Of a stretch of DNA of 64,000 nucleotides, positions 1 through 64,000 are shown piece by piece. The notes below the pieces were generated by a model, which saw only the letters and a list, made by a program, of their open reading frames with translations, was not told where the DNA came from and searched no databases. Numbering within the stretch: the stretch's first letter is position 1; each line of letters starts with the position of its first letter. The stretch lies in the sequence record PP410321; one strand, written 5' to 3'. The translations under genes and the position numbers were made by a program. The DNA comes from Escherichia phage vB_EcoM_CUA3.

Positions 1-7
1 CTATGCT

Positions 8-706
8 TTAGAACGAGTGGCTTGAGCCTGCTTCCATAGCTAATACATAAGAAGCTTGTGTACCTTCAAACTTAGCTGCAAATCGAGCATCTTGACCTTC
101 ACCGCGTGCCCATAACAACACATGATAATCGGCTGGCATCATTTTCATATTGGTTTTGTTAATGATGAACTTAAAGTCAGGACCATCATGGTCGGCTACT
201 ACCAAAGAATACAGTGGACGAGTTAATTCTTTATCGTCGACTTGTTTATAACCGTTGATAACAATTTTACCATCGTCTACAGTGATTGCAAATGTATCAA
301 TACTCAGACCAGAGGACACACGCATCAACTGTTGATAATCTTCGGCTTTCAGGTCGAAAATAACTTCAGCCACAGGGAACGGAATAGCTTTACTTGGGAA
401 TGCGATTGTGCTTGGGTCAGCAATAGGCCACTTAATTGTTGAACGTTGGTCTTTAATAATTAATGTGGTTTGGTCTTCACTTACCGAAACTTCAGCACTT
501 TCTGATACCAAAGACAGAATACTTAAGAAGCCATTCAAATCATAGATTGCCGCTTCGATATCGAATGTATCACTTACAGTAGCTTCACCATAACTTGCAC
601 CGGTAACAGATCGGGTCAGAATGGTGTTACCTGGTTTAAGCATAATGCCTGGGTTAATACCGGAGAAGTTTTTAAGAATGTTCAGGGTTTCTTTAGAGAA
701 TTTCAT
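8..706 (-). CDS. 45: DNA polymerase sliding clamp (T4 gp45 homolog)
   Basis: 232-aa ORF with near full-length similarity to T4 gp45 as I recall it; expected position next to rpbA/46/47. Confidence 0.9.
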   Translation of the reverse strand: MKFSKETLNILKNFSGINPGIMLKPGNTILTRSVTGASYGEATVSDTFDIEAAIYDLNGFLSILSLVSESAEVSVSEDQTTLIIKDQRSTIKWPIADPSTIAFPSKAIPFPVAEVIFDLKAEDYQQLMRVSSGLSIDTFAITVDDGKIVINGYKQVDDKELTRPLYSLVVADHDGPDFKFIINKTNMKMMPADYHVLLWARGEGQDARFAAKFEGTQASYVLAMEAGSSHSF

Positions 707-731
707 AATGTTTCCTTATCAAGTCAAATTA

Positions 732-1151
732 TTAAGCAATAACGATCATTTGTTTACGAATGGATTCAGGCAGAGATTCAATATACTCTGGAATCTGGGA
801 AGCAACAATAGCACCGGCTTCAAGCAACTGCTCATCAGGGTCGACGCAATAATCATCTTCTAAACGTTCAGAACCGTCGCGGTCGATAACAAGTTTAGCA
901 CCTGCAGCCAGTGAATCATTATAATGGCGACGCATGATTTCTACCCACTTATCAGATACGTCGTTATCAATAATACCGTAGAGCATGAACTTAGTTTCTT
1001 GTGGAAGAGACTGCAATCGACGTGCGGAGTTGGTATCAATATTCAGTACCCATGATTTACGGATACGGTTCTGATTATGTGGGTTGGAATCAGTACGGAT
1101 GGTTTTAACTTGGATATCTTTAACGGTAACGCCATTAGAAGTAGCAAACAT
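732..1151 (-). CDS. rpbA: RpbA-like RNA polymerase-binding protein
   Basis: ORF between genes 45 and 46 as in T4; the track start at 1193 is a TTG, internal ATGs at 1166 and 1151; assignment by position and recalled similarity. Confidence 0.5.
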   Translation of the reverse strand: MFATSNGVTVKDIQVKTIRTDSNPHNQNRIRKSWVLNIDTNSARRLQSLPQETKFMLYGIIDNDVSDKWVEIMRRHYNDSLAAGAKLVIDRDGSERLEDDYCVDPDEQLLEAGAIVASQIPEYIESLPESIRKQMIVIA

Positions 1152-1207
1152 AATATTTTCTCTCATTTGGTTGGTAAATGTATTATAAATCAATATTTTA
1201 AAGCAAT

Positions 1208-1399
1208 TTAATCAAAGTACTCGTAGACAAACCATGCTGGATTTCTATTTGACATGATTTTATCATATTCTGACTTAAAAGCATTTTGGAGATATTCTTC
1301 AGTAACAAGATGTTCATCCCCAGAGAAGTTGTTAACTAAAACATATCTCTTTATTTCCGGAACGGCCAACAAATGCTGGCCCGTTATAAAATTACTCAT
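1208..1399 (-). CDS. hypothetical protein (45.2 position)
   Basis: 63-aa ORF packed between rpbA and gene 46; stop overlaps upstream gene. Confidence 0.4.
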   Translation of the reverse strand: MSNFITGQHLLAVPEIKRYVLVNNFSGDEHLVTEEYLQNAFKSEYDKIMSNRNPAWFVYEYFD

Positions 1400-3078
1400 T
1401 CCATCACCGTGAATCGTCCAACTTTCTTCATTTGAAGATGTTGGCCGTAAGCTTGTGGGTCATGGTCTCGGTGAGAGATAATGAACACGTTCGTATCCTC
1501 AAGGCTATTCAAGATGGTTGCAATGCTCTTAACGCCTTCAGCGTCAGTTGCACTGTCAAATACCTCATCAAGAATCAGTGTGGATATATTAACACCCGAT
1601 ACCTTAGAAGCAATATCACGCCATGTAAAAAGAAGTGCGATATCAATACGTGCTTTCTCACCCTGTGAAAATGAAGCATAACTAAAGTCTTCACGTCCAC
1701 GTGATTTAATCGTCTCATTGAATTCTTCGTCTAGGGTAAAGACGTAGTCCGCTTCCATAATCTTCAAATAAGAATTAATCTGCTTATTAAAGATAGGAAT
1801 GTATTTCTTAATAATGGAACCTTTAATACCAGTATCCTTTAACATTTCTGTCAGAATTCCACGATGATATTTTTCCATTACCAAGGACGATTTGGTAGAG
1901 ACGATTTTATCAAGCTCTGCTTGAAGCGCAGCAATCTCTTCAGCATTACTTACGAACTCAGCTGCTGCCTGGTCAATTAATACCTTAACCTTTTTGGCTT
2001 TCTCGACAGCAGTAATAGCTTGCTGCTTATGAGTAGCTATCTGAGATTTAATAGCCAATGCTTTATTGCGTTGTTCGGTTACTTGGTCTTTAATGAGCTT
2101 GAGTTCTTGGTATTGCTCATTAATCTTATCCAAAGATTTTTGAAGCTCAAAGTTTTTATCCTTAATTTTAGTAAGGATGTTTCCATGCTCTTCTAACCCT
2201 TGCATACACGTAGGGCAGTGGCCACCTGTTTCGTATAACTTAACTACCTTTGTAAAGGTTGCCATATCATTTTTGATTGCAAATCCTTTATTACTCAGGT
2301 CACTCATGGAGTTGCTAGGGTCATCATCTACAATAACATTGAGTAATTCATCAGTCAGGGATTCTATGCTCGCCTTCGCAGTCCTGGCTTCTTTAACGAG
2401 CTCATCGTACATTAATTGCAGACGGGCAGCGTTCTCGCCGGATAATTTACGTTGACGTTCTTCGTTGTCATTATAAATTTTAATTTGTTGGGTAATAGAA
2501 TCCTGTTTAACGTCTATCACCTGGATTTGGCTATTAGTCTCACGAATCAAAGATTTGTTCAACTTATCCATATCCGCTAATACGGAAACCTCTAAAAGGT
2601 CTTCCACCAGCTTTCNNNNNNNNNNNNNNNNNNNNCCCATGAAAGGGGTGTACCCTGCCGTGCCAAGAACGACAATCTGTTTGAAGCTGGCGTAGGACAT
2701 TCCGATAAGCTGTTCAAATTCCGCTTGGAAGTCTTTACTGCTGGCAGATTCATCAAGACGTTCACCGCCACAGGAGATTTCGAAAACATTAGGTTTTTGC
2801 CCACGTTTGATATAGTATTCTTTGCCATCATATTCCATCCACAGTTCGACCAAAAGGTCTTTCTTATTACTTGAGTTAATTAATTGCCCTTTCTTAACAT
2901 CGCGAAAAGGCTTACCAAATAGAGCAAATGTAACGGCTTCAAGGAATGTTGATTTACCTGCACCATTCTTACCTGTGACTAAGGTCTTTTGGACCTTATC
3001 AAGTTGGATTGTGATGGGCTGTTGGCCTACCGACATAATATTTTTATACGTTACTTTCTTTAACTTAAAAGTCTTCAT
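1396..3078 (-). CDS. 46: recombination endonuclease subunit, SbcC/Rad50-like ATPase (T4 gp46 homolog)
   Basis: Walker A GKNGAGKST near N-terminus, long coiled-coil middle, C-terminal LILDEVFDS signature/Walker B region; start set at ATG 3076-3078 (MKTFKLKKV); a short N run lies inside the gene. Confidence 0.9.
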   Translation of the reverse strand: MKTFKLKKVTYKNIMSVGQQPITIQLDKVQKTLVTGKNGAGKSTFLEAVTFALFGKPFRDVKKGQLINSSNKKDLLVELWMEYDGKEYYIKRGQKPNVFEISCGGERLDESASSKDFQAEFEQLIGMSYASFKQIVVLGTAGYTPFMXXXXXXXXKLVEDLLEVSVLADMDKLNKSLIRETNSQIQVIDVKQDSITQQIKIYNDNEERQRKLSGENAARLQLMYDELVKEARTAKASIESLTDELLNVIVDDDPSNSMSDLSNKGFAIKNDMATFTKVVKLYETGGHCPTCMQGLEEHGNILTKIKDKNFELQKSLDKINEQYQELKLIKDQVTEQRNKALAIKSQIATHKQQAITAVEKAKKVKVLIDQAAAEFVSNAEEIAALQAELDKIVSTKSSLVMEKYHRGILTEMLKDTGIKGSIIKKYIPIFNKQINSYLKIMEADYVFTLDEEFNETIKSRGREDFSYASFSQGEKARIDIALLFTWRDIASKVSGVNISTLILDEVFDSATDAEGVKSIATILNSLEDTNVFIISHRDHDPQAYGQHLQMKKVGRFTVME

Positions 3079-3328
3079 CATTATAAGCATCCTTGATGCA
3101 TGATTCAGCCATATGAATTAATGTTTCTGGAGTATCATCTACCATTACATTAAAGCTAAATTCCACAGCCCAATCAGTAGCAACATAGACTTTAATAAGC
3201 TCGTTGGTGTCACGAGTGCTCACAGCTTCAAACCAGAACTTAATTGTATTAGGTTGGCCGTCGTCATCAATAACTATACAGTCGTGTTCCAGTTCAAGTC
3301 CTGATTTTTTGAATTCATCTAAAGTCAT
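3065..3328 (-). CDS. hypothetical protein (46.1 position)
   Basis: 87-aa ORF between genes 46 and 47, overlapping both by a few nt. Confidence 0.4.
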   Translation of the reverse strand: MTLDEFKKSGLELEHDCIVIDDDGQPNTIKFWFEAVSTRDTNELIKVYVATDWAVEFSFNVMVDDTPETLIHMAESCIKDAYNDEDF

Positions 3329-4347
3329 CGTGTAACCTCATTATAAAGTTGCGCAGCCATAGTCTTAAGGGCTTTAACATCGTCTTCAGTGTGGCCATCA
3401 GGAAGGGCATCGATATAATCATACATCATATCCAAGAGGGATTTAACTTCATCTTCCTCTTCAGAATCATCGATATCAACACTATTATCTACCTTAGACA
3501 CAATACGTAAAGAGTGAACAACCTTTTCAAGCTCTGATTCGAACTTAGTAAGACCGTCATCAATTTTATCGACTATAACACGAACTGCGATATTTGTAAA
3601 ATCTTTGTAATCGATAGTCGCGTTAGGATAATGAATCTTACGATGCCAACAGGTTTCATTAATGATGAAATCCATTTTATGAGTTTCGGTATCGAAAATC
3701 CAGAAACCACGAGGGTCGTTCTCATCACCTGCAGTAAGGGTCCATGGAGTACCAATGTACTTAACGTTTGCTGCATCAGAAATAGTGTGGAAGTGGCCTG
3801 ACCAAACTTGCTTATACTTTTTAAGGAAATCAGGTTCTAAACCATGGGATTTCATTCCTTTATAGAAATAGAAACCATTTAATTCCCAGTGGCCGATACA
3901 GAAATCTGCTGTAGTATTTTTGATATGGTCCATGATATCGGTCGTGTTTTCTTCACACATCCATGGAATCAAATCAATTTCGGTGCCATCAAAGTTAACC
4001 GTAGTAGGTTTTTCAATAACCTTGATATGGTCATATTTACCCAGAACTTCAGAAGCAGCGTTAGGAGTCAAGGTATTTTTGTAGTGCATATCATGATTAC
4101 CAACAACGGTATACATGGTAATGCCATTAGCTTTAAGCAAATCAGAGATTTCGCGAGCGAATTCCATACACTTATGGGTAATTGCTTTACGAACATCAAA
4201 AATATCACCGTATTGAATCCATACAGTAATACCGTTTGCTTTAGAATAATTAATAGCGTCTTGGATACCTTGACGTTGGATATTCTGTACCCATACATCA
4301 TCGGCCTTAACTCCAAGGTGCCAGTCACCTGTGTTTAATATTTTCAT
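3325..4347 (-). CDS. 47: recombination nuclease subunit, SbcD/Mre11-like (T4 gp47 homolog)
   Basis: N-terminal MKILNTGDWHLG metallophosphoesterase motif, GNHD motif; 340 aa as T4 gp47 (339 aa). Confidence 0.9.
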   Translation of the reverse strand: MKILNTGDWHLGVKADDVWVQNIQRQGIQDAINYSKANGITVWIQYGDIFDVRKAITHKCMEFAREISDLLKANGITMYTVVGNHDMHYKNTLTPNAASEVLGKYDHIKVIEKPTTVNFDGTEIDLIPWMCEENTTDIMDHIKNTTADFCIGHWELNGFYFYKGMKSHGLEPDFLKKYKQVWSGHFHTISDAANVKYIGTPWTLTAGDENDPRGFWIFDTETHKMDFIINETCWHRKIHYPNATIDYKDFTNIAVRVIVDKIDDGLTKFESELEKVVHSLRIVSKVDNSVDIDDSEEEDEVKSLLDMMYDYIDALPDGHTEDDVKALKTMAAQLYNEVTR

Positions 4348-4530
4348 AANNNNNNNNNNNNNNNNNNNNNNNNNNNNNNNNNNNNNNNNNNNNNNNNNNN
4401 NNNNNNNNNNNNNNNNNNNNNNNNNNNNNNNNNNNNNNNNNNNNNNNNNNNNNNNNNNNNNNNNNNNNNNNNNNNNNNNNNNNNNNNNNNNNNNNNNNNN
4501 NNNNNNNNNNNNNNNNNNNNNNNNNAAAGC

Positions 4531-4551
4531 NAAAAAGGAGCCTAAGCTCCT
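4531..4551 (-). terminator. hairpin plus U-run, candidate intrinsic terminator upstream of gene 47
   Basis: aggagc-ctaa-gctcct palindrome followed on the minus strand by a T-run (partly masked). Confidence 0.4.
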
Positions 4552-4988
4552 TTACCAATTAATATGCCATACAGAGGTTCGCGATTAGACGTGAACTTGA
4601 TTTTCTTATAAGTAATGGTACCTTCATTTTCCGCTTTAATACGAGCAGCTTCAAATTTAAGTATCATCTCATTTTTGTCAGATTTAATCTTATCAAAATC
4701 CATCGAATTCGTCATTCATAAAACCTCTTAAACTTTTTCGTATTCATCATTCATAAGCTTAAAAATCCGGGTGTTCGTCTTNCGTTANNCANNNNNNNNN
4801 NNNANCATCGTTTCCACCATTTCTTAAGTTGATGAGAATCCACCCAAACCTTGGCTACAGGCTCAATCCGAAAAATTTCATCGGAATATTGCCCAACCAT
4901 TTTATATTCGGTTTCGGTCTGCTTAATACAGATATTACCGTATGAGCGAAGTCTAAAGGCGGCTCCAATAAGAAGCCGTTTAAAGGGT

Positions 4989-5300
4989 TTATTTACCAGA
5001 GCCATTGACGATTTCCCAAATTTGTTTGCGGGTGGATTCCCACATCAATTGAACAAGTTCATCAGTAACAGGTTGACGGTAAATACCACGTAATTTAATT
5101 AAAGCGTACTTATATGCTTCAAAGTTGTTTTCAAGTACAGCGCCTTGGGCATGNNNNNNNNNNNNNNNNATTTCACGAGCATTCTTCTTAAGAATCTTAG
5201 CCGCTTGCGAATTAGCTTCTTTAATATTATGCTCTTCTAAACGTTGCTGGGCTTCTTCAATTTGCTCATCAGTCAATTGAGAAATGTCATGGCTTTGCAT
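4989..5300 (-). CDS. hypothetical protein
   Basis: 103-aa ORF between genes 47 and 55, interrupted by a short N run; the 1.2-kb alpha-gt gene present here in T4 is absent. Confidence 0.35.
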   Translation of the reverse strand: MQSHDISQLTDEQIEEAQQRLEEHNIKEANSQAAKILKKNAREXXXXXXHAQGAVLENNFEAYKYALIKLRGIYRQPVTDELVQLMWESTRKQIWEIVNGSGK

Positions 5301-5519
5301 ATTAATCCTTNNNNNNNNNNNNNNNNNNNNNNNNNNNNNNNNNNNNNNNNNNNNNNNNNNNNNNNNNNNNNNNNNNNNNNNNNNNNNNNNNNNNNNNNNN
5401 NNNNNNNNNNNNNNNNNNNNNNNNNNNNNNNNNNNNNNNNNNNNNNNNNNNNNNNNNNNNNNNNNNNNNNNNNNNNNNNNNNNNNNNNNNNNNNNNNNNN
5501 NNNNNNNNNNNNNNNNNNN

Positions 5520-6070
5520 TGAGTTCCATATAAAAAATCCAGTTCACCGACTTTAGGTTCGGCACTCTTATCAGACCCTGGTGCTTTAGTTAAAGAGGTT
5601 TCATACTGTGTCATTTTGTCGTAGATATCTTGGATAAAGGTTTCATCTGCAATACCTACCATGTCGTCATCATTACTGTCGTAGACATTATGGACGAAGT
5701 AGCTATATTTCTTTGCCATTTCTTTACGTTCTTTCTTGATACGCTGAACAAAGGCATTAAAACAAGCCATAGTGATATATGCATGTGGGTTGTCGTATTT
5801 TGTTTCGTCGAAGTTGTGAAGGCCTTTAATAGAAGCTTCGATTCCATCAGCAATCATTTCTTGCTTCCAGGATTGGGTATACCCGGAGAAGTTGAAACGC
5901 TTAGAAAGGCCTTCAGCAATGAGCATAATAGCCAAGCCGATAACATCGTTCTGACGAACTATTTTATTAGGGTCGGTATTTTCTCTGAGTTCCGTTTTCC
6001 ACTGGGTAATGGCTTTCAGAAGCTCCTTATTATTTACATAGTTATTTTTAGTCAGTTTAATTTCGGTCAT
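5520..6070 (-). CDS. 55: late-transcription sigma factor (T4 gp55 homolog)
   Basis: N-terminal about 183 aa visible and highly similar to T4 gp55 (YVNNKELL...[45 protein letters not shown]...); ATG at 6068-6070; 3' end falls in the N run starting 5311. Confidence 0.9.
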
Positions 6071-6396
6071 TGTTACCTCAGATAACTCAAAACATAGGTC
6101 TATTATATCATAGTATTTGGAGACCCGTTTAAAGCATCAACGGAGTAAGCAATAAGCCTGAAATACTGTTTCAAGAATTTTTTTGAACTCNNNNNNNNNN
6201 NNNNNNNNNNNNNNNNNNNNNNNNNNNNNNNNNNNNNNNNNNNNNNNNNNNNNNNNNNNNNNNNNNNNNTGGTTGTATTTGGAAATATGAGACTTCCACA
6301 CTTCAGAAGTCTCTCCACAAATAAACTCAACATTCATATAACTATCTATTAAGAAAAATCCTAAGCCTTCATAAGCTAATGTTATGGATACTGGCG

Positions 6397-6663
6397 TCAT
6401 TGTAGGAATCTGGCTCCTTCTAGTGCATCATCAAGATTATCAAACTCGTCAACGTAATCAATACCGCCGACCTCATCTTTAGCGTATAGCCAGTACTGTT
6501 TAAATTCATATTCGATAATAAAGTGGTCACCCTCAATCTGGAGAACCGCATCACTATTAAATTGAACTGCATAACCAGTAAAGCGAACATCATTCAGGAG
6601 TTCTTCTTTCATAGCAATCATTTCCAAGTTTTTATCGTAATTAGAGAGTTTTATTTTAATCAT
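6397..6663 (-). CDS. hypothetical protein
   Basis: 88-aa ORF, stop/start overlap with neighbours. Confidence 0.4.
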   Translation of the reverse strand: MIKIKLSNYDKNLEMIAMKEELLNDVRFTGYAVQFNSDAVLQIEGDHFIIEYEFKQYWLYAKDEVGGIDYVDEFDNLDDALEGARFLQ

Positions 6664-6995
6664 TTCGCAGCCTTAACAATTTTAAGGTCAACGAATTTTT
6701 TCTTACGTTGATTCTTCATACGACGGATGGTTTTGTCTGTGATTTCACCTGGGTGCCAAGCTTTAGATTCGACACCAAAAGCGGCAACATCAAACTCATC
6801 AAGGATATATTGGACCAGGATTTCACGAATACCATTCTTACCGATTTTCTGGTCTTTAGAATGCATAATTGGTAACAGTTCAGCAACCCATTGGTCAAGA
6901 ACCTGAGGAGTTACAAAGCCAGTTTTCATCAGTTCGTTTACTTTATCGAAAGCGAAAGAGTTCAGTACGTTTTTAATAGCTTGTGACATAATAAT
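6660..6995 (-). CDS. hypothetical protein
   Basis: ORF beginning MSQAIK at ATG 6993-6995 with SD aggaaa; early promoter immediately upstream. Confidence 0.45.
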   Translation of the reverse strand: MIMSQAIKNVLNSFAFDKVNELMKTGFVTPQVLDQWVAELLPIMHSKDQKIGKNGIREILVQYILDEFDVAAFGVESKAWHPGEITDKTIRRMKNQRKKKFVDLKIVKAAK

Positions 6996-7030
6996 TTCCT
7001 CAGTTNNNNAATTTATAATCCGTAGGACCA

Positions 7031-7060
7031 TTATACTCCGGTCCCAAGAGTTTGTAAACT
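7031..7060 (-). promoter_or_regulatory. T4-type early promoter
   Basis: minus-strand GTTTAC (7055-7060), 18-nt spacer, TATAAT (7031-7036); followed by SD and ATG of the 6660..6995 gene. Confidence 0.55.
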
Positions 7061-7259
7061 ATTTTTGTGCTAATGCACCTTTCCAACCTTCGTACATCGC
7101 CGCAGCCGATATTAATATTGCTCCTGCGCATTTTGAATATTTGTTATTCCAAAACCAGTTTAGAAAAACTTCGTCATCAATACCTTGGGCTATCATATTT
7201 TCAAAGAATTGACGACGGGCTTCAGCAACACGTTGTGATAATTTAGATTCAGGATTCAT
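7059..7259 (-). CDS. hypothetical protein
   Basis: 66-aa ORF, Trp/Asn-rich. Confidence 0.3.
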   Translation of the reverse strand: MNPESKLSQRVAEARRQFFENMIAQGIDDEVFLNWFWNNKYSKCAGAILISAAAMYEGWKGALAQK

Positions 7260-7484
7260 TTAAATTTTCCAGTTACCGTTTTCATCAATAAATTTAATCC
7301 AGTCATTTACTGACCACTTAGTCGTATCGCCTTTTGGAGCAACATTTAAAGTGTATAATCCTTGTTTAAAAAGCATACGTTTGATATTCATATTTTCCTC
7401 AGCTATAGTAATAACAGGTATTAGCTTTACGTTTGGCTGTTCGATGTGAAGTATTGTAATCCGGTTCGTCATCCATGTAAACAT
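7260..7484 (-). CDS. hypothetical protein
   Basis: 74-aa ORF directly abutting the downstream gene. Confidence 0.3.
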   Translation of the reverse strand: MFTWMTNRITILHIEQPNVKLIPVITIAEENMNIKRMLFKQGLYTLNVAPKGDTTKWSVNDWIKFIDENGNWKI

Positions 7485-7694
7485 CTTTTTTCAGCTTTCT
7501 CACTTCNNNNNNNNNNNNNNNNNNNNNNNNNNNNNNNNNNNNNNNNNNNNNNNNNNNCATACGTTTCCATTTGTCTGAACGGAAGATATTTTCNNNNNNN
7601 NNNNNNNNNNNNNNNNNNNNNNNNNNNNNNNNNNNNNNNNNNNNNNNNNNNNNNNNNNNNNNNAATTCTTTACGACGGATAGTTTTACCCATAG

Positions 7695-7949
7695 TTACCT
7701 CAGCAGTTTGTATCCAATAAGATTTTTAATGTACTGGACATCTTTGACATCCAAATCCAACTTAATATCTTTCAGGCGTTCAGCCAGAGTAAGAAATGTT
7801 ACGCGTTTCCAATTCTTAACAGGACAGCAATACGTCTTAGGACCGTTGGCGATTTCAATATTTTTATCTGTGACGGTGAGAAAAACCAGACGCTCATCAT
7901 CAAGATTAAGGGTGATGACACTTTTGGTTGAATGTAGTTTCAGGCTCAT
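7695..7949 (-). CDS. hypothetical protein
   Basis: 84-aa ORF; ATGA overlap with upstream small ORF. Confidence 0.35.
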   Translation of the reverse strand: MSLKLHSTKSVITLNLDDERLVFLTVTDKNIEIANGPKTYCCPVKNWKRVTFLTLAERLKDIKLDLDVKDVQYIKNLIGYKLLR

Positions 7950-8122
7950 AATTCAATTTCCTTGGCTATCGAACAAAATATGGCGCGGTCACAAATCATT
8001 TTAATATTAAGTTCAATTATGGTATACCACACGTCCAGGCTAGATATTTCAGTTACTAGAACAGCTTTGCCGTTGATTGAATAATACTGGTCGGCTTTAA
8101 TTTCTTTATCTTGGATAGTCAT
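7946..8122 (-). CDS. hypothetical small protein (58 aa)
   Basis: not in the ORF track (under 60 aa); ATG 8120-8122 preceded by SD gaggag and an early promoter; translates MTIQDKEIKADQYY...; stop overlaps next ATG. Confidence 0.35.
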   Translation of the reverse strand: MTIQDKEIKADQYYSINGKAVLVTEISSLDVWYTIIELNIKMICDRAIFCSIAKEIEL

Positions 8123-8151
8123 AATGTTCTCCTCATGTGTTGATAGGATAG

Positions 8152-8180
8152 ACTATACCACGTGAGGAGAGGAAGTAAAC
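8152..8180 (-). promoter_or_regulatory. T4-type early promoter
   Basis: GTTTAC (8175-8180), 17-nt spacer, TATAGT (8152-8157). Confidence 0.5.
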
Positions 8181-8181
8181 A

Positions 8182-8499
8182 CTAATCTTCAATTAAATCT
8201 CGGTCATAACCAAGTTCAATCAAAAGTGCTTTAAAAGCAGGAATATTTTCTATTTTCTTATTATCAACAAAGATGACAGGATAGCGTATCGCTAAGCTCT
8301 TGAAGCCGGCCCGTTTGGCCAATGATACTATAAGAAGCTTGTCATATACTGCGCCTGACGGCGTCTGATTAATCACAGGATAGAAAGTATGTGGGATAGA
8401 AAGGGAATTTAGGAGCGATAGAACAGCAATGCACCCTGGACAGCGCATGACTGTCTCAGGGATACCGTAAATCTCAATTTTAGTTAACTTTTGGTCCAC
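8182..8499 (-). CDS. glutaredoxin/thioredoxin-fold protein with CPGC active site (NrdH-like)
   Basis: IEIYG...CPGC...PVIFVDNKKI pattern typical of small redoxins; GTG start. Confidence 0.5.
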   Translation of the reverse strand: MDQKLTKIEIYGIPETVMRCPGCIAVLSLLNSLSIPHTFYPVINQTPSGAVYDKLLIVSLAKRAGFKSLAIRYPVIFVDNKKIENIPAFKALLIELGYDRDLIED

Positions 8500-8776
8500 A
8501 GGAAATAACTCCTTGGTAGTCCCAAGTTTTTAGAACTTCGTCCTCATTAGTTCCATATGGAACGTAAATCTGGATAAGGAACCCGGTATCATCAAAAGAG
8601 AAGTAGACAGTAGGTTTAATACCATGAATCTCTGACAGAGCGTAGATGTCCTTGAGGTCGTCTTCCTTATCGACAAAGAATTCCGGGTTCAGGTCGCAGT
8701 CATGGAAGTACCAATCATCACCGAACTTGTCCCATGCGGTCCAATTCAAAGCTACATACTCTTCAAAACGTTTCAT
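8480..8776 (-). CDS. hypothetical protein
   Basis: 98-aa acidic ORF. Confidence 0.35.
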   Translation of the reverse strand: MKRFEEYVALNWTAWDKFGDDWYFHDCDLNPEFFVDKEDDLKDIYALSEIHGIKPTVYFSFDDTGFLIQIYVPYGTNEDEVLKTWDYQGVISCGPKVN

Positions 8777-9000
8777 TCTTTCACCTTCAGCATTTTTGCG
8801 ATAACACTATGAACAGACTGGATTCGTTTGTCGAACTCAGACCCTTCAAGACCCTTTTCAGTACTCAATGCGCCAATAATCATGAACAGCAATCCAAACG
8901 GAATAGCCAGGATTAAAAGGCATACGATAAACAGAACTAATGTAATATTGGCCAGGATATCAGAAACAGCATTACGAAATTTATTCATTAAAGAACCCAC
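8773..9000 (-). CDS. hypothetical small membrane protein
   Basis: 75 aa with a long hydrophobic stretch (LANITLVLFIVCLLILAIPFGLLFMIIGAL). Confidence 0.4.
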   Translation of the reverse strand: MGSLMNKFRNAVSDILANITLVLFIVCLLILAIPFGLLFMIIGALSTEKGLEGSEFDKRIQSVHSVIAKMLKVKE

Positions 9001-9094
9001 ATGTTAGTTACAACAAATAACCATTGAGCTGGATACTCAACACCCATNNNNNNNNNNNNNNNNNNNNNNNNNNNNNNNNAGCCATAAAAATTAA

Positions 9095-9568
9095 TCATTT
9101 AAGCGATTTCCTCAGTTGTTTTTTAAATGAATCCACCATTTGTTTCTTAGTGGCAGATTCATTATAAGTCATTCCATGTGAAAGCATTTCAGCAATCATT
9201 TCTTCCTTACCCAACCTGCTGAACTCTTTGGTTTTATCAGGAACGAAATTAGGATGAATATTGTTTTCAGTATAATCGGTTTTCAGATAGACCAGCAAAT
9301 TCTCTAACCATTCGAGGTAGTCAACGTTTTGACCTTTCAAACCGGAACGGTTGAACTTATGCTTCATTTGTCCTTCTGCAGCATTGCACAGATTACATAG
9401 TAAACCACGAACCTTACCTGCTTTTGGCCCGTTCAATTCATGGTCGTGGTCAAGGTGGTTACTTTGAACATCAGGGTTTAATTCGCGCTTACAAATCAAA
9501 CACTTACCATGTTGTGCATCATAAAGTTTTTGTTTTTCTTCTTTGTATAATTTGCCACTCAGCAACAT
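9095..9568 (-). CDS. 49: endonuclease VII, Holliday junction resolvase (T4 gp49 homolog)
   Basis: 157 aa, near-identical over full length to T4 endo VII as I recall it (MLLxGKLYKEEKQK...CLICxRELNPDVQxNHLDHDHELNGPKAGKVRGLLCNLCNAAEGQMKHKFNRSGLKGQ). Confidence 0.92.
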   Translation of the reverse strand: MLLSGKLYKEEKQKLYDAQHGKCLICKRELNPDVQSNHLDHDHELNGPKAGKVRGLLCNLCNAAEGQMKHKFNRSGLKGQNVDYLEWLENLLVYLKTDYTENNIHPNFVPDKTKEFSRLGKEEMIAEMLSHGMTYNESATKKQMVDSFKKQLRKSLK

Positions 9569-9606
9569 AATAAACCCTTACCATTATTAGATAAGGGTAT
9601 TTATTA
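9569..9606 (-). promoter_or_regulatory. hairpin occluding the gene 49 ribosome-binding site
   Basis: minus-strand CCCTTA-11 nt-TAAGGG stem directly upstream of ATG; 3' arm carries the only SD-like purines. Confidence 0.4.
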
Positions 9607-10377
9607 NNNNNNNNNNNNNNNATAGAACGAACGGTGCAACCGTTTAAATTGACGAATCATCTTTTTGGTAGGACGGGTATACAACCCTATACAAGTGGCC
9701 ATAAACTGGTCAGTAGGACTTCCTTTGATAAGAAGTTTCCAGACCTTGTCACCGTTAAACTTTTCGGTATANNNNNNNNNNNNNNNNNNNNNNNNNNNNN
9801 NNNNNNNNNNNNNNNNNNNNNNNNNNNNNNNNNNNNNNNNNNNNNNNNNNNNNNNNNNNNNNNNNNNNNNNNNNNNNNNNNNNNNNNNNNNNNNNNNNNN
9901 NNNNNNNNNNNNNNNNNNNNNNNNNNNNNNNNNNNNNNNNNNNNNNNNNNNNNNNNNNNNNNNNNNNNNNNNNNNNNNNNNNNNNNNNNNNNNNNNNNNN
10001 NNNNNNNNNNNNNNNNNNNNNNNNNNNNNNNNNNNNNNNNNNNNNNNNNNNNNNNNNNNNNNNNNNNNNNNNNNNNNNNNNNNTTCATCAGAACGCCTTA
10101 TCAGCAAAGCGAAGTTGAGCTTCAAGCCAATGGATATAATCAGCTGCAGCNNNNNNNNNNNNNNNNNNNNNNNNNNNNNNNNNNNNNNNNNNNNNNNNNT
10201 CGTAAAGTGAATGTTCAATCAGACGGCCTTTATGTCGGCCAACTTCAATTTTGGTACTCATATCCAAACTCCATATCGATTAAATCATTGTTTGAAGGTT
10301 CATTATACTCTATTTCGGAATCGTTGTAAACCGGTTCCTCTGGCTCGGTAGTTTCCCACCGAGCGACATACCATGGC

Positions 10378-10686
10378 TTAACGGTCACACCACCAACTAC
10401 TTACTTCAAAATCAGGCTCGCCGTTTTCCCAATACCAAGGGCCAACTGGATGCCAATCGCCATGTTCATCTTCTTCAAATTCTTCAGATTCAAGCCCAAC
10501 GTATTGCCATTGGACTTCATAAGCGGTGCCACCGATTACAACAGTGTTCTCGCCATATGGATGGGCTACAGCAAAGTCTATACCTTCTGCTTTGGCTAAC
10601 CAAACCATATATTCGTATAGCTTATATTCCAGGTCATCTTCGGTGCCATCACCTAGAAAAATGGTTTGTTCGTTTAATTCAATCAT
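10378..10686 (-). CDS. hypothetical protein
   Basis: 102-aa acidic, Trp-rich ORF; overlaps nrdC start. Confidence 0.4.
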   Translation of the reverse strand: MIELNEQTIFLGDGTEDDLEYKLYEYMVWLAKAEGIDFAVAHPYGENTVVIGGTAYEVQWQYVGLESEEFEEDEHGDWHPVGPWYWENGEPDFEVSSWWCDR

Positions 10687-10946
10687 TTGAAATACGCTCG
10701 CAGTTGGTCAAACCCACCGATAGAAGTTCCGTCCGGAGCAAATACCTGAGGCATGGTCAAACCTACTTGAGATTCACGACCAAGAGCAGCCAGGAGTTCA
10801 GCAATCTTCTCATCATCAAATACGCCTTTTTCCGGCATCACGTTAATGAATTCGTAAGGTTGTTTCTTAACATCAAGCAGACGTTTGGCATTATCACAGA
10901 AAACACAACGGTGAATATTTGAATCGTAACCATAAACTTTAAACAT
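10683..10946 (-). CDS. nrdC: thioredoxin/glutaredoxin NrdC
   Basis: 87 aa, near-identical to T4 NrdC as I recall it (MFKVYGYDSNIHxCVxCDNAKRLL...MPQVFAPDG). Confidence 0.9.
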   Translation of the reverse strand: MFKVYGYDSNIHRCVFCDNAKRLLDVKKQPYEFINVMPEKGVFDDEKIAELLAALGRESQVGLTMPQVFAPDGTSIGGFDQLRAYFK

Positions 10947-10947
10947 T

Positions 10948-11184
10948 TTAAATTCCTAATACTTGTTTGAATGCCTCAGAACGGTCAAGTTCTGTTCCAT
11001 ATTTTTCCATGTGCTCATATTTTAAATCATACACATCAGATAGTATATTATTATACGAGCGAGTTAAAGCAGATTTCAATACCGAATAACTGTCCGGGAA
11101 TTTACCGTGCTCTTTATAATAAGCTAGAGTAAGTTCGCGGACTGCCTTATCGGCAGCCTCTACATATTCTTTACGCTTTGCCAT
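10948..11184 (-). CDS. hypothetical protein
   Basis: ORF with ATG at 11182-11184 (MAKRKEY...); upstream part masked. Confidence 0.35.
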
Positions 11185-11388
11185 TTTCAACTCTATCAAA
11201 TTTATGTTTACAATGGCGACATTTNNNNNNNNNNNNNNNNNNNNNNNNNNNNNNNNNNNNNNNNNNNNNNNNNNNNNNNNNNNNNNNNNNNNNNNNNNNN
11301 NNNNNNNNNNNNNNNNNNNNNNNNNNNNNNNNNNNNNNNNNNNNNNNNNNNNNNNNNNNNNNNNCAATATCTTCAGCTAAACGTTGTT

Positions 11389-12399
11389 TCATTTCAACAG
11401 CTCCAGAGCTTGTTCAAGACGGTCTAAACGATTGGTAGACTCTTCCCAAAGTTTCTTGGCGGCAGTATATTGACCGGTAAGTTTTTTGTTAATAGCAAGG
11501 GCATCTTTATACGCTTTTTCCAAAGCAACTATTTCTGGCAACTTAGATTTAGTAATTGGCGTAGGAGCCATGATAGGGCTATTCAAGTCATTAATCAAGT
11601 CTTCTAATGTAGCAGGCTCTTTATCAATGTTCACAATTTCCTCACATTTTTCTTGGTAAATTTCGGCATCAGTTTTTGGAACACGGCATTTGATTTCACG
11701 GACTGTTACTAAGACCTCATATCCTTTCCAGCCTAAGTGGTGTTTAACTTCTTGGGTCTCATATTTCTCTACTGTATCCATCAGAGCTAAAGCTTGTTCG
11801 ATAGTATTCAAGGTATCATAAGCAATATCTTGATACTTTACAACTTCCGCGTCATCTTTAGGTTTCCTATTAGGTGACCAAATAACAGAAATAATTGCTT
11901 TTCCTTTATAACTATTTGTTTTAATCATGCAATTCGCCATAGGGTGAATAGTACGGGAACCACCGGAAACTATGGTTTTAGAGGCCGCTTTGAGAATTAA
12001 TGCAGAGTTAGCCTTGAATTCGGTAACCCAACGTTGTGGAAATAAACTACTAGGGTCCATACCTTTAATTTTGATATAACTTTTTATGGTATCACCAAAC
12101 CATTTGTAGCTAACAGCATGGCTAGAACCCGGATATTTCTCTTTACCGAACTCAGAAAGGATGTCCTTATTGACCAGTCGCGAAAGCAGTCGAGAACCTT
12201 TAAATGTATTTACGATATCAGGAATAAACAAGCGACCCGCGATCTTTTCGATTTCGGCTTTGAAACAGCGCGATAATGCATCATCAATTTGGTCGACCCA
12301 TTTATTGATATTAGAAACTATTACCACATATGGGGTTAATGGAGGGGTGTTGGCAGTGATATACGTAGTAAAGGCATTGATGTATTCAGTACGAGTCAT
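11389..12399 (-). CDS. hypothetical protein
   Basis: 337-aa ORF from ATG 12397-12399 (MTRTEY), SD gaggag; coiled-coil C-terminus. Confidence 0.5.
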   Translation of the reverse strand: MTRTEYINAFTTYITANTPPLTPYVVIVSNINKWVDQIDDALSRCFKAEIEKIAGRLFIPDIVNTFKGSRLLSRLVNKDILSEFGKEKYPGSSHAVSYKWFGDTIKSYIKIKGMDPSSLFPQRWVTEFKANSALILKAASKTIVSGGSRTIHPMANCMIKTNSYKGKAIISVIWSPNRKPKDDAEVVKYQDIAYDTLNTIEQALALMDTVEKYETQEVKHHLGWKGYEVLVTVREIKCRVPKTDAEIYQEKCEEIVNIDKEPATLEDLINDLNSPIMAPTPITKSKLPEIVALEKAYKDALAINKKLTGQYTAAKKLWEESTNRLDRLEQALELLK

Positions 12400-12427
12400 G
12401 ATATTCTCCTCANNAGTTGATAGAAAG

Positions 12428-12457
12428 ATTATACTCCATCCATCCTTGGATGTAAAC
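12428..12457 (-). promoter_or_regulatory. T4-type early promoter
   Basis: GTTTAC (12452-12457), 18 nt, TATAAT (12428-12433). Confidence 0.55.
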
Positions 12458-12458
12458 A

Positions 12459-13364
12459 TTATTTTAGAGCTAATACTGCGGCGCGGAGCTTGTCACGCTG
12501 GAGTTCCATGTTCTTGATGCGAATCAATACGTCTTGAATACTCTTTTTCTCATCTTCGATCTGACCGTTTAAACGGTGGATTGATTCCTGGAGGTGGTCC
12601 TCATGATACTTCTCGATAGGTTTCATCGTAGGGTTAGTAACCACCATAGAATTATCAGGTGTAATTTTCCAATGATACGGTTTGGAATTGAATGGACTAG
12701 GCACCGCGGTGGTTTTGAATTTGTCATAGGCTGCATATTGGCCTACGCTATCACATGATACCGCAGAGGTAGAGATAGAGATACGTCGTTCCATTTGTGG
12801 GTCCTTTTGTTGGGATTGATAAGGGGCATAAGACAAAAGATATTCGCGAGTTAGTTTAACTCTGATATAAACTGCATCAGCTCGCCCAGAACAATCAGCA
12901 TATTCATCGGTTGTAACTTTATATGATTCTACTGCCTTAATACGAGTCATTGCTTCCCTGAATAAGGTTTCGAATGCTTCACGAAGGGCCTTATTGCCTT
13001 TTGAGGTGGGACGGAAACGAACTTGGATACCGTCAGGCAGAATATTAATGACTAGGTTACGAGCCGTAAAATTAATATTCTTGATATTAACAGGAACAGT
13101 AGCAATGCGTCCTGCAGTAGCCAAGAGGTCTTTGATATTAGCTCGCAATGTTGCACCAAACAGTTGGGCTGGGCTACGGCAATAGTCATTCAAAGAGCTG
13201 ATGTAAGTTCCTTTACGGCCTACACCATAAGTATAATTACCATTACAAATATGGCCAAAGTCTGCCAGCCGATCGATAGCGATACGACGTGTGGTATCAA
13301 AATCATATCGGGAATATTCTTTACGTGTTTTAATGTTCATATTAAAGTCCAAATAATTTTTCAT
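12459..13364 (-). CDS. hypothetical protein
   Basis: about 301-aa ORF, ATG 13362-13364. Confidence 0.45.
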   Translation of the reverse strand: MKNYLDFNMNIKTRKEYSRYDFDTTRRIAIDRLADFGHICNGNYTYGVGRKGTYISSLNDYCRSPAQLFGATLRANIKDLLATAGRIATVPVNIKNINFTARNLVINILPDGIQVRFRPTSKGNKALREAFETLFREAMTRIKAVESYKVTTDEYADCSGRADAVYIRVKLTREYLLSYAPYQSQQKDPQMERRISISTSAVSCDSVGQYAAYDKFKTTAVPSPFNSKPYHWKITPDNSMVVTNPTMKPIEKYHEDHLQESIHRLNGQIEDEKKSIQDVLIRIKNMELQRDKLRAAVLALK

Positions 13365-13557
13365 AGAATTTAGCAATAGGCCANNNNAAACANATCATAA
13401 NNNNNNCNAAGCAAAACAGAGGCCATACTAGTGTAATGAATACTGCATCATAGCTTGATTCAATTTCGATTGGATTCCAATCACCTGATTTATGAATGAT
13501 AAAGGTCGTCACGAATCCTAGCACAAAGTAAAGGAGAATAAAACCTACAATTTCCAT
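13342..13557 (-). CDS. hypothetical small membrane protein
   Basis: 71 aa with two hydrophobic segments; short N run inside. Confidence 0.35.
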   Translation of the reverse strand: MEIVGFILLYFVLGFVTTFIIHKSGDWNPIEIESSYDAVFITLVWPLFCXXXXMXCXXWPIAKFYEKLFGL

Positions 13558-13641
13558 ATTAACCTATAATGTTTGAGAAAATTAGCCACAGAACACCCGT
13601 GGCCACGATTACATATCCAAGAACGGCGAGCCATTCCATAA

Positions 13642-14484
13642 TTAATCCTTAAGAAGATTTAGGATATCGATATATTTTTGACGTTCAGCCTTAGCTTTAG
13701 CATTCAGACCAGAGAGTCGGAAAATCTCATCATCTTGTTGTTGGATTGTAACATTCAAGCAAGTAAGCAAATTGCTAAAATACTCGATTTGAGATTGATG
13801 CTTCTCATTGCTGCGCACTGGTACAGGTTCCGGTTTAGGAGCTTCTGAATGCTCTTNNNNNNNNNNNNNNNNNNNNNNNNNNNNNNNNNNNNNNNNNNNN
13901 NNNNNNNNNNNNNNNNNNNNNNNNNNNNNNNNNNNNNGTTCTAGTTCAGACAAAGCCAATCGAAGATGGAATTTCCAGTTGTCATATTGACAACCACTAA
14001 AAGTTGAAGTAAGATACTCGTTTTCGTTACCTGGTTGGTTGACAATATTAAAGATAATCCAATCGCCTGAACCATTAGTCTTAAATGGCATTTGCTTATC
14101 TTGACCTTTTGCAAGGCGAGCACCCAGTGCTAGTAAACGACGTTGGTTAGTACGAAGGTCTTTAACAACTTCATCAAATGACATCGCCGGGATTAAACGA
14201 CCGTAGAGGTCATAGCCTTTGTTATAATTTCTAAGAATAATTCTGGCGTTAGCACGAGTCAACATACCTGTCCTGTGAAGAGATTTCATGACTCGGTCTT
14301 CTAACGTAAACAAACCTTTAGTCTTGTCAAAGATTTTAGTGAATTCATCTNNNACAGTACAAACTTCAAACTTTTCCCACATCATNNNNNNNACCTTTTC
14401 AACCACTTCTTTATNNNTCGGAATACGACCAAATTTAATAACTTTTTTAACTTCAGAACGAATTTGATTAATTGCTTGTGACAT
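13642..14484 (-). CDS. hypothetical protein
   Basis: 280-aa ORF beginning MSQAI; shares an identical 26-nt initiation region with the gene at 6660..6995. Confidence 0.45.
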   Translation of the reverse strand: MSQAINQIRSEVKKVIKFGRIPXXKEVVEKXXXMMWEKFEVCTXXDEFTKIFDKTKGLFTLEDRVMKSLHRTGMLTRANARIILRNYNKGYDLYGRLIPAMSFDEVVKDLRTNQRRLLALGARLAKGQDKQMPFKTNGSGDWIIFNIVNQPGNENEYLTSTFSGCQYDNWKFHLRLALSELEXXXXXXXXXXXXXXXXXXXXXXXXXXXXEHSEAPKPEPVPVRSNEKHQSQIEYFSNLLTCLNVTIQQQDDEIFRLSGLNAKAKAERQKYIDILNLLKD

Positions 14485-14521
14485 AATAATTTCCTCAGTA
14501 AGTAATTAAGAACCTAGAACC

Positions 14522-14548
14522 ATTATACCATCCTTGGTATAAAGCGTT
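14522..14548 (-). promoter_or_regulatory. middle-promoter-like element (MotA-box-like GCTTTA, 12 nt, TATAAT)
   Basis: minus-strand cGCTTTAt-12 nt-TATAAT upstream of the 13642..14484 gene. Confidence 0.4.
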
Positions 14549-15072
14549 TATGCGAGAACCGTCTTTAAACGCTCTTCAAATTTCTGAAGCAGAGCTTGGC
14601 GTTCAGCTCGTTGTGATTTGTACTGCTCGATACGACCTGAAGTGAGGGCGTACTGTTCGTTTACTGATTCCCGCATAAATTCAGGAATCTCTTTACAAGC
14701 TTTGATTTCGTCAAACTTATCAATAACCGCTTGTTCCTCGGCAATCAGATTATCGAAATAAGCGATATCCGATTTAACGTTTGCCAGGTCAGATTCAGTA
14801 GGCATTAAACGTTTGTTACGTTCAGCTTGATAAGCCTGGTTGGTTTCACGACTCCAGTGGAGAGTACGTTTTTTGTTAGTGTTTTTATAGAGCTCTACAA
14901 TACCAACTGAATCGATGATAGCAATCCAGTTCCAACGGCTTTTGTAAATCTCTCCTCCAGATACGGTAATCTCATTACCACAAGCAACGTCGTTAAAGAA
15001 CTTGCTTTGTTTTTCAGATTTGAAATTACCGTTGTTAAAATTAATCAGTGAAAAAATATCTTTAGCGTTCAT
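14548..15072 (-). CDS. hypothetical protein
   Basis: 174-aa ORF, ATG 15070-15072, SD ggaggt. Confidence 0.45.
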   Translation of the reverse strand: MNAKDIFSLINFNNGNFKSEKQSKFFNDVACGNEITVSGGEIYKSRWNWIAIIDSVGIVELYKNTNKKRTLHWSRETNQAYQAERNKRLMPTESDLANVKSDIAYFDNLIAEEQAVIDKFDEIKACKEIPEFMRESVNEQYALTSGRIEQYKSQRAERQALLQKFEERLKTVLA

Positions 15073-15098
15073 GATAACCTCCAGTAGTTGATAGGTCT

Positions 15099-15127
15099 AT
15101 AGTATCATTTCTACTGGAGATGTAAAC
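15099..15127 (-). promoter_or_regulatory. T4-type early promoter
   Basis: GTTTAC (15122-15127), 17 nt, TACTAT (15099-15104). Confidence 0.55.
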
Positions 15128-15471
15128 TACTNNNNNNNNNNNNNNNNNNNNNNNNNNNNNNNNNNNNNNNNNNNNNNNNNNNNNNNTTTCCGTTGGTGTT
15201 TAATACGAATAAGGTATTCATTCCTGATGGCGCAGAGTTCATCTCTGAAGTCGCCTGCCAACTTAACCTGCTTACGGTCTAGATTTATTAAGGCCTGGGT
15301 CTTCGCGGCCAAGGCCAGTCTCTTGTAGTCTCCTTCTTCACAATCGGTTTTATAAACCTTCTCAGCGAATTGGTACTTAAATTCATTATCATAGTCTTCG
15401 ATAGACTGTTTCATGGCATTAGAGTATTTCAACTCTGCTTTTATAAGGTCGTAACTAAATTGTTCGAACAT
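15127..15471 (-). CDS. hypothetical protein
   Basis: 114-aa ORF, C-terminus masked. Confidence 0.35.
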   Translation of the reverse strand: MFEQFSYDLIKAELKYSNAMKQSIEDYDNEFKYQFAEKVYKTDCEEGDYKRLALAAKTQALINLDRKQVKLAGDFRDELCAIRNEYLIRIKHQRKXXXXXXXXXXXXXXXXXXX

Positions 15472-15481
15472 AATTTCACCT

Positions 15482-16462
15482 TTATTTCAGAAGTGTAACT
15501 TCAGCGATTTCGCTCCAGTCATTTTTATCGGTGGCAATGAAGTCCGCCAGATAAAGAGCTGTACGTAATGATACGTTACGAAGGCGAGATACATTAGCCT
15601 TCATCCATGCTAAAGCTTGATAAGTCTCGGCATCGTTCAGACCACGGTTTTGCATCATATCAGTGGACAAGATAACGTCTTCAACACGAACCATAATCTC
15701 TTCGTTTGAGTGAACACCCAAGTCGAGATAAACGGAACGAGATACTAAAGCCTGGAGGTGTGGAGCAAGTTTAGTACCACGTTCTAATTCACGGTCAATA
15801 TCAACGTTGGTGATGAACACGATGGTGCCTTCGTATTCGAATTCTTTATCGATGTTTTTATCATCGAGATAAGAACTTGAAGTGCTCCAACATACCTTAC
15901 GTTTCTCGCCTGTATCCAATGCCGCTTTCAGAAGGTTCAGGATATCCATGTCAGAGAATACATCAACATCATCGATAAGAAGAACACTATTAGGGCCGCG
16001 GTTATTCCAAAGCTGCTCGTAAAGACCGATTCCACTAATCTTTCCGTTGATTGATTTATATTCGATAGTTTCATTTTCGTGGGCATTCTGTAATGCTTTA
16101 TCCAAAGAGTATGTTTTACCAATACCGGCGGCACCAGAGATGATAAGGGAACGAATTTTACCATCGATGATTCCGTTAGTCATCATGTTCATTACTTTAA
16201 AACGTTTGTTGATGCGGTGTTTCATTTCTTCGGCGGATTCGGTAATCGCTACAGGAGCTTCAGCACCTTCCATTTCGATGTCACATTTAAACACCCATAC
16301 ACCACGTTCAACACCATCAATCTGTACAAATACCTTACCATCACCGAGATGAGCTTCAGATTCATGAATTTTATTAGGAAACCAGGTTTTACCTGAACTC
16401 ATGAACGTACCAGAGATTTCATTACCGCGATAGATGCCTTTGTTGATTTTGATAGTTAACAT
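15482..16462 (-). CDS. AAA+/P-loop ATPase of unknown function
   Basis: Walker A ISGAAGIGKT and Walker B LLIDDVD; about 90-aa N-terminal domain; ATG 16460-16462 with SD ggagaa. Confidence 0.6.
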   Translation of the reverse strand: MLTIKINKGIYRGNEISGTFMSSGKTWFPNKIHESEAHLGDGKVFVQIDGVERGVWVFKCDIEMEGAEAPVAITESAEEMKHRINKRFKVMNMMTNGIIDGKIRSLIISGAAGIGKTYSLDKALQNAHENETIEYKSINGKISGIGLYEQLWNNRGPNSVLLIDDVDVFSDMDILNLLKAALDTGEKRKVCWSTSSSYLDDKNIDKEFEYEGTIVFITNVDIDRELERGTKLAPHLQALVSRSVYLDLGVHSNEEIMVRVEDVILSTDMMQNRGLNDAETYQALAWMKANVSRLRNVSLRTALYLADFIATDKNDWSEIAEVTLLK

Positions 16463-16921
16463 TTTATTCTCCTTCACTCAGTAGATTTGATAGGTCCATA
16501 ATAACATGNNNNNNNNNNNNNNNNNNNNNNNNNNNNNNNNNNNNNNNNNNNNNNNNNNNNNNNNNNNNNNNNNNNNNNNNNNNNNNNNNNNNNNNNNNNN
16601 NNNNNNNNNNNNNNNNNNNNNNNNNNNNNNNNNNNNNNNNNNNNNNNNNNNNNNNNNNNNNNNNNNNNNNNNNNNNNNNNNNNNNNNNNNNNNNNNNNNN
16701 NNNNNNNNNNNNNNNNNNNNNNNNNNNNNNNNNNNNNNNNNNNNNNNNNNNNNNNNNNNNNNNNNNNNNNNNNNNNNNNNNNNNNNNNNNNNNNNNNNNT
16801 GATAGGTCTATAATAACNNNNNNNNNNNNNNNNNNNNNNACTTTTTTGCACTAAACCCAAAAAAGGNNNNNNNNNNNNNNNNNNNNNNNNNNNNNNNNNN
16901 NNNNNNNNNNNNNNNNNNNNN

Positions 16922-17892
16922 TCGACGAACTTGTCCCAGAACTTCATGTCCACCTTCGCAGGCATACCATTCTTAGCTGCCCAGATGGCATTGGTTTCGA
17001 CTTCATCAACTATAGCTTCGAGCTCAGCCTGTACATCTTTAAAAGCATGTAGCCCTTGTTTGATTTCAAGGATAAATGGTGCTGTTCGTAAAGGATATTG
17101 AAGGTCACCAGTTTGATAGATTTCCTTCAACTGGTATCCAGCCCGATAAGCATGGCTCAGAGCTTTCCAGTCAATACCTTCATTGGCTTCTGCCTTACGA
17201 GCGCGCTCGCCATATTCAGCATCAAGTTTATTCAGGGATTGCTTGAGCTCTGTAATTGATAACGTTGTTTGGTACTTACGTCCGAGAACAGTATAGAACG
17301 TTTGTGGACCTGTTTTCTCATGGTTATGGAATACCCATTCACAGAACTCGTTTTCAGGGAGTCTGTGTTTGATATCTTCTACCTTAGTACGACGNNNNNN
17401 NNNNNNNNNNNCTTCTTGATAGTCGACCCACTGTTCAGGAATCTGGTTAACGATTGCCAGTACACCACGCAGTGCAGCCAATCGAGAACCTTTAACACCA
17501 TATTTGGAAGCTTGCTTACGGACATACCCTAAATAGGCTTTCATGTTAGTTGTATAGAACCGAGAACGGTTGTCTTGGATAAACTTCCACACATCCGGTA
17601 AATCAGATTTGACTACCAGTTCAGGAGGGGTATGAATCATGTCTAGAGCAACAGTTTCACCTTCAGCGGCCAGTTTAAAGAAATATTTCAGACTATAAAG
17701 CTCATGGTCAATATCGTCTTTTGTATTTTTGGATGCAGTGTTATTCGTGTTCAGGTTGGTATGGTTCATTGCCGTACCCAACAGAATATCACGCGGATGA
17801 GGAACAAAGATTTCTTTAAAATCGACATCAGATTCTGGAGTACTTGTTCCATAAAGATGGCTACCGAAGTAGCCTTTCATAACTGTTCTCAT
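16922..17892 (-). CDS. predicted nucleotidyltransferase (minimal NTase fold), 3' end masked
   Basis: N-terminal GS-x9-SDVDF motif (YFGSHLYGTSTPESDVDF) typical of Pol-beta-superfamily nucleotidyltransferases; ATG 17890-17892. Confidence 0.55.
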
Positions 17893-18341
17893 TTCTTAGC
17901 CTCAAAATGGATTACCGGACACATCTTAGATTTACGAGCTTTAATATATTGNNNNNNNNNNNNNNNNNNNNNNNNNNNNNNNNNNNNNNNNNNNNNNNNN
18001 NNNNNNNNNNNNNNNNNNNNNNNNNNNNNNNNNNNNNNNNNNNNNNNNNNNNNNNNNNNNNNNNNNNNNNNNNNNNNNNNNNNNNNNNNNNNNNNNNNNN
18101 NNNNNNNNNNNNNNNNNNNNNNNNNNNNNNNNNNAACAGGAGTACTCAATACAAAGAACTGCTCCAATATACCGGCACCTGCAACAGTTAAGCCGAAAAT
18201 AGTACTACCTGCAANNNNNNNNNNNNNNNNNNNNNCCCAAACCATTTTCCAGAAGTATGCNNNNNNNNNNNNNNNNNNNNNNNNNNNGNCATAAAAGCGG
18301 TCATGTAATTTAACATGCCAAGAGTTTTCATTGATAATCAT
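17889..18341 (-). CDS. hypothetical protein (mostly masked)
   Basis: ORF ends visible, body N-masked; one hydrophobic segment. Confidence 0.25.
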   Translation of the reverse strand: MIINENSWHVKLHDRFYXXXXXXXXXXAYFWKMVWXXXXXXXXAGSTIFGLTVAGAGILEQFFVLSTPVXXXXXXXXXXXXXXXXXXXXXXXXXXXXXXXXXXXXXXXXXXXXXXXXXXXXXXXXXXXXXQYIKARKSKMCPVIHFEAKK

Positions 18342-18351
18342 AATATTTNCC

Positions 18352-18912
18352 TTAAGGGTTCATAGTTGGGATAACAGAGTTCAGATAAGATACTAAAACT
18401 TTTAGCTCGTCCTTCGTAAATACAACTTCATTTTCACCGTCGTGTCTTTGGACCAAGGATAGCAAATCACGGCCCTGGTGTTGATACACGGTTAGTTCGG
18501 TATCATAATCCATTTCTTCTTCATCACCTTCAAAGGTTTCACTAGAACGAATTACGGCATCTTGACCAGGGACTTTCCATTCAACTTCCGGCTTGCATTC
18601 TTCCTGGAACAGTTTAAAAATACATTTAAAGAAATTACTAGAATCGCTAATGCTCAGACATTCNNNNNNNNNNNNNNNNNNNNNNNNNNNNNNNNNNNNN
18701 NNNNNNNNNNNNNNNNNNNNNNNNNNNNNNNNNNNNNNNNNNNNNNNNNNNNNNNNNNNNNNNNNNTGTTTGTCCAAAACCTTTAAATCATAAAGCGGCT
18801 TGATATCTTGGATAGTCAGTACGATTTTATCGTCTTCTTGTGAAAGCACAATTGCATTATCAACTACTTCAGCAGTCAGGTCACCAAACAGCCCAGATGT
18901 TTCAATAATCAT
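18352..18912 (-). CDS. hypothetical acidic protein
   Basis: 186-aa ORF, middle masked. Confidence 0.35.
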   Translation of the reverse strand: MIIETSGLFGDLTAEVVDNAIVLSQEDDKIVLTIQDIKPLYDLKVLDKXXXXXXXXXXXXXXXXXXXXXXXXXXXXXXXXXXXECLSISDSSNFFKCIFKLFQEECKPEVEWKVPGQDAVIRSSETFEGDEEEMDYDTELTVYQHQGRDLLSLVQRHDGENEVVFTKDELKVLVSYLNSVIPTMNP

Positions 18913-18922
18913 TTTCCGTTCC

Positions 18923-19195
18923 TCACCGGTTATGTTTTAAAATACTATAAAGCTCTTCGACTTGGCTTGCATTCAGACAAATCATATCATTTTCTTGTTG
19001 GAGCGTGATTCCGCCTTTTTCTTCCCAATCTTTAACAAAGATGTCATCGTCAGACTCTTCGACATCTGCCAAAAGGACAATAATACCATCTTCAGAACAA
19101 CCGTTTGGATCGTATAACATTACAGTTTCCTCGCTAACCATGAAAAGAATAAACCTATTAAAACTGGACCAATAAGCATTGTAAGCCAAGCCCAA
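18923..19195 (-). CDS. hypothetical protein
   Basis: 90-aa ORF. Confidence 0.35.
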   Translation of the reverse strand: MGLAYNAYWSSFNRFILFMVSEETVMLYDPNGCSEDGIIVLLADVEESDDDIFVKDWEEKGGITLQQENDMICLNASQVEELYSILKHNR

Positions 19196-19211
19196 GGTTC
19201 AAGATAGTAAA

Positions 19212-19469
19212 TCATCTCATGCTCCTATGCCAGCAGTTACGTGGCTCACGTTTAAAAATTTCATCATGCATTGACTGACAACCTATACAGTATATCACAC
19301 CTTTGATAGCTTGACGTCGTGCTTCAGGAATCTCTTCATCACAATCAAAACAATATTTAGCCGATTCACGTTCAACTGCTACTTGCTTACGGGCGTGTAC
19401 TATAGCGGCCTGAACGACCGCTTCCATTTCTAGCTGTTCAGCTCCGTCCTTAGCAAATCCAACGGCCAT
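19212..19469 (-). CDS. TraR/DksA-family C4 zinc-finger protein
   Basis: CFDCDEEIPEARRQAIKGVIYCIGCQ matches the TraR/DksA zinc-ribbon signature; 85 aa. Confidence 0.65.
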   Translation of the reverse strand: MAVGFAKDGAEQLEMEAVVQAAIVHARKQVAVERESAKYCFDCDEEIPEARRQAIKGVIYCIGCQSMHDEIFKREPRNCWHRSMR

Positions 19470-19920
19470 TATGCTTTCAACTCATTAAGATACTCAACCA
19501 AGGCTGCTTTAGAGTTAGCCAAATCCCGTTTACACTGCTCTATTCCGGAATACGAATAGCCTTCGCAATATTCAACAGCTAGGTCATTGGATGCGTTTTC
19601 AATGTGCTGGGCGAGTTTGATAATTTTCTCAATCTGTTCAGTAGTTAACATAANNNNNNNNNNNNNNNNNNNNNNNNNNNNNNNNNNNNNNNNNNNNNNN
19701 NNNNNNNNNNNNNNNNNNNNNNNNNNNNNNNNNNNNNNNNNNNNNNNNNNNNNNNNNNNNNNNNNNNNNNNNNNNNNNNNNNNNNNNNNNNNNNNNNNNN
19801 NNNNNNNNNNNNNNNNNNNNNNNNNNNNNNNNNNNNNNNNNNNNNNNNNNNNNNNNNNNNNNNNNNNNNNNNNNNNNNNNNNNNNNNNNNNNACTNTTCT
19901 CCTCATTAGTTGATAGGTCT

Positions 19921-19949
19921 ATAGTATCACGTTCCTAGAGGATGTAAAC
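19921..19949 (-). promoter_or_regulatory. T4-type early promoter
   Basis: GTTTAC (19944-19949), 17 nt, TACTAT (19921-19926); drives a masked downstream gene. Confidence 0.55.
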
Positions 19950-19957
19950 ACCAAAAC

Positions 19958-19984
19958 GAAAAAAGGTCCCACCGAAGTGAGACC
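19958..19984 (-). terminator. rho-independent terminator
   Basis: minus-strand GGUCUCAC-UUCG-GUGGGACC hairpin followed by UUUUUU, directly after the stop of the 19990..20373 gene. Confidence 0.6.
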
Positions 19985-19989
19985 TTTGA

Positions 19990-20373
19990 TTATTCTAACG
20001 TTAACAAATACTTAGTTTGGTAAAAGACACCAGTGATGTCGTCCAAAGTCGATTGGATGGCCTTAGGAAGATTTTTGTAGATTTTATCAGACGCTTTAAT
20101 AAGTTCATCAAGAAAATCTATGGGGTCTTTAGGCAGTTCTGAAGCGGATGGGAGTGATGCTTTATATTCTTTGCCACTAAATCCTAGATACTGCTCACTG
20201 AACTGGTCTAGTGGTCCTTGAACTTCTGTATAATAGAAGTCATATGCTTTGTGTCTTGCATAGCTTTTGGTTTCCAAATGGGCTGACTTAAAATAGGCTA
20301 AAGAAACCAACAGCCAACCAATATAAGAATCCACTTCAGTCCCTCGACTAAGTACGAAATCATTGAATTTCAT
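19990..20373 (-). CDS. hypothetical protein (rI.-1 position)
   Basis: 127-aa ORF. Confidence 0.4.
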   Translation of the reverse strand: MKFNDFVLSRGTEVDSYIGWLLVSLAYFKSAHLETKSYARHKAYDFYYTEVQGPLDQFSEQYLGFSGKEYKASLPSASELPKDPIDFLDELIKASDKIYKNLPKAIQSTLDDITGVFYQTKYLLTLE

Positions 20374-20653
20374 TATCTACCTTCATTAGTTTCGCGTATC
20401 GTTCTCCGATAGCCCGACCTTCAATCGAGCAAGACTCTATTGTATTGCAATTTGAAATTTTCCAAGAAGCAGTTACATAAGCCCAGTAGTCTTCGGAGGC
20501 CTTTACACTAGGTTTACTCATTTGCGCATAAACTGGCATCGCACTACTAGCAAAGGCATCCATCAATTTAGGATCGGTTTTGTTTGCTAGTGAAGATGTC
20601 GGGCTTAAACATCCAATCATAAGGATACAAGCCACTGTACGGAAAATACCCAT
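20360..20653 (-). CDS. rI: lysis-inhibition regulator RI-like (signal-anchor protein)
   Basis: 97 aa, N-terminal hydrophobic anchor, Cys-containing C-terminal domain; two genes upstream of tk as in T4; similarity to T4 RI is from memory only. Confidence 0.5.
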   Translation of the reverse strand: MGIFRTVACILMIGCLSPTSSLANKTDPKLMDAFASSAMPVYAQMSKPSVKASEDYWAYVTASWKISNCNTIESCSIEGRAIGERYAKLMKVDNEIQ

Positions 20654-20746
20654 ACAAAAGTCCTTTGTTATTTTATACGAATTTGCCTTTCGGCCTTAAC
20701 CGATAGCGATTACCAAAAGCTAAAGCTCTACGGTTAGTATTACTAT

Positions 20747-21025
20747 TTATAGCTTTTTAAGCTTACGACAATACGAATAGAACACGTCGTTAAAATTATA
20801 TTCAACCCAATTCCTCTGTATAGGCGAGGTAATGGAAAGCATATAATGGGCTTTAATTAAATCCATTCCATTTTTATTAGGACATTCTTTATTATTAGCA
20901 TTATACGTCGCTGCTACAACTTCTATCTCTCTTTTGTAAGCCGCATCATCCATGATGGGCGAAAGAACAATATAAGAGATGGCCACAGCGAACGCTAGAA
21001 TTAAAATCTTTGAATTTAGGTCCAT
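20747..21025 (-). CDS. hypothetical secreted/membrane protein (rI.1 position)
   Basis: 92 aa with N-terminal hydrophobic segment. Confidence 0.4.
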   Translation of the reverse strand: MDLNSKILILAFAVAISYIVLSPIMDDAAYKREIEVVAATYNANNKECPNKNGMDLIKAHYMLSITSPIQRNWVEYNFNDVFYSYCRKLKKL

Positions 21026-21032
21026 AGTACCC

Positions 21033-21605
21033 TCAACTCGTTATTTCTATCCAGTGCTTCCTGCACAATGACACGTAAGAATCGTTGCCACCTATAGAAA
21101 CTTGGGCTCCGTCCTTAATTGCGACACCATCTTGGACCCTAGCAGTCATAGTAGCTTTACGGCCGCAATGGCACACACCTTTGTACTCAACGAGTTTATC
21201 TGCCGTAGCGAGTAATTCAGCAGAACCAGGAAACAGTTTACCCTGAAAATCAGTTCTTAGCCCATAGCACATAACTGGAACATTATAATTGTCTACTATC
21301 TTTGCCAGTTGTTTTATCTGTGCAGGTTCTAAGAACTGTGCTTCATCCACAAATACACAGTGGATATCTTTTTGGGATTCAGCCCAACGATAGAACTCGT
21401 ATAGGTCCATATCCGGAGTCACTGCATTAGCCTCTTGACTAATCCCTATACGAGACGAAATGGTATGGCTTGATTCTCTATTGTCTATCGCAGGCTTTAA
21501 AAGGAGCACGCCCATACCACGTTCTTTGTAGTTATGGGCCGCTGTTAGCAATGAAGCGGTCTTACCTGAGTTCATTGCCGCATAATGAAAATAAAGTTGA
21601 GCCAT
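21033..21605 (-). CDS. tk: thymidine kinase
   Basis: P-loop AAMNSGKTASLL, VFVDEAQF and CxCGxKA motifs; 190 aa, highly similar to T4 Tk. Confidence 0.92.
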   Translation of the reverse strand: MAQLYFHYAAMNSGKTASLLTAAHNYKERGMGVLLLKPAIDNRESSHTISSRIGISQEANAVTPDMDLYEFYRWAESQKDIHCVFVDEAQFLEPAQIKQLAKIVDNYNVPVMCYGLRTDFQGKLFPGSAELLATADKLVEYKGVCHCGRKATMTARVQDGVAIKDGAQVSIGGNDSYVSLCRKHWIEITS

Positions 21606-21614
21606 ATTACCTTC

Positions 21615-21800
21615 TTAAAGACTATTTACATAAGCAATTAATTCGTTTTCTTTCTCATCAAATCGATTAGCAAATTCTTCCAGATGGTCGGCATCTATCG
21701 GGCCATATTCATCGTAAAAAGCGTTTGCTTCGGCATGTTCATCCAAAAGCTCGTGGATAAGCTCAAACAATTTGTCTTTCTGTTCTTTACTCAAACTCAT
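21615..21800 (-). CDS. hypothetical protein (tk.1 position)
   Basis: 61-aa acidic ORF. Confidence 0.35.
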   Translation of the reverse strand: MSLSKEQKDKLFELIHELLDEHAEANAFYDEYGPIDADHLEEFANRFDEKENELIAYVNSL

Positions 21801-22003
21801 TTAGGTTCACCATATCGCACAAATTTAGGATGTTCGCACCCACCAGAATAAAGGCCTTCGCCTTTATGGTTAATGCACCCTTTATTGGAACAGTACCACC
21901 AGTAATCATATTCGCAATTCATTTCATCATTGCATAAAGCTGCGATTACCGGCCATTCACATTTTTCACATTTAGCCGTTTTAAGAATTCTAGCTTGGCT
22001 CAT
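21797..22003 (-). CDS. Cys-rich small protein or C-terminal zinc-ribbon domain of the upstream macro-domain protein
   Basis: CEKCEW...CNDEMNCEYDYWWYCSNKGC...GGCEHP; relation to upstream ORF hidden by N run 22009-22256. Confidence 0.3.
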   Translation of the reverse strand: MSQARILKTAKCEKCEWPVIAALCNDEMNCEYDYWWYCSNKGCINHKGEGLYSGGCEHPKFVRYGEPK

Positions 22004-22256
22004 AACCANNNNNNNNNNNNNNNNNNNNNNNNNNNNNNNNNNNNNNNNNNNNNNNNNNNNNNNNNNNNNNNNNNNNNNNNNNNNNNNNNNNNNNNNNNNN
22101 NNNNNNNNNNNNNNNNNNNNNNNNNNNNNNNNNNNNNNNNNNNNNNNNNNNNNNNNNNNNNNNNNNNNNNNNNNNNNNNNNNNNNNNNNNNNNNNNNNNN
22201 NNNNNNNNNNNNNNNNNNNNNNNNNNNNNNNNNNNNNNNNNNNNNNNNNNNNNNNN

Positions 22257-22651
22257 AATTTAGAAACCTTGTCCCAATCACCGCCAGCAATACCACAACC
22301 TATGCGCGGAATATAAATTCTTGGTTTAAACAAAAGGGTTTCTGCTTGTAGATTTAATTCTATCATACAGTTTACTAAAGCACCGTAATCAAGATTAGGG
22401 CCTGGTTCGTATTGGGTGTATAAATTATAGCANNNNNNNNNNNNNNNNNNNNNNNNNNNNNNNNNNNNNNNNNNNNNNNNNNNNNNNNNNNNNNNNNNNN
22501 NNNNNNNNNNNNNNNNNNNNNNNNNNNNNNNNNNNGCTAATTGACCCGCTACACCTGAACCCATAGTGTGAAAACAATTACACCCATGTGCAATAATATT
22601 ACCTTGGAGAAACAGGGCGACGATATCGCCCTTAATATAATTAATAATCAT
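22257..22651 (-). CDS. macro-domain (ADP-ribose binding/hydrolase-like) protein, C-terminal part masked
   Basis: N-terminal GDIV...GNIIAHGCNC...GSGVAGQL and downstream IYIPRIGCGIAGGD match the two macro-domain signature blocks; ATG 22649-22651. Confidence 0.55.
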
Positions 22652-23004
22652 TTAGAGTTTAGCCCTCGATTGTAAGAGTCAACGAGTCTGTCTACCATAG
22701 ACGCGCACATTTCTTTGTACTTTTTATCAGACGGAACACATTCAGTAACGTTTAGACGTTGCTCGTATCTTTTAGAAAGAGTTTTCTCTTTCATTCGGCG
22801 ATGCTCGACGTCGTTCTGCCCATCTTTAAAAGCAGCTGTTATTTTTGAACTGAATTCAATAACACATTCAGTATTACTCGGATGACAATAATCTTTTGCT
22901 GTACGGGTGGCATACTCGACAATTGAATTATTTGTATCATCAACCTGTGACGCTAATACTCCCGGAGCAATCAACATAAGCGCTATAGTCATCTGTTTAA
23001 TCAT
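22648..23004 (-). CDS. hypothetical secreted protein (vs position)
   Basis: 118 aa with signal-peptide-like N-terminus; positionally equivalent to T4 vs, homology not established. Confidence 0.35.
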   Translation of the reverse strand: MIKQMTIALMLIAPGVLASQVDDTNNSIVEYATRTAKDYCHPSNTECVIEFSSKITAAFKDGQNDVEHRRMKEKTLSKRYEQRLNVTECVPSDKKYKEMCASMVDRLVDSYNRGLNSK

Positions 23005-23544
23005 TTAATATACCGCCTCAAACATCTTTTTAGATTTTAGGTAATTGGCCTTTTCTAGAACTTCAGAAGCATATTTACTACCTGCTTTGACATTCCAGCC
23101 CGCATTATAAGAAGCAATCGCTTTTCTCAGGTCACCTTTGTGAACATCAATCCAATAAGACAGTTCAATGTAGGCCCAAGAGGCACTGTTCTGTCGTTTT
23201 TGGACCATACGAATTATTTCTTTGTCTGACATCTTCCAACCTACCTGTTGAACACGACTTCTTAACGTAGGCAAGTAATTTTGGAACATGCCATAAGCAT
23301 GGTGCTTATCTTTATTTAAACCCTGATTAATTCCGGCAGATGATTCCTGCCATAACAATCCGGCCATTATATATCCTAATCCTTTTTGATTAGGGTTTTC
23401 TTTGAACTTTCCCGACTTTTGGTATTGTTCACCGAAAGCATACGCATAATGTAAATTATCGAGTTGTTCATTACTGAAAGTAGGCTCTACGCTATGGGCA
23501 GACATACTAACTGTCAATAGTAAAGTGGCTAATACTTTTTTCAT
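23005..23544 (-). CDS. vs.1: lytic transglycosylase-like protein (SLT domain), signal peptide
   Basis: N-terminal signal peptide; ...LLWQESS...YNAGW... consistent with SLT family; position as T4 vs.1. Confidence 0.6.
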   Translation of the reverse strand: MKKVLATLLLTVSMSAHSVEPTFSNEQLDNLHYAYAFGEQYQKSGKFKENPNQKGLGYIMAGLLWQESSAGINQGLNKDKHHAYGMFQNYLPTLRSRVQQVGWKMSDKEIIRMVQKRQNSASWAYIELSYWIDVHKGDLRKAIASYNAGWNVKAGSKYASEVLEKANYLKSKKMFEAVY

Positions 23545-23556
23545 GAGACCTCATTA

Positions 23557-24015
23557 TTAAAGATAGATTACTTTCGTGCTGGTTTTACCTTCTAAACGTT
23601 TAGAGTTAACAAATGCCATACGGCATTTTAATGAATATCCTTTATCAGGATGTTTACGGTCTACGGTCATACCCAACCATAAGGTTTTATCGGTAATCTC
23701 GAGACGCAGTGGTCGATACACTTTACCTGGGACAATTTCAGATTCTACATCAGGAAGAGGCTCCTGGATTAAAAATTCATGGATTTCTTTAACATGATTG
23801 TGGAGCTTCTTGAACAAAGAGAAAACATATTTTTCGTCAATTTCACGTTGGATAGCACGGTCCAACAGGTGATTAGAGTACTTAATAAAGAAAGCTGGGA
23901 CACCGCTCTTGACGGCGGCTTTTTTGATGGACGCGTTAAGTTCACGAAATTCGGTTTCGAACTGTCGACGTAATTTGTTGCGGCGGATGAATACTTCTGA
24001 ATTAATTTCTGACAT
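23557..24015 (-). CDS. regB: endoribonuclease RegB
   Basis: 152 aa, high similarity to T4 RegB as I recall it (EVFIRRNKLRRxFExEFR...HLLDRAIQREIDE...LEITD). Confidence 0.85.
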   Translation of the reverse strand: MSEINSEVFIRRNKLRRQFETEFRELNASIKKAAVKSGVPAFFIKYSNHLLDRAIQREIDEKYVFSLFKKLHNHVKEIHEFLIQEPLPDVESEIVPGKVYRPLRLEITDKTLWLGMTVDRKHPDKGYSLKCRMAFVNSKRLEGKTSTKVIYL

Positions 24016-24043
24016 TTTGTAATCTCCTGTAGTTGATAGGTCT

Positions 24044-24072
24044 ATAGTACCACGCCTACAGGAGATGTAAAC
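24044..24072 (-). promoter_or_regulatory. T4-type early promoter for regB
   Basis: GTTTAC (24067-24072), 17 nt, TACTAT (24044-24049); 9-bp inverted repeat pairs the SD with the spacer. Confidence 0.6.
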
Positions 24073-24077
24073 TGCTT

Positions 24078-24356
24078 TTAGTATTTCTCTTCAGGTTGGA
24101 AAACACCACGACAAGCCCACATAGAAGCTTCTTTCAANNNNNNNNNNNNNNNNNNNNNNNNNNNNNNNNNNNNNNNNNNNNNNNNNNNNNNNNNNNNNNN
24201 NNNNNNNNNNNNNNNNNNNNNNNNNNNNNNNNNNNNNNNNNCNTCTTCAAGCGCTTTAAAGATTAATCCCAATCGAACTTCAGCATCTTTGATGGCATTC
24301 ACTTTACCGATTTTATCGTCGGTATGTGGCTTGTAACCTTTGATATCTTCAATCAT
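24078..24356 (-). CDS. hypothetical protein
   Basis: 92-aa ORF, middle masked. Confidence 0.3.
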   Translation of the reverse strand: MIEDIKGYKPHTDDKIGKVNAIKDAEVRLGLIFKALEXXXXXXXXXXXXXXXXXXXXXXXXXXXXXXXXXXXXLKEASMWACRGVFQPEEKY

Positions 24357-24571
24357 TTCACTTCCTCGCCAGTTGCGATATCATATTCTACCAAACGAAG
24401 GCCTTCANNTCCANCNCTNACCGAGATATACGTAGTCGGGTAAACCATTTCTTTACCATTCCACTGACCACCATCCCAGACTTCCAGAAAGTCTTGTTCN
24501 NNNNNNNNNNNNNNNNNNNNNNNNNNNNNNNNNNNNNCTGCATCAGAGCCTTCAATTGTCAATTTAGACAT
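24353..24571 (-). CDS. hypothetical protein
   Basis: 72-aa ORF. Confidence 0.3.
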   Translation of the reverse strand: MSKLTIEGSDAXXXXXXXXXXXXXEQDFLEVWDGGQWNGKEMVYPTTYISXXXGXEGLRLVEYDIATGEEVK

Positions 24572-24860
24572 ATTTTTTCCAGTCAGAAATCATACGAATC
24601 TCTTGGTCATAAGTCAAGAGACTACGAGTAATAATACCCTTACAAGGCCCTGAGATGAACTCGAGAGTGAAGTAAGGAACCAATTTCATTAATCGGATGC
24701 TTGGGGCATGGCATCTAAAACGAGAGCCCTTAAAGGGCCCTGTCATGAATACATATTCCAATGGATAGAAATAAGCATATTCGAAATTTGTAGTAAGGTC
24801 CTCTCTTCGAACCTTACGTGAGAAATAACAGAACTCAAAAAGCTCTTCATCAGTCATCAT
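24564..24860 (-). CDS. hypothetical protein
   Basis: 98-aa ORF. Confidence 0.35.
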   Translation of the reverse strand: MMTDEELFEFCYFSRKVRREDLTTNFEYAYFYPLEYVFMTGPFKGSRFRCHAPSIRLMKLVPYFTLEFISGPCKGIITRSLLTYDQEIRMISDWKKYV

Positions 24861-25384
24861 TGCATTCCTATCACAAAGAACAGCGGCAGAGGTTTAGAAC
24901 CCTGGCACATAAATTTATTAATCATTACCTGGTAAGCTTCATAAAACTTATCCATCGCCGGAAGGCGCATTGGCTCTTCGATAATAATCAATAATCGAGT
25001 AACAGATAGTCCACGATACTTATGGAAATTGTCTTCATCNAANANTGNNCGTACAGTATCATACACAACAAACCCAGGACCTTCTACTTGAAGGTGTGGT
25101 TGGGCCTTAGAAACCCTTTTTATTATATTACAGATTTCTCGTGAGCGATGTGAAGAACTTGACATAACAATTACATCATTACCCTTGGAAACCCAATCAG
25201 CTGCGAACTGGGCAAGGGCGCTTGTTTTACCTGTTTGCCTTCCCCCGTCAAGTCGAAGAGTACCAAACTCTTGCATTCTTGAAGCGGGTTCGTACCAGGT
25301 GTATTGGTCTGAATCTAAGCGTTCAATGGCGCGTTCAGCGAAGGCGTGCATTAAGGTTAGATAAATGGGAGTTAAAAATTTCAT
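24857..25384 (-). CDS. small P-loop NTPase-like protein
   Basis: Walker A-like GGRQTGKTS and hydrophobic-acidic LLIIIEE; 175 aa. Confidence 0.4.
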   Translation of the reverse strand: MKFLTPIYLTLMHAFAERAIERLDSDQYTWYEPASRMQEFGTLRLDGGRQTGKTSALAQFAADWVSKGNDVIVMSSSSHRSREICNIIKRVSKAQPHLQVEGPGFVVYDTVXXXXDEDNFHKYRGLSVTRLLIIIEEPMRLPAMDKFYEAYQVMINKFMCQGSKPLPLFFVIGMQ

Positions 25385-25475
25385 AATTGTCTCTTAGTTG
25401 AGGGGCCGTTCCTTGGCACATAATTCATCCCTTTCTCNGNATTTNNACCCATTACCGCACTTGGGCTCGACCTTA

Positions 25476-25844
25476 TTACAGGTTGGNNNNNNNNNNNNNN
25501 NNNNNNNNNNNNNNNNNNNNNNNNNNNNNNNNNNNNNNNNNNNNNNNNNNNNNNNNNNNNNNNNNNNNNNNNNNNNNNNNNNNNNNNNNNNNNNNNNNNN
25601 NNNNNNNNNNNNNNNNNNNNNNNNNNNNNNNNNNNNNNNNNNNNNNNNNNNNNNNNNNNNNNNNNNNNNNNNNNNNNNNNNNNNNNNNNNNNNNNNNNNN
25701 NNNNNNNNNNNNNNNNNNNNNNNNNNNNNNNNNNNNNNNNNNNNNNNNNNNNNNNNNNNNNNNNNNNNNNNNNNNNNNNNNNNNNNNNNNNNNNNNNNNN
25801 NNNNNNNNNNNNGATTCTGTAATAAATTGTTGATAAGTTTTCAT
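25476..25844 (-). CDS. internal (capsid-injected) protein with capsid-targeting leader, body masked
   Basis: N-terminus MKTYQQFITE matches the T4 internal-protein capsid targeting sequence (MKTYQEFIAE). Confidence 0.55.
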   Translation of the reverse strand: MKTYQQFITEXXXXXXXXXXXXXXXXXXXXXXXXXXXXXXXXXXXXXXXXXXXXXXXXXXXXXXXXXXXXXXXXXXXXXXXXXXXXXXXXXXXXXXXXXXXXXXXXXXXXXXXXXXXXXXNL

Positions 25845-25868
25845 ATTATTCCTTAAGTTGATAGAAGT

Positions 25869-25898
25869 ATTCTATCACGGATTTAATTAAGCGTAAAT
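25869..25898 (-). promoter_or_regulatory. early-promoter-like element
   Basis: ATTTAC (25893-25898), 18 nt, TAGAAT (25869-25874), overlapping the end of denV. Confidence 0.4.
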
Positions 25899-26303
25899 AG
25901 CCTTACCATAATGTTTGTACCAGGTAGGGCGTTGTGCAATTTTTTCATCCAAACGGGCTTGTGAAATAGCGATAGAAGCTTCGTGAGGAACATAATCACC
26001 ACGGAATTCCTGAGGAATGTCGCTAATATCCTGGACCGTAGTATCCTTGATATTAAAACCACGTTTTAAACATTCGGCTATAAGCTCAATTTGGCGTTTA
26101 CGTAAGAACTCTAGCTTATCGTAAAAGAACGTAACATGACCTGTGCCAAGGATAAAAGTAGGACTGATTTTGAAATCACGAACACGTTTACCATTAGCCA
26201 CATGCTTACGAACTGCACCGAAAACACGGGGTAATTCACGATATTCGGCCATAAGATGTTGGTCAGCCAATTCAGATACTAAGGTAAGGTTGATACGAGT
26301 CAT
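25887..26303 (-). CDS. denV: endonuclease V, pyrimidine-dimer DNA glycosylase (DenV)
   Basis: 138 aa, high similarity to T4 endonuclease V ([27 protein letters not shown]...). Confidence 0.9.
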
Positions 26304-26305
26304 TT

Positions 26306-26758
26306 TTAATCTCCTGTAGTTGATAGGTTTATAGTATCATGCCTACAGGAGATGTAAACNNNNNNNNNNNNNNNNNNNNNNNNNNNNNNNNNNNNNNNNN
26401 NNNNNNNNNNNNNNNNNNNNNNNNNNNNNNNNNNNNNNNNNNNNNNNNNNNNNNNNNNNNNNNNNNNNNNNNNNNNNNNNNNNNNNNNNNNNNNNNNNNN
26501 NNNNNNNNNNNNNNNNNNNNNNNNNNNNNNNNNNNNNNNNNNNNNNNNNNNNNNNNNNNNNNNNNNNNNNNNNNNNNNNNNNNNNNNNNNNNNNNNNNNN
26601 NNNNNNNNNNNNNNNNNNNNNNNNNNNNNNNNNNNNNNNNNNNNNNNNNNNNNNNNNNNNNNNNNNNNNNNNNNNNNNNNNNNNNNNNNNNNNNNNNNNN
26701 NNNNNNNNNNNNNNNNNNNNNNNNNNNNNNNNNNNNNAAATTCATTGTAAGTTTTCAT
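26306..26758 (-). CDS. internal protein with capsid-targeting leader (ipII/ipIII-type), body masked
   Basis: N-terminus MKTYNEF; located between denV and e as the T4 ipII/ipIII genes. Confidence 0.55.
26331..26359 (-). promoter_or_regulatory. T4-type early promoter for denV
   Basis: GTTTAC (26354-26359), 17 nt, TACTAT (26331-26336); perfect 9-bp inverted repeat ctcctgtag/ctacaggag. Confidence 0.6.
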
Positions 26759-27480
26759 NNNNNNNNNNNNNNNNNNNNNNNNNNNNNNNNNNNNNNNNNN
26801 NNNNNNNNNNNNNNNNNNNNNNNNNNNNNNNNNNNNNNNNNNNNNNNNNNNNNNNNNNNNNNNNNNNNNNNNNNNNNNNNNNNNNNNNNNNNNNNNNNNN
26901 NNNNNNNNNNNNNNNNNNNNNNNNNNNNNNNNNNNNNNNNNNNNNNNNNNNNNNNNNNNNNNNNNNNNNNNNNNNNNNNNNNNNNNNNNNNNNNNNNNNN
27001 NNNNNNNNNNNNNNNNNNNNNNNNNNNNNNNNNNNNNNNNNNNNNNNNNNNNNNNNNNNNNNNNNNNNNNNNNNNNNNNNNNNNNNNNNNNNNNNNNNNN
27101 NNNNNNNNNNNNNNNNNNNNNNNNNNNNNNNNNNNNNNNNNNNNNNNNNNNNNNNNNNNNNNNNNNNNNNNNNNNNNNNNNNNNNNNNNNNNNNNNNNNN
27201 NNNNNNNNNNNNNNNNNNNNNNNNNNNNNNNNNNNNNNNNNNNNNNNNNNNNNNNNNNNNNNNNNNNNNNNNNNNNNNNNNNNNNNNNNNNNNNNNNNNN
27301 NNNNNNNNNNNNNNNNNNNNNNNNNNNNNNNNNNNNNNNNNNNNNNNNNNNNNNNNNNNNNNNNNNNNNNNNNNNNNNNNNNNNNNNNNNNNNNNNNNNN
27401 NNNNNNNNNNNNNNNNNNNNNNNNNNNNNNNNNNNNNNNNNNNNNNNNNNNNNNNNNNNNNNAGGAGATGTAAACNNNTT

Positions 27481-27969
27481 TTATCTATAAGCGGCCCAAG
27501 TGCCGGTTTTAAAGGTAGAGATAACTCGCTTAGCTCGGTTAGGGGTTTGCTTGTACCAACGAGACTGGGCCAGGTTAACTGCTGCATCGTCCCAACGTTT
27601 TTGCTGAAGCATACGCAGAGAGTTAGTGAACCCTGCTACACCCGCTTCACCCATTTGGAAGACCATATTAATCAATGCACAACGACGAACTTCGTCCAGC
27701 ACATCATAAACAGGTTTCAATTTAGGATTACGCAATATAGCTCTACGAGCATTTTCCACTGAACGATTAAAGAGTTGTTCAGCCTCAGCCATAGTAATAC
27801 GACCATTGCAAACTCGACCCATAAGTTTGTCAAGTTCAGCACGAGCAACATCTTTAGATGGGTTCTTGGTAACTAACTGACCGATACCAATAGTCCAATA
27901 ACCTTCAGTATCTTTATAAAGATTTAAATCAAGACCTTCGTCTTGACGTAACATATCAAAAATATCCAT
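27481..27969 (-). CDS. e: lysozyme (endolysin, T4 e homolog)
   Basis: 162 aa, catalytic E11/D20/T26 context conserved ([25 protein letters not shown]), high identity to T4 lysozyme. Confidence 0.95.
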
Positions 27970-28000
27970 AATTACCTCCTGAGTATAGGAGGTATTTATA

Positions 28001-28450
28001 TTAGAATAACGAACTTAAAACCTTATACATCGATGGACCCATGACATATTCCCATTGCGAACGTTTAATCAAGGCAAAAGCATCGAATTCAGGAATAGTA
28101 CGACCATCAGGGAACGTATGGTAAGCTGTACATTTGCAATCCTTGAACTGCTCGTGTTCCACAGGCACAGTGTATAAGAACAGATGTAGATTCTTATTGC
28201 TTGAGTATTTGAACTCACCTAGGTCTTTCAGGAACGCAGGATCGTATGCAGTGAATCCAATCTCTTCTTCAGTTTCACGCATAGCGGCTTGAATAGGCTC
28301 TTCACCCGGTTCGACATGACCTTTAGGGATGTCCCATTTATGACGCATATTCTCTGGATTACGAGAGCCTGTTACACGACCCATAACCAATTCTTTATCG
28401 GCAGTCATGAACAAAATACCAGCAGATAATTCTTTAACTTTCTTACTCAT
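28001..28450 (-). CDS. nudE: Nudix hydrolase NudE
   Basis: Nudix box [22 protein letters not shown]; start at ATG 28448-28450 (MSKKVKEL). Confidence 0.85.
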
Positions 28451-28679
28451 CGTCTCGTTTCCATGATTGGTTAAAAATATCTTGCATAATAATTTGAAGT
28501 CTATTTTCTGATGATGGACTTTCACTATCAGACACTTGAAGCATATAGTCACCAATAGGACAGAACATATCCATATCGCTTTCTAAGTCTTCTTTAATTT
28601 TCTCTTCTGATGTTCCGGTATCATAGGAATACAGATAAGAATCACACGACTCAGATTTAATATAAATTGCAATACTCAT
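28443..28679 (-). CDS. hypothetical acidic protein
   Basis: 78-aa ORF; ATGA overlap with upstream gene. Confidence 0.4.
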   Translation of the reverse strand: MSIAIYIKSESCDSYLYSYDTGTSEEKIKEDLESDMDMFCPIGDYMLQVSDSESPSSENRLQIIMQDIFNQSWKRDDE

Positions 28680-29263
28680 TTACGGCATTCCTCAATAAAA
28701 GAGTTTAATGTATTTTTCTTGGTTATATCGTCATACACCTTTTTAACTTTAGAAATACGAAAAGGTACTTCGATAACAGAGGTCCATAAAAATGATGCAA
28801 TAAGACCTAAGATAGCCGCAGACATCGCTGAAGCGAATACAGTAACAGGCAGCTCATTATCTGTTGTCAGGAAAAACCCTAGGAGCGGGAAAAATAATAT
28901 ACCCATCCAAACATAGAACCTAGAACTCACCAATTTGTCGTATTCATCACTCCATGCACGAAAGCCATATTTTTTGCTATAACAAATCAATGGGTCCGGG
29001 GTCTGTTCTTTATTAGGTTCTGCTTGCCAACCATTTACGATATAACCCATTTTATATTCCTCAATTAAAAGCTGTTTCATTTCAGCGGTACAACCCGACC
29101 AATCTATTGTACTGGCTGAAATTCCTTCATCACCATCATCAATATTTCGCCAGGACTTTTTAATAACCATATTCTCACCACTTGGGATAATAATTCCAGC
29201 ATTTTCTGACCGACGGATGAAGTTTACATCAACACCCATACAACCCGGTTCGTAAAGGGCCAT
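28676..29263 (-). CDS. hypothetical membrane protein with C-terminal FIEECRK motif
   Basis: 195 aa, two predicted TM helices near C-terminus, then ...NSFIEECRK. Confidence 0.45.
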   Translation of the reverse strand: MALYEPGCMGVDVNFIRRSENAGIIIPSGENMVIKKSWRNIDDGDEGISASTIDWSGCTAEMKQLLIEEYKMGYIVNGWQAEPNKEQTPDPLICYSKKYGFRAWSDEYDKLVSSRFYVWMGILFFPLLGFFLTTDNELPVTVFASAMSAAILGLIASFLWTSVIEVPFRISKVKKVYDDITKKNTLNSFIEECRK

Positions 29264-29949
29264 TACCAGCCCTCCATAGGAAATTCCAGATATACTTGAG
29301 CATTAACGCGGATTTCATTAGTAATCTTTTTAACACGGTCTGTATTACGAGACACACGACCAAACCAACGCCAACCATTACTTACTGCACGGGAACCTGT
29401 ATGCCATGTCTGCCAATCGAACTGGAGCAACGTGCGGTCAGGAGCATCCCACTTGGTTAATTCATTAGACTCAATTTTTTCCAGAACTTCTTTATGCCAC
29501 TGGCGATAGATAAGTTCGCCTTCAGGAATCTGACTGAACTGTGCAGTTCCGGTTGCAAAATGAGTAGGACACACATCAGCGTTAACAAGACCAAGAATAT
29601 GTTCAGAATGGTATCGAGGATTATCATAATCAGGTTGCCCTGCGGTAATAAAGTGTTGACCTACCGGAATATCCGGGCGTGGTACATCATCATGGTGGAA
29701 GCCTGGAATTGCAGGGTACCAACCGGGCATTAACATGTGTACACGGGAATCAAATACAANNNNNNNNNNNNNNNNNNNNNNNNNNNNNNNNNNNNNNNNN
29801 NNNNNNNNNNNNNNNNNNNNNNNNNNNNNNNNNNNNNNNNNNNNNNNNNNNNNNNNNNNNNNNNNNNNNNNNNNNNNNNNNNNNNNNNNNNNNNNNNNNN
29901 NNNNNNNNNNNNNNNNAGCTTTAGAATTAAAAGTTTTTGGACCGTTCAT
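29263..29949 (-). CDS. hypothetical protein (N-terminus masked)
   Basis: C-terminal about 164 aa visible, His/Trp-rich (FHHDD ... WHTGSR ... RVSR). Confidence 0.4.
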   Translation of the reverse strand: MNGPKTFNSKAXXXXXXXXXXXXXXXXXXXXXXXXXXXXXXXXXXXXXXXXXXXXXXXXXXXXXVFDSRVHMLMPGWYPAIPGFHHDDVPRPDIPVGQHFITAGQPDYDNPRYHSEHILGLVNADVCPTHFATGTAQFSQIPEGELIYRQWHKEVLEKIESNELTKWDAPDRTLLQFDWQTWHTGSRAVSNGWRWFGRVSRNTDRVKKITNEIRVNAQVYLEFPMEGW

Positions 29950-29963
29950 AATATTTTCCTCAC

Positions 29964-30176
29964 TTACTTTTTGTTGAAAAAGTACATTTTACCTTTAGGG
30001 GATAAGGATACACGAAGTGCGTTACCAATACCAACTGAACATTTAACCAGGTCAGCAGATTTCAATTCACCAAATGCTTGACGAAGGTCACCGTCACGAG
30101 TGTTAACCATCAGGCATTTAGCACCAGCTGCACGAACTTCGTTTAACATGTTGATTGCTTGGTTAGAAAGTTTCAT
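29964..30176 (-). CDS. hypothetical small protein
   Basis: ATG at 30174-30176 (MKLSNQ...) preceded by SD ggag and an early promoter; the track ORF extends further upstream through the promoter. Confidence 0.4.
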   Translation of the reverse strand: MKLSNQAINMLNEVRAAGAKCLMVNTRDGDLRQAFGELKSADLVKCSVGIGNALRVSLSPKGKMYFFNKK

Positions 30177-30213
30177 TTTATTCTCCATTTCACTCTGTTG
30201 TTTTGATAGGTCT

Positions 30214-30242
30214 ATAGTATCACACCTATAGACCTTGTACAC
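30214..30242 (-). promoter_or_regulatory. early-promoter-like element (GTGTAC variant)
   Basis: GTGTAC (30237-30242), 17 nt, TACTAT (30214-30219); same repeat family as the other early promoters. Confidence 0.45.
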
Positions 30243-30254
30243 TGTTTTATGCAA

Positions 30255-31214
30255 TTATTTTTCGAAAGGGCGAATTAAATGATGGTTATCTTGGAACCGC
30301 TTGATGTAGTCTTCNNNACCTAACGTCTTATACATATTCACTACAGCTTGGTAGTTTTCCCAGGCATACTCACGGAACCACCCGGAAGTAATTGAGGTGC
30401 ACACTTTCTCAAGAGCNNNNNNNNNNNNNNNNNATGGTGAAATATTAAAGTCATTAGGAACCTGCGAACGTTCTAGTGCCAACACACAGGTTTCTTCATA
30501 TACACCAGCTAGTTTAATAGCTTCAGGCAAAGCTTCAAACTTCTCACGAGAGGTCATGACTTCAGAACCATCTTTCATATAAAAGGTATATGCAGGGCGG
30601 CCTGCCAATGCCACGGCTTCATGAATAGAGTCATGGTCCAGCGTATAAATGGTATCGTTAAAGAATGACGATTTATTAACATCCAATTTAGGATGAGAAT
30701 AGCTCAACGTTTCTTTCTGACGTTGCAGCATGATTTCTTGGAGCTCTTCGTTCAAGGTTACACCTTTATTACGAAGGTATTTGATGTGAGACATCGTCTT
30801 CAGAAAGAACGGGTTGTTCTTCAAATAACGATGGCTCATTTTGATGGCCAGACAGATATCAGGAGTAGCCCAATAGAAACCTGTAAGACGGTCTTTCTTA
30901 ATATGGTTTTCAGCATATTTCAAGAGACGATAGCTTGAAGTGAAATCCTCATCTTGAAGTTCGCCAGTAATTTCACGGACATTAGTCAGAGCACGAACGA
31001 TATAAGCTTCAAAATAGGTTTCTTTACCATTGTGCATGCATTTAAAGGCCTGGACATCAGGGTTGTCTACATGTACATGGGCGCCGAACATCCGAGCTTT
31101 AAATTGATTCCATGACCCCTGGTCGGCAATAAAATCCCAATCAGAATTTTCGATATATTTACTTTCAATCAAACCAGCGTGGTGCAGTGCACGAGAACCA
31201 ATAACTAGCATCAT
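30255..31214 (-). CDS. hypothetical protein with nucleotidyltransferase-like N-terminal motif
   Basis: 319 aa; N-terminal VIGSRALHHAG...SDWDF resembles the GS...D-x-D motif of the 16922..17892 protein but with longer spacing. Confidence 0.4.
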   Translation of the reverse strand: MMLVIGSRALHHAGLIESKYIENSDWDFIADQGSWNQFKARMFGAHVHVDNPDVQAFKCMHNGKETYFEAYIVRALTNVREITGELQDEDFTSSYRLLKYAENHIKKDRLTGFYWATPDICLAIKMSHRYLKNNPFFLKTMSHIKYLRNKGVTLNEELQEIMLQRQKETLSYSHPKLDVNKSSFFNDTIYTLDHDSIHEAVALAGRPAYTFYMKDGSEVMTSREKFEALPEAIKLAGVYEETCVLALERSQVPNDFNISPXXXXXXALEKVCTSITSGWFREYAWENYQAVVNMYKTLGXEDYIKRFQDNHHLIRPFEK

Positions 31215-31415
31215 AATATTTTCCTCATTAATAAAGACGAGTTACTTCATATTTACCCAGTTCAGATTTTTTGCTTCAATACGCGTTGCGGCTAGATTAG
31301 CAGCCTCTAGTGAAGAAAATTGGACCACTTGGGAAGTATTCTGCCTTACGCCACCTTGTGGGTGAGTAACAAAAACAATAAGAACATTATACATAATATT
31401 TTCCTCAGAGTAAAC

Positions 31416-31664
31416 TTAAATTTCAGCAACGTAATCGTTATGCAATTCCCACATATCATCAGAATTATTCTTAATGATAGGAATTATCTCATTAGAGATT
31501 TCTTCTGCATAAGGGTCATTGATACAGTGAGCATCTTCAAAACGAACACCGTAATCAGACTTCTTATAGGCAAAGCCATAAATCTTTTTAAACTTGGCAC
31601 GACTAATGCGCACCGGCTCATCAGACTTATCAGACTTATCAGACAGTGGAGAGTAATACCACAT
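31416..31664 (-). CDS. hypothetical protein
   Basis: 82-aa ORF containing an SDKSDKSD repeat. Confidence 0.35.
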   Translation of the reverse strand: MWYYSPLSDKSDKSDEPVRISRAKFKKIYGFAYKKSDYGVRFEDAHCINDPYAEEISNEIIPIIKNNSDDMWELHNDYVAEI

Positions 31665-31708
31665 AATGTTCTCCTCATGTTTGTGTAAGGTAATAGTAAC
31701 ACAAGTTT

Positions 31709-32059
31709 TTAGAGTTGTACATCACTTCTGCAATATTCTAAAAATAATTTATCGCTGTCTACTGTATCCCAACGCCGCCAAGATGGATTCCAGACCAAAG
31801 CGTTGTCACCACAATCATTGAGCTTAAAATGGTCATAGTACATAGCTATGTGTCTAGTCTCGTCACCAGAGAACCCTAGTATAGGCTCGCCATGGGTATG
31901 ATACATATGATGGTGCATTGAGAGGTCGCATTTATAAAACATCTCACGTTTACCACGAACGAACAAGAAAGCTTGCCCGTTCATATAGAATTCTTTATCT
32001 GTTTTCAAAAGATATTTGAATACTGAATCTTTGTGCATAAGTCCTCCTACCACATCCAT
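31709..32059 (-). CDS. hypothetical His-rich protein
   Basis: 116 aa, HHHMYHTHGE cluster. Confidence 0.35.
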   Translation of the reverse strand: MDVVGGLMHKDSVFKYLLKTDKEFYMNGQAFLFVRGKREMFYKCDLSMHHHMYHTHGEPILGFSGDETRHIAMYYDHFKLNDCGDNALVWNPSWRRWDTVDSDKLFLEYCRSDVQL

Positions 32060-32068
32060 GTGATTAAA

Positions 32069-32296
32069 TTATTTTCCTAAAGAAATACGGGTAGGTTTTT
32101 TACCAAAGTATTCTTCATAAGAGCCATCTAAACGACCCGCTTTAGACCGACAATACGAATCGTACTTTTTGTAATAAGTCATCTCGGTATTATAACGCGG
32201 GTGTCTATCGGCCATAATAATACTTAATGGCCAACCTTTGGCATAATCGCGAAGACCATTTATTTTACGAATGTATCTTTTCTTTAATTTTAGCAT
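32069..32296 (-). CDS. hypothetical basic protein
   Basis: 75-aa ORF. Confidence 0.3.
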   Translation of the reverse strand: MLKLKKRYIRKINGLRDYAKGWPLSIIMADRHPRYNTEMTYYKKYDSYCRSKAGRLDGSYEEYFGKKPTRISLGK

Positions 32297-32514
32297 GAGC
32301 TCGGGTACCAGATTTTACCATCAGAACGAGCAACGAAGGTACGTCCAGCTTCTTCACCATAACAAGAGCTGTTCAACCAGTCTTCGAGACGAACTTCACC
32401 GTCATAATCATCGAGCTCAACACCGAAATCCTGAGCAGAAGCCATTTCTTTTACTTTCTTATACAGTGCAGCCAGTTCGAGTGCCGCTTTTTCTAATTCA
32501 TTAATATCAGTCAT
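32290..32514 (-). CDS. small protein, paralog family with C-terminal W-x-S-S-x-C (member 1)
   Basis: 74 aa, N-terminal helix, ends ...GKIWYPSSC. Confidence 0.5.
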   Translation of the reverse strand: MTDINELEKAALELAALYKKVKEMASAQDFGVELDDYDGEVRLEDWLNSSCYGEEAGRTFVARSDGKIWYPSSC

Positions 32515-32526
32515 TTTTTTNANNCC

Positions 32527-32736
32527 TTAGCAAGACATAGAGGAGCTAAACCAGAAACCTTCACCTTCAGGAATACCGTAATCATCACGAACCCATTCGT
32601 AATCATCATATTCCGGACTAGAAGCTGGAATATATTCTTCGCCACCGGCGTGGAAGTGCTGACCTGTTTCGTCAGCCACGGACTGGCCTTTACGTACTAA
32701 TTCACGGATTTGTTTTTCAATTTCATCAATAGTCAT
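32527..32736 (-). CDS. small protein, paralog family member 2
   Basis: 69 aa, ends ...GFWFSSSMSC. Confidence 0.5.
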   Translation of the reverse strand: MTIDEIEKQIRELVRKGQSVADETGQHFHAGGEEYIPASSPEYDDYEWVRDDYGIPEGEGFWFSSSMSC

Positions 32737-32745
32737 TTTATTACC

Positions 32746-32943
32746 TTAGCATTCGTAAGAGGATGATACCCAAGAGGTACCACTAATTGTAATACAACCA
32801 TTATAAAGCGTGATATGACGTTCCAGGTTACGTTGACCATCGATATAGATATCAGCTTCTTCGCGTTCTTCTTTACAAATCTGGATAACGTTTTCAATAG
32901 CTGCGGCTGCAGTACGGATTGCACAATCTAATTCACGAGACAT
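32746..32943 (-). CDS. small protein, paralog family member 3
   Basis: 65 aa, ends ...TSWVSSSYEC. Confidence 0.5.
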   Translation of the reverse strand: MSRELDCAIRTAAAAIENVIQICKEEREEADIYIDGQRNLERHITLYNGCITISGTSWVSSSYEC

Positions 32944-32952
32944 AATATTTCC

Positions 32953-33234
32953 TTAACATTCAGCAGAAGAGGACACCCAGCCGCCATTTTCTAGGTCGGT
33001 TGTGTAGTCATGAGTATTAACAATAGCCCATTCAGGATGACCATGTTCTTCCCAATGAGCAAGGTCAGCTTTCAAGGCGCCAGGAGAATAATAGTCACCG
33101 CCCATACCGCGAGCAGGGTATATATTAAAATGAGTCTCATATTTGTCTGCAATTTCCTCAGCACGACGAATAGCTTTATGGATGTCATTTACTGCGGCCA
33201 GNNNNTCTTTATTTTTACGGTAATCATTCATCAT
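32953..33234 (-). CDS. small protein, paralog family member 4
   Basis: 93 aa, ends ...GGWVSSSAEC. Confidence 0.5.
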   Translation of the reverse strand: MMNDYRKNKXXLAAVNDIHKAIRRAEEIADKYETHFNIYPARGMGGDYYSPGALKADLAHWEEHGHPEWAIVNTHDYTTDLENGGWVSSSAEC

Positions 33235-33243
33235 AGCGTTTCC

Positions 33244-33534
33244 TTAGCACATTGCCGAAGAGGAGACCCAAGCACCAACTGTAACGACACCGTTTTCAAC
33301 TTCGCCGCCGTTGTTTTCAATTTCATCTTTAAACCACTGGGAGCATTCATAACCGACCGGATAGTATGTACGTCCTGAACCATAATCGCCGGTACCGAAT
33401 TGGATACCATACTTATCGGCAATAGCTTCACATTTATGTTCGATGATATCTACTTTACCGAGTAGAGCATAGATAGCCTTTTCTGCAGATTTCTCGTCAT
33501 TGTATTCAGGGATTTCAATTTCAATTTTATTCAT
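33244..33534 (-). CDS. small protein, paralog family member 5
   Basis: 96 aa, ends ...GAWVSSSAMC. Confidence 0.5.
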   Translation of the reverse strand: MNKIEIEIPEYNDEKSAEKAIYALLGKVDIIEHKCEAIADKYGIQFGTGDYGSGRTYYPVGYECSQWFKDEIENNGGEVENGVVTVGAWVSSSAMC

Positions 33535-33884
33535 GATTTACATTCCTTAATAAAGGTTTCAAGGTCATTACGTTTGGTTTGTTTTACATACTCATTATAA
33601 TTAGCCATCTCTAAAGCATATCTCTTACGGATTGGAGCATTCAAAGCATTTGTATGGCAAATATCATACACGAGAGGGATAAAATAAGTCACGACAGCTG
33701 GAGCGATTATCATATAGAAGCCCATCTCAATAGGCTTGACTCCTTCGATTGCCGCCATAACCGTGGTCATTACCAGACCAACCAGACCTCCGAGCATACC
33801 GGTGATAATTCCCGTAAATAAGGAAATAGCAATATCATATTCAGCCAATTGATAAACATGTGATGAAAGATTAGGCCGTTCCAT
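33531..33884 (-). CDS. hypothetical membrane protein with C-terminal FIKECKS motif
   Basis: ATG 33882-33884 with SD aagagg; two TM helices; ends ...ETFIKECKS with ATGA overlap to next gene. Confidence 0.45.
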   Translation of the reverse strand: MERPNLSSHVYQLAEYDIAISLFTGIITGMLGGLVGLVMTTVMAAIEGVKPIEMGFYMIIAPAVVTYFIPLVYDICHTNALNAPIRKRYALEMANYNEYVKQTKRNDLETFIKECKS

Positions 33885-34413
33885 TTTGAACCTCTTTAGC
33901 GTATTCACGGCATTCTTTAATAAAATTATTAAGCTTACGTTGCTGTTTACGACTTTCTAATGTATACTCGTCTGCCAAAATAGTAAGTTCACCTTTATCG
34001 TAATTTTTAATATCCGAATAACTCGGGCGGCGGTCGACCATTCCAAATACATCACCGTTTTCTAGTGCCACATAACATACTAAATGATAATCATCATCTG
34101 CATCATTAATATGTACACAGTCGGTACTCTCGTTTAAAGAATATACCGAATATCTCACTCCGGCGAATTTAGCACTCTGTATACCCAATNNNNNGTCGAT
34201 GATTTCTAAAGCTTCTGCAAAAGAAAGGTCTTCAGCTAAAGCAAAGATAAAGGGTAATTTGGTAGTATCGCCACGGCTAGATGTTCTGCTTAAGAAATCG
34301 TTTGAATAGCCTAGGTCTTGGCGAATTCTATAAAGAACTGAATTGGTTTCATGGGAAAGACCACTATTTTTAAACCAATCAATATTTGATATCAAATTAT
34401 CATATAAACTCAT
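33871..34413 (-). CDS. hypothetical protein
   Basis: 180-aa ORF; contains NNFIKECRE near C-terminus. Confidence 0.4.
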   Translation of the reverse strand: MSLYDNLISNIDWFKNSGLSHETNSVLYRIRQDLGYSNDFLSRTSSRGDTTKLPFIFALAEDLSFAEALEIIDXXLGIQSAKFAGVRYSVYSLNESTDCVHINDADDDYHLVCYVALENGDVFGMVDRRPSYSDIKNYDKGELTILADEYTLESRKQQRKLNNFIKECREYAKEVQNGTA

Positions 34414-34461
34414 AATATTCTCCTCTCCTCCAAATAGGGAGACCGAAGTCTCCCGGTAATA

Positions 34462-35054
34462 TTACTTAAGTGAATTAATGTAGTCTTCGATATCAGCAGA
34501 AGTCGTATCCATTCCAACTTGTGGGCCTTTAAACGTTTCTACACGAAGCAGGGTATCTTCAATATCAATCTTAGTCAGTGCAGCGATTTCAACAACATCA
34601 TCGGCAGTAGCAATACCAAGGGCCGCCATATTACGAGTTTCACGAATGTACTCAAGCTTAACCGCTAGTTCCTGGCGAGAGTCATCAAGTTCCTTGACCT
34701 TAAGCTTAATTTCATTACGCATTTCAACATAATCATCGGCTTTCTTACGAAGTTGAGTAGCCGTACGACGATAAAGGAGGCCAAGTTTAGCATGCACCTG
34801 AACATCAGAGCCTTCTTTAATCAGTTTACGAATTTCTCGTTCTTTAGAACTAGCCAGTTGGTCCTTTTCGTTAGCGAGTTCACGGATACGTTTTTCTTCA
34901 TTCACAGACTTAACATGGGCAGTCTGGAGCTCAGTGATTTTATCAATCAGAGTAGAAGCAGCTTTGGTATACTGGTCTTCGATTGACAGGTTCTGAGTCA
35001 TTGCGGTACCCAGTTTAGAACGGATGAATTCAACGATTTTCTTTAAAGTGTTCA
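34462..35054 (-). CDS. coiled-coil protein of unknown function
   Basis: ATG 35052-35054 (MNTLKK...) behind an early promoter; about 197 aa, heptad-rich. Confidence 0.45.
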
Positions 35055-35098
35055 TAGTATTTCCTTCAGTCGGTTGATATTTTGTAATCCACGAGGAC

Positions 35099-35128
35099 AT
35101 TATACCCTGTCCTCAGAGGTTTGTAAAC
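35099..35128 (-). promoter_or_regulatory. T4-type early promoter
   Basis: GTTTAC (35123-35128), 18 nt, TATAAT (35099-35104). Confidence 0.55.
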
Positions 35129-35132
35129 ATTT

Positions 35133-35531
35133 TTATTTCATTTTTGCGAGGCAGATTTCATTGGCTTCCCATTGAGCTTGCTTAATAATAGCTTTGGATA
35201 CAGGAACCCTTTGACCGTAAGTTTTTGATGTTGAGAGAACAATATGTTTGTTTGCTTCATTATGCCAGCCCCATGATTTTTCGCCATGAGTACCTTTAAC
35301 TACAGCTGACACCTCAACAGAGCAACCACCATCAGAAATCTTGGTTTCAACAATCCATTCATTTCTCTCAGCGGCTTCAATTTCCGATCTCCTTTTTTCT
35401 TCATACATGGCGGCCCAATCAGTTTTCGCCAGGTTGAAAGCAAGAGCTTTCTCTAATTCTTTGGCAGCTTTTTGTTGTTCGGGCGATAACGAATTATACA
35501 ACTCTTGCATTTCTTTATCTTCGATGTTCAT
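35133..35531 (-). CDS. hypothetical protein
   Basis: ATG 35529-35531 (MNIEDKEMQ) with SD aggagag; early promoter -10 upstream. Confidence 0.4.
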   Translation of the reverse strand: MNIEDKEMQELYNSLSPEQQKAAKELEKALAFNLAKTDWAAMYEEKRRSEIEAAERNEWIVETKISDGGCSVEVSAVVKGTHGEKSWGWHNEANKHIVLSTSKTYGQRVPVSKAIIKQAQWEANEICLAKMK

Positions 35532-36241
35532 TATGCTCTCCTTCACTCTGTTGTTTTGATAGGTCTATAGTATCATNTTNNNNNNNNNNNNNNNNNNNNN
35601 NNNNNNNNNNNNNNNNNNNNNNNNNNNNNNNNNNNNNNNNNNNNNNNNNNNNNNNNNNNNNNNNNNNNNNNNNNNNNNNNNNNNNNNNNNNNNNNNNNNN
35701 NNNNNNNNNNNNNNNNNNNNNNNNNNNNNNNNNNNNNNNNNNNNNNNNNNNNNNNNNNNNNNNNNNNNNNNNNNNNNNNNNNNNNNNNNNNNNNNNNNNN
35801 NNNNNNNNNNNNNNNNNNNNNNNNNNNNNNNNNNNNNNNNNNNNNNNNNNNNNNNNNNNNNNNNNNNNNNNNNNNNNNNNNNNNNNNNNNNNNNNNNNNN
35901 NNNNNNNNNNNNNNNNNNNNNNNNNNNNNNNNNNNNNNNNNNNNNNNNNNNNNNNNNNNNNNNNNNNNNNNNNNNNNNNNNNNNNNNNNNNNNNNNNNNN
36001 NNNNNNNNNNNNNNNNNNNNNNNNNNNNNNNNNNNNNNNNNNNNNNNNNNNNNNNNNNNNNNNNNNNNNNNNNNNNNNNNNNNNNNNNNNNNNNNNNNNN
36101 NNNNNNNNNNNNNNNNNNNNNNNNNNNNNNNNNNNNNNNNNNNNNNNNNNNNNNNNNNNNNNNNNNNNNNNNNNNNNNNNNNNNNNNNNNNNNNNNNNNN
36201 NNNNNNNNNNNNNNNNNNNNNNNNNNNNNNNNTATTTATAC

Positions 36242-36269
36242 AAAAAAGGCCCAACCTTTCGGAAGGGCC
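36242..36269 (-). terminator. rho-independent terminator at distal end of the tRNA/stable-RNA cluster
   Basis: minus-strand GC-rich hairpin (ggccc...gggcc) followed by UUUUUU. Confidence 0.55.
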
Positions 36270-36289
36270 TTTAACCTAGGGTAACCTTG

Positions 36290-36439
36290 TCGGGGTTCCA
36301 CCTGCTAGGCAAGTGTTCNGTGCGCCGTTTCAGCTGTGAGATAAGGGACTTTAAGATGAACTCATGTACGCCTTAAAGTCGGGTCTTATTCAGGGAACAT
36401 CAGTCCGACGACTTACCGGTAGCGACCCGGTTTCTTGTT
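36290..36439 (-). ncRNA. candidate small stable RNA between tRNA-Arg and terminator
   Basis: about 150 nt with no ORF, bounded by tRNA-Arg 3' end and a terminator; no tRNA cloverleaf found; T4 encodes stable RNAs of unknown function in its tRNA cluster. Confidence 0.25.
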
Positions 36440-36515
36440 TGGTCGAGACAGTAGGGATCGAACCTACGACCCAGGACTTAGAAGGTCCTTGCTCTTCCTT
36501 CTGAGCTATGCCTCG
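36440..36515 (-). tRNA. tRNA-Arg (anticodon UCU)
   Basis: manual cloverleaf: acceptor cgaggca/tgtctcg, D-arm gctc...gagc, anticodon loop cuUCUaa, T-arm gtagg-ttcgatc-cctac, encoded CCA. Confidence 0.8.
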
Positions 36516-36519
36516 TATT

Positions 36520-36594
36520 TGGCGGACATGCATGGATTCGAACCATGGACCAATTGATTAACAGTCAACTGCTCTACCACTGAGCTACACATCC
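36520..36594 (-). tRNA. tRNA-Asn (anticodon GUU)
   Basis: manual cloverleaf: acceptor ggatgtg/catgtcc with G-U pairs, D-arm gctc-agtggta-gagc, anticodon loop cuGUUaa, T-arm catgg-ttcgaat-ccatg, encoded CCA. Confidence 0.75.
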
Positions 36595-36598
36595 AAAT

Positions 36599-36672
36599 TG
36601 GTGGCCCTGGGTGGAATCGAACCACCATCCAGCGATTATGAGTCGCTCGCTTGACCGTCCAGCTACAGGGCC
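36599..36672 (-). tRNA. tRNA with CAU anticodon (Met or lysidine-type Ile)
   Basis: manual cloverleaf: acceptor ggccctg/cagggcc, anticodon stem agcga/tcgct, loop cuCAUaa, T-arm ggtgg-ttcgatt-ccacc, encoded CCA. Confidence 0.75.
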
Positions 36673-37042
36673 TTAATTNNNNNNNNNNNNNNNNNNNNNN
36701 NNNNNNNNNNNNNNNNNNNNNNNNNNNNNNNNNNNNNNNNNNNNNNNNNNNNNNNNNNNNNNNNNNNNNNNNNNNNNNNNNNNNNNNNNNNNNNNNNNNN
36801 NNNNNNNNNNNNNNNNNNNNNNNNNNNNNNNNNNNNNNNNNNNNNNNNNNNNNNNNNNNNNNNNNNNNNNNNNNNNNNNNNNNNNNNNNNNNNNNNNNNN
36901 NNNNNNNNNNNNNNNNNNNNNNNNNNNNNNNNNNNNNNNNNNNNNNNNNNNNNNNNNNNNNNNNNNNNNNNNNNNNNNNNNNNNNNNNNNNNNTCTATTA
37001 TGAAAGGCTCTTTGAGTGAAGAACCTTTGGTAATAGAGGGTA

Positions 37043-37837
37043 TTAATGATAGAGTAATAATATCATATAATTCTTAAAGCATATTAANNNNNNNNNNNNN
37101 NNNNNNNNNNNNNNNNNNNNNNNNNNNNNNNNNNNNNNNNNNNNNNNNNNNNNNNNNNNNNNNNNNNNNNNNNNNNNNNNNNNNNNNNNNNNNNNNNNNN
37201 NNNNNNNNNNNNNNNNNNNNNNNNNNNNNNNNNNNNNNNNNNNNNNNNNNNNNNNNNNNNNNNNNNNNNNNNNNNNNNNNNNNNNNNNNNNNNNNNNNNN
37301 NNNNNNNNNNNNNNNNNNNNNNNNNNNNNNNNNNNNNNNNNNNNNNNNNNNNNNNNNNNNNNNNNNNNNNNNNNNNNNNNNNNNNNNNNNNNNNNNNNNN
37401 NNNNNNNNNNNNNNNNNNNNNNNNNNNNNNNNNNNNNNNNNNNNNNNNNNNNNNNNNNNNNNNNNNNNNNNNNNNNNNNNNNNNNNNNNNNNNNNNNNNN
37501 NNNNNNNNNNNNNNNNNNNNNNNNNNNNNNNNNNNNNNNNNNNNNNNNNNNNNNNNNNCATATTAATATAGTCAAGTTTAATAGAAGCAATCTTTAAAGG
37601 ATTTTTAAAGATGTCGTATTCGACCAATCCATTTTCAGTTGCGGTATAAAAAGTAAAGTTGACAGAATTATAACGATGGCTGTTAACTTTGAGTTTAACA
37701 CCGCTTGAACTACGGCCAATATTAACCTGTTGAACATCAAGCACAGCATCTTTGCCGTAATTTCGAATCAACAACTCGGCTGCAACCTGATCGGATTTAT
37801 ATCCATTCTCTGGATTAGTAACCTTAACGTATAACAT
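37043..37837 (-). CDS. hypothetical protein (C-terminal two thirds masked)
   Basis: N-terminal 93 aa visible (MLYVKVTNPENGYKSDQ...). Confidence 0.3.
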   Translation of the reverse strand: MLYVKVTNPENGYKSDQVAAELLIRNYGKDAVLDVQQVNIGRSSSGVKLKVNSHRYNSVNFTFYTATENGLVEYDIFKNPLKIASIKLDYINMXXXXXXXXXXXXXXXXXXXXXXXXXXXXXXXXXXXXXXXXXXXXXXXXXXXXXXXXXXXXXXXXXXXXXXXXXXXXXXXXXXXXXXXXXXXXXXXXXXXXXXXXXXXXXXXXXXXXXXXXXXXXXXXXXXXXXXXXXXXXXXXXXXXXXXXXXXXXXLICFKNYMILLLYH

Positions 37838-38023
37838 TTAACCCTCGTCTACAATAGTGTGGGTATTGGCATTAACAATCTGCCACCAGTCAAAACGATT
37901 GGAACCATAACAAGGCTTATTCTCGTTTTCTTTAATGATATCGCGCAGTTCATCTTCAGNGAAGCCTTTNGCGATTAAGTCAGCATAACCGCCACGAGGG
38001 TAATAGTTATCACCCGCAAACAA
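37838..38023 (-). CDS. hypothetical small protein
   Basis: 61-aa ORF. Confidence 0.3.
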   Translation of the reverse strand: MFAGDNYYPRGGYADLIXKGFXEDELRDIIKENENKPCYGSNRFDWWQIVNANTHTIVDEG

Positions 38024-38238
38024 AANNNNNNNNNNNNNNNNNNNNNNNNNNNNNNNNNNNNNNNNNNNNNNNNNNNNNNNNNNNNNNNNNNNNNNNNNNN
38101 NNNNNNNNNNNNNNNNNNNNNNNNNNNNNNNNNNNNNNNNNNNNNNNNNNNNNNNNNNNNNNNNNNNNNNNNNNNNNNNNNNNNNNNNNNNNNNNNNNNN
38201 NNNNNNNNNNNNNNNNNNNNNNNNNNNNNNNNNNNNNN

Positions 38239-38424
38239 TTACTCACCTTTAGAGATTTTATCCATAACGAAAGAGATTGAACCAATTAAGAATGCCACTA
38301 CTAAAGAGATTGTATTCTCGGAAGTTGTAAGCAAATCCAACATGAATCCTGCAAACATACTAAAGCCAAAAGCAGTAACAGCGGCCAGTGCAGTAACATT
38401 TCTAATTAATTCGCAACGTTTCAT
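38239..38424 (-). CDS. hypothetical small membrane protein
   Basis: 61 aa with two hydrophobic segments. Confidence 0.35.
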   Translation of the reverse strand: MKRCELIRNVTALAAVTAFGFSMFAGFMLDLLTTSENTISLVVAFLIGSISFVMDKISKGE

Positions 38425-38786
38425 TTTATTATCCNNNNNCTCATNTGTTTTGATAGGGCTATAGTATCANNNNNNNNNNNNNNNNNNNNNNNNNNNNNNN
38501 NNNNNNNNNNNNNNNNNNNNNNNNNNNNNNNNNNNNNNNNNNNNNNNNNNNNNNNNNNNNNNNNNNNNNNNNNNNNNNNNNNNNNNNNNNNNNNNNNNNN
38601 NNNNNNNNNNNNNNNNNNNNNNNNNNNNNNNNNNNNNNNNNNNNNNNNNNNNNNNNNNNNNNNNNNNNNNNNNNNNNNNNNNNNNNNNNNNNNNNNNNNN
38701 NNNNNNNNNNNNNNNNNNNNNNNNNNNNNNNNNNNNNNNNNNNNNNNNNNNNNNNNNNNNNNNNTAAATTCTTGATAAGTTTTCAT
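38421..38786 (-). CDS. ipI: internal protein with capsid-targeting leader (ipI locus), body masked
   Basis: N-terminus MKTYQEF; located upstream of 57B as T4 ipI; early promoter repeat upstream. Confidence 0.55.
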   Translation of the reverse strand: MKTYQEFXXXXXXXXXXXXXXXXXXXXXXXXXXXXXXXXXXXXXXXXXXXXXXXXXXXXXXXXXXXXXXXXXXXXXXXXXXXXXXXXXXXXXXXXXXXXXXXXXXXDTIALSKXMXXXIIK

Positions 38787-39072
38787 TTTNNNGTTTCCAT
38801 TTGGTTNNNTTTGTTTTGATAGGTCTATAGTATCATNNNTATAGNCCTTGTAAANAACTTTTNNNNNNNNNNNNNNNNNNNNNNNNNNNNNNNNNNNNNN
38901 NNNNNNNNNNNNNNNNNNNNNNNNNNNNNNNNNNNNNNNNNNNNNNNNNNNNNNNNNNNNNNNNNNNNNNNNNNNNNNNNNNNNNNNNNNNNNNNNNNNN
39001 NNNNNNNNNNNNNNNNNNNNNNNNNNNNNNNNNNNNNNNNNNNNNNNNNNNNNNNNNNNNNNNNNNNNNNTT

Positions 39073-39780
<708 letters not shown>

Positions 39781-39788
<8 letters not shown>

Positions 39789-40542
39789 TTTTATTTCCTA
39801 ATAATTTATCAATAGTAGTGTATAGTTCAGAAAGAGTGCCGTTATTTTCAACAACAACGTCACCAGGTAAAATTGGTAGACCCGCTTCAGTGATGTGCGA
39901 GTCTTGTACTTGACCGGTTTCAGCGCGAACTACATGAATAATCGTAGCACCCATCGCTCTGAGCGAATCAATTTCGTGTGTTTGACGAACATCAGGTACG
40001 ACATAGTATTTCGCATCAGAGTATATTTTATCAAAATAGTCTAAAGCGAACAACTTAACCCAATACATCTTATCAAATTGGTTAACAATAATATCAGTCC
40101 CAAGGGTCTGCATGAGACGACGTACTGACCAATTGTTATTTTTATTTATTACTTCAAACAGCTGGTCTTTTGTTTCTTCAGACAGATACTGAACTGGGGT
40201 AAGACCATAATGATACGCGGTACGAACATCAATTCCTGGAATAGGAAGGATATTATTCAGCTTAACAATAGCATGTTCAAAGATATCAATAACATCATAT
40301 GGTTTTAAAGGAAGGGCTTCTTCACGGTCATAACCGATGCCTTCAAAACAATTAAAATCCAATTTAGGCATATAGCTACGGTCGAATACAGGGTCATCAG
40401 ATATGTATTCATAAGCTTCAGCCAGATACTTTTTAATAGGACCCGCGAGTTGGAATTTTACAGAATCCATATTCTCAATTACATAGTTAGCAACGGTATC
40501 CTTACCGCTACGTTTGATTCCTACAATTGATATTAGTTTCAT
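39781..40542 (-). CDS. 1: deoxynucleoside monophosphate kinase (T4 gp1 homolog)
   Basis: P-loop GIKRSGKDT, ...WSVRRLMQxLGTDIIVNxFDxMYWVKLFALDY... highly similar to T4 gp1. Confidence 0.9.
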
Positions 40543-41132
40543 TATTTTCTCATAGATGGATGCATAGACATACGAGCCACACGTTGTTCGGCATACGAAT
40601 CAATTTGTGGACGACCTGTAACTATTGTACCATCTATTTCTACAGCAAACGACTTGAAGTTGAATGTTGCTGTAGCGATTATAGCAGGGTCAGAATCTTC
40701 TTTATACGAGTATTGGATTTCCGATAGGTCGGACGGCCAACCGCCGTAGTAATGAATGCTCATTACGATTTTCTGTTTGTTGTTATCAAGGATATGGAGG
40801 GTAATCGCTTCAGGCAAGCCTTTAGGGTGCCAGGCTTCGGATTCATGTGTTACATAGTTGTTTAATGATAACATCCATTTATAAACGTCCATCCATGATT
40901 TCAACTCACGGTCTACAAGAAAGTTTACAATCAAGGGGTCGAATTCTACTGTAGAACCTGGCAGCTTAGCACGATGTATGCCCTGGGTCGATCCCGGGAC
41001 GTCTGAGATAGGAATATGGATACCAGGTAGTGTTACATCTTGCACGTTCAATTTGAATGACTGCGTCATTCCTGAGTCACTAACCTCTAAGATAAAGTTG
41101 GTAGTGTTAGTTTGGTTAAATAAACCGTTCAT
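40542..41132 (-). CDS. 3: tail completion / sheath stabilizer (T4 gp3 homolog)
   Basis: similar to T4 gp3 from memory; start ATG 41130-41132 or 41067-41069 (the latter gives the T4-like 176 aa). Confidence 0.75.
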   Translation of the reverse strand: MNGLFNQTNTTNFILEVSDSGMTQSFKLNVQDVTLPGIHIPISDVPGSTQGIHRAKLPGSTVEFDPLIVNFLVDRELKSWMDVYKWMLSLNNYVTHESEAWHPKGLPEAITLHILDNNKQKIVMSIHYYGGWPSDLSEIQYSYKEDSDPAIIATATFNFKSFAVEIDGTIVTGRPQIDSYAEQRVARMSMHPSMRK

Positions 41133-41145
41133 AGGATTCCTATAT

Positions 41146-41171
41146 TGCTTAAGTCCCAGACAGTGTATAAT
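41146..41171 (+). promoter_or_regulatory. plus-strand MotA-box/-10-like element between genes 3 and 2 (antisense orientation)
   Basis: tTGCTTAa (41146-41151), 14 nt, TATAAT (41166-41171); the TATAATGGTCCTAGG block also follows the -10 of two minus-strand promoters. Confidence 0.25.
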
Positions 41172-41217
41172 GGTCCTAGGTCTGTTCCATTCAATAACTG
41201 GCTGGGATAATAGATTA

Positions 41218-42045
41218 TTATGCGTTCTTCCATACTTTCTGAGCCGAGTAACGCTTACCTTTAGACATGAACTGTTGAAGTGGAAGCATGACCACATTAG
41301 CCCAATCAGAAGGTTTTATCTCTACTAAAGGTCCCTTGATATTTCCAGGGATATAAGCCTTAATCATCACGTCAGCACCAGCAAATCCTTTTACCTTACT
41401 CCAATCGATTTTTAATTTGGTCGAGTTCGTAATGGTAGGCGTACTCGCGTATTGCTTCAGCAATTCTTCTAGAAATTGTTGGCGTGCTTTAGGCGGAATA
41501 TAGTGTAAGTTCAACCCATACATCAGATTATGCTTACCGAGACCGAGATAAATGATTAAAGGATATTTGTCCCAGTAGGGTAATGTATCCTTGTGTTTAG
41601 CATCGTAGATATAAGCATAAAGCTTACCAGGAGATGGTTTAGATACCTGGTGTCCTCTAATTCCTTTCTTTAATGTTTCTGTAAACCATTTAGCTGATTT
41701 ATTGTTTACAGCAGCGCCTTCGTTAGCAATCTTATCACGAATACTCTTTCTAAAACTATTCACCAAAATCAATTGACGTTCAGCTTTGGTTAATTTATTG
41801 CCAGGTTTCTTCTGGAGTTTTTCGACCTGTACAGCAGTTTTAATTCGACTCGAGTATCGAGACATCGCAGATGTAAAGCTAGAATACTTAATGCCTTTAT
41901 CTTCAGCGAATTTCTTAGCCGAGACACCTTTGGCCTTAGCTTTGGCATATTCAACACCTAAAGCTATCCATTGTTGTTCTGAACGAGTAGGCTTGGAACC
42001 TTTTGTAGTTTCAGTAGCCTCATTGATGTAGGAAAATATACTCAT
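41218..42045 (-). CDS. 2: DNA end-protector protein (T4 gp2 homolog)
   Basis: start at ATG 42043-42045 (MSIFSYI...) with SD aagga, 275 aa (T4 gp2 274 aa). Confidence 0.85.
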
Positions 42046-42491
42046 CCTTTCCATCCTAATTTTTTCAGTGAATGTTCGGTAATCAATCTAAAGGTGATAC
42101 CCATTTTATCTGCTGTAGCTTTAGCTGCTTTCCACTTATCAGTATTAACAGACCAAGTATAGTGTTCGTTGATATATCTCTTTTTAGCAGCCGTAGTCAT
42201 TTTAACAGGCACCGCAGGAGCATGGGTTTCTTTAAAAGGTTTGACTTCAAAAAAGAATTGTTGGCCTGTATCAAATTTAACCCAGAAGTCCATAAAATAT
42301 CGTCTTTTCTTTCCTTCGGCATTGCAAAAGTAAGGAATGACCACCTCTTCTGAATTCCACTGGACTACATTAGGATGGTTGTCAAGCCAACGCATAAACC
42401 ATGCTTCCCATGAGGAACGATATTGGATTTTCTTCCAGTCACCTTTATATTTTTGTAAGTTGGTAGGTTTAAATTTCCCTGAGTAAGCCAT
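42042..42491 (-). CDS. 4: head completion protein (T4 gp4 homolog)
   Basis: start ATG 42489-42491 (MAYSGKF...), 150 aa, high identity to T4 gp4; SD aggagg. Confidence 0.9.
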
Positions 42492-42502
42492 AGTTGCCTC
42501 CT

Positions 42503-42510
42503 TATAAATA
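42503..42510 (+). promoter_or_regulatory. late promoter (TATAAATA) for gene 53
   Basis: exact TATAAATA on plus strand 28 nt upstream of gene 53 ATG. Confidence 0.7.
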
Positions 42511-42517
42511 TTAATAT

Positions 42518-42525
42518 TATTTATA
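42518..42525 (-). promoter_or_regulatory. late promoter (TATAAATA) for gene 4
   Basis: exact TATAAATA on minus strand 27 nt upstream of gene 4 ATG. Confidence 0.7.
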
Positions 42526-42537
42526 CTCGGAGGCCCT

Positions 42538-43140
42538 ATGCTCTTCTCATTTTTCGATCCCATCGATTACGAATCAAAAACAGTCAAGCCGGATTCGGGC
42601 TCATTAACTAATGCCGATGTATTGAGCGTACCGATGACTGATATATTTAGAAATTATAAAGAATATTTTGATAAAGTGGCTAAAAACTATACACTAAAGA
42701 CTTATTATATCAACGGAGCTCCACGTCCTGAAGAACTTGCCAATCTTCTTTATGGCAACGTCCAATTATATTGGGTTCTACTGATGTGTAATAATATATA
42801 CGACCCGTATTATGGATGGATTACCGGCCAAGAAGCGGCCTACCAAGCAGCTGTCCAAAGATATTCTACAGCCGGCGGAAACCAGGTCCTTTACCATGTA
42901 AACGAAAAAGGTGAGAAATTCTGGAATCTTGTCAACACCCCGGAAAATCCATATACTTGGTATGATAAAGGTGATACAGAAAAACGTTATCCTCAATACG
43001 AAGGCCCGTTGGCTGCAGTAGATATTTACGAGGATGCTATTCGCAAAAATGAATATAAGCGCGAAATAAAAATTATAGACCCTAATGATATTGAGTCTTT
43101 TATTTCTGCTCTTATTCGTGAAATGGAGAAAGCCCTCTAA
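42538..43140 (+). CDS. 53: baseplate wedge protein (T4 gp53 homolog)
   Basis: 200 aa, strong similarity to T4 gp53 (MLFxFFDPI...MTDIFRNYK...YYGWIT). Confidence 0.9.
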   Translation: MLFSFFDPIDYESKTVKPDSGSLTNADVLSVPMTDIFRNYKEYFDKVAKNYTLKTYYINGAPRPEELANLLYGNVQLYWVLLMCNNIYDPYYGWITGQEAAYQAAVQRYSTAGGNQVLYHVNEKGEKFWNLVNTPENPYTWYDKGDTEKRYPQYEGPLAAVDIYEDAIRKNEYKREIKIIDPNDIESFISALIREMEKAL

Positions 43141-44882
43141 TGATTAACATGTCTGATAACGTAAGTTGGTTCGTCGGTGTAGTTGAAGACCGAATGGACC
43201 CGCTCCAACAGGGCCGAGTACGCGTACGCGTATGGGGTATGCACCCGTATGAAAAAGTACAGGGCCCTGTAAAAGGCCTTCGTACAGAAGATTTACCATG
43301 GATGTCGGTATTAATGCCCACATCTTCTGCCTCTGTTTCAGGTATACAAACCGCTATGACAGGTATGGTCCCAGGTACACAAGTTTACGGACACTTTCTT
43401 GATAAGTGGAAATTAAACGGGCTTGTCCTAGGTACATATGGTTCAGCTTCAAAACAAAAGGCAAATCCAAACGAAGGTTTTAGCGACCCCACAGGACAGT
43501 ATCCACTTTATTTAGGTAATGATGCCGCTGCACTAAACCGAGGTGGTGAAGTTGGATACGACGCCACTTCTAACGTAATACAAGATGCAAACACTGATGT
43601 GGGTATTAATCCCGATGGGTTGGATTTAAGCCAAGTTAAGCCTGATGATAATCCTAATTTCACAATAGAAAACATGCTTCATCGTGATGAGGGTCTTCGT
43701 CTTAAGGTATATTGGGACACTGAAGGATATCCTACCATAGGTATAGGTCACCTTATTACTCCACAACCTATTAGAGATATGAATCAAATAAACAAAATAT
43801 TATCTAATCAAATAGGTCGTGAAGTTAAAGGAAACCCGGGTGCAATATCAATGGACGAGGCTTCTAAATTATTCCAAGAAGACCTTAAAAAAGTCCAGAG
43901 CGATATAGGCCGTCACAGTGTCGTAGGTCCGGTTTACAATAAAGAAAACCGTTCGAGACAAATGGCCCTTGAAAACATGGCTTTCCAAATGGGGTTAGGC
44001 GGGCTTGCTAAATTNNNNNNNNNNNNNNNNNNNNNNNNNNNNNNNNNNNNNNNNNNNNNNNNNNNNNNNGCTCGTAATTCAGTATGGTTTAACCAAACTA
44101 AGGGACGTGCCTCAAGGGTATCAATGATTATTCTTACCGGTAATATGGAATCATACGGTATTATGGCCCCTAAAGAAAGAGAATTTAATGGCCGTTCTTA
44201 TAGGATGATTCAAACCTTTGCGGCCCCTACAAATTCAGACCCGGCCGACCCATGGACTCCGGAAGATACAAGGATTCTTTTTAAAGAGCCAGATTCCAGT
44301 TATAAAGGCGAATATCCATATGTCCAAACTATGCAAACTGAAGGCGGGCATATCCAAGAATTCGATAACACCCCAGGGCAAGAACGTTACCGATTAATTC
44401 ACCCTACAGGTAGTTATGAAGAAGTTGCTCCTGACGGACGTAAAACTTCTAAGACTGTAGCCGATGGATATTATATGACCCAAGGCGATTCCAATACTTA
44501 TGTTGGTGGTAATAATAAAGTCAATATAGGTGGTGATGAAACCTATTATAATATGGCAAACGTTCGACGTCAAACTGACGGTTCTGAAAGCATTCATATT
44601 CGTGGTAATGAAACCAAAACGGTAGAAGGTGACGGAACCCTTATTGTTAAAGGAAATGTTACGGTTATTGTTGAAGGTAATGCCGATATAACTGTTAAAG
44701 GTGATGCAAAAACCTTAGTCGAAGGCAACCATGATTATACAGTAAATGGAAATGTTAAGTGGTCGGTAAATGGAAACGTTGATATGACTGTTGCCGGTAA
44801 TTGGTCTGAAACTATGTCAACAATGAGTTCAATTGCATCTGGACAATATACTATTGATGGTTCGAGGATTGACATTGGCTAA
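43140..44882 (+). CDS. 5: baseplate hub / cell-puncturing protein with lysozyme domain (T4 gp5 homolog)
   Basis: 580 aa; T4-lysozyme-like central domain (ENMLHRDEGLRLKVYWDTEGYPTIGIGHLI) and C-terminal beta-helix repeats; short N run inside. Confidence 0.92.
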   Translation: MINMSDNVSWFVGVVEDRMDPLQQGRVRVRVWGMHPYEKVQGPVKGLRTEDLPWMSVLMPTSSASVSGIQTAMTGMVPGTQVYGHFLDKWKLNGLVLGTYGSASKQKANPNEGFSDPTGQYPLYLGNDAAALNRGGEVGYDATSNVIQDANTDVGINPDGLDLSQVKPDDNPNFTIENMLHRDEGLRLKVYWDTEGYPTIGIGHLITPQPIRDMNQINKILSNQIGREVKGNPGAISMDEASKLFQEDLKKVQSDIGRHSVVGPVYNKENRSRQMALENMAFQMGLGGLAKXXXXXXXXXXXXXXXXXXXARNSVWFNQTKGRASRVSMIILTGNMESYGIMAPKEREFNGRSYRMIQTFAAPTNSDPADPWTPEDTRILFKEPDSSYKGEYPYVQTMQTEGGHIQEFDNTPGQERYRLIHPTGSYEEVAPDGRKTSKTVADGYYMTQGDSNTYVGGNNKVNIGGDETYYNMANVRRQTDGSESIHIRGNETKTVEGDGTLIVKGNVTVIVEGNADITVKGDAKTLVEGNHDYTVNGNVKWSVNGNVDMTVAGNWSETMSTMSSIASGQYTIDGSRIDIG

Positions 44883-44916
44883 TATTCTACCTATGAGCAC
44901 GGATTTAGGAGACTCC

Positions 44917-45368
44917 ATGGAAGGAGCCTCAATCGATGTTACGTTTACCGCTCAATTAGAAACAAACGAAACATTAGTCGAAATAAATATAACAGAATAT
45001 GAGCCAACAGAAGGCATTATTGTCGATGGGGCTCGTTTATATGGAACCTATGAATCAGTATTTGGATTCTCTGAAGATGCGTTAAAATACCGATTAGGCG
45101 ATGAATTTAAAACAGCCGGTTCATGGAAAGATTTACCAGAGGACAAGAGCACTCAATTATACCTCTGGAAAGCCCCTGGTAATCTCCAGAAGACTTTTTC
45201 CTATACCGTCACATTAATCTATGACTTCCAAGAAGAGTCATCAGGAGGTGATACAGGGAGCTCAGGAGGAAGTAATTCTAGAGCCGGTAGTGAAACCGAC
45301 CCTCCTCCAGCACCAGTAAGAAAAACTCTTACTAAGGTCTATACAAAGGTTATAGTAGGTAATTGGAG
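44917..45368 (+). CDS. hypothetical protein (5.1 position), 3' part masked
   Basis: ATG 44917 with SD aggag; Gly/Ser-rich low-complexity segment; continues into N run 45369-46009. Confidence 0.5.
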
Positions 45369-46014
45369 NNNNNNNNNNNNNNNNNNNNNNNNNNNNNNNN
45401 NNNNNNNNNNNNNNNNNNNNNNNNNNNNNNNNNNNNNNNNNNNNNNNNNNNNNNNNNNNNNNNNNNNNNNNNNNNNNNNNNNNNNNNNNNNNNNNNNNNN
45501 NNNNNNNNNNNNNNNNNNNNNNNNNNNNNNNNNNNNNNNNNNNNNNNNNNNNNNNNNNNNNNNNNNNNNNNNNNNNNNNNNNNNNNNNNNNNNNNNNNNN
45601 NNNNNNNNNNNNNNNNNNNNNNNNNNNNNNNNNNNNNNNNNNNNNNNNNNNNNNNNNNNNNNNNNNNNNNNNNNNNNNNNNNNNNNNNNNNNNNNNNNNN
45701 NNNNNNNNNNNNNNNNNNNNNNNNNNNNNNNNNNNNNNNNNNNNNNNNNNNNNNNNNNNNNNNNNNNNNNNNNNNNNNNNNNNNNNNNNNNNNNNNNNNN
45801 NNNNNNNNNNNNNNNNNNNNNNNNNNNNNNNNNNNNNNNNNNNNNNNNNNNNNNNNNNNNNNNNNNNNNNNNNNNNNNNNNNNNNNNNNNNNNNNNNNNN
45901 NNNNNNNNNNNNNNNNNNNNNNNNNNNNNNNNNNNNNNNNNNNNNNNNNNNNNNNNNNNNNNNNNNNNNNNNNNNNNNNNNNNNNNNNNNNNNNNNNNNN
46001 NNNNNNNNNCNATA

Positions 46015-46308
46015 ATGTCGGGCTTAAGTTATAACCAATGCGTAACGGCAGGTCATGAAGCATGGCCTCCTACAGTAATAAATGCCACCCAGGGTAAAGT
46101 ATTTACAGGTGGCATTCCTGTACTAGTCGATGGGGACCCAATAACTCCTCATACAGAAATTAAAAAACCATATGAAACCCACGGTGGGGTAACCCAACCT
46201 AGAACATCAAAGGTATATGTTACAGGCAAAAAGGCTGTCCAAATGGCAGACCCTATTTCGTGTGGCGATACAGTCGCACAAGCCTCATCTAAAGTATTCA
46301 TAAAATAG
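46015..46308 (+). CDS. 5.4: PAAR-repeat spike-tip protein (T4 gp5.4 homolog)
   Basis: 97 aa, [19 protein letters not shown]...[10 protein letters not shown] near-identical to T4 gp5.4 as I recall it. Confidence 0.85.
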
Positions 46309-46316
46309 GAATTAAA

Positions 46317-48275
46317 ATGGCTACTCCTACGAATTACCAATTAACAAGAACCGTTAACGCTATCCCAAAAGTATTTGTGGGAGCTACGTTTGAAGAAATT
46401 AAAAAGAATATTATAGACTGGCTTTCCAGCCAGGACGAATTTAAGGATTATGATTTCGTTGGTTCTCGAATGAATATCCTTATTGATATGCTTGCTTATA
46501 ATACCCTTTATATGCAGCAATTTGCTAACACAGCTTTATACGAATCTTTTATAGGAACAGCAAACCTTCGTTCTTCGGTTGTCCAAGCGGCACAAGACAA
46601 TGGATATCTCCCTAGTTCTAAGTCTGCAGCCAAAACTAGTANNATGCTAACATGTACGCAAGCCCTTAATGAAAAGAATATTCGTATCCCTAGAGGTACT
46701 AAATTCCTGGCTTATGCACGTGATACATCAGCGGACCCGTATGCTTTTGTGACCACTGATAACGTTATTGCCGTACGTGATGTTAATAACCAATATTGGC
46801 CTATTGTTTCTTTGGCCCAGGGACGTATTATTCGTACCGAACTTAAATATGACCCTAAAACTCCTATTCTTATTCGTGACCCTGATATCGATAGACAAGA
46901 AGTTAGACTTTATGTTGATGGCGCCGAATGGATTAACTGGACTGATAAATCAATGGTTCACGCTGGCAGTACTTCAACAATTTATTATATGCGTGAAACC
47001 GTAGATGGTAATACAGAATTCTTCTTTGGTGAGGGTGAAGCCGAGAAATCTGTTGCAGGTGGAGTATTAGAAGCTAATTATATCGGTGGTCTAAAACCTG
47101 TTAAAGATTCTACTATTGTCATTGAATATCTTCGTACAGATGGTGAAGTTGCTAANNNNNNNNNNNNNNNNNNNNNNNNNNNNNNNNNNNNNNNNNNNNN
47201 NNNNNAAAANATNANNNAAANNTATNNNNNNNNNCCTGATTATGTGGGTGCTGATGGCGGTGGTGACCCTGAAGATATTGAACGTATTCGAGAGCTGGCT
47301 GTAGTTAAGCGTGAAGCCCAGATGCGTGCTGTTACAGGAACCGACTATGATACATTCGTGTCTGAACGTTTTGGTTCTATTGTACAAGCAGTACAAACCT
47401 TTACAGACCCAAATAAACCAGGTTATGCTTTTGTTACCATTAAACCTAAATCAGGATTGTATTTGACCGCGGTTCAACGTGAAGATATCCAGGATTATCT
47501 AAAAGAATTTAACTTAGCCCCTATTACCGCTTCTGTTATTTCTCCAGATTATTTGTTCTTAAAGCATAAAATTAAGGTATCGTATGCCTTGAATAAATTA
47601 CAGGAATCTGAACAGTGGCTATCGGCTCAAATTCTTTCTCAGATAGACCGTTATTATATTAACGAAGTAGAAATTTTTAACCATGGATTCGCTAAGTCAA
47701 AAATGCTGACTTATATTGATAACGCAGACCATAGTATTTTAGGCTCCTCTGCTACCATAACAATGGTTCGCGAGGTATTGAACTTTTTCAAAACTCCTGA
47801 GTCAGGTATTAAATACTATAATCAATACACTAACCGTTCTGTGGTTTCTAGTGAATTTGAGTTTGTCCCTACTAACGTTTCNNNNNNNNNNNNNNNNNNN
47901 NNNNNNNNNNNNNNNNNNACAGATAAAGATGAGCGTGGTGATGGTAAAATAGTTATTGGTCCTTTCCGTCCAGGAGATGTGATTGAAAACCAATATATTA
48001 AACCTTATACAGGAAATGACTTTGATAAAATGCCTGCTCCTGCAGACCAATCTGTTTATTACGTTATAGGTGAAATCGATTATTATTCAGATTTCATTTT
48101 CTGGGANNNNNNNNNNNNNNNNNNNNNNNNNGATCGTTTTGAAGTTCAATCTATAGAACTTTATGCAGGACCTGACCAAGATAACATCTTTACAAAAGAC
48201 GGTTCGTTAATCGTATTTGAAGATGACCTCCGCCCTCAATACACGACCATTGAATTAGAACCTATTACAATATAA
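46317..48275 (+). CDS. 6: baseplate wedge protein (T4 gp6 homolog)
   Basis: 652 aa, position and length as T4 gp6 (660 aa); short N runs inside. Confidence 0.85.
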   Translation: MATPTNYQLTRTVNAIPKVFVGATFEEIKKNIIDWLSSQDEFKDYDFVGSRMNILIDMLAYNTLYMQQFANTALYESFIGTANLRSSVVQAAQDNGYLPSSKSAAKTSXMLTCTQALNEKNIRIPRGTKFLAYARDTSADPYAFVTTDNVIAVRDVNNQYWPIVSLAQGRIIRTELKYDPKTPILIRDPDIDRQEVRLYVDGAEWINWTDKSMVHAGSTSTIYYMRETVDGNTEFFFGEGEAEKSVAGGVLEANYIGGLKPVKDSTIVIEYLRTDGEVAXXXXXXXXXXXXXXXXXXXXXXXYXXXPDYVGADGGGDPEDIERIRELAVVKREAQMRAVTGTDYDTFVSERFGSIVQAVQTFTDPNKPGYAFVTIKPKSGLYLTAVQREDIQDYLKEFNLAPITASVISPDYLFLKHKIKVSYALNKLQESEQWLSAQILSQIDRYYINEVEIFNHGFAKSKMLTYIDNADHSILGSSATITMVREVLNFFKTPESGIKYYNQYTNRSVVSSEFEFVPTNVXXXXXXXXXXXXXTDKDERGDGKIVIGPFRPGDVIENQYIKPYTGNDFDKMPAPADQSVYYVIGEIDYYSDFIFWXXXXXXXXXDRFEVQSIELYAGPDQDNIFTKDGSLIVFEDDLRPQYTTIELEPITI

Positions 48276-48302
48276 GCCTCTTAGGAGGTTTGAGGAGATT
48301 TA

Positions 48303-51300
48303 ATGTCTGTGCAAGCGCCTTCCGTTACTAGTTTGAGAATCGATAAACTCTCGGCTAACCATGTAAGTATTCTTTGGGATGACGTAGGCGCCAATTTCTA
48401 TTATTTTGTAGAACTGGCCCAAACCAAGGATGCGGGTGAATCTATACCCGATGATAAGTTATTTTGGAGAAATTTAGGTTACACCCCTACCAACAATTGG
48501 TTCGAAGAAAGATTTATTTCTCCTAATTCGTTTTATAAAATGCGTGTCGCTGTAGCAGCTCAAGGATTTGAACAATCTGAATGGGTTTATACAGAAGAAT
48601 TCGAGACGTTTTCTACTAACGCATATACCTTCGAGCATATGCGTGAATTTACTTTATCCAATAAATTCATTGAAGAAAAATTTACCAAAAATAANNNNNN
48701 NNNNNNNNNNNNNNNNNNNNNNNNNNNNNNNNNNNNNNNNNNNNNNNNNNNNNNNNNNNNNNNNNNNNNNNNNNNNNNNNNNNNNNNNNNNNNNAATTAT
48801 GTATTAAAGGCCGACCGTTTTCATGAGATTCAAGGAAGTATTCAAGCTGTATGTAAGGACCCTAATCGTTCCATTTTAATGGAGCTTGGTGGTGTACTTT
48901 ATCTTTTAGAAAGATTCCAGAACACTGCTAAGGTGTCTAATGACAAAGCTCAAAACTGGCACTATATTCGTTTGTTTAATGACCGAGTTGGTAATCCGGT
49001 TTCACGTACGGCTCATTACCAAACAGATACCACAACTTATGTTTTAGGTTATGACCGTATATTTTACGGACGTAAATCGAGTGATATCAGATGGTCTGCT
49101 GATGATGTACGTTTTAGCTCACAAGATGTAACTTTTGCTAAAATTGGTAGTGATATCGACCTTNNNNNNNNNNNNNNNNNNNNNNNNNNNNNNNNNNNNN
49201 NNNNNNNNNNTATTTCTACTATAGCAGAGGCAATGTGTGCTTCGGATGATTTTATTTACGTAGCGGCTAGAGACAGAGTTTATAAAGCAAAAACTACTGA
49301 TGCTCCTATTGACACCGACCCAGGTTCACCTACTTACGGTGAAAAAATATTTGAAAGTGGATATTCGACTATAACTGGCAACCCTAAAGCAGTTTGTTAT
49401 AAATTAGACTCCATTCAAGGAAGTACCTTTGCCTTAATTACGGGCGAAGTTAAAGAAGAAAGAATGGACCCTACNNNNNNNNNNNNNNNNNTTGATTCTG
49501 AATCTAAAGGTGTTTATTGGCTTGATGTTGAAACCGATACATGGACCCGAGTATTTGGTAACACTGAAGAAGAGAGACGCCGTATTGAGCATGGTTATAC
49601 CAGCATGTCTACAGACGGTGAAGAAATATTNTTTAGNNNNNNNNNNNNNNNNNNNNNNNNNNNNNNNNNNNNNNNNNNNNNNNNNNNNNNNNNNNNNNNN
49701 NNNNCTTCTGCCGTAAAATATGTTAAGGACGAGCAGTGGATTCATGATAAACATTATCTGATGATGAGCTTTAGAGCCAACAGTAAATCAGATTTTAAAG
49801 AATTCAAACCAGGTCGAATGGCCTATTACGCTGAACCGTTCTTTAGTTGGTCTAGACGCGATGGAACCCGCTCTTGGATTACCACAAGTAATCATGCGAT
49901 GGTGGTTTATAACGATGCGTTATATCAAAAAATNNNNNNNNNNNNNNNNNNNNNNNNNNNNNNNNNNNNNNNNNNNNNNNNNNNNNNNNNNNNNNNNNNN
50001 NNNNNNNNNNNNNNNNNNNNNNNNNNNNNNNNNTTTAAAAAATATTCTTCAGGTATCATGATTCACAAATCNNNNNNNNNNNNNNNNNNNNNNNNNNNNN
50101 NNNNNNNNNNNNNNNNNNNNNNNNNNNNNNNNATTTGGAAGCCTAAAGAAATAATGTTTACTGCAGAGCTCCAAAACCAAGAGCATGAAATTCCATGGAC
50201 CCCTAAAGAAGAAACAGGTGAACAAGACCCTGATTTGCGTCCTTTATTGGTTAAAATGGTTCCTGATAGTTATTTGCTTCAAGATTCCAACTTTGAAAAA
50301 TTCTGCGAATATTACCTTCAGTTTATTAGTGACGGCTCCGGCACTCATTATAATAACCTATTAAATCTTATTCGTAACCAATATCCTAGAGAAGAAGACT
50401 CGTGGGAATACTTATGGTCTGAAATCTATAAACGTAATATCTACCTGTCTAAAGAAAAGCGCGACGAAGTGGTTCGCTTCTTCCAGGCTCGTCAATCGGA
50501 TTTCTGGTCTACAAAAGGTACCGAGGCTTCATATAAATTCCTGTTTAAATTGCTTTACAACGAAGATGTCGAAATTGATATCGAGTCCAAGAACTCTATT
50601 GAATACGATATTATCGTAGAATCCGATAACATCAGTGAAGATATCGTTGGCCAAACAATTTATACCCCTACAGGAAGAAGTAATGTTACTTATATAGAAC
50701 GAAATTATAAAGATGGTAAATTGCAATGGCGTTTAACCATTCATAATCTTTTAGGTCGTTTTATAGTGGGTCAAGAGATTAAATCTGAACGCACATCATT
50801 TAAAGGTATGATAGTGCAGGGTGTACGCGGTAAAGAATTGTTAAGTAACAATATCGATTATATTAACCGCAACCGTTCTTATTATGTTATGACTATTAAA
50901 TCCAACCTCCCTACTTCTCGATATCGTAATGACGTATTGAGATTTGTCCACCCTGTAGGATTTGGTTTTATAGGGATTACATTGCTTTCTATGTTTGTTA
51001 ACGTCGGTTTGACATTAAAGCACACGGAAACCATTATTAATATACTTAAGAACTATAAGTGGGACTCAGGACTTCCATCCGAATGGTACGATAGAGTTGC
51101 TGTAATCGGATTTGATGGTAATATAGAACGAGACCCTAGAACAGGNGCTCCGGTTTATAACGTTGGACCTAAAGCAGGCGAACCTTTTGATATTCCTGCT
51201 GATTATGACGCAGAAAATGATTTCTCTGTATTCCAAGGCCAATTACCTCATGAACGTATTAAAAAGCATAGTCCTTTATTTGACCAAAGTGCAGTAACAT

Positions 51301-51398
51301 TTTCAAAATGGCGTGCTTTAGTTGATGACAGACTTAAAGCTGATATTGGAAACCCTAGAGACCCGCAAGACCCAACTCAGGTAAAAATTGATGATTAA
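48303..51398 (+). CDS. 7: baseplate wedge initiator (T4 gp7 homolog)
   Basis: 1031 aa (T4 gp7 1032 aa), position between 6 and 8. Confidence 0.85.
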   Translation: MSVQAPSVTSLRIDKLSANHVSILWDDVGANFYYFVELAQTKDAGESIPDDKLFWRNLGYTPTNNWFEERFISPNSFYKMRVAVAAQGFEQSEWVYTEEFETFSTNAYTFEHMREFTLSNKFIEEKFTKNXXXXXXXXXXXXXXXXXXXXXXXXXXXXXXXXXXNYVLKADRFHEIQGSIQAVCKDPNRSILMELGGVLYLLERFQNTAKVSNDKAQNWHYIRLFNDRVGNPVSRTAHYQTDTTTYVLGYDRIFYGRKSSDIRWSADDVRFSSQDVTFAKIGSDIDLXXXXXXXXXXXXXXXXISTIAEAMCASDDFIYVAARDRVYKAKTTDAPIDTDPGSPTYGEKIFESGYSTITGNPKAVCYKLDSIQGSTFALITGEVKEERMDPXXXXXXXDSESKGVYWLDVETDTWTRVFGNTEEERRRIEHGYTSMSTDGEEIXFXXXXXXXXXXXXXXXXXXXXXXXXSAVKYVKDEQWIHDKHYLMMSFRANSKSDFKEFKPGRMAYYAEPFFSWSRRDGTRSWITTSNHAMVVYNDALYQKXXXXXXXXXXXXXXXXXXXXXXXXXXXXXXXXXXFKKYSSGIMIHKXXXXXXXXXXXXXXXXXXXXXIWKPKEIMFTAELQNQEHEIPWTPKEETGEQDPDLRPLLVKMVPDSYLLQDSNFEKFCEYYLQFISDGSGTHYNNLLNLIRNQYPREEDSWEYLWSEIYKRNIYLSKEKRDEVVRFFQARQSDFWSTKGTEASYKFLFKLLYNEDVEIDIESKNSIEYDIIVESDNISEDIVGQTIYTPTGRSNVTYIERNYKDGKLQWRLTIHNLLGRFIVGQEIKSERTSFKGMIVQGVRGKELLSNNIDYINRNRSYYVMTIKSNLPTSRYRNDVLRFVHPVGFGFIGITLLSMFVNVGLTLKHTETIINILKNYKWDSGLPSEWYDRVAVIGFDGNIERDPRTXAPVYNVGPKAGEPFDIPADYDAENDFSVFQGQLPHERIKKHSPLFDQSAVTFSKWRALVDDRLKADIGNPRDPQDPTQVKIDD

Positions 51399-52395
51399 CT
51401 CAACAGTAATATATCGTTCTATTGTTACTTCTAAATTTAGAACGGAAAAGATGTACAACTTTTACAGAACAATCGGTGACGGTGAAGACCAGAACACGAT
51501 GTATGTATCTTTCGGGAGAGCCCAACCATGGGCTCCTAACGAAAATGACCCAGGCTTTGCCCCACCGTATCCTGTAGATGATTCTGAGGGCGTAGAGGAC
51601 GTCTGGACAAACATGATGGGTTGTGTTAAGGTTTATAAGAGTATGTTGGATTGTGTTGTTCCTCGCAAAGACTGGGGCGATACCTCTTATCCTAATCCTT
51701 TTACATTCCAGATTGGTGAAATTGTAGTAGCGAATAGCCAGCCACAAAACCGTACTGATGTCGGTGCAGGTTGGATGGTTTATCGTTGTGTGGATGTTCC
51801 TGAATCCGGAGCATGCTCTATTTTATCTCTTGATAATAAAGCCGAGTGTATTAAACTTGGTGGTAAATGGACTGCTAACGTCCCTTCAGTTAAAGCCCCT
51901 GCTGGACAAGGTGATACCGAAGGTATGGTTGATACCGGTGATGGGTATCTTTGGGAATATCTTTATGAGATTCCACCTGATGTGAGTATTAACCGCTGCA
52001 CCAATGAATACATTGTAGTTCCATGGCCGGAAGAAATTGCTGAAGACCCTGAACGTTGGGGATACGAGAATAACCTCACTTGGCAACAAGACGATTATGG
52101 ATTGATTTATCGTATTAAAGCCAATACTATTCGCTTTAAAGCATTCTTAGATTCAGTTTATTTCCCTGAATTTAGTTTGCCAGGGAATAAAGGATTTAGA
52201 CAACTTTCAATAATTTCCAACCCATTGGAAGCTAAAGCCCACCCATCCGACCCGATCATTAAAGCCGAAAAAGAGTACTATGACGTTATAGACCTCTCCC
52301 GCCACTCCGGTGAAATGATTTATATGGAAAACCGTCCTCCGGTTATTCGTTCCATGGACCAAACCGAAGAAATTAACATTATCTTCGAATTCTAA
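51391..52395 (+). CDS. 8: baseplate wedge protein (T4 gp8 homolog)
   Basis: start ATG 51391 overlapping gene 7 stop; high identity to T4 gp8 (VIYRxIVTSKFRTEKM...RCTNEYIVVPWPEE...). Confidence 0.92.
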   Translation: MINSTVIYRSIVTSKFRTEKMYNFYRTIGDGEDQNTMYVSFGRAQPWAPNENDPGFAPPYPVDDSEGVEDVWTNMMGCVKVYKSMLDCVVPRKDWGDTSYPNPFTFQIGEIVVANSQPQNRTDVGAGWMVYRCVDVPESGACSILSLDNKAECIKLGGKWTANVPSVKAPAGQGDTEGMVDTGDGYLWEYLYEIPPDVSINRCTNEYIVVPWPEEIAEDPERWGYENNLTWQQDDYGLIYRIKANTIRFKAFLDSVYFPEFSLPGNKGFRQLSIISNPLEAKAHPSDPIIKAEKEYYDVIDLSRHSGEMIYMENRPPVIRSMDQTEEINIIFEF

Positions 52396-52416
52396 AAAGG
52401 GCCGCAAGGCCCTTTC
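52396..52416 (+). terminator. hairpin after gene 8 (weak terminator or RNA processing site)
   Basis: gggcc-gcaa-ggccc stem after the stop, followed by only three T; downstream masked. Confidence 0.35.
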
Positions 52417-52523
52417 GGGGNNNNNNNNNNNNNNNNNNNNNNNNNNNNNNNNNNNNNNNNNNNNNNNNNNNNNNNNNNNNNNNNNNNNNNNNNNNNNNNN
52501 NNNNNNNNNNNNNAGGCATACCT

Positions 52524-53384
52524 ATGATTAAGCAAACTGGTAAATTACTAATTGACGTTGGTGAAATTGGTAATGCTAGCACCGGCGACATCTTATATGA
52601 CGGTGGTGTTAAACTAAACACCGACTTAAACAACATTTATAATACCTTTGGTGACCAACGTAAAACCGCTCTTACAGGCGAAACTACCGGTCAGAAATTA
52701 CATGCCACTGGATACTATCAAAAATTTGGCGATACCGACCAAGCAGGTTCTGTTGACCTTGGGTCTTTGGTTGATATTGATGCTTCTACAGGTTCTATAG
52801 TGTTAACCACGGTAAAAGGAGCTGTAGGTGAAGGTATTGAAATAATTAACTCCAACGGGAGTATTTCAGCTACCAATTATCTTGAAATCCGTATATTAGA
52901 TNCNNNNNNNNNNNNNNNNNNNNNNNNNNNNNNNNNNNNNNNNNNNNNNNNNNNNNNNNNNNNNNNNNNNNNNNNNNNNNNNNNNNNNNNNNNNGTATGG
53001 GATTATTCTATTGAAAGTATGTTTGGTGATAAACGAGTACCGTTAAATAGAACATATAACATNNNNNNNNNNNNNNNNNNNNNNNNNNNNNNNNNTTCAG
53101 GCCAATATTCTTTGGTCAAGCTTTTAGTTACGGCAGTAAATGCTAATGAAACCATTTATAAAGCTTCTGAATATCTTTTGTTTATGGATAACCAAGCTAA
53201 AAAAATATATTCTACGGAATACGCTGTTATNNNNNNNNNNNNNNNNNNNNNNNNNNNNNNNNNNNNNNNNNNNGATTTTAAATTTGATACATCTAACTAT
53301 ANNNNNNNNNNNNNNNNNNNNNNNNNNNCTATGAGATTNGCAATTAAAGTCGTAGATACCCAAACTATTGGAGTTCCAGTATAA
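52524..53384 (+). CDS. 9: baseplate wedge / long tail fiber socket (T4 gp9 homolog)
   Basis: 286 aa (T4 288), N-terminal IDxGEIGNASTGDILxDGG matches T4 gp9. Confidence 0.9.
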   Translation: MIKQTGKLLIDVGEIGNASTGDILYDGGVKLNTDLNNIYNTFGDQRKTALTGETTGQKLHATGYYQKFGDTDQAGSVDLGSLVDIDASTGSIVLTTVKGAVGEGIEIINSNGSISATNYLEIRILDXXXXXXXXXXXXXXXXXXXXXXXXXXXXXXXVWDYSIESMFGDKRVPLNRTYNXXXXXXXXXXXXSGQYSLVKLLVTAVNANETIYKASEYLLFMDNQAKKIYSTEYAVXXXXXXXXXXXXXXXDFKFDTSNYXXXXXXXXXXMRXAIKVVDTQTIGVPV

Positions 53385-55195
53385 TGAAACAAGAATTAAA
53401 AATAGGCCCCGCCGTTGATGATGGCTCCGGAGATTACCTGCGTGCAGGTGGTCTAAAAATCAATAATAACTTTAANGAGNNNNNNNNNNNNNNNNNNNNN
53501 NNNNNNNNNNNNNNNNNNNNNNNNNNNNNNNNNNNNNNNNNNNNNNNNNNNNNNNNNNNNNNNNNNNNNNNNNNNNNNNNNNNNNNNNNNNNNNNNNNNN
53601 NNNNNNNNNNNATTAACGTTCAGCTTCCTAAAGGCACCCCTTCAGAATATAACTTTGTAATTCGTTTGCGTGACGTTTATTCTTCTTGGCAAGCAAACCC
53701 TGTAACNNNNNNNNNNNNNNNNNNNNNNNNNNNNNNNNNNNNNNNNNNNNNNNNNNNNNNNNNNNNNNNNNNNNNNGACCTTGAACTTGTTTACTGTGCA
53801 CCGGGTCGCTGGGAATATGTCGAGAACAAACAAGTTAACCGTATTCCNAATAACGACCTAGCTACTGTAGCAACCAAACAGTTTATTGCTACNGAAGGCC
53901 AAACTGANNNNNNNNNNNNNNNNNNNNNNNNNNNNNNNNNNNNNNNNNNNNNNNNNNNNNNNNNNNNNNNNNNNNNNNNNNNNNNNNNNNNNNNNNNNNN
54001 NNNNNNNNNNNNNNNNNNNNNNNNNNNNNNNNNNNNNNNNNNNNNNNNNNNNNNNNNNNNNNNNNNNNNNNNNNNNNNNNNNNNNNNNNNNNNNNNNNNN
54101 NNNNNNNNNNNNNNNNNNNNNNNNNNNNNNNNNNNNNNNNNNNNNNNNNNNNNNNNNNNNNNNNNNNNNNNNNNNNNNNNNNNNNNNNNNNNNNNNNNNN
54201 NNNNNNNNNNNNNNNNNNNNNNNNNNNNNNNNNNNNNNNNNNNNNNNNNNNNNNNNNNNNNNNNNNNNNNNNNNNNNNNNNNNNNNNNNNNNNNNNNNNN
54301 NNNNNNNNNNNNNNNNNNNNNNNNNNNNNNNNNNNNNNNNNNNNNNNNNNNNNNNNNNNNNNNNNNNNNNNNNNNNNNNNNNNNNNNNNNNNNNNNNNNN
54401 NNNNNNNNNNNNNNNNNNNNNNNNNNNNNNNNNNNNNNNNNNNNNNNNNNNNNNNNNNNNNNNNNNNNNNNNNNNNNNNNNNNNNNNNNNNNNNNNNNNN
54501 NNNNNNNNNNNNNNNNNNNNNNNNNNNNNNNNNNNNNNNNNNNNNNNNNNNNNNNNNNNNNNNNNNNNNNNNNNNNNNNNNNNNNNNNNNNNNNNNNNNN
54601 NNNNNNNNNNNNNNNNNNNNNNNNNNNNNNNNNNNNNNNNGGCCAGGTTCGTATTACTGATGTGGATAATCCNNNNNNNNNNNNNNNNNNNNNNNNNNNN
54701 NNNNNNNNNNNNNNNNNNNNNNNNNNNNNNNNNNNNNNNNNNNNNNNNNNNNNNNNNNNNNNNNNNNNNGAGAACACAGTGAACCCTAATAACCCTGCAA
54801 CTTATATGGGNNNNNNNNNNNNNNNNNNNNNNNNNNNNNNNNNNNNNNNNNNNNNNNNNNNNNNNNNNNNNNNNNNNNNNNNNNNNNNNNNNNNNNNNNN
54901 NNNNNNNNNNNNNNNNNNNNNNNNNNNNNNNNNNNNNNNNNNNNNNNNNNNNNNNNNNNNNNNNNNNNNNNNNNNNNNNNNNNNNNNNNNNNNNNNNNNN
55001 NNNNNNNNNNNTGATGATAACNNNGGCCCTATTGTTATCGGTGGATGTTTGGTAGACCCGGATGCGCAAGGTCCTGCTTATACCAAATATCGTGAAGATA
55101 AAGCNNNNNNNNNNNNNNNNNNNNNNNNNNNNNNNNNNNNNNNNNNNNNNNNNNNNNNNNNNNNAACCGTTTATCGCTGGGTGAGGATTGCGTAA
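53384..55195 (+). CDS. 10: baseplate wedge pin protein (T4 gp10 homolog), largely masked
   Basis: 603 aa (T4 602); TAATG overlaps with 9 and 11; identity mainly by position and length. Confidence 0.7.
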   Translation: MKQELKIGPAVDDGSGDYLRAGGLKINNNFXEXXXXXXXXXXXXXXXXXXXXXXXXXXXXXXXXXXXXXXXXXXXXINVQLPKGTPSEYNFVIRLRDVYSSWQANPVXXXXXXXXXXXXXXXXXXXXXXXXDLELVYCAPGRWEYVENKQVNRIXNNDLATVATKQFIAXEGQTXXXXXXXXXXXXXXXXXXXXXXXXXXXXXXXXXXXXXXXXXXXXXXXXXXXXXXXXXXXXXXXXXXXXXXXXXXXXXXXXXXXXXXXXXXXXXXXXXXXXXXXXXXXXXXXXXXXXXXXXXXXXXXXXXXXXXXXXXXXXXXXXXXXXXXXXXXXXXXXXXXXXXXXXXXXXXXXXXXXXXXXXXXXXXXXXXXXXXXXXXXXXXXXXXXXXXXXXXXXXXXXXXXXXXXXXXXXXXXXXXXXXXGQVRITDVDNXXXXXXXXXXXXXXXXXXXXXXXXXXXXXXXXXENTVNPNNPATYMXXXXXXXXXXXXXXXXXXXXXXXXXXXXXXXXXXXXXXXXXXXXXXXXXXXXXXXXXXXXXXXXXXXXDDNXGPIVIGGCLVDPDAQGPAYTKYREDKXXXXXXXXXXXXXXXXXXXXXTVYRWVRIA

Positions 55196-55860
55196 TGACT
55201 TTAACAGAAATGAAAAGCGGGTTAAAATCCCGCNTNGCCGACTNNNNNNNNNNNNNNNNNNNNNNNNNNNNNNNNNNNNNNNNNNNNNNNNNNNNNNNNN
55301 NNNNNNNNNNNNNNGCAAACCAAACCCAAAAAGGTGTTTATTATCCTACAGTCCAAAGTGCTATTGATGATATTGCNNNNNNNNNNNNNNNNNNNNNNNN
55401 NNNNNNNNNNNNNNNNNNNGAAAACAGAGCACCGGGCTTTATTCAACAATCAGATNNNNNNNNNNNNNNNNNNNNNNNNNNNNNNNNNNNNNNNNNNNNN
55501 NNNNNNNNNNNNNNNNNNNNNNNNNNNNNNNNNNNNNNNNNNNNNNNNNNNNNNNNNNNNNNNNNNNNNNNNNNNNNNNNNNNNNNNNNNNNNNNNNNNN
55601 NNATTGCCAATAGTTATATTTTAGCAGAAACCTCTATTGACNNNNNNNNNNNNNNNNNNNNNNNNNNNNNNNNNNNNNNNNNNNNNNNNNNNNNNNNNNN
55701 NNNNNNNNNNNNNNNNNNNNNNNNNNNNNNNNNNNNNNNNNNNNNNNNNNNNNNNNNNNNNNNNNNNNNNNNNNNNNNNNNNNNNNNNNNNNNNNNNNNN
55801 NNNNNNNNNNNNNNNNNNNNNNNNNNNNNNNCTTTATATCACTATAAGCGAGTAAGTTAA
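55195..55860 (+). CDS. 11: baseplate wedge / short tail fiber connector (T4 gp11 homolog), largely masked
   Basis: 221 aa (T4 219); overlapping start/stop with 10 and 12. Confidence 0.65.
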   Translation: MTLTEMKSGLKSRXADXXXXXXXXXXXXXXXXXXXXXXXXANQTQKGVYYPTVQSAIDDIXXXXXXXXXXXXXXXENRAPGFIQQSDXXXXXXXXXXXXXXXXXXXXXXXXXXXXXXXXXXXXXXXXXXXXXXXXXIANSYILAETSIDXXXXXXXXXXXXXXXXXXXXXXXXXXXXXXXXXXXXXXXXXXXXXXXXXXXXXXXXXXXXXXXXLYHYKRVS

Positions 55861-57390
55861 TGTCTACAAATACACTAAAACATATAAGTGATAAATCAGA
55901 ATTTAAAACATTCGACCCTACTGGGTCGAATTTNNNNNNNNNNNNNNNNNNNNNNNNNNNNNNNNNNNNNNNNNNNNNNNNNNNNNNNNNNNNNNNNNNN
56001 NNNNNNNNNNNNNNNNNNNNNNNNNNNNNNNNNNNNNNNNNNNNNNNNNNNNNNNNNNNNNNNNNNNNNNNNNNNNNNNNNNNTGCTGTGACCCCGGCTA
56101 CTTTAAAAGGCCGCTTGGACATTCCTACTCAAGCAACTGAAACCTATGTAGGTATCACCCGTTATGCTACTAATGACGAGGCCATCGCTGGGACAGAGAC
56201 CCAGGCGGCAATCGTAGCATCATCTTTGAAGGCNNNNNNNNNNNNNNNNNNNNNNNNNNNNNNNNNNNNNNNNNNNNNNNNNNNNNNNNNNNNNNNNNNN
56301 NNNNNNNNNNNNNNNNNNNNNNNNNNNNNNNNNNNNNNNNNNNNNNNNNNNNNNNNNNNNNNNNNNNNNNNNNNNNNNNNNNNNNNNNNNNNNNNNNNNN
56401 NNNNNNNNNNNNNNNNNNNNNNNNNNNNNNNNNNNNNNNNNNNNNNNNNNNNNNNNNNNNNNNNNNNNNNNNNNNNNNNNNNNNNNNNNNNNNNNNNNNN
56501 NNNNNNNNNNNNNNNNNNNNNNNNNNNNNNNNNNNNNNNNNNNNNNNNNNNNNNNNNNNNNNNNNNNNNNNNNNNNNNNNNNNNNNNNNNNNNNNNNNNN
56601 NNNNNNNNNNNNNNNNNNNNNNNNNNNNNNNNNNNNNNNNNNNNNNNNNNNNNNNNNNNNNNNNNNNNNNNNNNNNNNNNNNNNNNNNNNNNNNNNNNNN
56701 NNNNNNNNNNNNNNNNNNNNNNNNNNNNNNNNNNNNNNNNNNNNNNNACTTTAAACGTTAACGGTACTTTACGTCGTAATNNNNNNNNNNNNNNNNNNNN
56801 NNNNNNNNNNNNNNNNNNNNNNNNNNNNNNNNNNNNNNNNNNNNNNNNNNNNNNNNNNNNNNNNNNNNNNNNNNNNNNNNNNNNNNNNNNNNNNNNNNNN
56901 NNNNNNNNNNNNNNNNNNNNNNNNNNNNNNNNNNNNNNNNNNNNNNNNNNNNNNNNNNNNNNNNNNNNNNNNNNNNNNNNNNNNNNNNNNNNNNNNNNNN
57001 NNNNNNNNNNNNNNNNNNNNNNNNNNNNNNNNNNNNNNNNNNNNNNNNNNNNNNNNNNNNNNNNNNNNNNNNNNNNNNNNNNNNNNNNNNNNNNNNNNNN
57101 NNNNNNNNNNNNNNNNNNNNNNNNNNNNNNNCGTTTCCATAAACATGCCGGTGGTTTTGGTGAACATGATAACGCAGGTGCTTTTGGTAACACNNCTAAC
57201 NNNNNNNNNNNNGGTACTCGTAAAGGACTAGACTGGGATAACCGTNNNNNNNNNNNNNNNNNNNNNNNNNNNNNNNNNNNNNNNNNNNNNNNNNNNNNNN
57301 NNNNNNNNNNNNNNNNNNNNNNNNNNNNNNNNNNNNNNNNNNNNNNNNNNNNNNNNNNNNNNNNNNNNNNNNNNNNNNNNNNNNNNNNNN
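55860..57390 (+). CDS. 12: short tail fiber (T4 gp12 homolog), 3' end approximate
   Basis: N-terminus and AVTPATL...GITRYATNDEAIAG and HKHAGGFGE...GTRKGLDWDNR (zinc-binding receptor domain) match T4 gp12; stop lies in N run after 57245. Confidence 0.85.
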
Positions 57391-58349
57391 NNNNNNNNNN
57401 NNNNNNNNNNNNNNNNNNNNNNNNNNNNNNNNNNNNNNNNNNNNNNNNNNNNNNNNNNNNNNNNNNNNNNNNNNNNNNNNNNNNNNNNNNNNNNNNNNNN
57501 NNNNNNNNNNNNNNNNNNNNNNNNNNNNNNNNNNNNNNNNNNNNNNNNNNNNNNNNNNNNNNNNNNNNNNNNNNNNNNNNNNNNNNNNNNNNNNNNNNNN
57601 NNNNNNNNNNNNNNNNNNNNNNNNNNNNNNNNNNNNNNNNNNNNNNNNNNNNNNNNNNNNNNNNNNNNNNNNNNNNNNNNNNNNNNNNNNNNNNNNNNNN
57701 NNNNNNNNNNNNNNNNNNNNNNNNNNNNNNNNNNNNNNNNNNNNNNNNNNNNNNNNNNNNNNNNNNNNNNNNNNNNNNNNNNNNNNNNNNNNNNNNNNNN
57801 NNNNNNNNNNNNNNNNNNNNNNNNNNNNNNNNNNNNNNNNNNNNNNNNNNNNNNNNNNNNNNNNNNNNNNNNNNNNNNNNNNNNNNNNNNNNNNNNNNNN
57901 NNNNNNNNNNNNNNNNNNNNNNNNNNNNNNNNNNNNNNNNNNNNNNNNNNNNNNNNNNNNNNNNNNNNNNNNNNNNNNNNNNNNNNNNNNNNNNNNNNNN
58001 NNNNNNNNNNNNNNNNNNNNNNNNNNNNNNNNNNNNNNNNNNNNNNNNNNNNNNNNNNNNNNNNNNNNNNGGTCCACATATTGATACGGTAGGTAAACAA
58101 CCGGCNTANNNNNNNNNNNNNNNNNNNNNNNNNNNNNNNNNNNNNNNNNNNNNNNNNNNNNNNNNNNNNNNNNNNNNNNNNNNNNNNNNNNNNNNNNNNN
58201 NNNNNNNNNNNNNNNNNNNNNNNNNNNNNNNNNNNNNNNNNNNNNNNNNNNNNNNNNNNNNNNNNNNNNNNNNNNNNNNNNNNNNNNNNNNNNNNNNNNN
58301 NNNNNNNNNNNNNNNNNNNNNNNNNNNNNNNNNNNNNNNNNNNNNNNNN

Positions 58350-59795
58350 CGTACTGATGTTAATGAGTTAAAAACCATAGTTGGTGCTAGTTCANNNNNN
58401 NNNNNNNNNNNNNNNNNNNNNNNNNNNNNNNNNNNNNNNNNNNNNNNNNNNNNNNNNNNNNNNNNNNNNNNNNNNNNNNNNNNNNNNNNNNNNNNNNNNN
58501 NNNNNNNNNNNNNNNNNNNNNNNNNNNNNNNNNNNNNNNNNNNNNNNNNNNNNNNNNNNNNNNNNNNNNNNNNNNNNNNNNNNNNNNNNNNNNNNNNNNN
58601 NNNNNNNNNNNNNNNNNNNNNNNNNNNNNNNNNNNNNNNNNNNNNNNNNNNNNNNNNNNNNNNNNNNNNNNNNNNNNNNNNNNNNNNNNNNNNNNNNNNN
58701 NNNNNNNNNNNNNNNNNNNNNNNNNNNNNNNNNNNNNNNNNNNNNNNNNNNNNNNNNNNNNNNNNNNNNNNNNNNNNNNNNNNNNNNNNNNNNNNNNNNN
58801 NNNNNNNNNNNNNNNNNNNNNNNNNNNNNNNNNNNNNNNNNNNNNNNNNNNNNNNNNNNNNNNNNNNNNNNNNNNNNNNNNNNNNNNNNNNNNNNNNNNN
58901 NNNNNNNNNNNNNNNNNNNNNNNNNNNNNNNNNNNNNNNNNNNNNNNNNNNNNNNNNNNNNNNNNNNNNNNNNNNNNNNNNNNNNNNNNNNNNNNNNNNN
59001 NNNNNNNNNNNNNNNNNNNNNNNNNNNNNNNNNNNNNNNNNNNNNNNNNNNNNNNNNNNNNNNNNNNNNNNNNNNNNNNNNNNNNNNNNNCCTATTAAAG
59101 CCGATATAACCAAGAATAAAGGTGATATCGTTACTTTAACTGGACGAGTAGCAGCTAATGAAGGCGAAATTACTGATATTAAANTNGATACCGCNAAAAT
59201 AGCTCCTTTAACAACTNNNNNNNNNNNNNNNNNNNNNNNNNNNNNNNNNNNNNNNNNNNNNNNNNNNNNTGTTAAAGTCGAATCCGATAAAGTAGAAGGA
59301 ATTGATACTCGNNNNNNNNNNNNNNNNNNNNNNNNNNNNNNNNNNNNNNNNNNNNNNNNNNNNNNNNNNNNNNNNNNNNNNNNNNNNNNNNNNNNNNNNN
59401 NNNNNNNNNNNNNNNNNNNNNNNNNNNNNNNNNNNNNNNNNNNNNNNNNNNNNNNNNNNNNNNNNNNTGAAGGTAAAGTTAGTACTCTTGAAACGGGCTT
59501 AGCCGCCGTTAAAGTTGAATCGGATAAAGTNGNAGGAATNAATACCCGTTTAGGTACGGTCGAAGGTAAAGTTGGTACTCTTGAAACAGGTTTGGCTGCA
59601 GTTAAAGTTGAATCTGATAAAGTGGCAGGATTAACTACTCGCTTATCTGCGGCTGAAGCTAAAATCACTGCCTTAGAAACAGAATTAGCTAAACGTCCAC
59701 CGGTGGCTCCTGCTGCAGACGGACTTCCGTATGTTCTGGTTGATAACGCATGGGTATTATTGTCTGATTTTGTGACTTTAAATCCAGCACCATAA
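58350..59795 (+). CDS. wac: fibritin (whisker/neck) with C-terminal foldon, 5' boundary masked
   Basis: coiled-coil heptads and C-terminal ...GLPYVLVDNAWVLLSDFV resembling the T4 fibritin foldon ([27 protein letters not shown]). Confidence 0.75.
   Translation, partial: RTDVNELKTIVGASSXXXXXXXXXXXXXXXXXXXXXXXXXXXXXXXXXXXXXXXXXXXXXXXXXXXXXXXXXXXXXXXXXXXXXXXXXXXXXXXXXXXXXXXXXXXXXXXXXXXXXXXXXXXXXXXXXXXXXXXXXXXXXXXXXXXXXXXXXXXXXXXXXXXXXXXXXXXXXXXXXXXXXXXXXXXXXXXXXXXXXXXXXXXXXXXXXXXXXXXXXXXXXXXXXXXXXXXXXXXXXXXXXXXXXXXXPIKADITKNKGDIVTLTGRVAANEGEITDIKXDTXKIAPLTTXXXXXXXXXXXXXXXXXXVKVESDKVEGIDTXXXXXXXXXXXXXXXXXXXXXXXXXXXXXXXXXXXXXXXXXXXXXXXXXXXXXEGKVSTLETGLAAVKVESDKXXGXNTRLGTVEGKVGTLETGLAAVKVESDKVAGLTTRLSAAEAKITALETELAKRPPVAPAADGLPYVLVDNAWVLLSDFVTLNPAP
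59267..59658 (+). repeat. tandem 96-nt (32-aa) coiled-coil repeats inside fibritin
   Basis: EGKVxTLETGLAAVKVESDKVxGxxTRL repeated at 59467-59562 and 59563-59658, partial copy at 59267-59311. Confidence 0.7.
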
Positions 59796-59796
59796 T

Positions 59797-59818
59797 AAAA
59801 GGGCTTCGGCCCTTTTTT
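59797..59818 (+). terminator. rho-independent terminator after wac
   Basis: aaaaGGGC-ttcg-GCCCtttttt directly after the stop codon. Confidence 0.55.
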
Positions 59819-59820
59819 GC

Positions 59821-59828
59821 TATAAATA
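59821..59828 (+). promoter_or_regulatory. late promoter (TATAAATA) for gene 13
   Basis: exact TATAAATA 22 nt upstream of gene 13 ATG, SD agagga. Confidence 0.7.
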
Positions 59829-59849
59829 CGGTTATTAGAGGAATAAAAC

Positions 59850-60785
59850 ATGGCAAGTGAATCATTTAACCCTAAGCAACTCAAGGACGCTATTCTGCGC
59901 CGCCTGGGTGCACCGATTACAAATATTGAAGTAACTACAGACCAAGTATACGATTGCATCCAGCGCGCTCTAGAGCTCTACGGTGAATACCATTATAACG
60001 GATATAACAAAGGCTACCAGGCTTTTTATATCGGCCATGACGATGAAGAAAAATTCCGTAATGGTGTATTTGACCTTAAAGGACGTAATATATTTGCAGT
60101 AACACAAATTTTGAGAACTAATGTTGGTTCGTTAACATCTATGGACGGGCAAGCAACCTATCCGTGGTTTACTGATTTTGTATTAGGTTTAGCTGGGATT
60201 AATGGCGGCCTTGGGTCTTCATGTAATAGTTTTGGGCCTAATGCCTTCGGTGCCGACCTTGGTTATTTTACCCAGCTAATGCAATACCGTTCTATGATGC
60301 AAGACCTTTTAGTTCCACTCCCGGATTATTGGTATAATGATGCCACAGAACAATTGAAGGTAATGGGTAACTTCGTTAAAGGCGATTTTATTGTAATTGA
60401 AGTTTATACTCGCTCTTTTAATGGGGTAGATTCTATGGTTGGAAATACCGTAGGCTATGGTTATGCTTCNNNNGGCNGTGGTGAAAATGAATGGAGTCCT
60501 GGTGCTATTTGGGATAACCCAGCTCGTCGTATTTCCGGTATGCGTGTAGGCGAGGACCTTGGCCTTCAAGACGGTGCATATAATAACCGTTGGGTTAAAG
60601 ATTATGCCACTGCATTGGTTAAAGAAGTCAATGGCAATATTCTAGCCAAACACCAAGGCATGCAACTTGCAGGTGGAACCACTGTAGATGGTATTCGATT
60701 GATTGAAGAAGCTCGTTTAGAAAAAGAACGTCTTCGTGAAGAATTAGATTTGCTCGACCCACCAACACCTATTTTAATTGGATAA
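59850..60785 (+). CDS. 13: neck protein (T4 gp13 homolog)
   Basis: 311 aa (T4 309), position after wac. Confidence 0.85.
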
Positions 60786-60787
60786 TT

Positions 60788-61561
60788 ATGGCTACTTTCG
60801 ATTCGAGTTTATTCGCTAAGCTAGAAGATAATACTGGCTATGCTAATACGAACGAAACTGAAATAATGAACCCATTCGTCAACTTTTATCGCCATGAGAA
60901 TACCCAAACATTGGCTGATGCTTTAGTTGCTGAGTCTATTCAAATGCGTGGTATCGAGCTTTATTATATACCACGTGAATATGTTAAACCAGACCAACTA
61001 TTTGGCGAAGACCTTCAGAACAAATTTACTAAAGCCTGGAAGTTTGCAGGTTATTTGGATTCCTTTGAAGGTTATTCCGGTGACAATACTTATTTCAGTA
61101 AGTTCGGTATGATGGTTAATGATGAAGTAACAATCACAATTAACCCTAACCTTTTTAAACATCAATGTAATGGTACTGAACCTGTTTCAGGTGACTTGAT
61201 TTATTTCCCTATGGACAACAGTCTATTTGAAATTAATTGGGTTCAACCTTACGACCCGTTCTATCAAGTTGGTACAAACGTCCAGCGTCGTATTACTGCT
61301 ACCAAGTTCATTTATAACGGTGAAGAACTTCGTCCTGAATTACAGAGAAATGAAGGCATTAATATTCCTGAATTCAGTGAGCTTGATTTAATGCCTGTTA
61401 AAAATATCGACGGGTTGGCTGATATCTCTGATATCCAATATGAAGAGGTTAATGAGATTAATGCTGAAGCAGAGGAATTCGTACATCCTTATGTGGTGAT
61501 TAATGGTAGAGGAGAAGATGCTCCTCCTACAGCATTTGATGATGCTTTTTTAGATGATTAA
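60788..61561 (+). CDS. 14: neck protein (T4 gp14 homolog)
   Basis: 257 aa (T4 256), acidic C-terminus. Confidence 0.85.
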
Positions 61562-61568
61562 ATAATAC

Positions 61569-61591
61569 ATGGCGCATAGTGCGCCATTTTA
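61569..61591 (+). terminator. hairpin between genes 14 and 15
   Basis: atggcgca-tag-tgcgccat stem followed by tttt, then SD aggagg. Confidence 0.4.
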
Positions 61592-61600
61592 GGAGGTTTG

Positions 61601-62463
61601 ATGTTTGGACATTGGTATAATAGTTCGCTACGTCGCTATATTGTTTTGATGGGTGATTTATTTTCCCATGTTCAAGTAGCACGTCAAAGAGAAGATACAG
61701 GGCTTAAATTTATTAAGGTTCCTATTACGTATGCTTCTAAAGAAAGATTTATGGCTAATTTAGGTAAGTGGACAGCAGTACAGAATATCCCAAATCCTAA
61801 TATGTCCCCAAAAGAAAGGGCTGAACAAAAAGCTAAAGTGGAAACTGTTCTTCCACGTATGAACCTTCAAATGGTTGACATGCTTTATAACTCACAATAC
61901 AAAACGGCTCTTCAAAATAGAACACAAATTCAATTTGAGAATGGAGACCCTCGGAAAAGAGTCAGCCAATATTCTCCTACTCCAGTAAAAATGATTTTTG
62001 AACTGGGTATTTACACTAGAACTCAAGATGATATGTTCCAGATTGTGGAACAAATTATGCCGTATTTCCAACCTCACTTTAATACAACAATTACCGAACT
62101 CTATACAAACGAAATTAAATTTGACCGTGATATTCGTATTGTGTTCCAATCTATAGCAATGGACGAACAATTAGAAGGTGATACCACTTCACGTCGTCGC
62201 TTAGAATGGTCTATGATGTTTGAGGTTAACGGATGGTTATATCCTCCTGTTAAAGAAATGGAAGGCGAAATCAAAACCATTTATCTTGATTTCTTTGCCA
62301 ACTCTAAAGAACTCGCTCCTGAAGGTAATTTTGAATCGGTTGATAGCGAAGTAGTTCCTAGAGGTGTAGAAGAAAAAGAATGGGATGGTAAGTCCATTCA
62401 AACGTATTCACAAGATATTCCGGTGCCTGTTGAACCAGAACCTCCAGCACCAAGGAGAAACCC

Positions 62464-62467
<4 letters not shown>
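61601..62467 (+). CDS. 15: tail sheath stabilizer / tail terminator (T4 gp15 homolog)
   Basis: ATG 61601 with SD aggagg; 288 aa (T4 272). Confidence 0.85.

Positions 62468-64000
<1,533 letters not shown>

Follow-up and report, generated by a model that had tools for sequence, protein, structure and literature searches.

Helices between early-promoter spacers and Shine-Dalgarno regions in a T4-type coliphage: probable translational masks

In front of four early genes of Escherichia phage vB_EcoM_CUA3 (denV, regB, nrdC.8 and 55.6), a helix of 10-11 bp links the spacer of the promoter with the Shine-Dalgarno (SD) region about 24 nt downstream. The observation is real and conserved, and is borne out by the anatomy of the sequence, predicted energies, a statistical excess over chance and compensatory conservation of the pairing. 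The helix probably serves as a translational mask tying these genes to their own early promoter, a function that we infer together with the position of the transcription start, the existence and amount of read-through RNA and a block to 30S binding. The architecture is a subclass of the cassettes known as PeSL (promoter-early stem-loop) and an early-promoter version of a logic known from T4.

According to the proposed mechanism, each site would be a compact early cassette. Its promoter is a strong T4 early promoter of the sigma-70 type, and the functionally unconstrained 17-nt spacer holds an anti-SD-like stretch, CUCC with 5-7 bases beside it, that can pair with the SD region of the same gene about 24 nt downstream. 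RNA polymerase recruited locally would begin within the loop, some 5 nt short of the 3' arm, and would therefore produce an mRNA without the 5' arm and with an open SD. A polymerase coming from an upstream promoter would copy both arms, the helix would shut over the SD once made, and the gene would be translationally silent on long transcripts. Such genes would fall silent once their own immediate-early promoter stops firing, the reverse of what is known for e, soc, 49 and I-TevI, which are expressed late only. Two secondary effects are likely on long transcripts: structured GGAG would be shielded from RegB cleavage, and the untranslated open reading frame would be exposed to Rho and RNase (polarity).

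Anatomy and folding of the four cassettes

The window, meaning the whole analysed stretch of 64,000 nucleotides (record PP410321), comes from a Dhakavirus, a JS10/JS98-like T4-type coliphage. Its part 23000-26350, which carries vs.1, regB, vs.x and denV, is about 95% identical to the Dhakavirus genomes JS10, UP19 and IME281. Subtracting 32000 from a JS10 coordinate gives the window coordinate, with the strand unchanged, and early genes lie on the minus strand. N-masked bases account for 13,011 of the 64,000 positions (~20%, in 149 runs) and hit many promoter regions. One run (26360-26737) adjoins the denV -35 on its upstream side, and since the DNA just upstream of this promoter is masked, upstream context was drawn from JS10. 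Context and genome-wide statistics rest on JS10 (NC_012741) and on T4 (NC_000866) outside 50-55 kb, the nrdC.8 region. Rfam matched three tRNAs and nothing else in the window, and assigned the helices to no known RNA family; the three tRNA genes (RF00005; 36443-36672, minus strand) correspond to the tRNA-Arg/Asn/Met cluster of JS10.

The inverted repeats that an earlier note on this DNA had placed at the four genes are all present on the minus strand, its coordinates being right to within a base or two and its regB SD arm off by one. Every site has an early promoter of the type GTTTAC-N17-TAYWRT. As the spacer measures 17 nt at all four, the -35 and -10 boxes enclose the 5' arm, and the predicted +1 (set from sequence at 7 nt after the -10) falls in the loop. 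GGAG is contained in the 3' arm at four of four sites.

The denV cassette (26301..26359, minus strand) has its -35 GTTTAC at 26359..26354, its -10 TACTAT at 26336..26331, the predicted +1 at ~26324 and the ATG at 26303..26301. The 5' arm CTCCTGTAG (26351..26343) is located in the 17-nt spacer and the SD arm CTACAGGAG (26319..26311) in the SD region; with flanks, the arms read (A)TCTCCTGTAG on the 5' side and CTACAGGAG(AT) on the SD side. The whole site on the minus strand is GTTTAC-AT-CTCCTGTAG-GCATGA-TACTAT-AAACCTATCAA-CTACAGGAG-ATTAAAA-ATG. On paper, the 5' arm can be altered with both -35 and -10 spared, for example by CTCCTGTAG>CTGCAGTAG. The same arms occur in the regB cassette (24013..24072, minus strand; -35 24072..24067, -10 TACTAT 24049..24044, ATG 24015..24013), with CTCCTGTAG at 24064..24056 and CTACAGGAG at 24032..24024. 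The denV and regB cassettes of the window are identical and hence do not count as independent events.

The nrdC.8 cassette, belonging to the 14548..15072 gene, spans 15070..15127 on the minus strand (-35 15127..15122, -10 TACTAT 15104..15099, ATG 15072..15070), with the 5' arm CTCCAGTAG at 15119..15111 and the SD arm CTACTGGAG at 15087..15079. Relative to denV/regB its arms carry a compensatory double change, T>A on one side and A>T on the other; the co-variation between loci described earlier is real. The 55.6 cassette in front of the 8122 gene (8120..8180, minus strand; -35 8180..8175, -10 TATAGT 8157..8152, ATG 8122..8120) has the 5' arm CTCCTCACGTG at 8169..8159 and the SD arm CACATGAGGAG at 8139..8129. 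Its helix consists of 7+3 bp with one C.A mismatch, and those of denV, regB and nrdC.8 reach 11 pairs (AUCUCCNGUAG/CUACNGGAGRU).

For a test against chance, spacer and discriminator were shuffled with both hexamers kept, and the duplex with the gene's own translation-initiation region (TIR) was evaluated. An equal or better promoter:TIR duplex was obtained in 0/5000 shuffles for denV, 2/5000 for regB, 1/5000 for nrdC.8 and 38/5000 for 55.6. A promoter at 19949 was considered as a fifth site and rejected, as its CCUC/GAGG complementarity was not significant (474/5000 shuffles). This promoter (19893-19949, minus strand) corresponds to JS10 51949, where it lies directly behind a strong terminator hairpin; anecdotally, this fits with masking being unneeded where read-through is blocked.

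RNA from the -35 to the ATG folds at -19.3 (denV), -19.1 (regB), -18.3 (nrdC.8) and -18.9 kcal/mol (55.6), with z-scores against dinucleotide shuffles of -3.2 to -5.7 over the four sites (denV -5.7, regB -3.5), and the centroid structure is the SD helix at each of them. The leaders made from the local promoters fold at 0, 0, -0.6 and -2.3 kcal/mol in the same order. Computed with 80 nt of upstream context from JS10, the mean probability of the SD hexamer being unpaired is 0.002-0.02 in read-through RNA versus 0.23-0.45 in local RNA. Read-through and promoter-proximal 5' ends thus differ in the expected way (-18.3 to -19.3 versus 0 to -2.3 kcal/mol). The earlier idea of an SD hidden on read-through and free on the local transcript holds for predicted energies and accessibility; its effect on translation would follow by analogy with gene e.

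The window itself contains this textbook case of the same logic, 1.6 kb from the denV site. The hairpin of gene e (lysozyme; 27967..28000, minus strand) has the late promoter TATAAATA at 28000..27993, the arms ACCTCC/GGAGGT and the ATG at 27969..27967. In the RNA, ACCUCC...GGAGGU covers the SD, and at -14.3 kcal/mol the hairpin is weaker than the four early helices.

Conservation of the pairing in related phages

DNA upstream of denV was collected from 79 viral contigs. In almost every T4-like genome an early promoter is located directly upstream of denV, and the SD/TIR is paired in a helix with sequence that precedes the predicted start. The T4 helix is identical to that of the window (CTCCTGTAG/CTACAGGAG), and unrelated arms are found between clades (TTCCTCCAAG/CTTGGAGGAA, ATCTCCGTTTG/CAAACGGAGAT, TCTCCTGTG/CACAGGAGA and TTCTCCTGTAGATG/CATCTACAGGAGAA). 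The 5' arm of other clades has shifted onto the -10/discriminator (GATGTCTTCC/GGAGGACATC, ATGTCCTCCTA/TAGGAGGACAT, AGTAGCCT/AGGCTACT and GTGTTCTC/GAGAACAC), and the 3' arm of these variants spans SD to AUG. Whatever its place, the 5' arm precedes the predicted +1, and its partner is the SD or the AUG in nearly every clade.

Among 23 distinct denV TIRs, picked without regard to pairing so that the energy test is unbiased, the cognate promoter:TIR duplex averages -15.1 kcal/mol versus -10.0 kcal/mol for non-cognate combinations. The cognate mean was reached by 0/100,000 permutations, and 17 of the 23 TIRs were individually significant. Because a MAFFT alignment of the denV upstream regions lost the register of the arms, a register-fitted pseudo-alignment was used in addition. 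In this alignment, which is biased towards pairing and was given less weight than the energy test, 65% of cells pair versus 49% after shuffling, and the covariation score is 0.393 versus 0.174 for shuffled data (0/500) and 0.10-0.16 with the partner slid. Between close relatives the DNA upstream of denV varies (contigs L005, L007 and L009).

A different overlap of promoter and terminator was observed in four jumbo phage contigs of 345-378 kb (L030, L034, L036 and L040), 95 nt upstream of denV. Here, the -35 TTGAC lies within a GC-rich hairpin with a T-run behind it (GGGTTGACTTCGGTCAGCCCTTTTT-GCTATAAT), and the terminator stem therefore holds the -35 of the next promoter; pairing with the SD is absent.

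Covariation among T4-like relatives, strong at denV, was also found at regB, motB.2, 55.6 and modB. In T4, the arms of regB differ from those of the window but are again complementary (TTTTCCTCTTGA/TTAAGAGGAGAA; 10 Watson-Crick and 2 G.U pairs), and regB of two further contigs (L099/L100) has a 15-bp pair. The arms of motB.2 are TTCTCCTCATG/CATGAGGAGAA in JS10, where the promoter at 7761 drives motB.2 and dexA is without a promoter of its own, and CCTCGGT(T)AG/CTACTGAGG in T4. At modB, T4 and JS10 carry independent compensatory variants. In the relative L178, the 5' arm of 55.6 has three substitutions (CAC>TGT), by which pairing is kept via two G.U pairs and the C.A mismatch is repaired. The nrdC.8 helix of JS10 contains one mismatch.

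Independent helices were identified in T4 at regB, motB.2, modB, ndd.4, alc, alt.-3, e.8 and mrh.2. At T4 166749-166807 (L184), the annotated ndd.4 ATG at 166764 has no SD, and an in-frame ATG 15 nt further downstream is preceded by GGAGG. As the 3' arm, this GGAGG pairs with the promoter spacer in a helix of 10 bp (CUGUUCUUCC/GGAGGAACAG), and the annotated start of T4 ndd.4 may be wrong.

Not all orthologues follow this pattern. In three clades of regB orthologues and in one clade of nrdC.8 orthologues, the hairpin is placed around the -10 and the SD is free. This mixed picture is the main argument against masking as the selected trait. The denV result argues most strongly for it, as the partner of the upstream arm is held at the SD or AUG in nearly every clade despite relocation of the 5' arm.

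The pairing seems to act on the sense RNA. In mRNA sense, G.U exceeds A.C at the non-Watson-Crick positions of the helices by 36 to 22 in the raw count and by ~21 to 10 when distinct helices are considered, an excess of only about 2:1, and the L178 substitutions pair via G.U only. This points to the RNA level, the G.U excess being modest.

These data also bear on whether the helices have a selected RNA function at all. T4 is the classical system for quasi-palindrome-templated mutation, and together with cassette duplication such mutation could have generated the arms; alternatively, they could act at the level of DNA, for example as a cruciform affecting promoter opening. Identical cassettes at several loci would agree with this explanation, which is nevertheless very improbable. 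Arms about 24 nt apart disfavour cruciform extrusion, and the pairing outlasts deep divergence, unrelated arm sequences and relocation of the 5' arm. Moreover, G.U outnumbers A.C on the sense strand, and the 3' arm always lies on SD or AUG rather than at arbitrary positions.

Distribution among early promoters and relation to PeSL cassettes

A general feature of early promoters, as contemplated earlier, is ruled out. In JS10, promoter:TIR pairing was found at p<=0.01 in 4 of 38 candidate early promoters and at p<=0.05 in 6 of 38, and in T4 at p<=0.016 in 9 of 33 candidates. The hairpin thus marks a subclass of about 10-27%, and some regB and nrdC.8 orthologues leave the SD free. Over T4 and JS10, an upstream:TIR duplex of -12 kcal/mol or better was present in 11 of the 54 genes that lie within 80 nt of an early promoter versus 8 of the 213 others (Fisher 2e-4); SD masking is specific to promoter junctions.

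The remaining promoters often have a hairpin, either one that encloses or overlaps the -10 or one confined to the spacer, or have no hairpin at all; in JS10, most of the early-promoter hairpins lie around the -10 with the SD free or inside the spacer. An example of this second promoter type is found at 30186-30242 of the window (minus strand), where the spacer pairs with the -10/+1 region (AGGTCTATAG/CTATAGACCT; 10 bp, 8-nt loop, SD free). It also occurs at 38773-38872 and 35513-35612 (partly masked), both on the minus strand, as well as at about ten JS10 promoters and at T4 ipI, ipII, ipIII, trna.4, e.7 and 30.8. No U-tract follows the helix at window 30242, JS10 137677 or JS10 39059.

Stem-loops at early promoters of T4-like phages have been published as PeSL cassettes by Arbiol et al. 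2010 and Comeau et al. 2014 (PMC2839356, PMC4122927). As far as the text of these papers goes, a PeSL is defined by an early promoter plus a stem-loop, mostly between -35 and -10 or over the -10; the stem-loop is taken to terminate or attenuate transcription, and the cassette to be where recombination occurs. The text of the 2010 paper distinguishes five positions of the stem-loop: upstream of the -35, over the -35, between the boxes, over the -10 and just before +1 (PMC2839356). The window cassettes share the AT-rich upstream region, the sigma-70-like early promoter, the stem-loop overlapping it and the SD plus ATG at the 3' end. They likewise measure about 60-100 bp and are repeated through early and hyperplastic regions in near-identical copies at different genes.

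In the published classes, as the text describes them, both arms lie in or beside the promoter. The window cassettes have the 5' arm in the spacer, as described, but the 3' arm in the SD, outside the five positions; other promoters of the same genomes fit the listed ones. In the passages of the PeSL papers considered here, figures apart, the SD is only an annotated 3' element and a stem arm in the SD is not described, and the word 'translation' is absent from the text of the 2010 paper, again without its figures (PMC2839356). The earlier remark that such hairpins are not known as a general feature of early promoters has to be divided: the overlap of promoter and stem-loop is published as PeSL, and the SD-masking reading is not given in that text. 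The literature searched contained no description of SD masking combined with an early promoter; the older T4 literature may hold an earlier mention.

From these similarities it could be argued that the stem-loop is an attenuator or terminator for upstream transcription, that the cassette of about 60 nt is a site of homologous recombination by which genes are shuffled, and that the overlap with the SD is incidental. In support of this unlikely reading, one RB49 stem-loop was as effective as the rrnB T1 terminator in reducing lacZ expression, and PeSL crossovers were mapped between -10 and SD, according to the text of the 2010 paper (PMC2839356). At the early promoters of JS10 and T4, many stem-loops form without the SD, and the regB and nrdC.8 orthologues alternate between SD-type and -10-type hairpins. 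Given the SD-free hairpins at these orthologues and at most JS10 promoters, the selected property could therefore be a generic promoter stem-loop in place of SD masking.

Possible signs of recombination are present as well, in the near-identical denV and regB cassettes and in an apparent recombinant in JS10. At JS10 18717 (L002, outside the window), a promoter located behind a terminator has the denV-type 5' arm TTCTCCTGTAGG, i.e. the same 5' half-cassette as denV and regB, and an SD region CTTGGAGAAC that is mismatched to it, with 6 bp able to pair. It looks as if two cassettes had recombined here by a crossover in the loop. The two copies of a 32-nt direct repeat (6973-7004 and 14468-14499 of the window, 97% identical), which reads ACTGAGGAAATTATTATGTCACAAGCTATTAA on the minus strand, give JS10 55.3 and nrdC.6 the SD, the start codon and the first five codons in common, and cassette homology therefore reaches into coding sequence.

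However, the four helices of the window do not resemble intrinsic (Rho-independent) terminators. Their loop of about 24 nt is ill suited to a generic stem-loop, a U-tract is lacking behind each of them (AUUAAAAAUG, AUUACAAAAUG, GUUAUCAUG and AACAUUAUG), and a terminator scan of the minus strand made no call at the denV or regB cassettes. A generic stem-loop also does not account for the partner of the denV upstream arm, which in nearly all clades remains the SD or AUG, also where the 5' arm has moved, nor for the five-fold enrichment of upstream:TIR pairing at promoter junctions, and recombination alone leaves the compensatory changes unexplained.

In line with a translational mask, read-through into denV is plausible, because no terminator-like site was found on the JS10 minus strand from the e/ipIII region to the denV promoter. 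[quoted passage not shown] A link between masking and the absence of an upstream terminator was examined and dropped: such a terminator was found at 1 of 15 masked promoters versus 11 of 56 others, which is the expected direction but not significant.

Late-promoter hairpins, RegB and significance for early gene control

SD hairpins with a nested late promoter are known from T4 e, soc, 49 and I-TevI (PMC3014915), the gene e hairpin cutting lysozyme synthesis about 100-fold (PMC3014915). Genes regulated by such hairpins 'are all late genes' according to Edgell et al. 2010 (PMC2988022). For comparison, the promoter-nested class was taken as e, soc, 49, I-TevI/II/III, segB, 25 and 26, together with mobE of Aeh1. 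As in the e/soc/49/I-TevI class, the helix at the window sites covers the SD and/or the AUG, transcripts from the promoter would lack the 5' arm (judging by the predicted +1), and long transcripts are masked and short ones open, here by predicted energies and SD accessibility only. The stabilities are of a similar order in the gene e hairpin and the early helices. In that class the nested promoter is late (gp55, TATAAATA) and the outcome late-only, whereas the window cassettes have a nested sigma-70-type early promoter in place of a late one and a predicted outcome of immediate-early-only expression. Their 5' arm is in the promoter spacer, or in relatives also on the -10/discriminator, and the loop of about 24 nt holds the -10 and +1.

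Another connection is given by RegB, a phage endoribonuclease that cleaves early SDs at GGAG and that secondary structure inhibits (PMC3014915, PMC1702504); the 3' arm of the window cassettes holds this GGAG. Structured GGAG motifs have been reported as RegB-resistant, and the 16 such sites were terminators, introns and UUCG hairpins (PMC1702504). A promoter-dependent opening of structure is not discussed in that study (PMC1702504). It could thus be proposed that the helix hides the SD GGAG from RegB on long polycistronic transcripts, keeping the mRNA of downstream genes intact, and that lost translation is a side effect. The SDs of T4 regB, motB.2 and modB are RegB targets (PMC1702504), and all three carry masking helices. 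T4 nrdC.8 has an SD that is a moderate target (PMC1702504), and the denV and regB SDs of the window (GGAGAUUAAAA and GGAGAUUACAA) resemble the RegB consensus GGAGRAYARAA. Yet the T4 denV SD is RegB-resistant through its 3' context (PMC1702504) and keeps the identical helix, which argues that a block to RegB is not the sole purpose. A helix from SD to AUG, as in the -10/discriminator architecture, also fits a block to initiation better than a shield for one tetranucleotide. Protection from RegB as the main role is accordingly judged improbable; the two functions are not mutually exclusive.

The modB RNA was found to be structured and RegB-resistant in vitro and cut in vivo (PMC1702504). Such structures are thus at times open in the cell, a point against masking. 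The discrepancy might arise because the early transcript in vivo would lack the 5' arm.

A broader proposal can be put forward tentatively and with less confidence than the translational mask itself. In a 'self-insulating' early cassette, an anti-SD in the spacer or discriminator would make the translation of about 10-25% of early genes (denV, regB, motB.2, modB, 55.6, nrdC.8, ndd.4, alc and others) dependent on a start at their own promoter. Together with cleavage by RegB of the SDs laid open on short transcripts, this would create a two-key window of immediate-early-only expression, and part of the PeSL 'terminator' stem-loops would be translational masks.

T4 is a reference system for temporal gene control, and promoter-nested SD-masking hairpins are presented in the reviews consulted as a device of late genes. 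What appears to be new is the proposed extension of the SD-masking logic from late-promoter genes to early genes. If true, early genes would have their own version of the late-only hairpins, and the sharp shut-off of some early proteins would have a general mechanism. It would explain proteins made only in the first minutes despite continued upstream transcription as well as the escape of some GGAG sites on long transcripts from RegB, and some of the PeSL stem-loops would have to be read differently. The cassettes show how a promoter spacer can hold a regulatory helix at zero cost in length, and translation from the own promoter only, insulated from read-through, would be a design directly reusable in synthetic biology.

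Follow-up and report, generated by a model that had tools for sequence, protein, structure and literature searches.

Small phage proteins with a C-terminal Ser-Ser-Cys tag are linked to a predicted nucleotidyltransferase, which points to an unstudied two-part system and possibly a new protein modification

Can a nucleotidyltransferase (NTase) modify the product of the gene next to it? A precedent is MntA, which poly-adenylylates its small neighbour HepT (PMC7641770). Other NTases act on RNA or on small molecules: RlaP, the Pol-beta NTase associated with RNA ligases in phages and bacteria, extends RNA 3' ends by one or two NMPs (bioRxiv 10.64898/2025.12.29.696909), and ANT(2'') and LnuA/LinB have small-molecule substrates and no partner proteins. 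Here, we describe a phage locus in which tandem genes for small proteins, called tail proteins after their common C-terminal tail, accompany an NTase gene; in hundreds of large phages such tail genes directly precede it. This conserved linkage, which a first-pass annotation of the same DNA had not noticed, points to an unstudied two-part phage system, possibly a new protein modification.

The window, that is, the whole stretch of 64,000 nucleotides from Escherichia phage vB_EcoM_CUA3 (PP410321) that was analysed, comes from a JS98-like Dhakavirus. It is collinear with JS98 from e to the tRNA genes (36440-36672), and the tail array lies between the two, where it had been placed from the start. 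The first-pass annotation had described five tandem minus-strand ORFs, each ending in W-x-[S/P]-S-...-C directly before the stop codon, and all five adjoining ORFs, of 96, 93, 65, 69 and 74 aa, are present at the coordinates that it gave. They are listed here with their PHROG matches and with dN/dS against JS98.

33244-33534, minus strand: tail protein A, 96 aa, C-terminus GAWVSSSAMC, central GDYGSGRTYYP loop; phrog_899, E 1e-22; dN/dS 0.025
32953-33234, minus strand: tail protein B, 93 aa, C-terminus GGWVSSSAEC, central GMGGDYYSPG loop; phrog_899, E 3e-18; dN/dS 0.21
32746-32943, minus strand: tail protein C, 65 aa, N-terminus MSRELDC, C-terminus TSWVSSSYEC; phrog_4882, E 2e-36; dN/dS 0.14
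32527-32736, minus strand: tail protein D, 69 aa, C-terminus GFWFSSSMSC, EEYIPA loop; phrog_899, E 2e-13; zero non-synonymous changes
32290-32514, minus strand: tail protein E, 74 aa, C-terminus KIWYPSSC, in which W and C are closer together (spacing 5); phrog_899, E 4e-10; dN/dS 0.06
32353-32382, minus strand: DWLNSSCYGE, residues 45-54 of protein E, where the motif occurs a second time within the protein

The stop codon is TAA in all five genes, and the ATG of the next gene overlaps the last codons of gene E; four bases of gene B are masked (33202-33205). The genes correspond to JS98 orf126-129 and RB69 ORF136c-139c. Their products were rightly taken as paralogues of one protein family. Apart from an N-terminal helix and the C-terminal tag, its members have little in common (mean column identity 12-30%). 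The residue before the tail Trp is usually Gly, and the GMGG loop of protein B is seen again in distant members. The internal motif of protein E keeps D45, W46, S49, C51, G53 and E54 invariant in 26 type-E sequences, and such an internal copy is found in 27 of 197 tail proteins encoded upstream of NTase genes.

Is the motif selected, and at which level? When the window was scanned in all six frames for W-x-[SP]-S-x(0-3)-C-stop, exactly these five matches were found; 200 shuffles averaged 0.095 matches and never had more than 1. Codons differ between the five copies, whose tails are identical to one another at 7-17 of 24 nucleotides. Among 189 distinct tails of other phages, each of the six Ser codons is found for the Ser at W+3, both Cys codons and all three stop codons occur, and the distances at tail-gene junctions range from -1 to >19 nt. 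Thus, conservation is at the protein level, as had been proposed, and it does not reflect a junction signal, the alternative that the first-pass annotation had itself raised. All five have dN/dS values of 0-0.21 relative to their JS98 orthologues, so they are real genes, under purifying selection. Every paralogue has orthologues across Dhakavirus, Mosigvirus, Marfavirus, Aeromonas phages and Phapecoctavirus, and the suggestion of a diversifying anti-defence set fails in its first half: diversifying selection is rejected by dN/dS, and the set is not a recently diversifying one. The proteins may have an anti-defence role.

The family had not been recognised at first sight, and it is indeed uncharacterised. 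The tail proteins match only PHROGs of unknown function (neither phrog_899 nor phrog_4882 is functionally annotated) and have no relative in Pfam, NCBIfam, PADLOC or the sequences of the PDB. A search of 5.8 billion proteins and a library of 1.8 billion representatives yielded nothing but uncharacterised phage proteins, 46-135 aa long and free of domain fusions; one match of 865 aa was partial and weak. A broad profile of 106 tail sequences was too diffuse and recovered fewer members than a narrow one, and a scan of longer tail-bearing ORFs (118-159 aa) for extra domains found none. No relevant paper was found for DUF7275/DUF7277, the PHROG identifiers, the RB69 ORF names or a phage NTase with a C-terminal cysteine. 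Structure prediction, proposed in the first-pass annotation, was done for protein A with AlphaFold. The model is confident (pLDDT 91.6) and consists of two helices and a small sheet; no solved structure with the modelled fold was found. The fold, a helical hairpin with a small sheet and no beta-grasp match, is by prediction a novel one. In this model the tail Trp and the first Ser lie in the last strand, and the remaining tail forms a short helix (pLDDT about 79).

What could such a tail serve for? Modification, lipidation and metal binding had all been considered. Modification is reasonable and is supported by the neighbouring NTase. Lipidation is unlikely because the proteins are acidic (pI 4.2-5.4) and have no hydrophobic segment, signal sequence or lipobox. 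A metal site within one molecule is excluded for many members, since the terminal Cys is the only Cys in 74 of the 197.

The partner gene in the window is located 1.1 kb downstream of the tail array, with four lineage-specific ORFs between.

30255-31214, minus strand: partner NTase gene, 319 aa, DUF7277 + DUF7275; counterpart of RB69 ORF134c and JS98 orf122

Some of its bases are masked (30315-30317 and 30417-30433), and the catalytic motif is intact. A Pfam scan (E<=1) finds PF23940 and PF23942 only, and PADLOC, NCBIfam and a profile search against PDB sequences gave no match. The predicted structure is confident and shows the Pol-beta nucleotidyltransferase fold with G-S...D-x-D...E; G5-S6, D24-x-D26 and E68 are invariant. 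Its fold matches are MenT1/3/4, ANT(2'') and LnuA, enzymes that nucleotidylylate hydroxyl groups. The partner is therefore predicted to be a Pol-beta-type nucleotidyltransferase nearest to MenT toxins and antibiotic nucleotidyltransferases. It is found in 733 of 50,697 deposited phage genomes, and on the bacterial side the module has 6 matches in 185,579 species genomes, all of them in MAG contigs.

The linkage between tail genes and NTase is tight and reciprocal. Relatives of the NTase were used to fetch 80 viral loci; 73 of 78 have at least one tag-bearing ORF upstream on the same strand within 4 kb, and a phage has between one and six copies. Of the 834 open frames in the 2 kb before the NTase, 201 carry the tag. 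Elsewhere around the gene it occurs 0-3 times per kb bin, and on the opposite strand 4 times in total. Conversely, all 20 viral contigs found by a type-E profile also carry the NTase. The linked loci span Phapecoctavirus, Otagovirus, jumbo phages (350-kb phages) and metagenomic/MAG contigs, and the linkage is kept where the neighbours differ, for example beside nrdD in 44RR2 and near rnlA in CC2, about 4 kb from the NTase. When the ORFs of 94 loci were clustered all against all, the NTase was present in 86 loci and the largest tail cluster in 72, and the next most shared family in 33 or fewer; this clustering found no third conserved component of the module.

Does the enzyme carry a trace of its association with the tails? 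C271 is Cys in 86 of 86 tail-associated homologues. R128, which adjoins a helix with the universally conserved K124/H127, and H173 are near-universal there, with R128 changed to Lys in two loci (L055, L057) and H173 to Thr in one (L086). All three residues are replaced in four distant tail-less homologues (actinophages, Vibrio phages), a covariation that comprises about three independent lineages, which are also the most divergent ones. Tail-less homologues, found in Gordonia, Streptomyces and Vibrio phages and in CC31, retain all catalytic residues, and their existence indicates that the enzyme has some activity which does not need tail proteins.

Two candidate promoters, both consensus matches only, lie on the strand of these genes.

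35099-35127, minus strand: candidate early sigma-70-like promoter, TTTACA-17-TATAAT, 11/12, upstream of e.6
31386-31414, minus strand: second candidate sigma-70-like promoter, TTTACT-17-TATAAT, 10/12, just upstream of a 50-aa ORF and the NTase gene

The former could drive the run of e.6, the e.3-like gene and the tail genes; between it and the array, the minus strand has one weak terminator-like site (34164) and no other. T4 has neither the NTase nor tail proteins in the 163 of 169 kb that were scanned (all but 58-64 kb), and its nrdC.3, considered as a displaced NTase homologue, gave no match. An RNA-repair context for the module was also considered and rejected as too weak: tRNA genes occur within 5 kb of the NTase in 7 of 54 diverse loci, and, besides rnlA in CC2, similarity search and annotation placed an RNA ligase close to it in 3 loci only (TunaTartare, DSS3_VP1, L093).

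How, then, might the two parts work together? The reading that we prefer, tentatively and with somewhat less than an even chance of being right, is that the tail array and the NTase form one conserved two-component module, in which a single NTase would act on one to six small acidic folded proteins through the C-terminal tag, G-W-x-x-S-S-(x-x)-C-COOH. The tail Trp would anchor the last beta-strand of the small protein's own fold, and the invariant Ser-Ser and terminal Cys would be presented to the active-site region of the enzyme. Most likely, the invariant Ser at W+3 would receive on its hydroxyl a nucleotide monophosphate donated by an NTP, and this nucleotidylylation, early in infection, would arm the small proteins or act on them as a switch. 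Physical interaction, covalent modification, acceptor residue and biological target are all what we infer. A bolder and more doubtful version, possible rather than probable, is a dedicated protein-tagging system of large virulent phages: the MenT-like NTase would attach nucleotides covalently to the Ser, or else the Cys, of the tag on a set of small acidic effectors of new fold, and thereby arm or switch them in host takeover or counter-defence. Several considerations speak against the preferred reading. The predicted position of the Trp and first Ser in a strand means that the tag may be mainly structural; Ser nucleotidylylation leaves the invariant terminal Cys unexplained; tail-less NTase homologues exist; and four ORFs lie between array and NTase in the window.

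A serious competitor, unlikely on the whole, is that the tail proteins inhibit or regulate a MenT/AbiEii-like RNA-end-modifying NTase in the manner of antitoxins, their Ser-Ser-Cys tail plugging the active site as a pseudo-substrate. The NTase would then be used for host shut-off or RNA repair, and the tail proteins would hold it back or set the timing of its activity. A toxin with as many as six antitoxin paralogues, all of them ancient and divergent, would be unusual, and a relation of substrate or adaptor fits better than that of antitoxin, because several divergent acceptors share one site and one enzyme. In addition, neither sequence nor fold of the tail proteins resembles MenA1 or AbiEi, DUF1814 does not match the NTase by sequence, and the tail-less homologues of the enzyme keep their catalytic residues, so that apparently no inhibitor is needed for it to be tolerated.

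We consider it distinctly less probable that the tail proteins serve the NTase as exchangeable adaptors or specificity subunits, of which the tail docks on the enzyme and the variable body recruits targets (a host protein, an RNA or a defence factor) for nucleotidylylation. One invariant short motif on divergent bodies would suit this role, as would a copy number of one to six against a single conserved enzyme, and the tail-less homologues would mark the tail partners as accessory. The bodies are, however, very small (46-100 aa) and have no recognisable binding domain, and the invariant residues are nucleophiles (Ser, Ser, Cys), not typical docking residues. Somewhat more doubtful again is a tail function independent of the NTase, such as a structural cap or an intersubunit thiol or metal site, with the linkage coming only from co-regulation in an early operon. 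The model, a compact domain whose last strand contains the Trp, is consistent with this; the internal motif of protein E implies that a free C-terminus is not always required, and in the many members with only the terminal Cys any Cys-based site would be intermolecular. Against it, the linkage persists across genome contexts and phage families while other neighbours change, and a purely structural motif needs no adjoining stop codon in about 200 divergent proteins.

Could the tail genes encode RiPP-like precursors whose Ser...Cys tail becomes a thioether (a lanthionine or AviCys-type ring) in secreted or bioactive peptides? Lanthipeptide cores typically have Ser-rich tails with Cys, AviCys rings use S-x-x-C-COOH spacing, and several precursor genes ahead of one enzyme are a RiPP-like layout. 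Nevertheless, this origin is very improbable: only the NTase is conserved nearby, with no dehydratase, cyclase, LanD-type decarboxylase, protease or exporter, the conserved and variable parts are reversed with respect to the leader/core pattern, the 65-100-aa domains are predicted with confidence to be folded, and class-2 tails (W-x-x-S-S-C) lack the i-3 Ser. Finally, a nucleotide-level junction signal of stop codon and Shine-Dalgarno (TGCTAAGGA), in ORFs without meaningful expression, is practically untenable and was rejected: TG[CT]TAAGG at 4 of the 5 window junctions does supply the ribosome-binding site of the next gene, but codons, stops and junction distances vary across phages, dN/dS is low and the models are confident.

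Carriers of the module include therapy-relevant phages of E. coli, Klebsiella, Enterobacter, Acinetobacter, Aeromonas and Pseudomonas, and both the NTase and the tail family are so far unnamed, unpublished and without a solved structure. Nucleotidylylation of the tag, should it occur, would be a viral protein modification of a new kind, and enzyme and tag would make a portable pair; should the small proteins instead restrain a MenT-like enzyme, the module would be a toxin-antitoxin-like circuit of virulent phages. Either reading would account for a conserved block of the T4-like 'hyperplastic' region. For experiments the module offers an unusually clean handle: an invariant tag of eight residues, a single enzyme whose catalytic residues are obvious, and T4 as a close relative that has neither in the scanned part.

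How does the module stand beside the known systems? Multi-precursor RiPP loci (prochlorosins, AviCys peptides) likewise have tandem small genes before one enzyme and Ser and Cys at the C-terminus, whereas here the C-terminus is conserved and the rest variable, the proteins are predicted to be folded and RiPP enzymes are absent. Ubiquitin-like and sulfur-carrier proteins end in Gly-Gly and are activated by an E1-type adenylase; the tail proteins end in Cys and their neighbour is of the Pol-beta type. The phage NTase has no sequence similarity to ANT(2'') or LnuA/LinB and no PF10127 match that would place it with RlaP, which lacks tail-protein partners. A few distant DUF7275 homologues do adjoin an RNA ligase (TunaTartare, DSS3_VP1), and only a minority of loci have a tRNA or RNA ligase gene within 5 kb. 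MntA-HepT has the same proposed chemistry, an NTase nucleotidylylating an adjacent small protein (PMC7641770). Unlike HepT, a HEPN RNase modified on Tyr, the tail proteins have no HEPN match in the Pfam scan and are of unrelated fold, and while MntA is a minimal MNT, the phage NTase has 300-320 aa, a reversed gene order and several acceptor candidates. With MenAT (for example MenA1-MenT1 of Mycobacterium tuberculosis) and AbiE, the phage enzyme shares the Pol-beta fold and the catalytic G-S...D-x-D...E, but it has no DUF1814 (AbiEii/MenT) sequence match and carries about 150 extra C-terminal residues. Its partners are predicted to be alpha/beta proteins, unlike the helices of MenA1 or the wHTH-kinases of AbiEi/COG5340, up to six paralogues accompany one enzyme, and they bear a Ser-Ser-Cys tag that MenA proteins lack. 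The phage module, moreover, resides in virulent phages and not on bacterial chromosomes.

The window belongs to a JS98-like Dhakavirus, a T4-like coliphage whose top match is phage NC-G (94% identity), and runs collinear with JS98 between the lysozyme gene e and the tRNA genes. The five minus-strand ORFs proposed in the first-pass annotation were all recovered exactly where it had placed them, each with a TAA stop codon directly after a C-terminal tag. They are listed here with the mark of each type, the tRNA genes and the partner gene discussed below.

36440-36672: tRNA genes
33244-33534, minus strand: tail protein A, 96 aa, C-terminus WVSSSAMC; type mark, GDYGxGRTYYP loop
32953-33234, minus strand: tail protein B, 93 aa, C-terminus WVSSSAEC; type mark, GMGGxYxSPG loop
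32746-32943, minus strand: tail protein C, 65 aa, C-terminus WVSSSYEC; type mark, MSRELDC start
32527-32736, minus strand: tail protein D, 69 aa, C-terminus WFSSSMSC; type mark, EEYIPA loop
32290-32514, minus strand: tail protein E, 74 aa, C-terminus WYPSSC; type mark, second, internal motif copy DWL[NS]SSCYGE
30255-31214, minus strand: predicted nucleotidyltransferase (NTase), 319 aa

When all 64 kb were scanned in six frames for W-x-[SP]-S-x(0-3)-C-stop, these genes were the sole matches, and shuffled sequence gave a mean of 0.095 matches and a maximum of one. Codon choice for the tag varies between the five copies, as had been claimed, and dN/dS against the JS98 orthologues is 0-0.21 for all five, similar to that of the neighbouring enzyme gene; judged by sequence, they are real, constrained genes. 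It is to be noted that masked positions make up 13,011 of the 64,000 bases, including runs in gene B (33202-33205), at the D/E junction (32521-32524) and in the enzyme gene (30315-30317 and 30417-30433), the longest noted being 653 bases (35580-36232). In the window, the stop of a tail gene overlaps the ribosome-binding site of the following gene (TG[CT]TAAGG). A nucleotide-level junction signal is nevertheless excluded by 189 distinct tails collected in other phages: the conserved Ser is encoded there by every one of the six Ser codons, drawn from both codon boxes, each of the three stop codons is found, and the stop-to-next-start distance ranges from -1 to >19 nt. The start codon of the gene after E (MLKLKK…) lies within the Ser and Cys codons that close gene E (tcATGctaa, 32290-32296), an overlap that suggests translational coupling. 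Two strong minus-strand sigma-70-like promoter matches upstream of e.6 (35099-35127, 11/12 consensus) and of the nucleotidyltransferase gene (31386-31414, 10/12) would be compatible with early expression, as consensus matches in a region whose total of such matches is not above shuffled expectation.

What family do these proteins belong to? The array has counterparts in JS98 (orf126-129, with the 69-aa gene D unannotated), RB69 (ORF136c-139c) and 44RR2 (ORF063c/064c), all annotated as hypothetical. Sequence searches of Pfam, NCBIfam, PADLOC and PDB gave no match, and only PHROG families of unknown function were hit (phrog_899 by four tail proteins, phrog_4882 by one), so that the family is indeed unrecognised, as first reported. 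Among 5.8 billion proteins and 1.8 billion representatives, the matches were all small and uncharacterised, those with a named source were all from large phages, and no convincing domain fusion was found. The earlier suggestion of a diversifying set does not hold, since each of types A-E has orthologues in other genera under the constraint described; the five genes are, from their sequences, ancient paralogues rather than recent duplicates. Lipidation, also suggested, is disfavoured by the acidic character of all five proteins (pI 4.2-5.4; median of the wider family, 4.4) and their lack of a hydrophobic segment.

Some members deserve separate mention. In protein E, the internal copy DWLNSSCYGE (32353-32382, minus strand) lies about 20 residues ahead of the terminal WYPSSC; the doubled motif does not vary among 26 type-E sequences, and a 46-aa metagenomic protein (locus L089, 3659-3799) consists of little else. 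The type-A gene of RB69 (locus L004, 3489-3795) looks split: ORF139c (71 aa) aligns to residues 4-69 of protein A, and the tail (…GAWVSSPALC) lies in another frame, overlapping ORF138c. The gene is intact (101 aa) in the related Mosigvirus phiE142 (L016), and a frameshift or sequencing error in RB69 is probable.

In RB69, JS98, Marfa, 44RR2 and CC2, tail genes always lie ahead of a 300-320-aa gene (ORF134c in RB69, 30255-31214 in the window) encoding Pfam DUF7277 plus DUF7275, families of which no mention was found in the literature. The block adjoins nrdD in 44RR2 and is near rnlA in CC2, with the order of tail genes and enzyme kept. From an alignment of 114 enzyme homologues, 80 viral loci were fetched, the first ATG being taken as ORF start in metagenomic ones. 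Of 78 loci, 73 had one or more tag-bearing ORFs on the same strand no further than 4 kb upstream; 201 of the 834 open frames in the 2 kb upstream carried the tag, and other same-strand 1-kb bins held 0-3 each, except for 8 in the bin at 2-3 kb upstream. The opposite strand as a whole had 4. The same expression was used at every position and frame, and therefore this enrichment is independent of the motif definition. Linked loci come from T4-like phages of enterobacteria, Aeromonas and Acinetobacter, 350-kb phages, Phapecoctavirus tuntematon, Otagovirus phiPsa381 and metagenomic contigs. In all-against-all ORF clustering only two families were shared widely, the enzyme, in 86 loci, and the tail proteins, whose largest cluster covered 72; the next reached at most 33 loci. 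Conversely, a type-E profile retrieved 20 viral contigs, all 20 enzyme-bearing. Among 185,579 species genomes the enzyme occurred in just six contigs, all from MAGs, five with tail ORFs upstream. Thus, tail genes and enzyme form a tight, reciprocal two-gene module; the first-pass account was sound in its observation but missed the partner, which lies outside its coordinates.

Both components are missing from T4 over the 163 kb, out of 169 kb, that were scanned. In Dhakavirus, four ORFs (75, 116, 82 and 50 aa; 31242-32296, minus strand), including phrog_7065, phrog_9796 and JS98 orf123 (phrog_3723), separate array and enzyme gene; they are absent there in the Aeromonas phages, whose enzyme gene directly adjoins protein E, and look like lineage-specific insertions. 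Enterobacter phage CC31 (L030) and loci L069, L070, L073 and L085 keep the enzyme, including C271, with no tail ORF upstream; the latter four carry a 65-aa ORF ending …EEYWDDSGC about 5 kb downstream on the opposite strand. The partner may have been lost or relocated in these five.

Because the enzyme gene of the window has masked bases, the analysis used two stand-ins, its orthologue in JS98 and a database protein of 91% identity. G5-S6, D24-x-D26 and E68, the Pol-beta nucleotidyltransferase signature, are invariant, and a K124-x-x-H127 helix and an H193-D194-x-x-H197 motif are conserved. The model matches aminoglycoside nucleotidyltransferase ANT(2'') (8.4), TglT/MenT3 (8.4), MenT4 (7.7), TM1012, an H. 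pylori JHP933-type protein and LnuA over about 143 of 319 residues, the C-terminal half being unmatched; its sequence places the enzyme in neither DUF1814 nor RlaP/PF10127. Signature and modelled fold together show a predicted NTase with intact catalytic residues, of a fold group nucleotidylylating hydroxyl groups. T4 nrdC.11 (L103, 7436-8446), an annotated nucleotidyltransferase, has a G-S…D-x-D-like motif at its start but gives no match to the DUF7275 profile, and is presumably an unrelated RlaP-type enzyme.

C271 is present in 86/86 tail-associated enzymes, and R128, adjoining the K124/H127 helix, and H173 in almost all; the distant homologues from phages of Gordonia, Streptomyces and Vibrio are shorter proteins without accompanying tail genes, in which Ile stands in place of C271, and R128 and H173 are likewise replaced. 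This hints that residues gained along with the tails lie close to the active site, a comparison only suggestive, since about three divergent lineages underlie it. Distant or tail-less homologues (L101, Vibrio phage K470; L098, DSS3_VP1; L097, Streptomyces phage TunaTartare; L094, tuntematon; L099, phi-Grn1) have as neighbours genes for NAD salvage (nicotinamide phosphoribosyltransferase, ribose-phosphate pyrophosphokinase), for RNA ligases or for Sir2-like proteins, which may point to the substrate that the enzyme had ancestrally.

How might the two components work together? One NTase would serve small acidic proteins with folded bodies and a common nucleophile-rich tag, one to six per locus with no subtype universal. 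Since the search expression demanded Trp and the terminal Cys, only the Ser preference counts as a finding: three residues after Trp, Ser is found in all collected tail proteins though Ala was permitted, and at W+4 it is nearly invariant. Cys falls at W+7 in 136, W+5 in 51 and W+8 in 8 of 197 proteins, and its role is accounted for by none of the models. We tentatively infer that the tag is the site where the enzyme acts, a reading with a good chance though short of even; NMP would probably be transferred to the invariant Ser, for which MntA, described as poly-adenylylating its neighbour HepT (PMC7641770), offers a precedent. The main rival, somewhat unlikely, is drawn by analogy from MenT1, whose active site is blocked by MenA1, the 68-aa product of an upstream gene (PMC10435456): the upstream proteins would act as inhibitors, their tail serving as pseudo-substrate. 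This reading is less well suited to a system in which one enzyme may have as many as six ancient paralogues beside it and in which tail-less enzymes also exist. That tail proteins are adaptor subunits is improbable, and an NTase-independent role of the tail, structural or through intermolecular thiol or metal, more doubtful still. A RiPP-like reading is very improbable, as ORF clustering revealed no RiPP enzyme at the loci and the bodies of the tail proteins are predicted to be folded.

As an NTase paired with a small partner, the module resembles MenAT1 and MntA-HepT; unlike these, it has a partner of different fold and domain, and its enzyme belongs to a different sequence family. Should nucleotidylylation of the tag be demonstrated, as the reading preferred here would have it, the module would be categorically new.

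Follow-up and report, generated by a model that had tools for sequence, protein, structure and literature searches.

The species 2 RNA (rnaD) of phage T4 has been known since the 1970s and is made from the tRNA precursor. T4 rnaD, also described as the band D stable RNA, corresponds to positions 71053-71171 of NC_000866 and is followed by rnaC (species 1), the only further RNA of that operon that is not a tRNA; in rnaC the 5' and 3' ends pair with each other and there is a T-arm like that of a tRNA (CCGGGUUCGAAUCCCGG), whereas rnaD lacks both features. The two RNAs have been classed as late by RNA-seq in a study that cites a Northern blot for validation, with RNAC and ssrA as the probes listed (PMC9697503), and their function is given as unknown (PMC3014915). 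The tRNA clusters of T4-like phages differ in size, with eight tRNAs in T4, two in RB69 and three in JS98 and JS10 (tRNA sets of T4-like phages, including JS98 and JS10, are given in Table 2 of PMC2993671).

The stretch of DNA analyzed here (the window) comprises 64,000 nucleotides of Escherichia phage vB_EcoM_CUA3 (PP410321) and contains 149 runs of N, amounting to 13 kb and including a single N at 36319. We observe 99.3% identity with phage dhaeg and the same gene order as in T4 (57B, ipI, trna.4-.2, tRNAs, e.8-e.5), which identify the source phage by homology as a T4-like Dhakavirus of the JS98/IME08/dhaeg type, and the distal portion of this phage's tRNA operon lies at the locus, on the minus strand. 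Reading along that strand, we find tRNA-Ile2(CAU), tRNA-Asn(GUU), tRNA-Arg(UCU), the rnaD ortholog, a pre-terminator element and an intrinsic terminator, with the following features:

36599..36672, minus strand: CAU tRNA, CCA encoded, labeled Met by ARAGORN (Rfam RF00005, 62.6 bits)
36520..36594, minus strand: tRNA-Asn (GUU), CCA encoded (ARAGORN; Rfam RF00005, 72.6 bits)
36440..36515, minus strand: tRNA-Arg (UCU), reading AGA, CCA encoded (ARAGORN; Rfam RF00005, 63.8 bits)
36319..36438, minus strand: rnaD (species 2 stable RNA), orthologous to that of T4 and predicted at about 120 nt, the ends being set by homology to the T4 annotation
36280..36316, minus strand: conserved pre-terminator element, 37 nt, with hairpin CACUUGC-CUA-GCAGGUG followed by the invariant single-stranded GAACCCCGACAAGG
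36242..36279, minus strand: small hairpin ACC-CUA-GGU followed by the intrinsic terminator AGGCCCUUCCGAAAGGUUGGGCCU and UUUUUU, from RNA folding

With respect to the tRNAs, an earlier note on this DNA, made from the sequence alone, had proposed three minus-strand genes separated by 4-nt spacers, and both ARAGORN and Rfam (gathering score of RF00005 = 29) call all three cloverleaves, with spacers at 36516-36519 and 36595-36598. No other tRNA gene is reported by ARAGORN in the window on either strand. The same note's suggestion of more tRNAs in the masked flanks (35577-36232 and 36679-36994) could be judged only from the DNA of close relatives, the masked bases being N; in JS10, JS98, IME281 and dhaeg the corresponding DNA holds coding sequences for hypothetical proteins, which gives the suggestion no support. 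In these four genomes ARAGORN reports the same three tRNAs only, with the spacing of the window in JS10, JS98 and IME281. The note had also held that the set differs from that of T4 and that tRNA-Asn lies outside the latter. The second statement is borne out by the T4 set (Gln, Leu, Gly, Pro, Ser, Thr, Ile(CAU) and Arg), and the first holds for the additional tRNA-Asn but not for the other two genes, since the Arg-UCU and CAU specificities are common to the window, T4 and RB69. The same three tRNA genes are present in JS98, JS10, IME08 and dhaeg, all of which are annotated for tRNA-Asn. The tRNA-Arg occupies the same position as its T4 counterpart and shares only 53% identity with it.

Despite its ARAGORN label, the CAU tRNA is most likely a lysidine-type tRNA-Ile2 reading AUA rather than a tRNA-Met, as judged from its sequence. 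Its acceptor strands are GGCCCUG and CAGGGCC, and the GGCCC start provides the pairs C4-G69 and C5-G68; its anticodon stem-loop, GCGACUCAUAAUCGC, is identical to what we take to be that of E. coli ileX. These are reportedly the determinants for TilS described by Ikeuchi et al. in 2005, namely C4-G69, C5-G68 and an ileX-like anticodon stem-loop with a CAU anticodon, and all of them are found here. Furthermore, the gene is near-identical to one of phage Lutter that is annotated as tRNA-Ile-CAT, and it belongs to the E. coli ileX-like lineage, as do those of phages Lutter and Cronus, and not to the T4/RB69 lineage.

The GC content of the phage is 39%, and its 30 unmasked open reading frames use AGA at 7.8 per 1,000 codons (16.6% of Arg codons), AUA at 8.6 per 1,000 and Asn codons at 55.7 per 1,000. 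AGA, AUA and AAY codons are used more heavily in the phage than in E. coli, and the three tRNAs may therefore add decoding capacity for these codons, as codon use and established knowledge would suggest. For tRNA-Asn this codon-supply argument carries little weight, as Asn codons are not rare in E. coli.

The 169 nt located 3' of tRNA-Arg (36439-36271) contain only open reading frames of at most 47 amino acids, which overlap the tRNAs. Here the earlier note had suggested that a single small stable RNA, which it left unassigned, might be encoded in about 150 nt in front of a strong terminator. A small stable RNA is still the best reading of this stretch, which nevertheless resolves into an rnaD-like segment of about 120 nt and a separate element of 37 nt, and alignment, blastn and covariance model agree in assigning the former to T4 rnaD. 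In blastn searches against T4 rnaD, we observe 96% identity over 52 nt (E = 1e-18) and 88% over 26 nt, and the rnaD covariance model (R1) gives 122.1 bits (E = 1.4e-31) for a match that is the only one in the window. The segment starts 2 nt past the CCA of tRNA-Arg, directly 3' of tRNA-Arg(UCU) and between the trna.2 and e.8 sides, which is the order seen in dhaeg and T4. It shares with T4 rnaD this position, the size class of about 120 nt, the predicted fold and the sequence of both its 5' domain (94% identity) and its 3' end (95%), while towards the tip, in the apical half of its long hairpin, the sequence is unrelated (49%). On these grounds we identify 36438-36319 on the minus strand as the ortholog of T4 rnaD. 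The base following ..GCGCAC is masked in the window; dhaeg has C and then G at this point, so no CCA is encoded. We found rnaD unannotated in every Dhakavirus record examined and in most of the phage records examined, where a spurious "hypothetical protein" often takes its place. There is no Rfam family for rnaD: besides tRNA, no Rfam 15 family reaches its gathering threshold at this locus, and T4 rnaC and rnaD themselves match nothing.

From 5' to 3', the predicted structure consists of an A-rich leader (ACAAGAAA), the hairpin HP1 (ACCGG/GUCGCUA/CCGGU), the helices P1, P2 and P3, a long hairpin with a variable tip and the end ..GGCGCAC[N], with P1 (CGUCG paired with CGGCG) as the closing helix. 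This model, in which a 5' hairpin precedes a long rod with an invariant CGUCG/CGGCG closing helix and a hypervariable tip, is supported by covariation. The MAFFT alignment has 93.8% of its cells paired and both partners changed in 10 of 23 pairs, with a covariation score of 0.252, compared to at most 0.054 in slid controls; in the model-fitted alignment of 30 distinct sequences, the corresponding values are 96.2%, 11 pairs and 0.319 (at most 0.058 in slid controls). Slid controls overall have 32 to 50% of their cells paired, versus 94 to 96% for the rnaD fold, and compensatory base changes maintain four helices. In addition, when single sequences are folded independently, nearly all homologs yield HP1, P1 and the rod, among them homologs with at least four unrelated tip sequences. 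P1 is invariant across homologs and hence gives no covariation signal, and in sequences bearing CAGCUG, that of the window among them, the minimum-energy fold moves the register of P1 by one base. Pair 45-115 is a U-U mismatch in the window. The fold rests on comparative evidence, because the folding energy of single sequences is unremarkable (z-scores of −1.07 for the window and −0.83 for T4, not significant).

Two further structural candidates were rejected. A tRNA-like acceptor end has no 5' partner for ..ACGGCGC, and CCA is not conserved at this end (CACC-G, CACA-G, CACC-A). A hammerhead-like CUGAUG...GAAA has neither stem I nor a cleavage site, is missing A9 and matches no Rfam ribozyme at E values up to 10.

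By sequence comparison, rnaD is a widespread family in which an apparently invariant core is combined with a swappable tip. We recovered about 30 distinct homologs from Tequatro-, Mosig-, Dhaka-, Jiaoda- and Karamvirus and from one Vequintavirinae phage, and the 57-nt 5' domain matches 734 phage records, with identities of at least 90% in 725. With few exceptions, rnaD sits within a tRNA cluster or closes one, starting 1 to 10 nt past a tRNA CCA or directly after the stop codon of a coding sequence. In RB69 and phage Lutter a coding sequence stands between the tRNAs and rnaD, which is still kept, and in phage VR26 most of rnaD is replaced by an open reading frame with a T5orf172 domain; rnaD is therefore dispensable for viability. 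Every clade keeps the motif UYCCCU, of which the Klebsiella and Enterobacter phage versions have two copies. WG01-type phages carry a degenerate extra piece resembling rnaD, and a covariance-model search at E values up to 1 found no rnaD in this piece or in Erwinia phage Cronus. A gapped pattern (TCGTCGG..CCCTG..ACGGCG) searched on IMG/VR returned about 120 loci, nearly all of them chance matches in GC-rich phages, of which the covariance model kept only one (L035).

In T4, rnaC follows rnaD; in the window, rnaD is the final RNA of the operon, rnaC being absent. A search of the unmasked window for a T4 rnaC homolog gave none, the best of the chance-level matches (29 bits, E = 0.023) lying at an unrelated place, in addition to one to the T-loop of tRNA-Asn, and rnaC is likewise missing from this locus in the Dhakavirus relatives. 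The 37-nt element that follows mature rnaC on its 3' side in T4 is present. It occurs once in the window, matches 862 phage records (121 of them from Klebsiella phages) and sits after rnaD, rnaC or a coding sequence depending on the phage. The terminator that had been proposed behind the non-coding stretch is recovered by RNA folding at 36270-36242, as a GC-rich hairpin with six U directly after it; a simple terminator scanner missed it because its stem has an internal loop. At the place of the small hairpin, relatives carry a GNRA mini-hairpin (GCC-GCAA-GGC, GCC-GAAA-GGC or GCC-GCGA-GGC), followed by an equivalent terminator. The best sub-threshold Rfam match of this region, full-length but weak, is BjrC68. 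We rejected membership of the trailer and terminator in that family, since 20.7 bits falls short of the gathering score (39) and the outer stem of that match is not conserved in T4, VR26 or Jiaodavirus.

The T4 literature and the homology described above suggest that rnaD would be made together with the tRNAs in one precursor. The cut that generates the mature 3' end of tRNA-Arg probably also frees the 5' end of rnaD, and the 3' end of rnaD is probably trimmed to the closing helix, after which the RNA would persist in folded form, as the 5' hairpin and a rod of about 45 bp closed by the invariant CGUCG/CGGCG helix. Overall, we are highly confident in this explanation of the locus.

What rnaD does once it is made is a matter for more tentative proposals. 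Our leading guess, although less likely than not to be right, is that rnaD acts in trans as a sequence-specifically recognized, protein-binding RNA in a host-dependent manner, be it as a decoy or anti-defense RNA or as an RNA sensed by defense, with the near-invariant core as its recognition surface and the hypervariable tip as a fast-evolving module. When phage BW1 was evolved on ECOR34, one convergent SNP in rnaD appeared in all three lines and virulence (RBG score) rose from 0.17 to 0.98 (PMC12685909). This SNP has no certain placement on the rnaD structure; from its genome position in BW1 (164264) it would fall near nt 73, within the tip of the hairpin. A host-specific adaptive SNP of this kind recalls the decoy and anti-defense RNAs, which are small structured phage RNAs of host-dependent benefit. 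RNA anti-CRISPRs (solitary repeats), pseudo-ToxI antitoxin RNAs and T5 tRNA-Lys acting against PARIS offer a functional analogy only, as no sequence or structural membership in such groups was found for rnaD, and the PARIS paper makes no mention of tRNA-Asn. In a test for an RNA anti-CRISPR, neither the window nor the Enterobacter phage version matched a Rfam CRISPR-DR family at E values up to 10, and the repeat hairpin is absent. We retained as no more than a remote idea a mimic of the type I-E repeat, for which the candidates were GAGUUCCC..GAUAAC in the Klebsiella and Enterobacter versions, which presumably resembles the E. coli repeat without its hairpin, and UGUUCCC..AGAAACGG in the T4-likes. 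More specifically, and doubtfully, rnaD may be a host-range RNA, either a decoy against a host defense or nuclease or a molecule sensed by defense, of which HP1, P1 and their junction would form the recognized surface while the cassette-like hairpin tip would evolve under host pressure. If true, this would account for the conservation of the core in more than 700 phages together with unrelated tips, for the dispensability of rnaD on laboratory hosts and for the convergent SNP that rescued BW1 on ECOR34.

It is also conceivable, and in our estimate rather improbable, that rnaD works in cis only, as a structured spacer that guides or shields the tRNA precursor during its maturation, for instance by keeping 3' exonucleases at bay or by placing the cuts of RNase E, RNase P or RNase III, in which case the stable RNA would be a by-product. 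The location of rnaD, nearly always in or at the end of a tRNA cluster and 1 to 10 nt past a CCA or directly past a stop codon, its origin from the tRNA precursor in T4 and its dispensability as seen in VR26 would all fit such a spacer. A spacer should tolerate drift, yet the core is 94 to 95% identical between the window and T4, compared to 53% for the adjacent tRNA, and rnaD is kept in RB69 and phage Lutter even where a coding sequence parts it from the tRNAs. Moreover, a single SNP in rnaD altered virulence on one host only (PMC12685909).

A base-pairing regulatory sRNA acting on host or phage mRNAs, formed either by rnaD or by the pre-terminator element and its terminator, appears unlikely to a greater degree. 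The UUCCCU motifs could pair with Shine-Dalgarno sequences, or the single-stranded GAACCCCGACAAGG could pair as in 3'-end-derived sRNAs, and such a role would be in keeping with the retention of UYCCCU in all clades, its doubling in the Klebsiella and Enterobacter phage versions and the invariance of a 14-mer located between hairpins, just upstream of a U-tailed terminator, in 862 phage records. Against it, complements of this trailer 14-mer are not found above chance inside the window (one non-self match with three mismatches, versus 2.2 expected from shuffles), so that no targets emerge there, and a 2010 review states that no trans-acting sRNA had been functionally characterized in T4 (PMC3014915). 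That the segment is a decayed relic (a tRNA pseudogene, a mobile-element remnant or a homing-endonuclease target) conserved by recombination or hitch-hiking with the tRNA genes can be largely dismissed, for although the region is mosaic, with open reading frames inserted between tRNA and rnaD, the T5orf172 frame of VR26, the degenerate piece of WG01-type phages and SegB homing in the T4 tRNA region (PMC2330249), compensatory changes keep four helices, rnaD is retained in at least five Tevenvirinae genera and one Vequintavirinae phage, its T4 homolog accumulates as a discrete RNA (PMC9697503), and both ARAGORN and the Rfam tRNA model fail to recognize it.

The locus reveals no new kind of system, and its tRNAs are routine, three tRNAs being known for Dhakavirus and the sister phages being already annotated for them. 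Its main value lies in the RNA behind the tRNAs, the T4 species 2 RNA, which has gone fifty years without a known function and has no Rfam family. New here is the description of rnaD as a widespread family, with a predicted fold supported by covariation and a split between core and tip. Together with the published adaptive SNP, this points to specific mutants that could be made and supplies an RNA model for use in annotation.

Judged from its alignment, the RNA encoded downstream of three tRNA genes belongs to the known T4 rnaD family, as a new member that had not been annotated. The locus reads as follows.

36599-36672, minus strand: CAU-anticodon tRNA (ARAGORN, labelled Met; Rfam tRNA model, 62.6 bits)
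36520-36594, minus strand: tRNA-Asn(GUU) (ARAGORN; Rfam tRNA model, 72.6 bits)
36440-36515, minus strand: tRNA-Arg(UCU) (ARAGORN; Rfam tRNA model, 63.8 bits)
36438-36319, minus strand: rnaD ortholog, predicted ends (alignment and blastn to T4 rnaD)
36316-36280, minus strand: pre-terminator element (conservation in phages)
36279-36242, minus strand: small hairpin and terminator (RNA fold)

At this locus, the 446 unmasked bases share 99.3% identity with Escherichia phages dhaeg and dhabil and 97 to 99% with IME08, JS10, and JS98, which indicates that the window comes from a Dhakavirus, a T4-like phage of the JS98 type. The gene order is that of T4, with gene 1, 57A, 57B, ipI, and trna.4-.2 followed by the tRNAs and then e.8-e.5. 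The earlier note had read three minus-strand tRNAs with 4-nt spacers at these positions, and ARAGORN and the Rfam model (gathering score, 29 bits) accept all three cloverleaves. They are the only tRNAs that ARAGORN finds in the 64-kb window, and each gene encodes its CCA; no ORF of more than 47 aa was found in 36233-36678, where the ORFs present overlap the tRNAs. The tRNA-Asn is, as the earlier note had it, an addition to the T4 set of eight (Gln, Leu, Gly, Pro, Ser, Thr, Ile[CAU], and Arg[UCU]). The cluster is real and already known in JS98-type phages: the same tRNAs are annotated in sister genomes, and three tRNA genes are given for JS98 and JS10, versus eight for T4 (PMC2993671, Table 2).

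Further tRNAs in the masked flanks, where the bases of the window are unreadable, had also been suggested and are unlikely, since the relatives carry hypothetical CDSs there and ARAGORN on dhaeg, JS10, JS98, and IME281 gives no tRNAs beyond the same three. The stretch matching 35577-36232 holds a hypothetical CDS of 207 aa without a Pfam match in dhaeg and one of 184 aa (DUF7338) in JS10. The 316-nt run 36679-36994 is without counterpart in dhaeg and equals in length an insertion in JS10, JS98, IME281, and MN04, which in JS10 carries an 88-aa hypothetical CDS. Masking is not particular to the locus, as the window holds 149 runs of N (13,011 bases, about 20%), many of only 1 to 4 bases; one N stands alone at 36319, where the predicted rnaD ends. 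The sequence TATAAATA at 36233-36240 (minus strand), 2 nt past the terminator U-tract in an arrangement common to most relatives, matches the T4 late-promoter consensus and probably drives the masked downstream gene.

Despite its ARAGORN label, the CAU tRNA has the sequence features of a lysidine-dependent tRNA-Ile2. Its acceptor stem (GGCCCUG with CAGGGCC) gives C4-G69 and C5-G68, its anticodon arm GCGACUCAUAAUCGC is presumably the same as that of E. coli ileX, and the gene is near-identical to one annotated tRNA-Ile-CAT in phage Lutter, while being of another lineage than the CAU tRNA of T4 and RB69. In 30 unmasked ORFs of the window (GC content, 39%), AGA makes up 7.8 per 1,000 codons (16.6% of Arg), AUA 8.6, and Asn codons 55.7, whereas E. 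coli uses AGA at roughly 2 and AUA at roughly 4 to 5 per 1,000; the classical codon-supply explanation therefore fits tRNA-Arg and tRNA-Ile well and tRNA-Asn only weakly. The anticodon loops agree with what we take to be the host tRNA loops, and thus give no sign of changes tied to anticodon-nuclease evasion.

The T4 operon continues past tRNA-Arg with rnaD (species 2, 119 nt), rnaC (species 1, 139 nt), and a terminator. The window aligns with T4 rnaD from 2 nt past the tRNA-Arg CCA to ..GGCGCAC and then skips to what lies 3' of mature rnaC in T4, so that the layout is rnaD ortholog, no rnaC, pre-terminator element, and terminator; blastn of the unmasked window gives only chance-level matches to rnaC, which is absent. 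The earlier proposal of a small stable RNA of about 150 nt thus holds for the non-coding segment and its terminator, and gives way, as to a single, unassigned unit, to an rnaD ortholog plus a separate pre-terminator element. Identity to T4 varies strikingly along the locus: it is 53% in tRNA-Arg, 94% in the rnaD 5' domain, 49% in the long-hairpin middle, and 95% at the rnaD 3' end. Neither rnaC nor rnaD is represented by a family in Rfam 15, where even the T4 copies go unmatched.

Homology and synteny are accompanied by a conserved fold. When 26 homologs are folded independently by minimum energy, nearly all share one plan: an A-rich leader (AAGAAR), a 5' hairpin (HP1), a UAAG linker, a rod closed by helix P1 (CGUCG with CGGCG) and built from P2, P3, and a long hairpin, and a ..GGCGCAC(C) 3' end. 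Given a plain MAFFT alignment, RNAalifold recovers P1, P2, and P3, and 8 of its 15 pairs carry compensatory changes; P1 is invariant and so contributes no covariation signal. For the 23-pair structure, 93.8% of cells in the MAFFT alignment are paired (33 to 50% with slid partners), both sides change in 10 pairs, and the covariation score is 0.252 (at most 0.054 in slid controls); a model-fitted alignment of 30 distinct sequences gives 96.2%, 11 pairs, and 0.319 versus at most 0.058. In the Klebsiella phage clade, HP1 reads UCAGAA/GACG/UUCUGA instead of CCGG/GUCGCUA/CCGG. The long-hairpin tip exists in at least four unrelated versions in T4-likes, each folding as a hairpin, with the apical loop AGUUCCCUCAACGAUAAC conserved instead in LTH01 and in Klebsiella, Enterobacter, and Citrobacter phages. 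In CAGCUG-bearing sequences, the window included, P1 pairs one base out of register in the minimum-energy fold; pair 45-115 is a U-U mismatch in the window copy, and folding-energy z-scores are weak (-1.07 and -0.83).

A search with the 57-nt rnaD 5' domain hits 734 phage records (identity of at least 90% in 725), and a covariance model built from 24 sequences matches the window once (36320-36441, minus strand, 122.1 bits, E = 1.4e-31). Distant members occur in Vequintavirinae phage LTH01, directly 3' of a CAU tRNA, in Jiaodavirus KpV477, Karamvirus EnC15 and AS6, and Citrobacter phage Ursula, between tRNA-Asn or tRNA-Lys and tRNA-Asp, and on IMG/VR contigs. In all cases the element starts a few bases past a tRNA CCA or directly past a CDS stop codon. 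In many Tequatro- and Mosigviruses, a 114-aa ORF (RB69ORF150c type, no Pfam match; 361-705 in loci L023 and L030, also in L026, L027, L005, L006, L013, and L020) separates tRNA-Arg from rnaD, and its stop codon directly abuts the rnaD leader (TAA|GAAACC or TAA|GAAGCC). WG01-type Dhakaviruses (L009, L010, L011, and L024) have at that place about 70 nt of additional sequence, GAAGACTATTATATAGTCAAGCCGTCGTATGAAGACTGATTACCAGCATTCACCGGCGCAAC, in which the rnaD motifs CGUCG, GACUGAU, and CGGCGCA are kept and the long hairpin is missing, suggesting a degenerate tandem copy; a search with the rnaD model does not pick it up at E up to 1. In many deposited T4-like genomes the rnaC/rnaD region carries between one and three CDSs labelled "hypothetical protein", which are probably spurious, and only a few records (T4, T4T, RB3, RB5, and RB33) carry rnaC and rnaD features.

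The pre-terminator element, CACUUGCCUAGCAGGUG GAACCCCGACAAGG, occurs once in the window and in 862 phage records (121 of Klebsiella phages), always just 5' of a terminator in the tRNA region. Its upstream neighbour varies: rnaD in the window, rnaC in T4, a CDS in VR20, VR26, and Jiaodavirus, and a terminated tRNA in Erwinia phage Cronus. All versions have in common only a small hairpin and a single-stranded 14-mer, a GNRA mini-hairpin being optional. The Rfam family BjrC68 was rejected for the element and terminator (20.7 bits versus 39 needed, failing across homologs), and no complementary sites above chance were found in the window.

Other candidate RNAs were noticed in phage tRNA clusters. 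In Cronus (NC_055743), a pre-terminator-like element (2501-2537) and a weak terminator precede a non-coding stretch of about 230 nt within 2560-2800, flanked by two CAU tRNAs and closed by a 16-bp inverted repeat (TTAATTGATAACAGTG ... CACTGTTATCAATTAA) followed by a T-arm-like GGGTTCGAGTCCCAG; it matches neither Rfam nor the rnaD model and may be another uncharacterised structured RNA. In Karamvirus and the Citrobacter phage, a second stretch of conserved non-coding sequence (about 140 nt; 978-1116 in L032, 6906-7045 in L035, equivalents in L033 and L034) lies 3' of the rnaD-like RNA and just upstream of tRNA-Asp; its ends could pair over about 19 bp (AAGUUUACUUUCGGAGUAU with AUACUCACGAAAGUAAAUUU), and it shows no T4 rnaC similarity and no Rfam match. 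In Klebsiella phage 15882-6-4, ARAGORN predicts at 1575-1651 a tRNA with a CAU anticodon, of the T4 tRNA-Ile type, right past the element and terminator, where the GenBank record has no feature.

In T4, RNAC and RNAD accumulate late in infection by RNA-seq, with Northern blotting cited as validation (PMC9697503; the probes given are RNAC and ssrA), and their function is stated as not known (PMC3014915, PMC9697503, PMC12685909). In the window, rnaD would be co-transcribed with the tRNAs, its 5' end freed by the same cut that matures the tRNA 3' end and its 3' end trimmed as far as P1. Phage VR26 is a natural rnaD knock-out: a 219-aa ORF (1629-2288, minus strand) with a T5orf172/MUG113 domain (Pfam E = 4e-8) stands in place of most of rnaD and runs through its leftover 3' end into the pre-terminator element. 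This mobile endonuclease-like gene probably caused the loss, and rnaD is accordingly not essential.

An own role for rnaD, rather than that of a spacer, is indicated because its core is far more conserved than the adjacent tRNA, because it is kept where a CDS intervenes between it and the tRNAs (RB69, Lutter), and because a single convergent rnaD SNP was acquired by each of the three BW1 lines during experimental evolution on ECOR34 and virulence (RBG score) went from 0.17 to 0.98 (PMC12685909); the coordinates of that study would place the SNP near rnaD nucleotide 73, in the hairpin tip. We tentatively suggest a trans-acting, protein-recognised RNA with a host-dependent effect, either a decoy or anti-defence RNA or a defence trigger. 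That rnaD acts purely in cis, as a processing element, is slightly less likely, and the same three observations speak against it; a base-pairing sRNA is improbable, and a relic hardly credible. The tRNA cluster and the T4 rnaD family were known already, and what is new is the documented wide distribution and fold of rnaD, the interest of which would climb considerably if it were a true host-range or anti-defence RNA.
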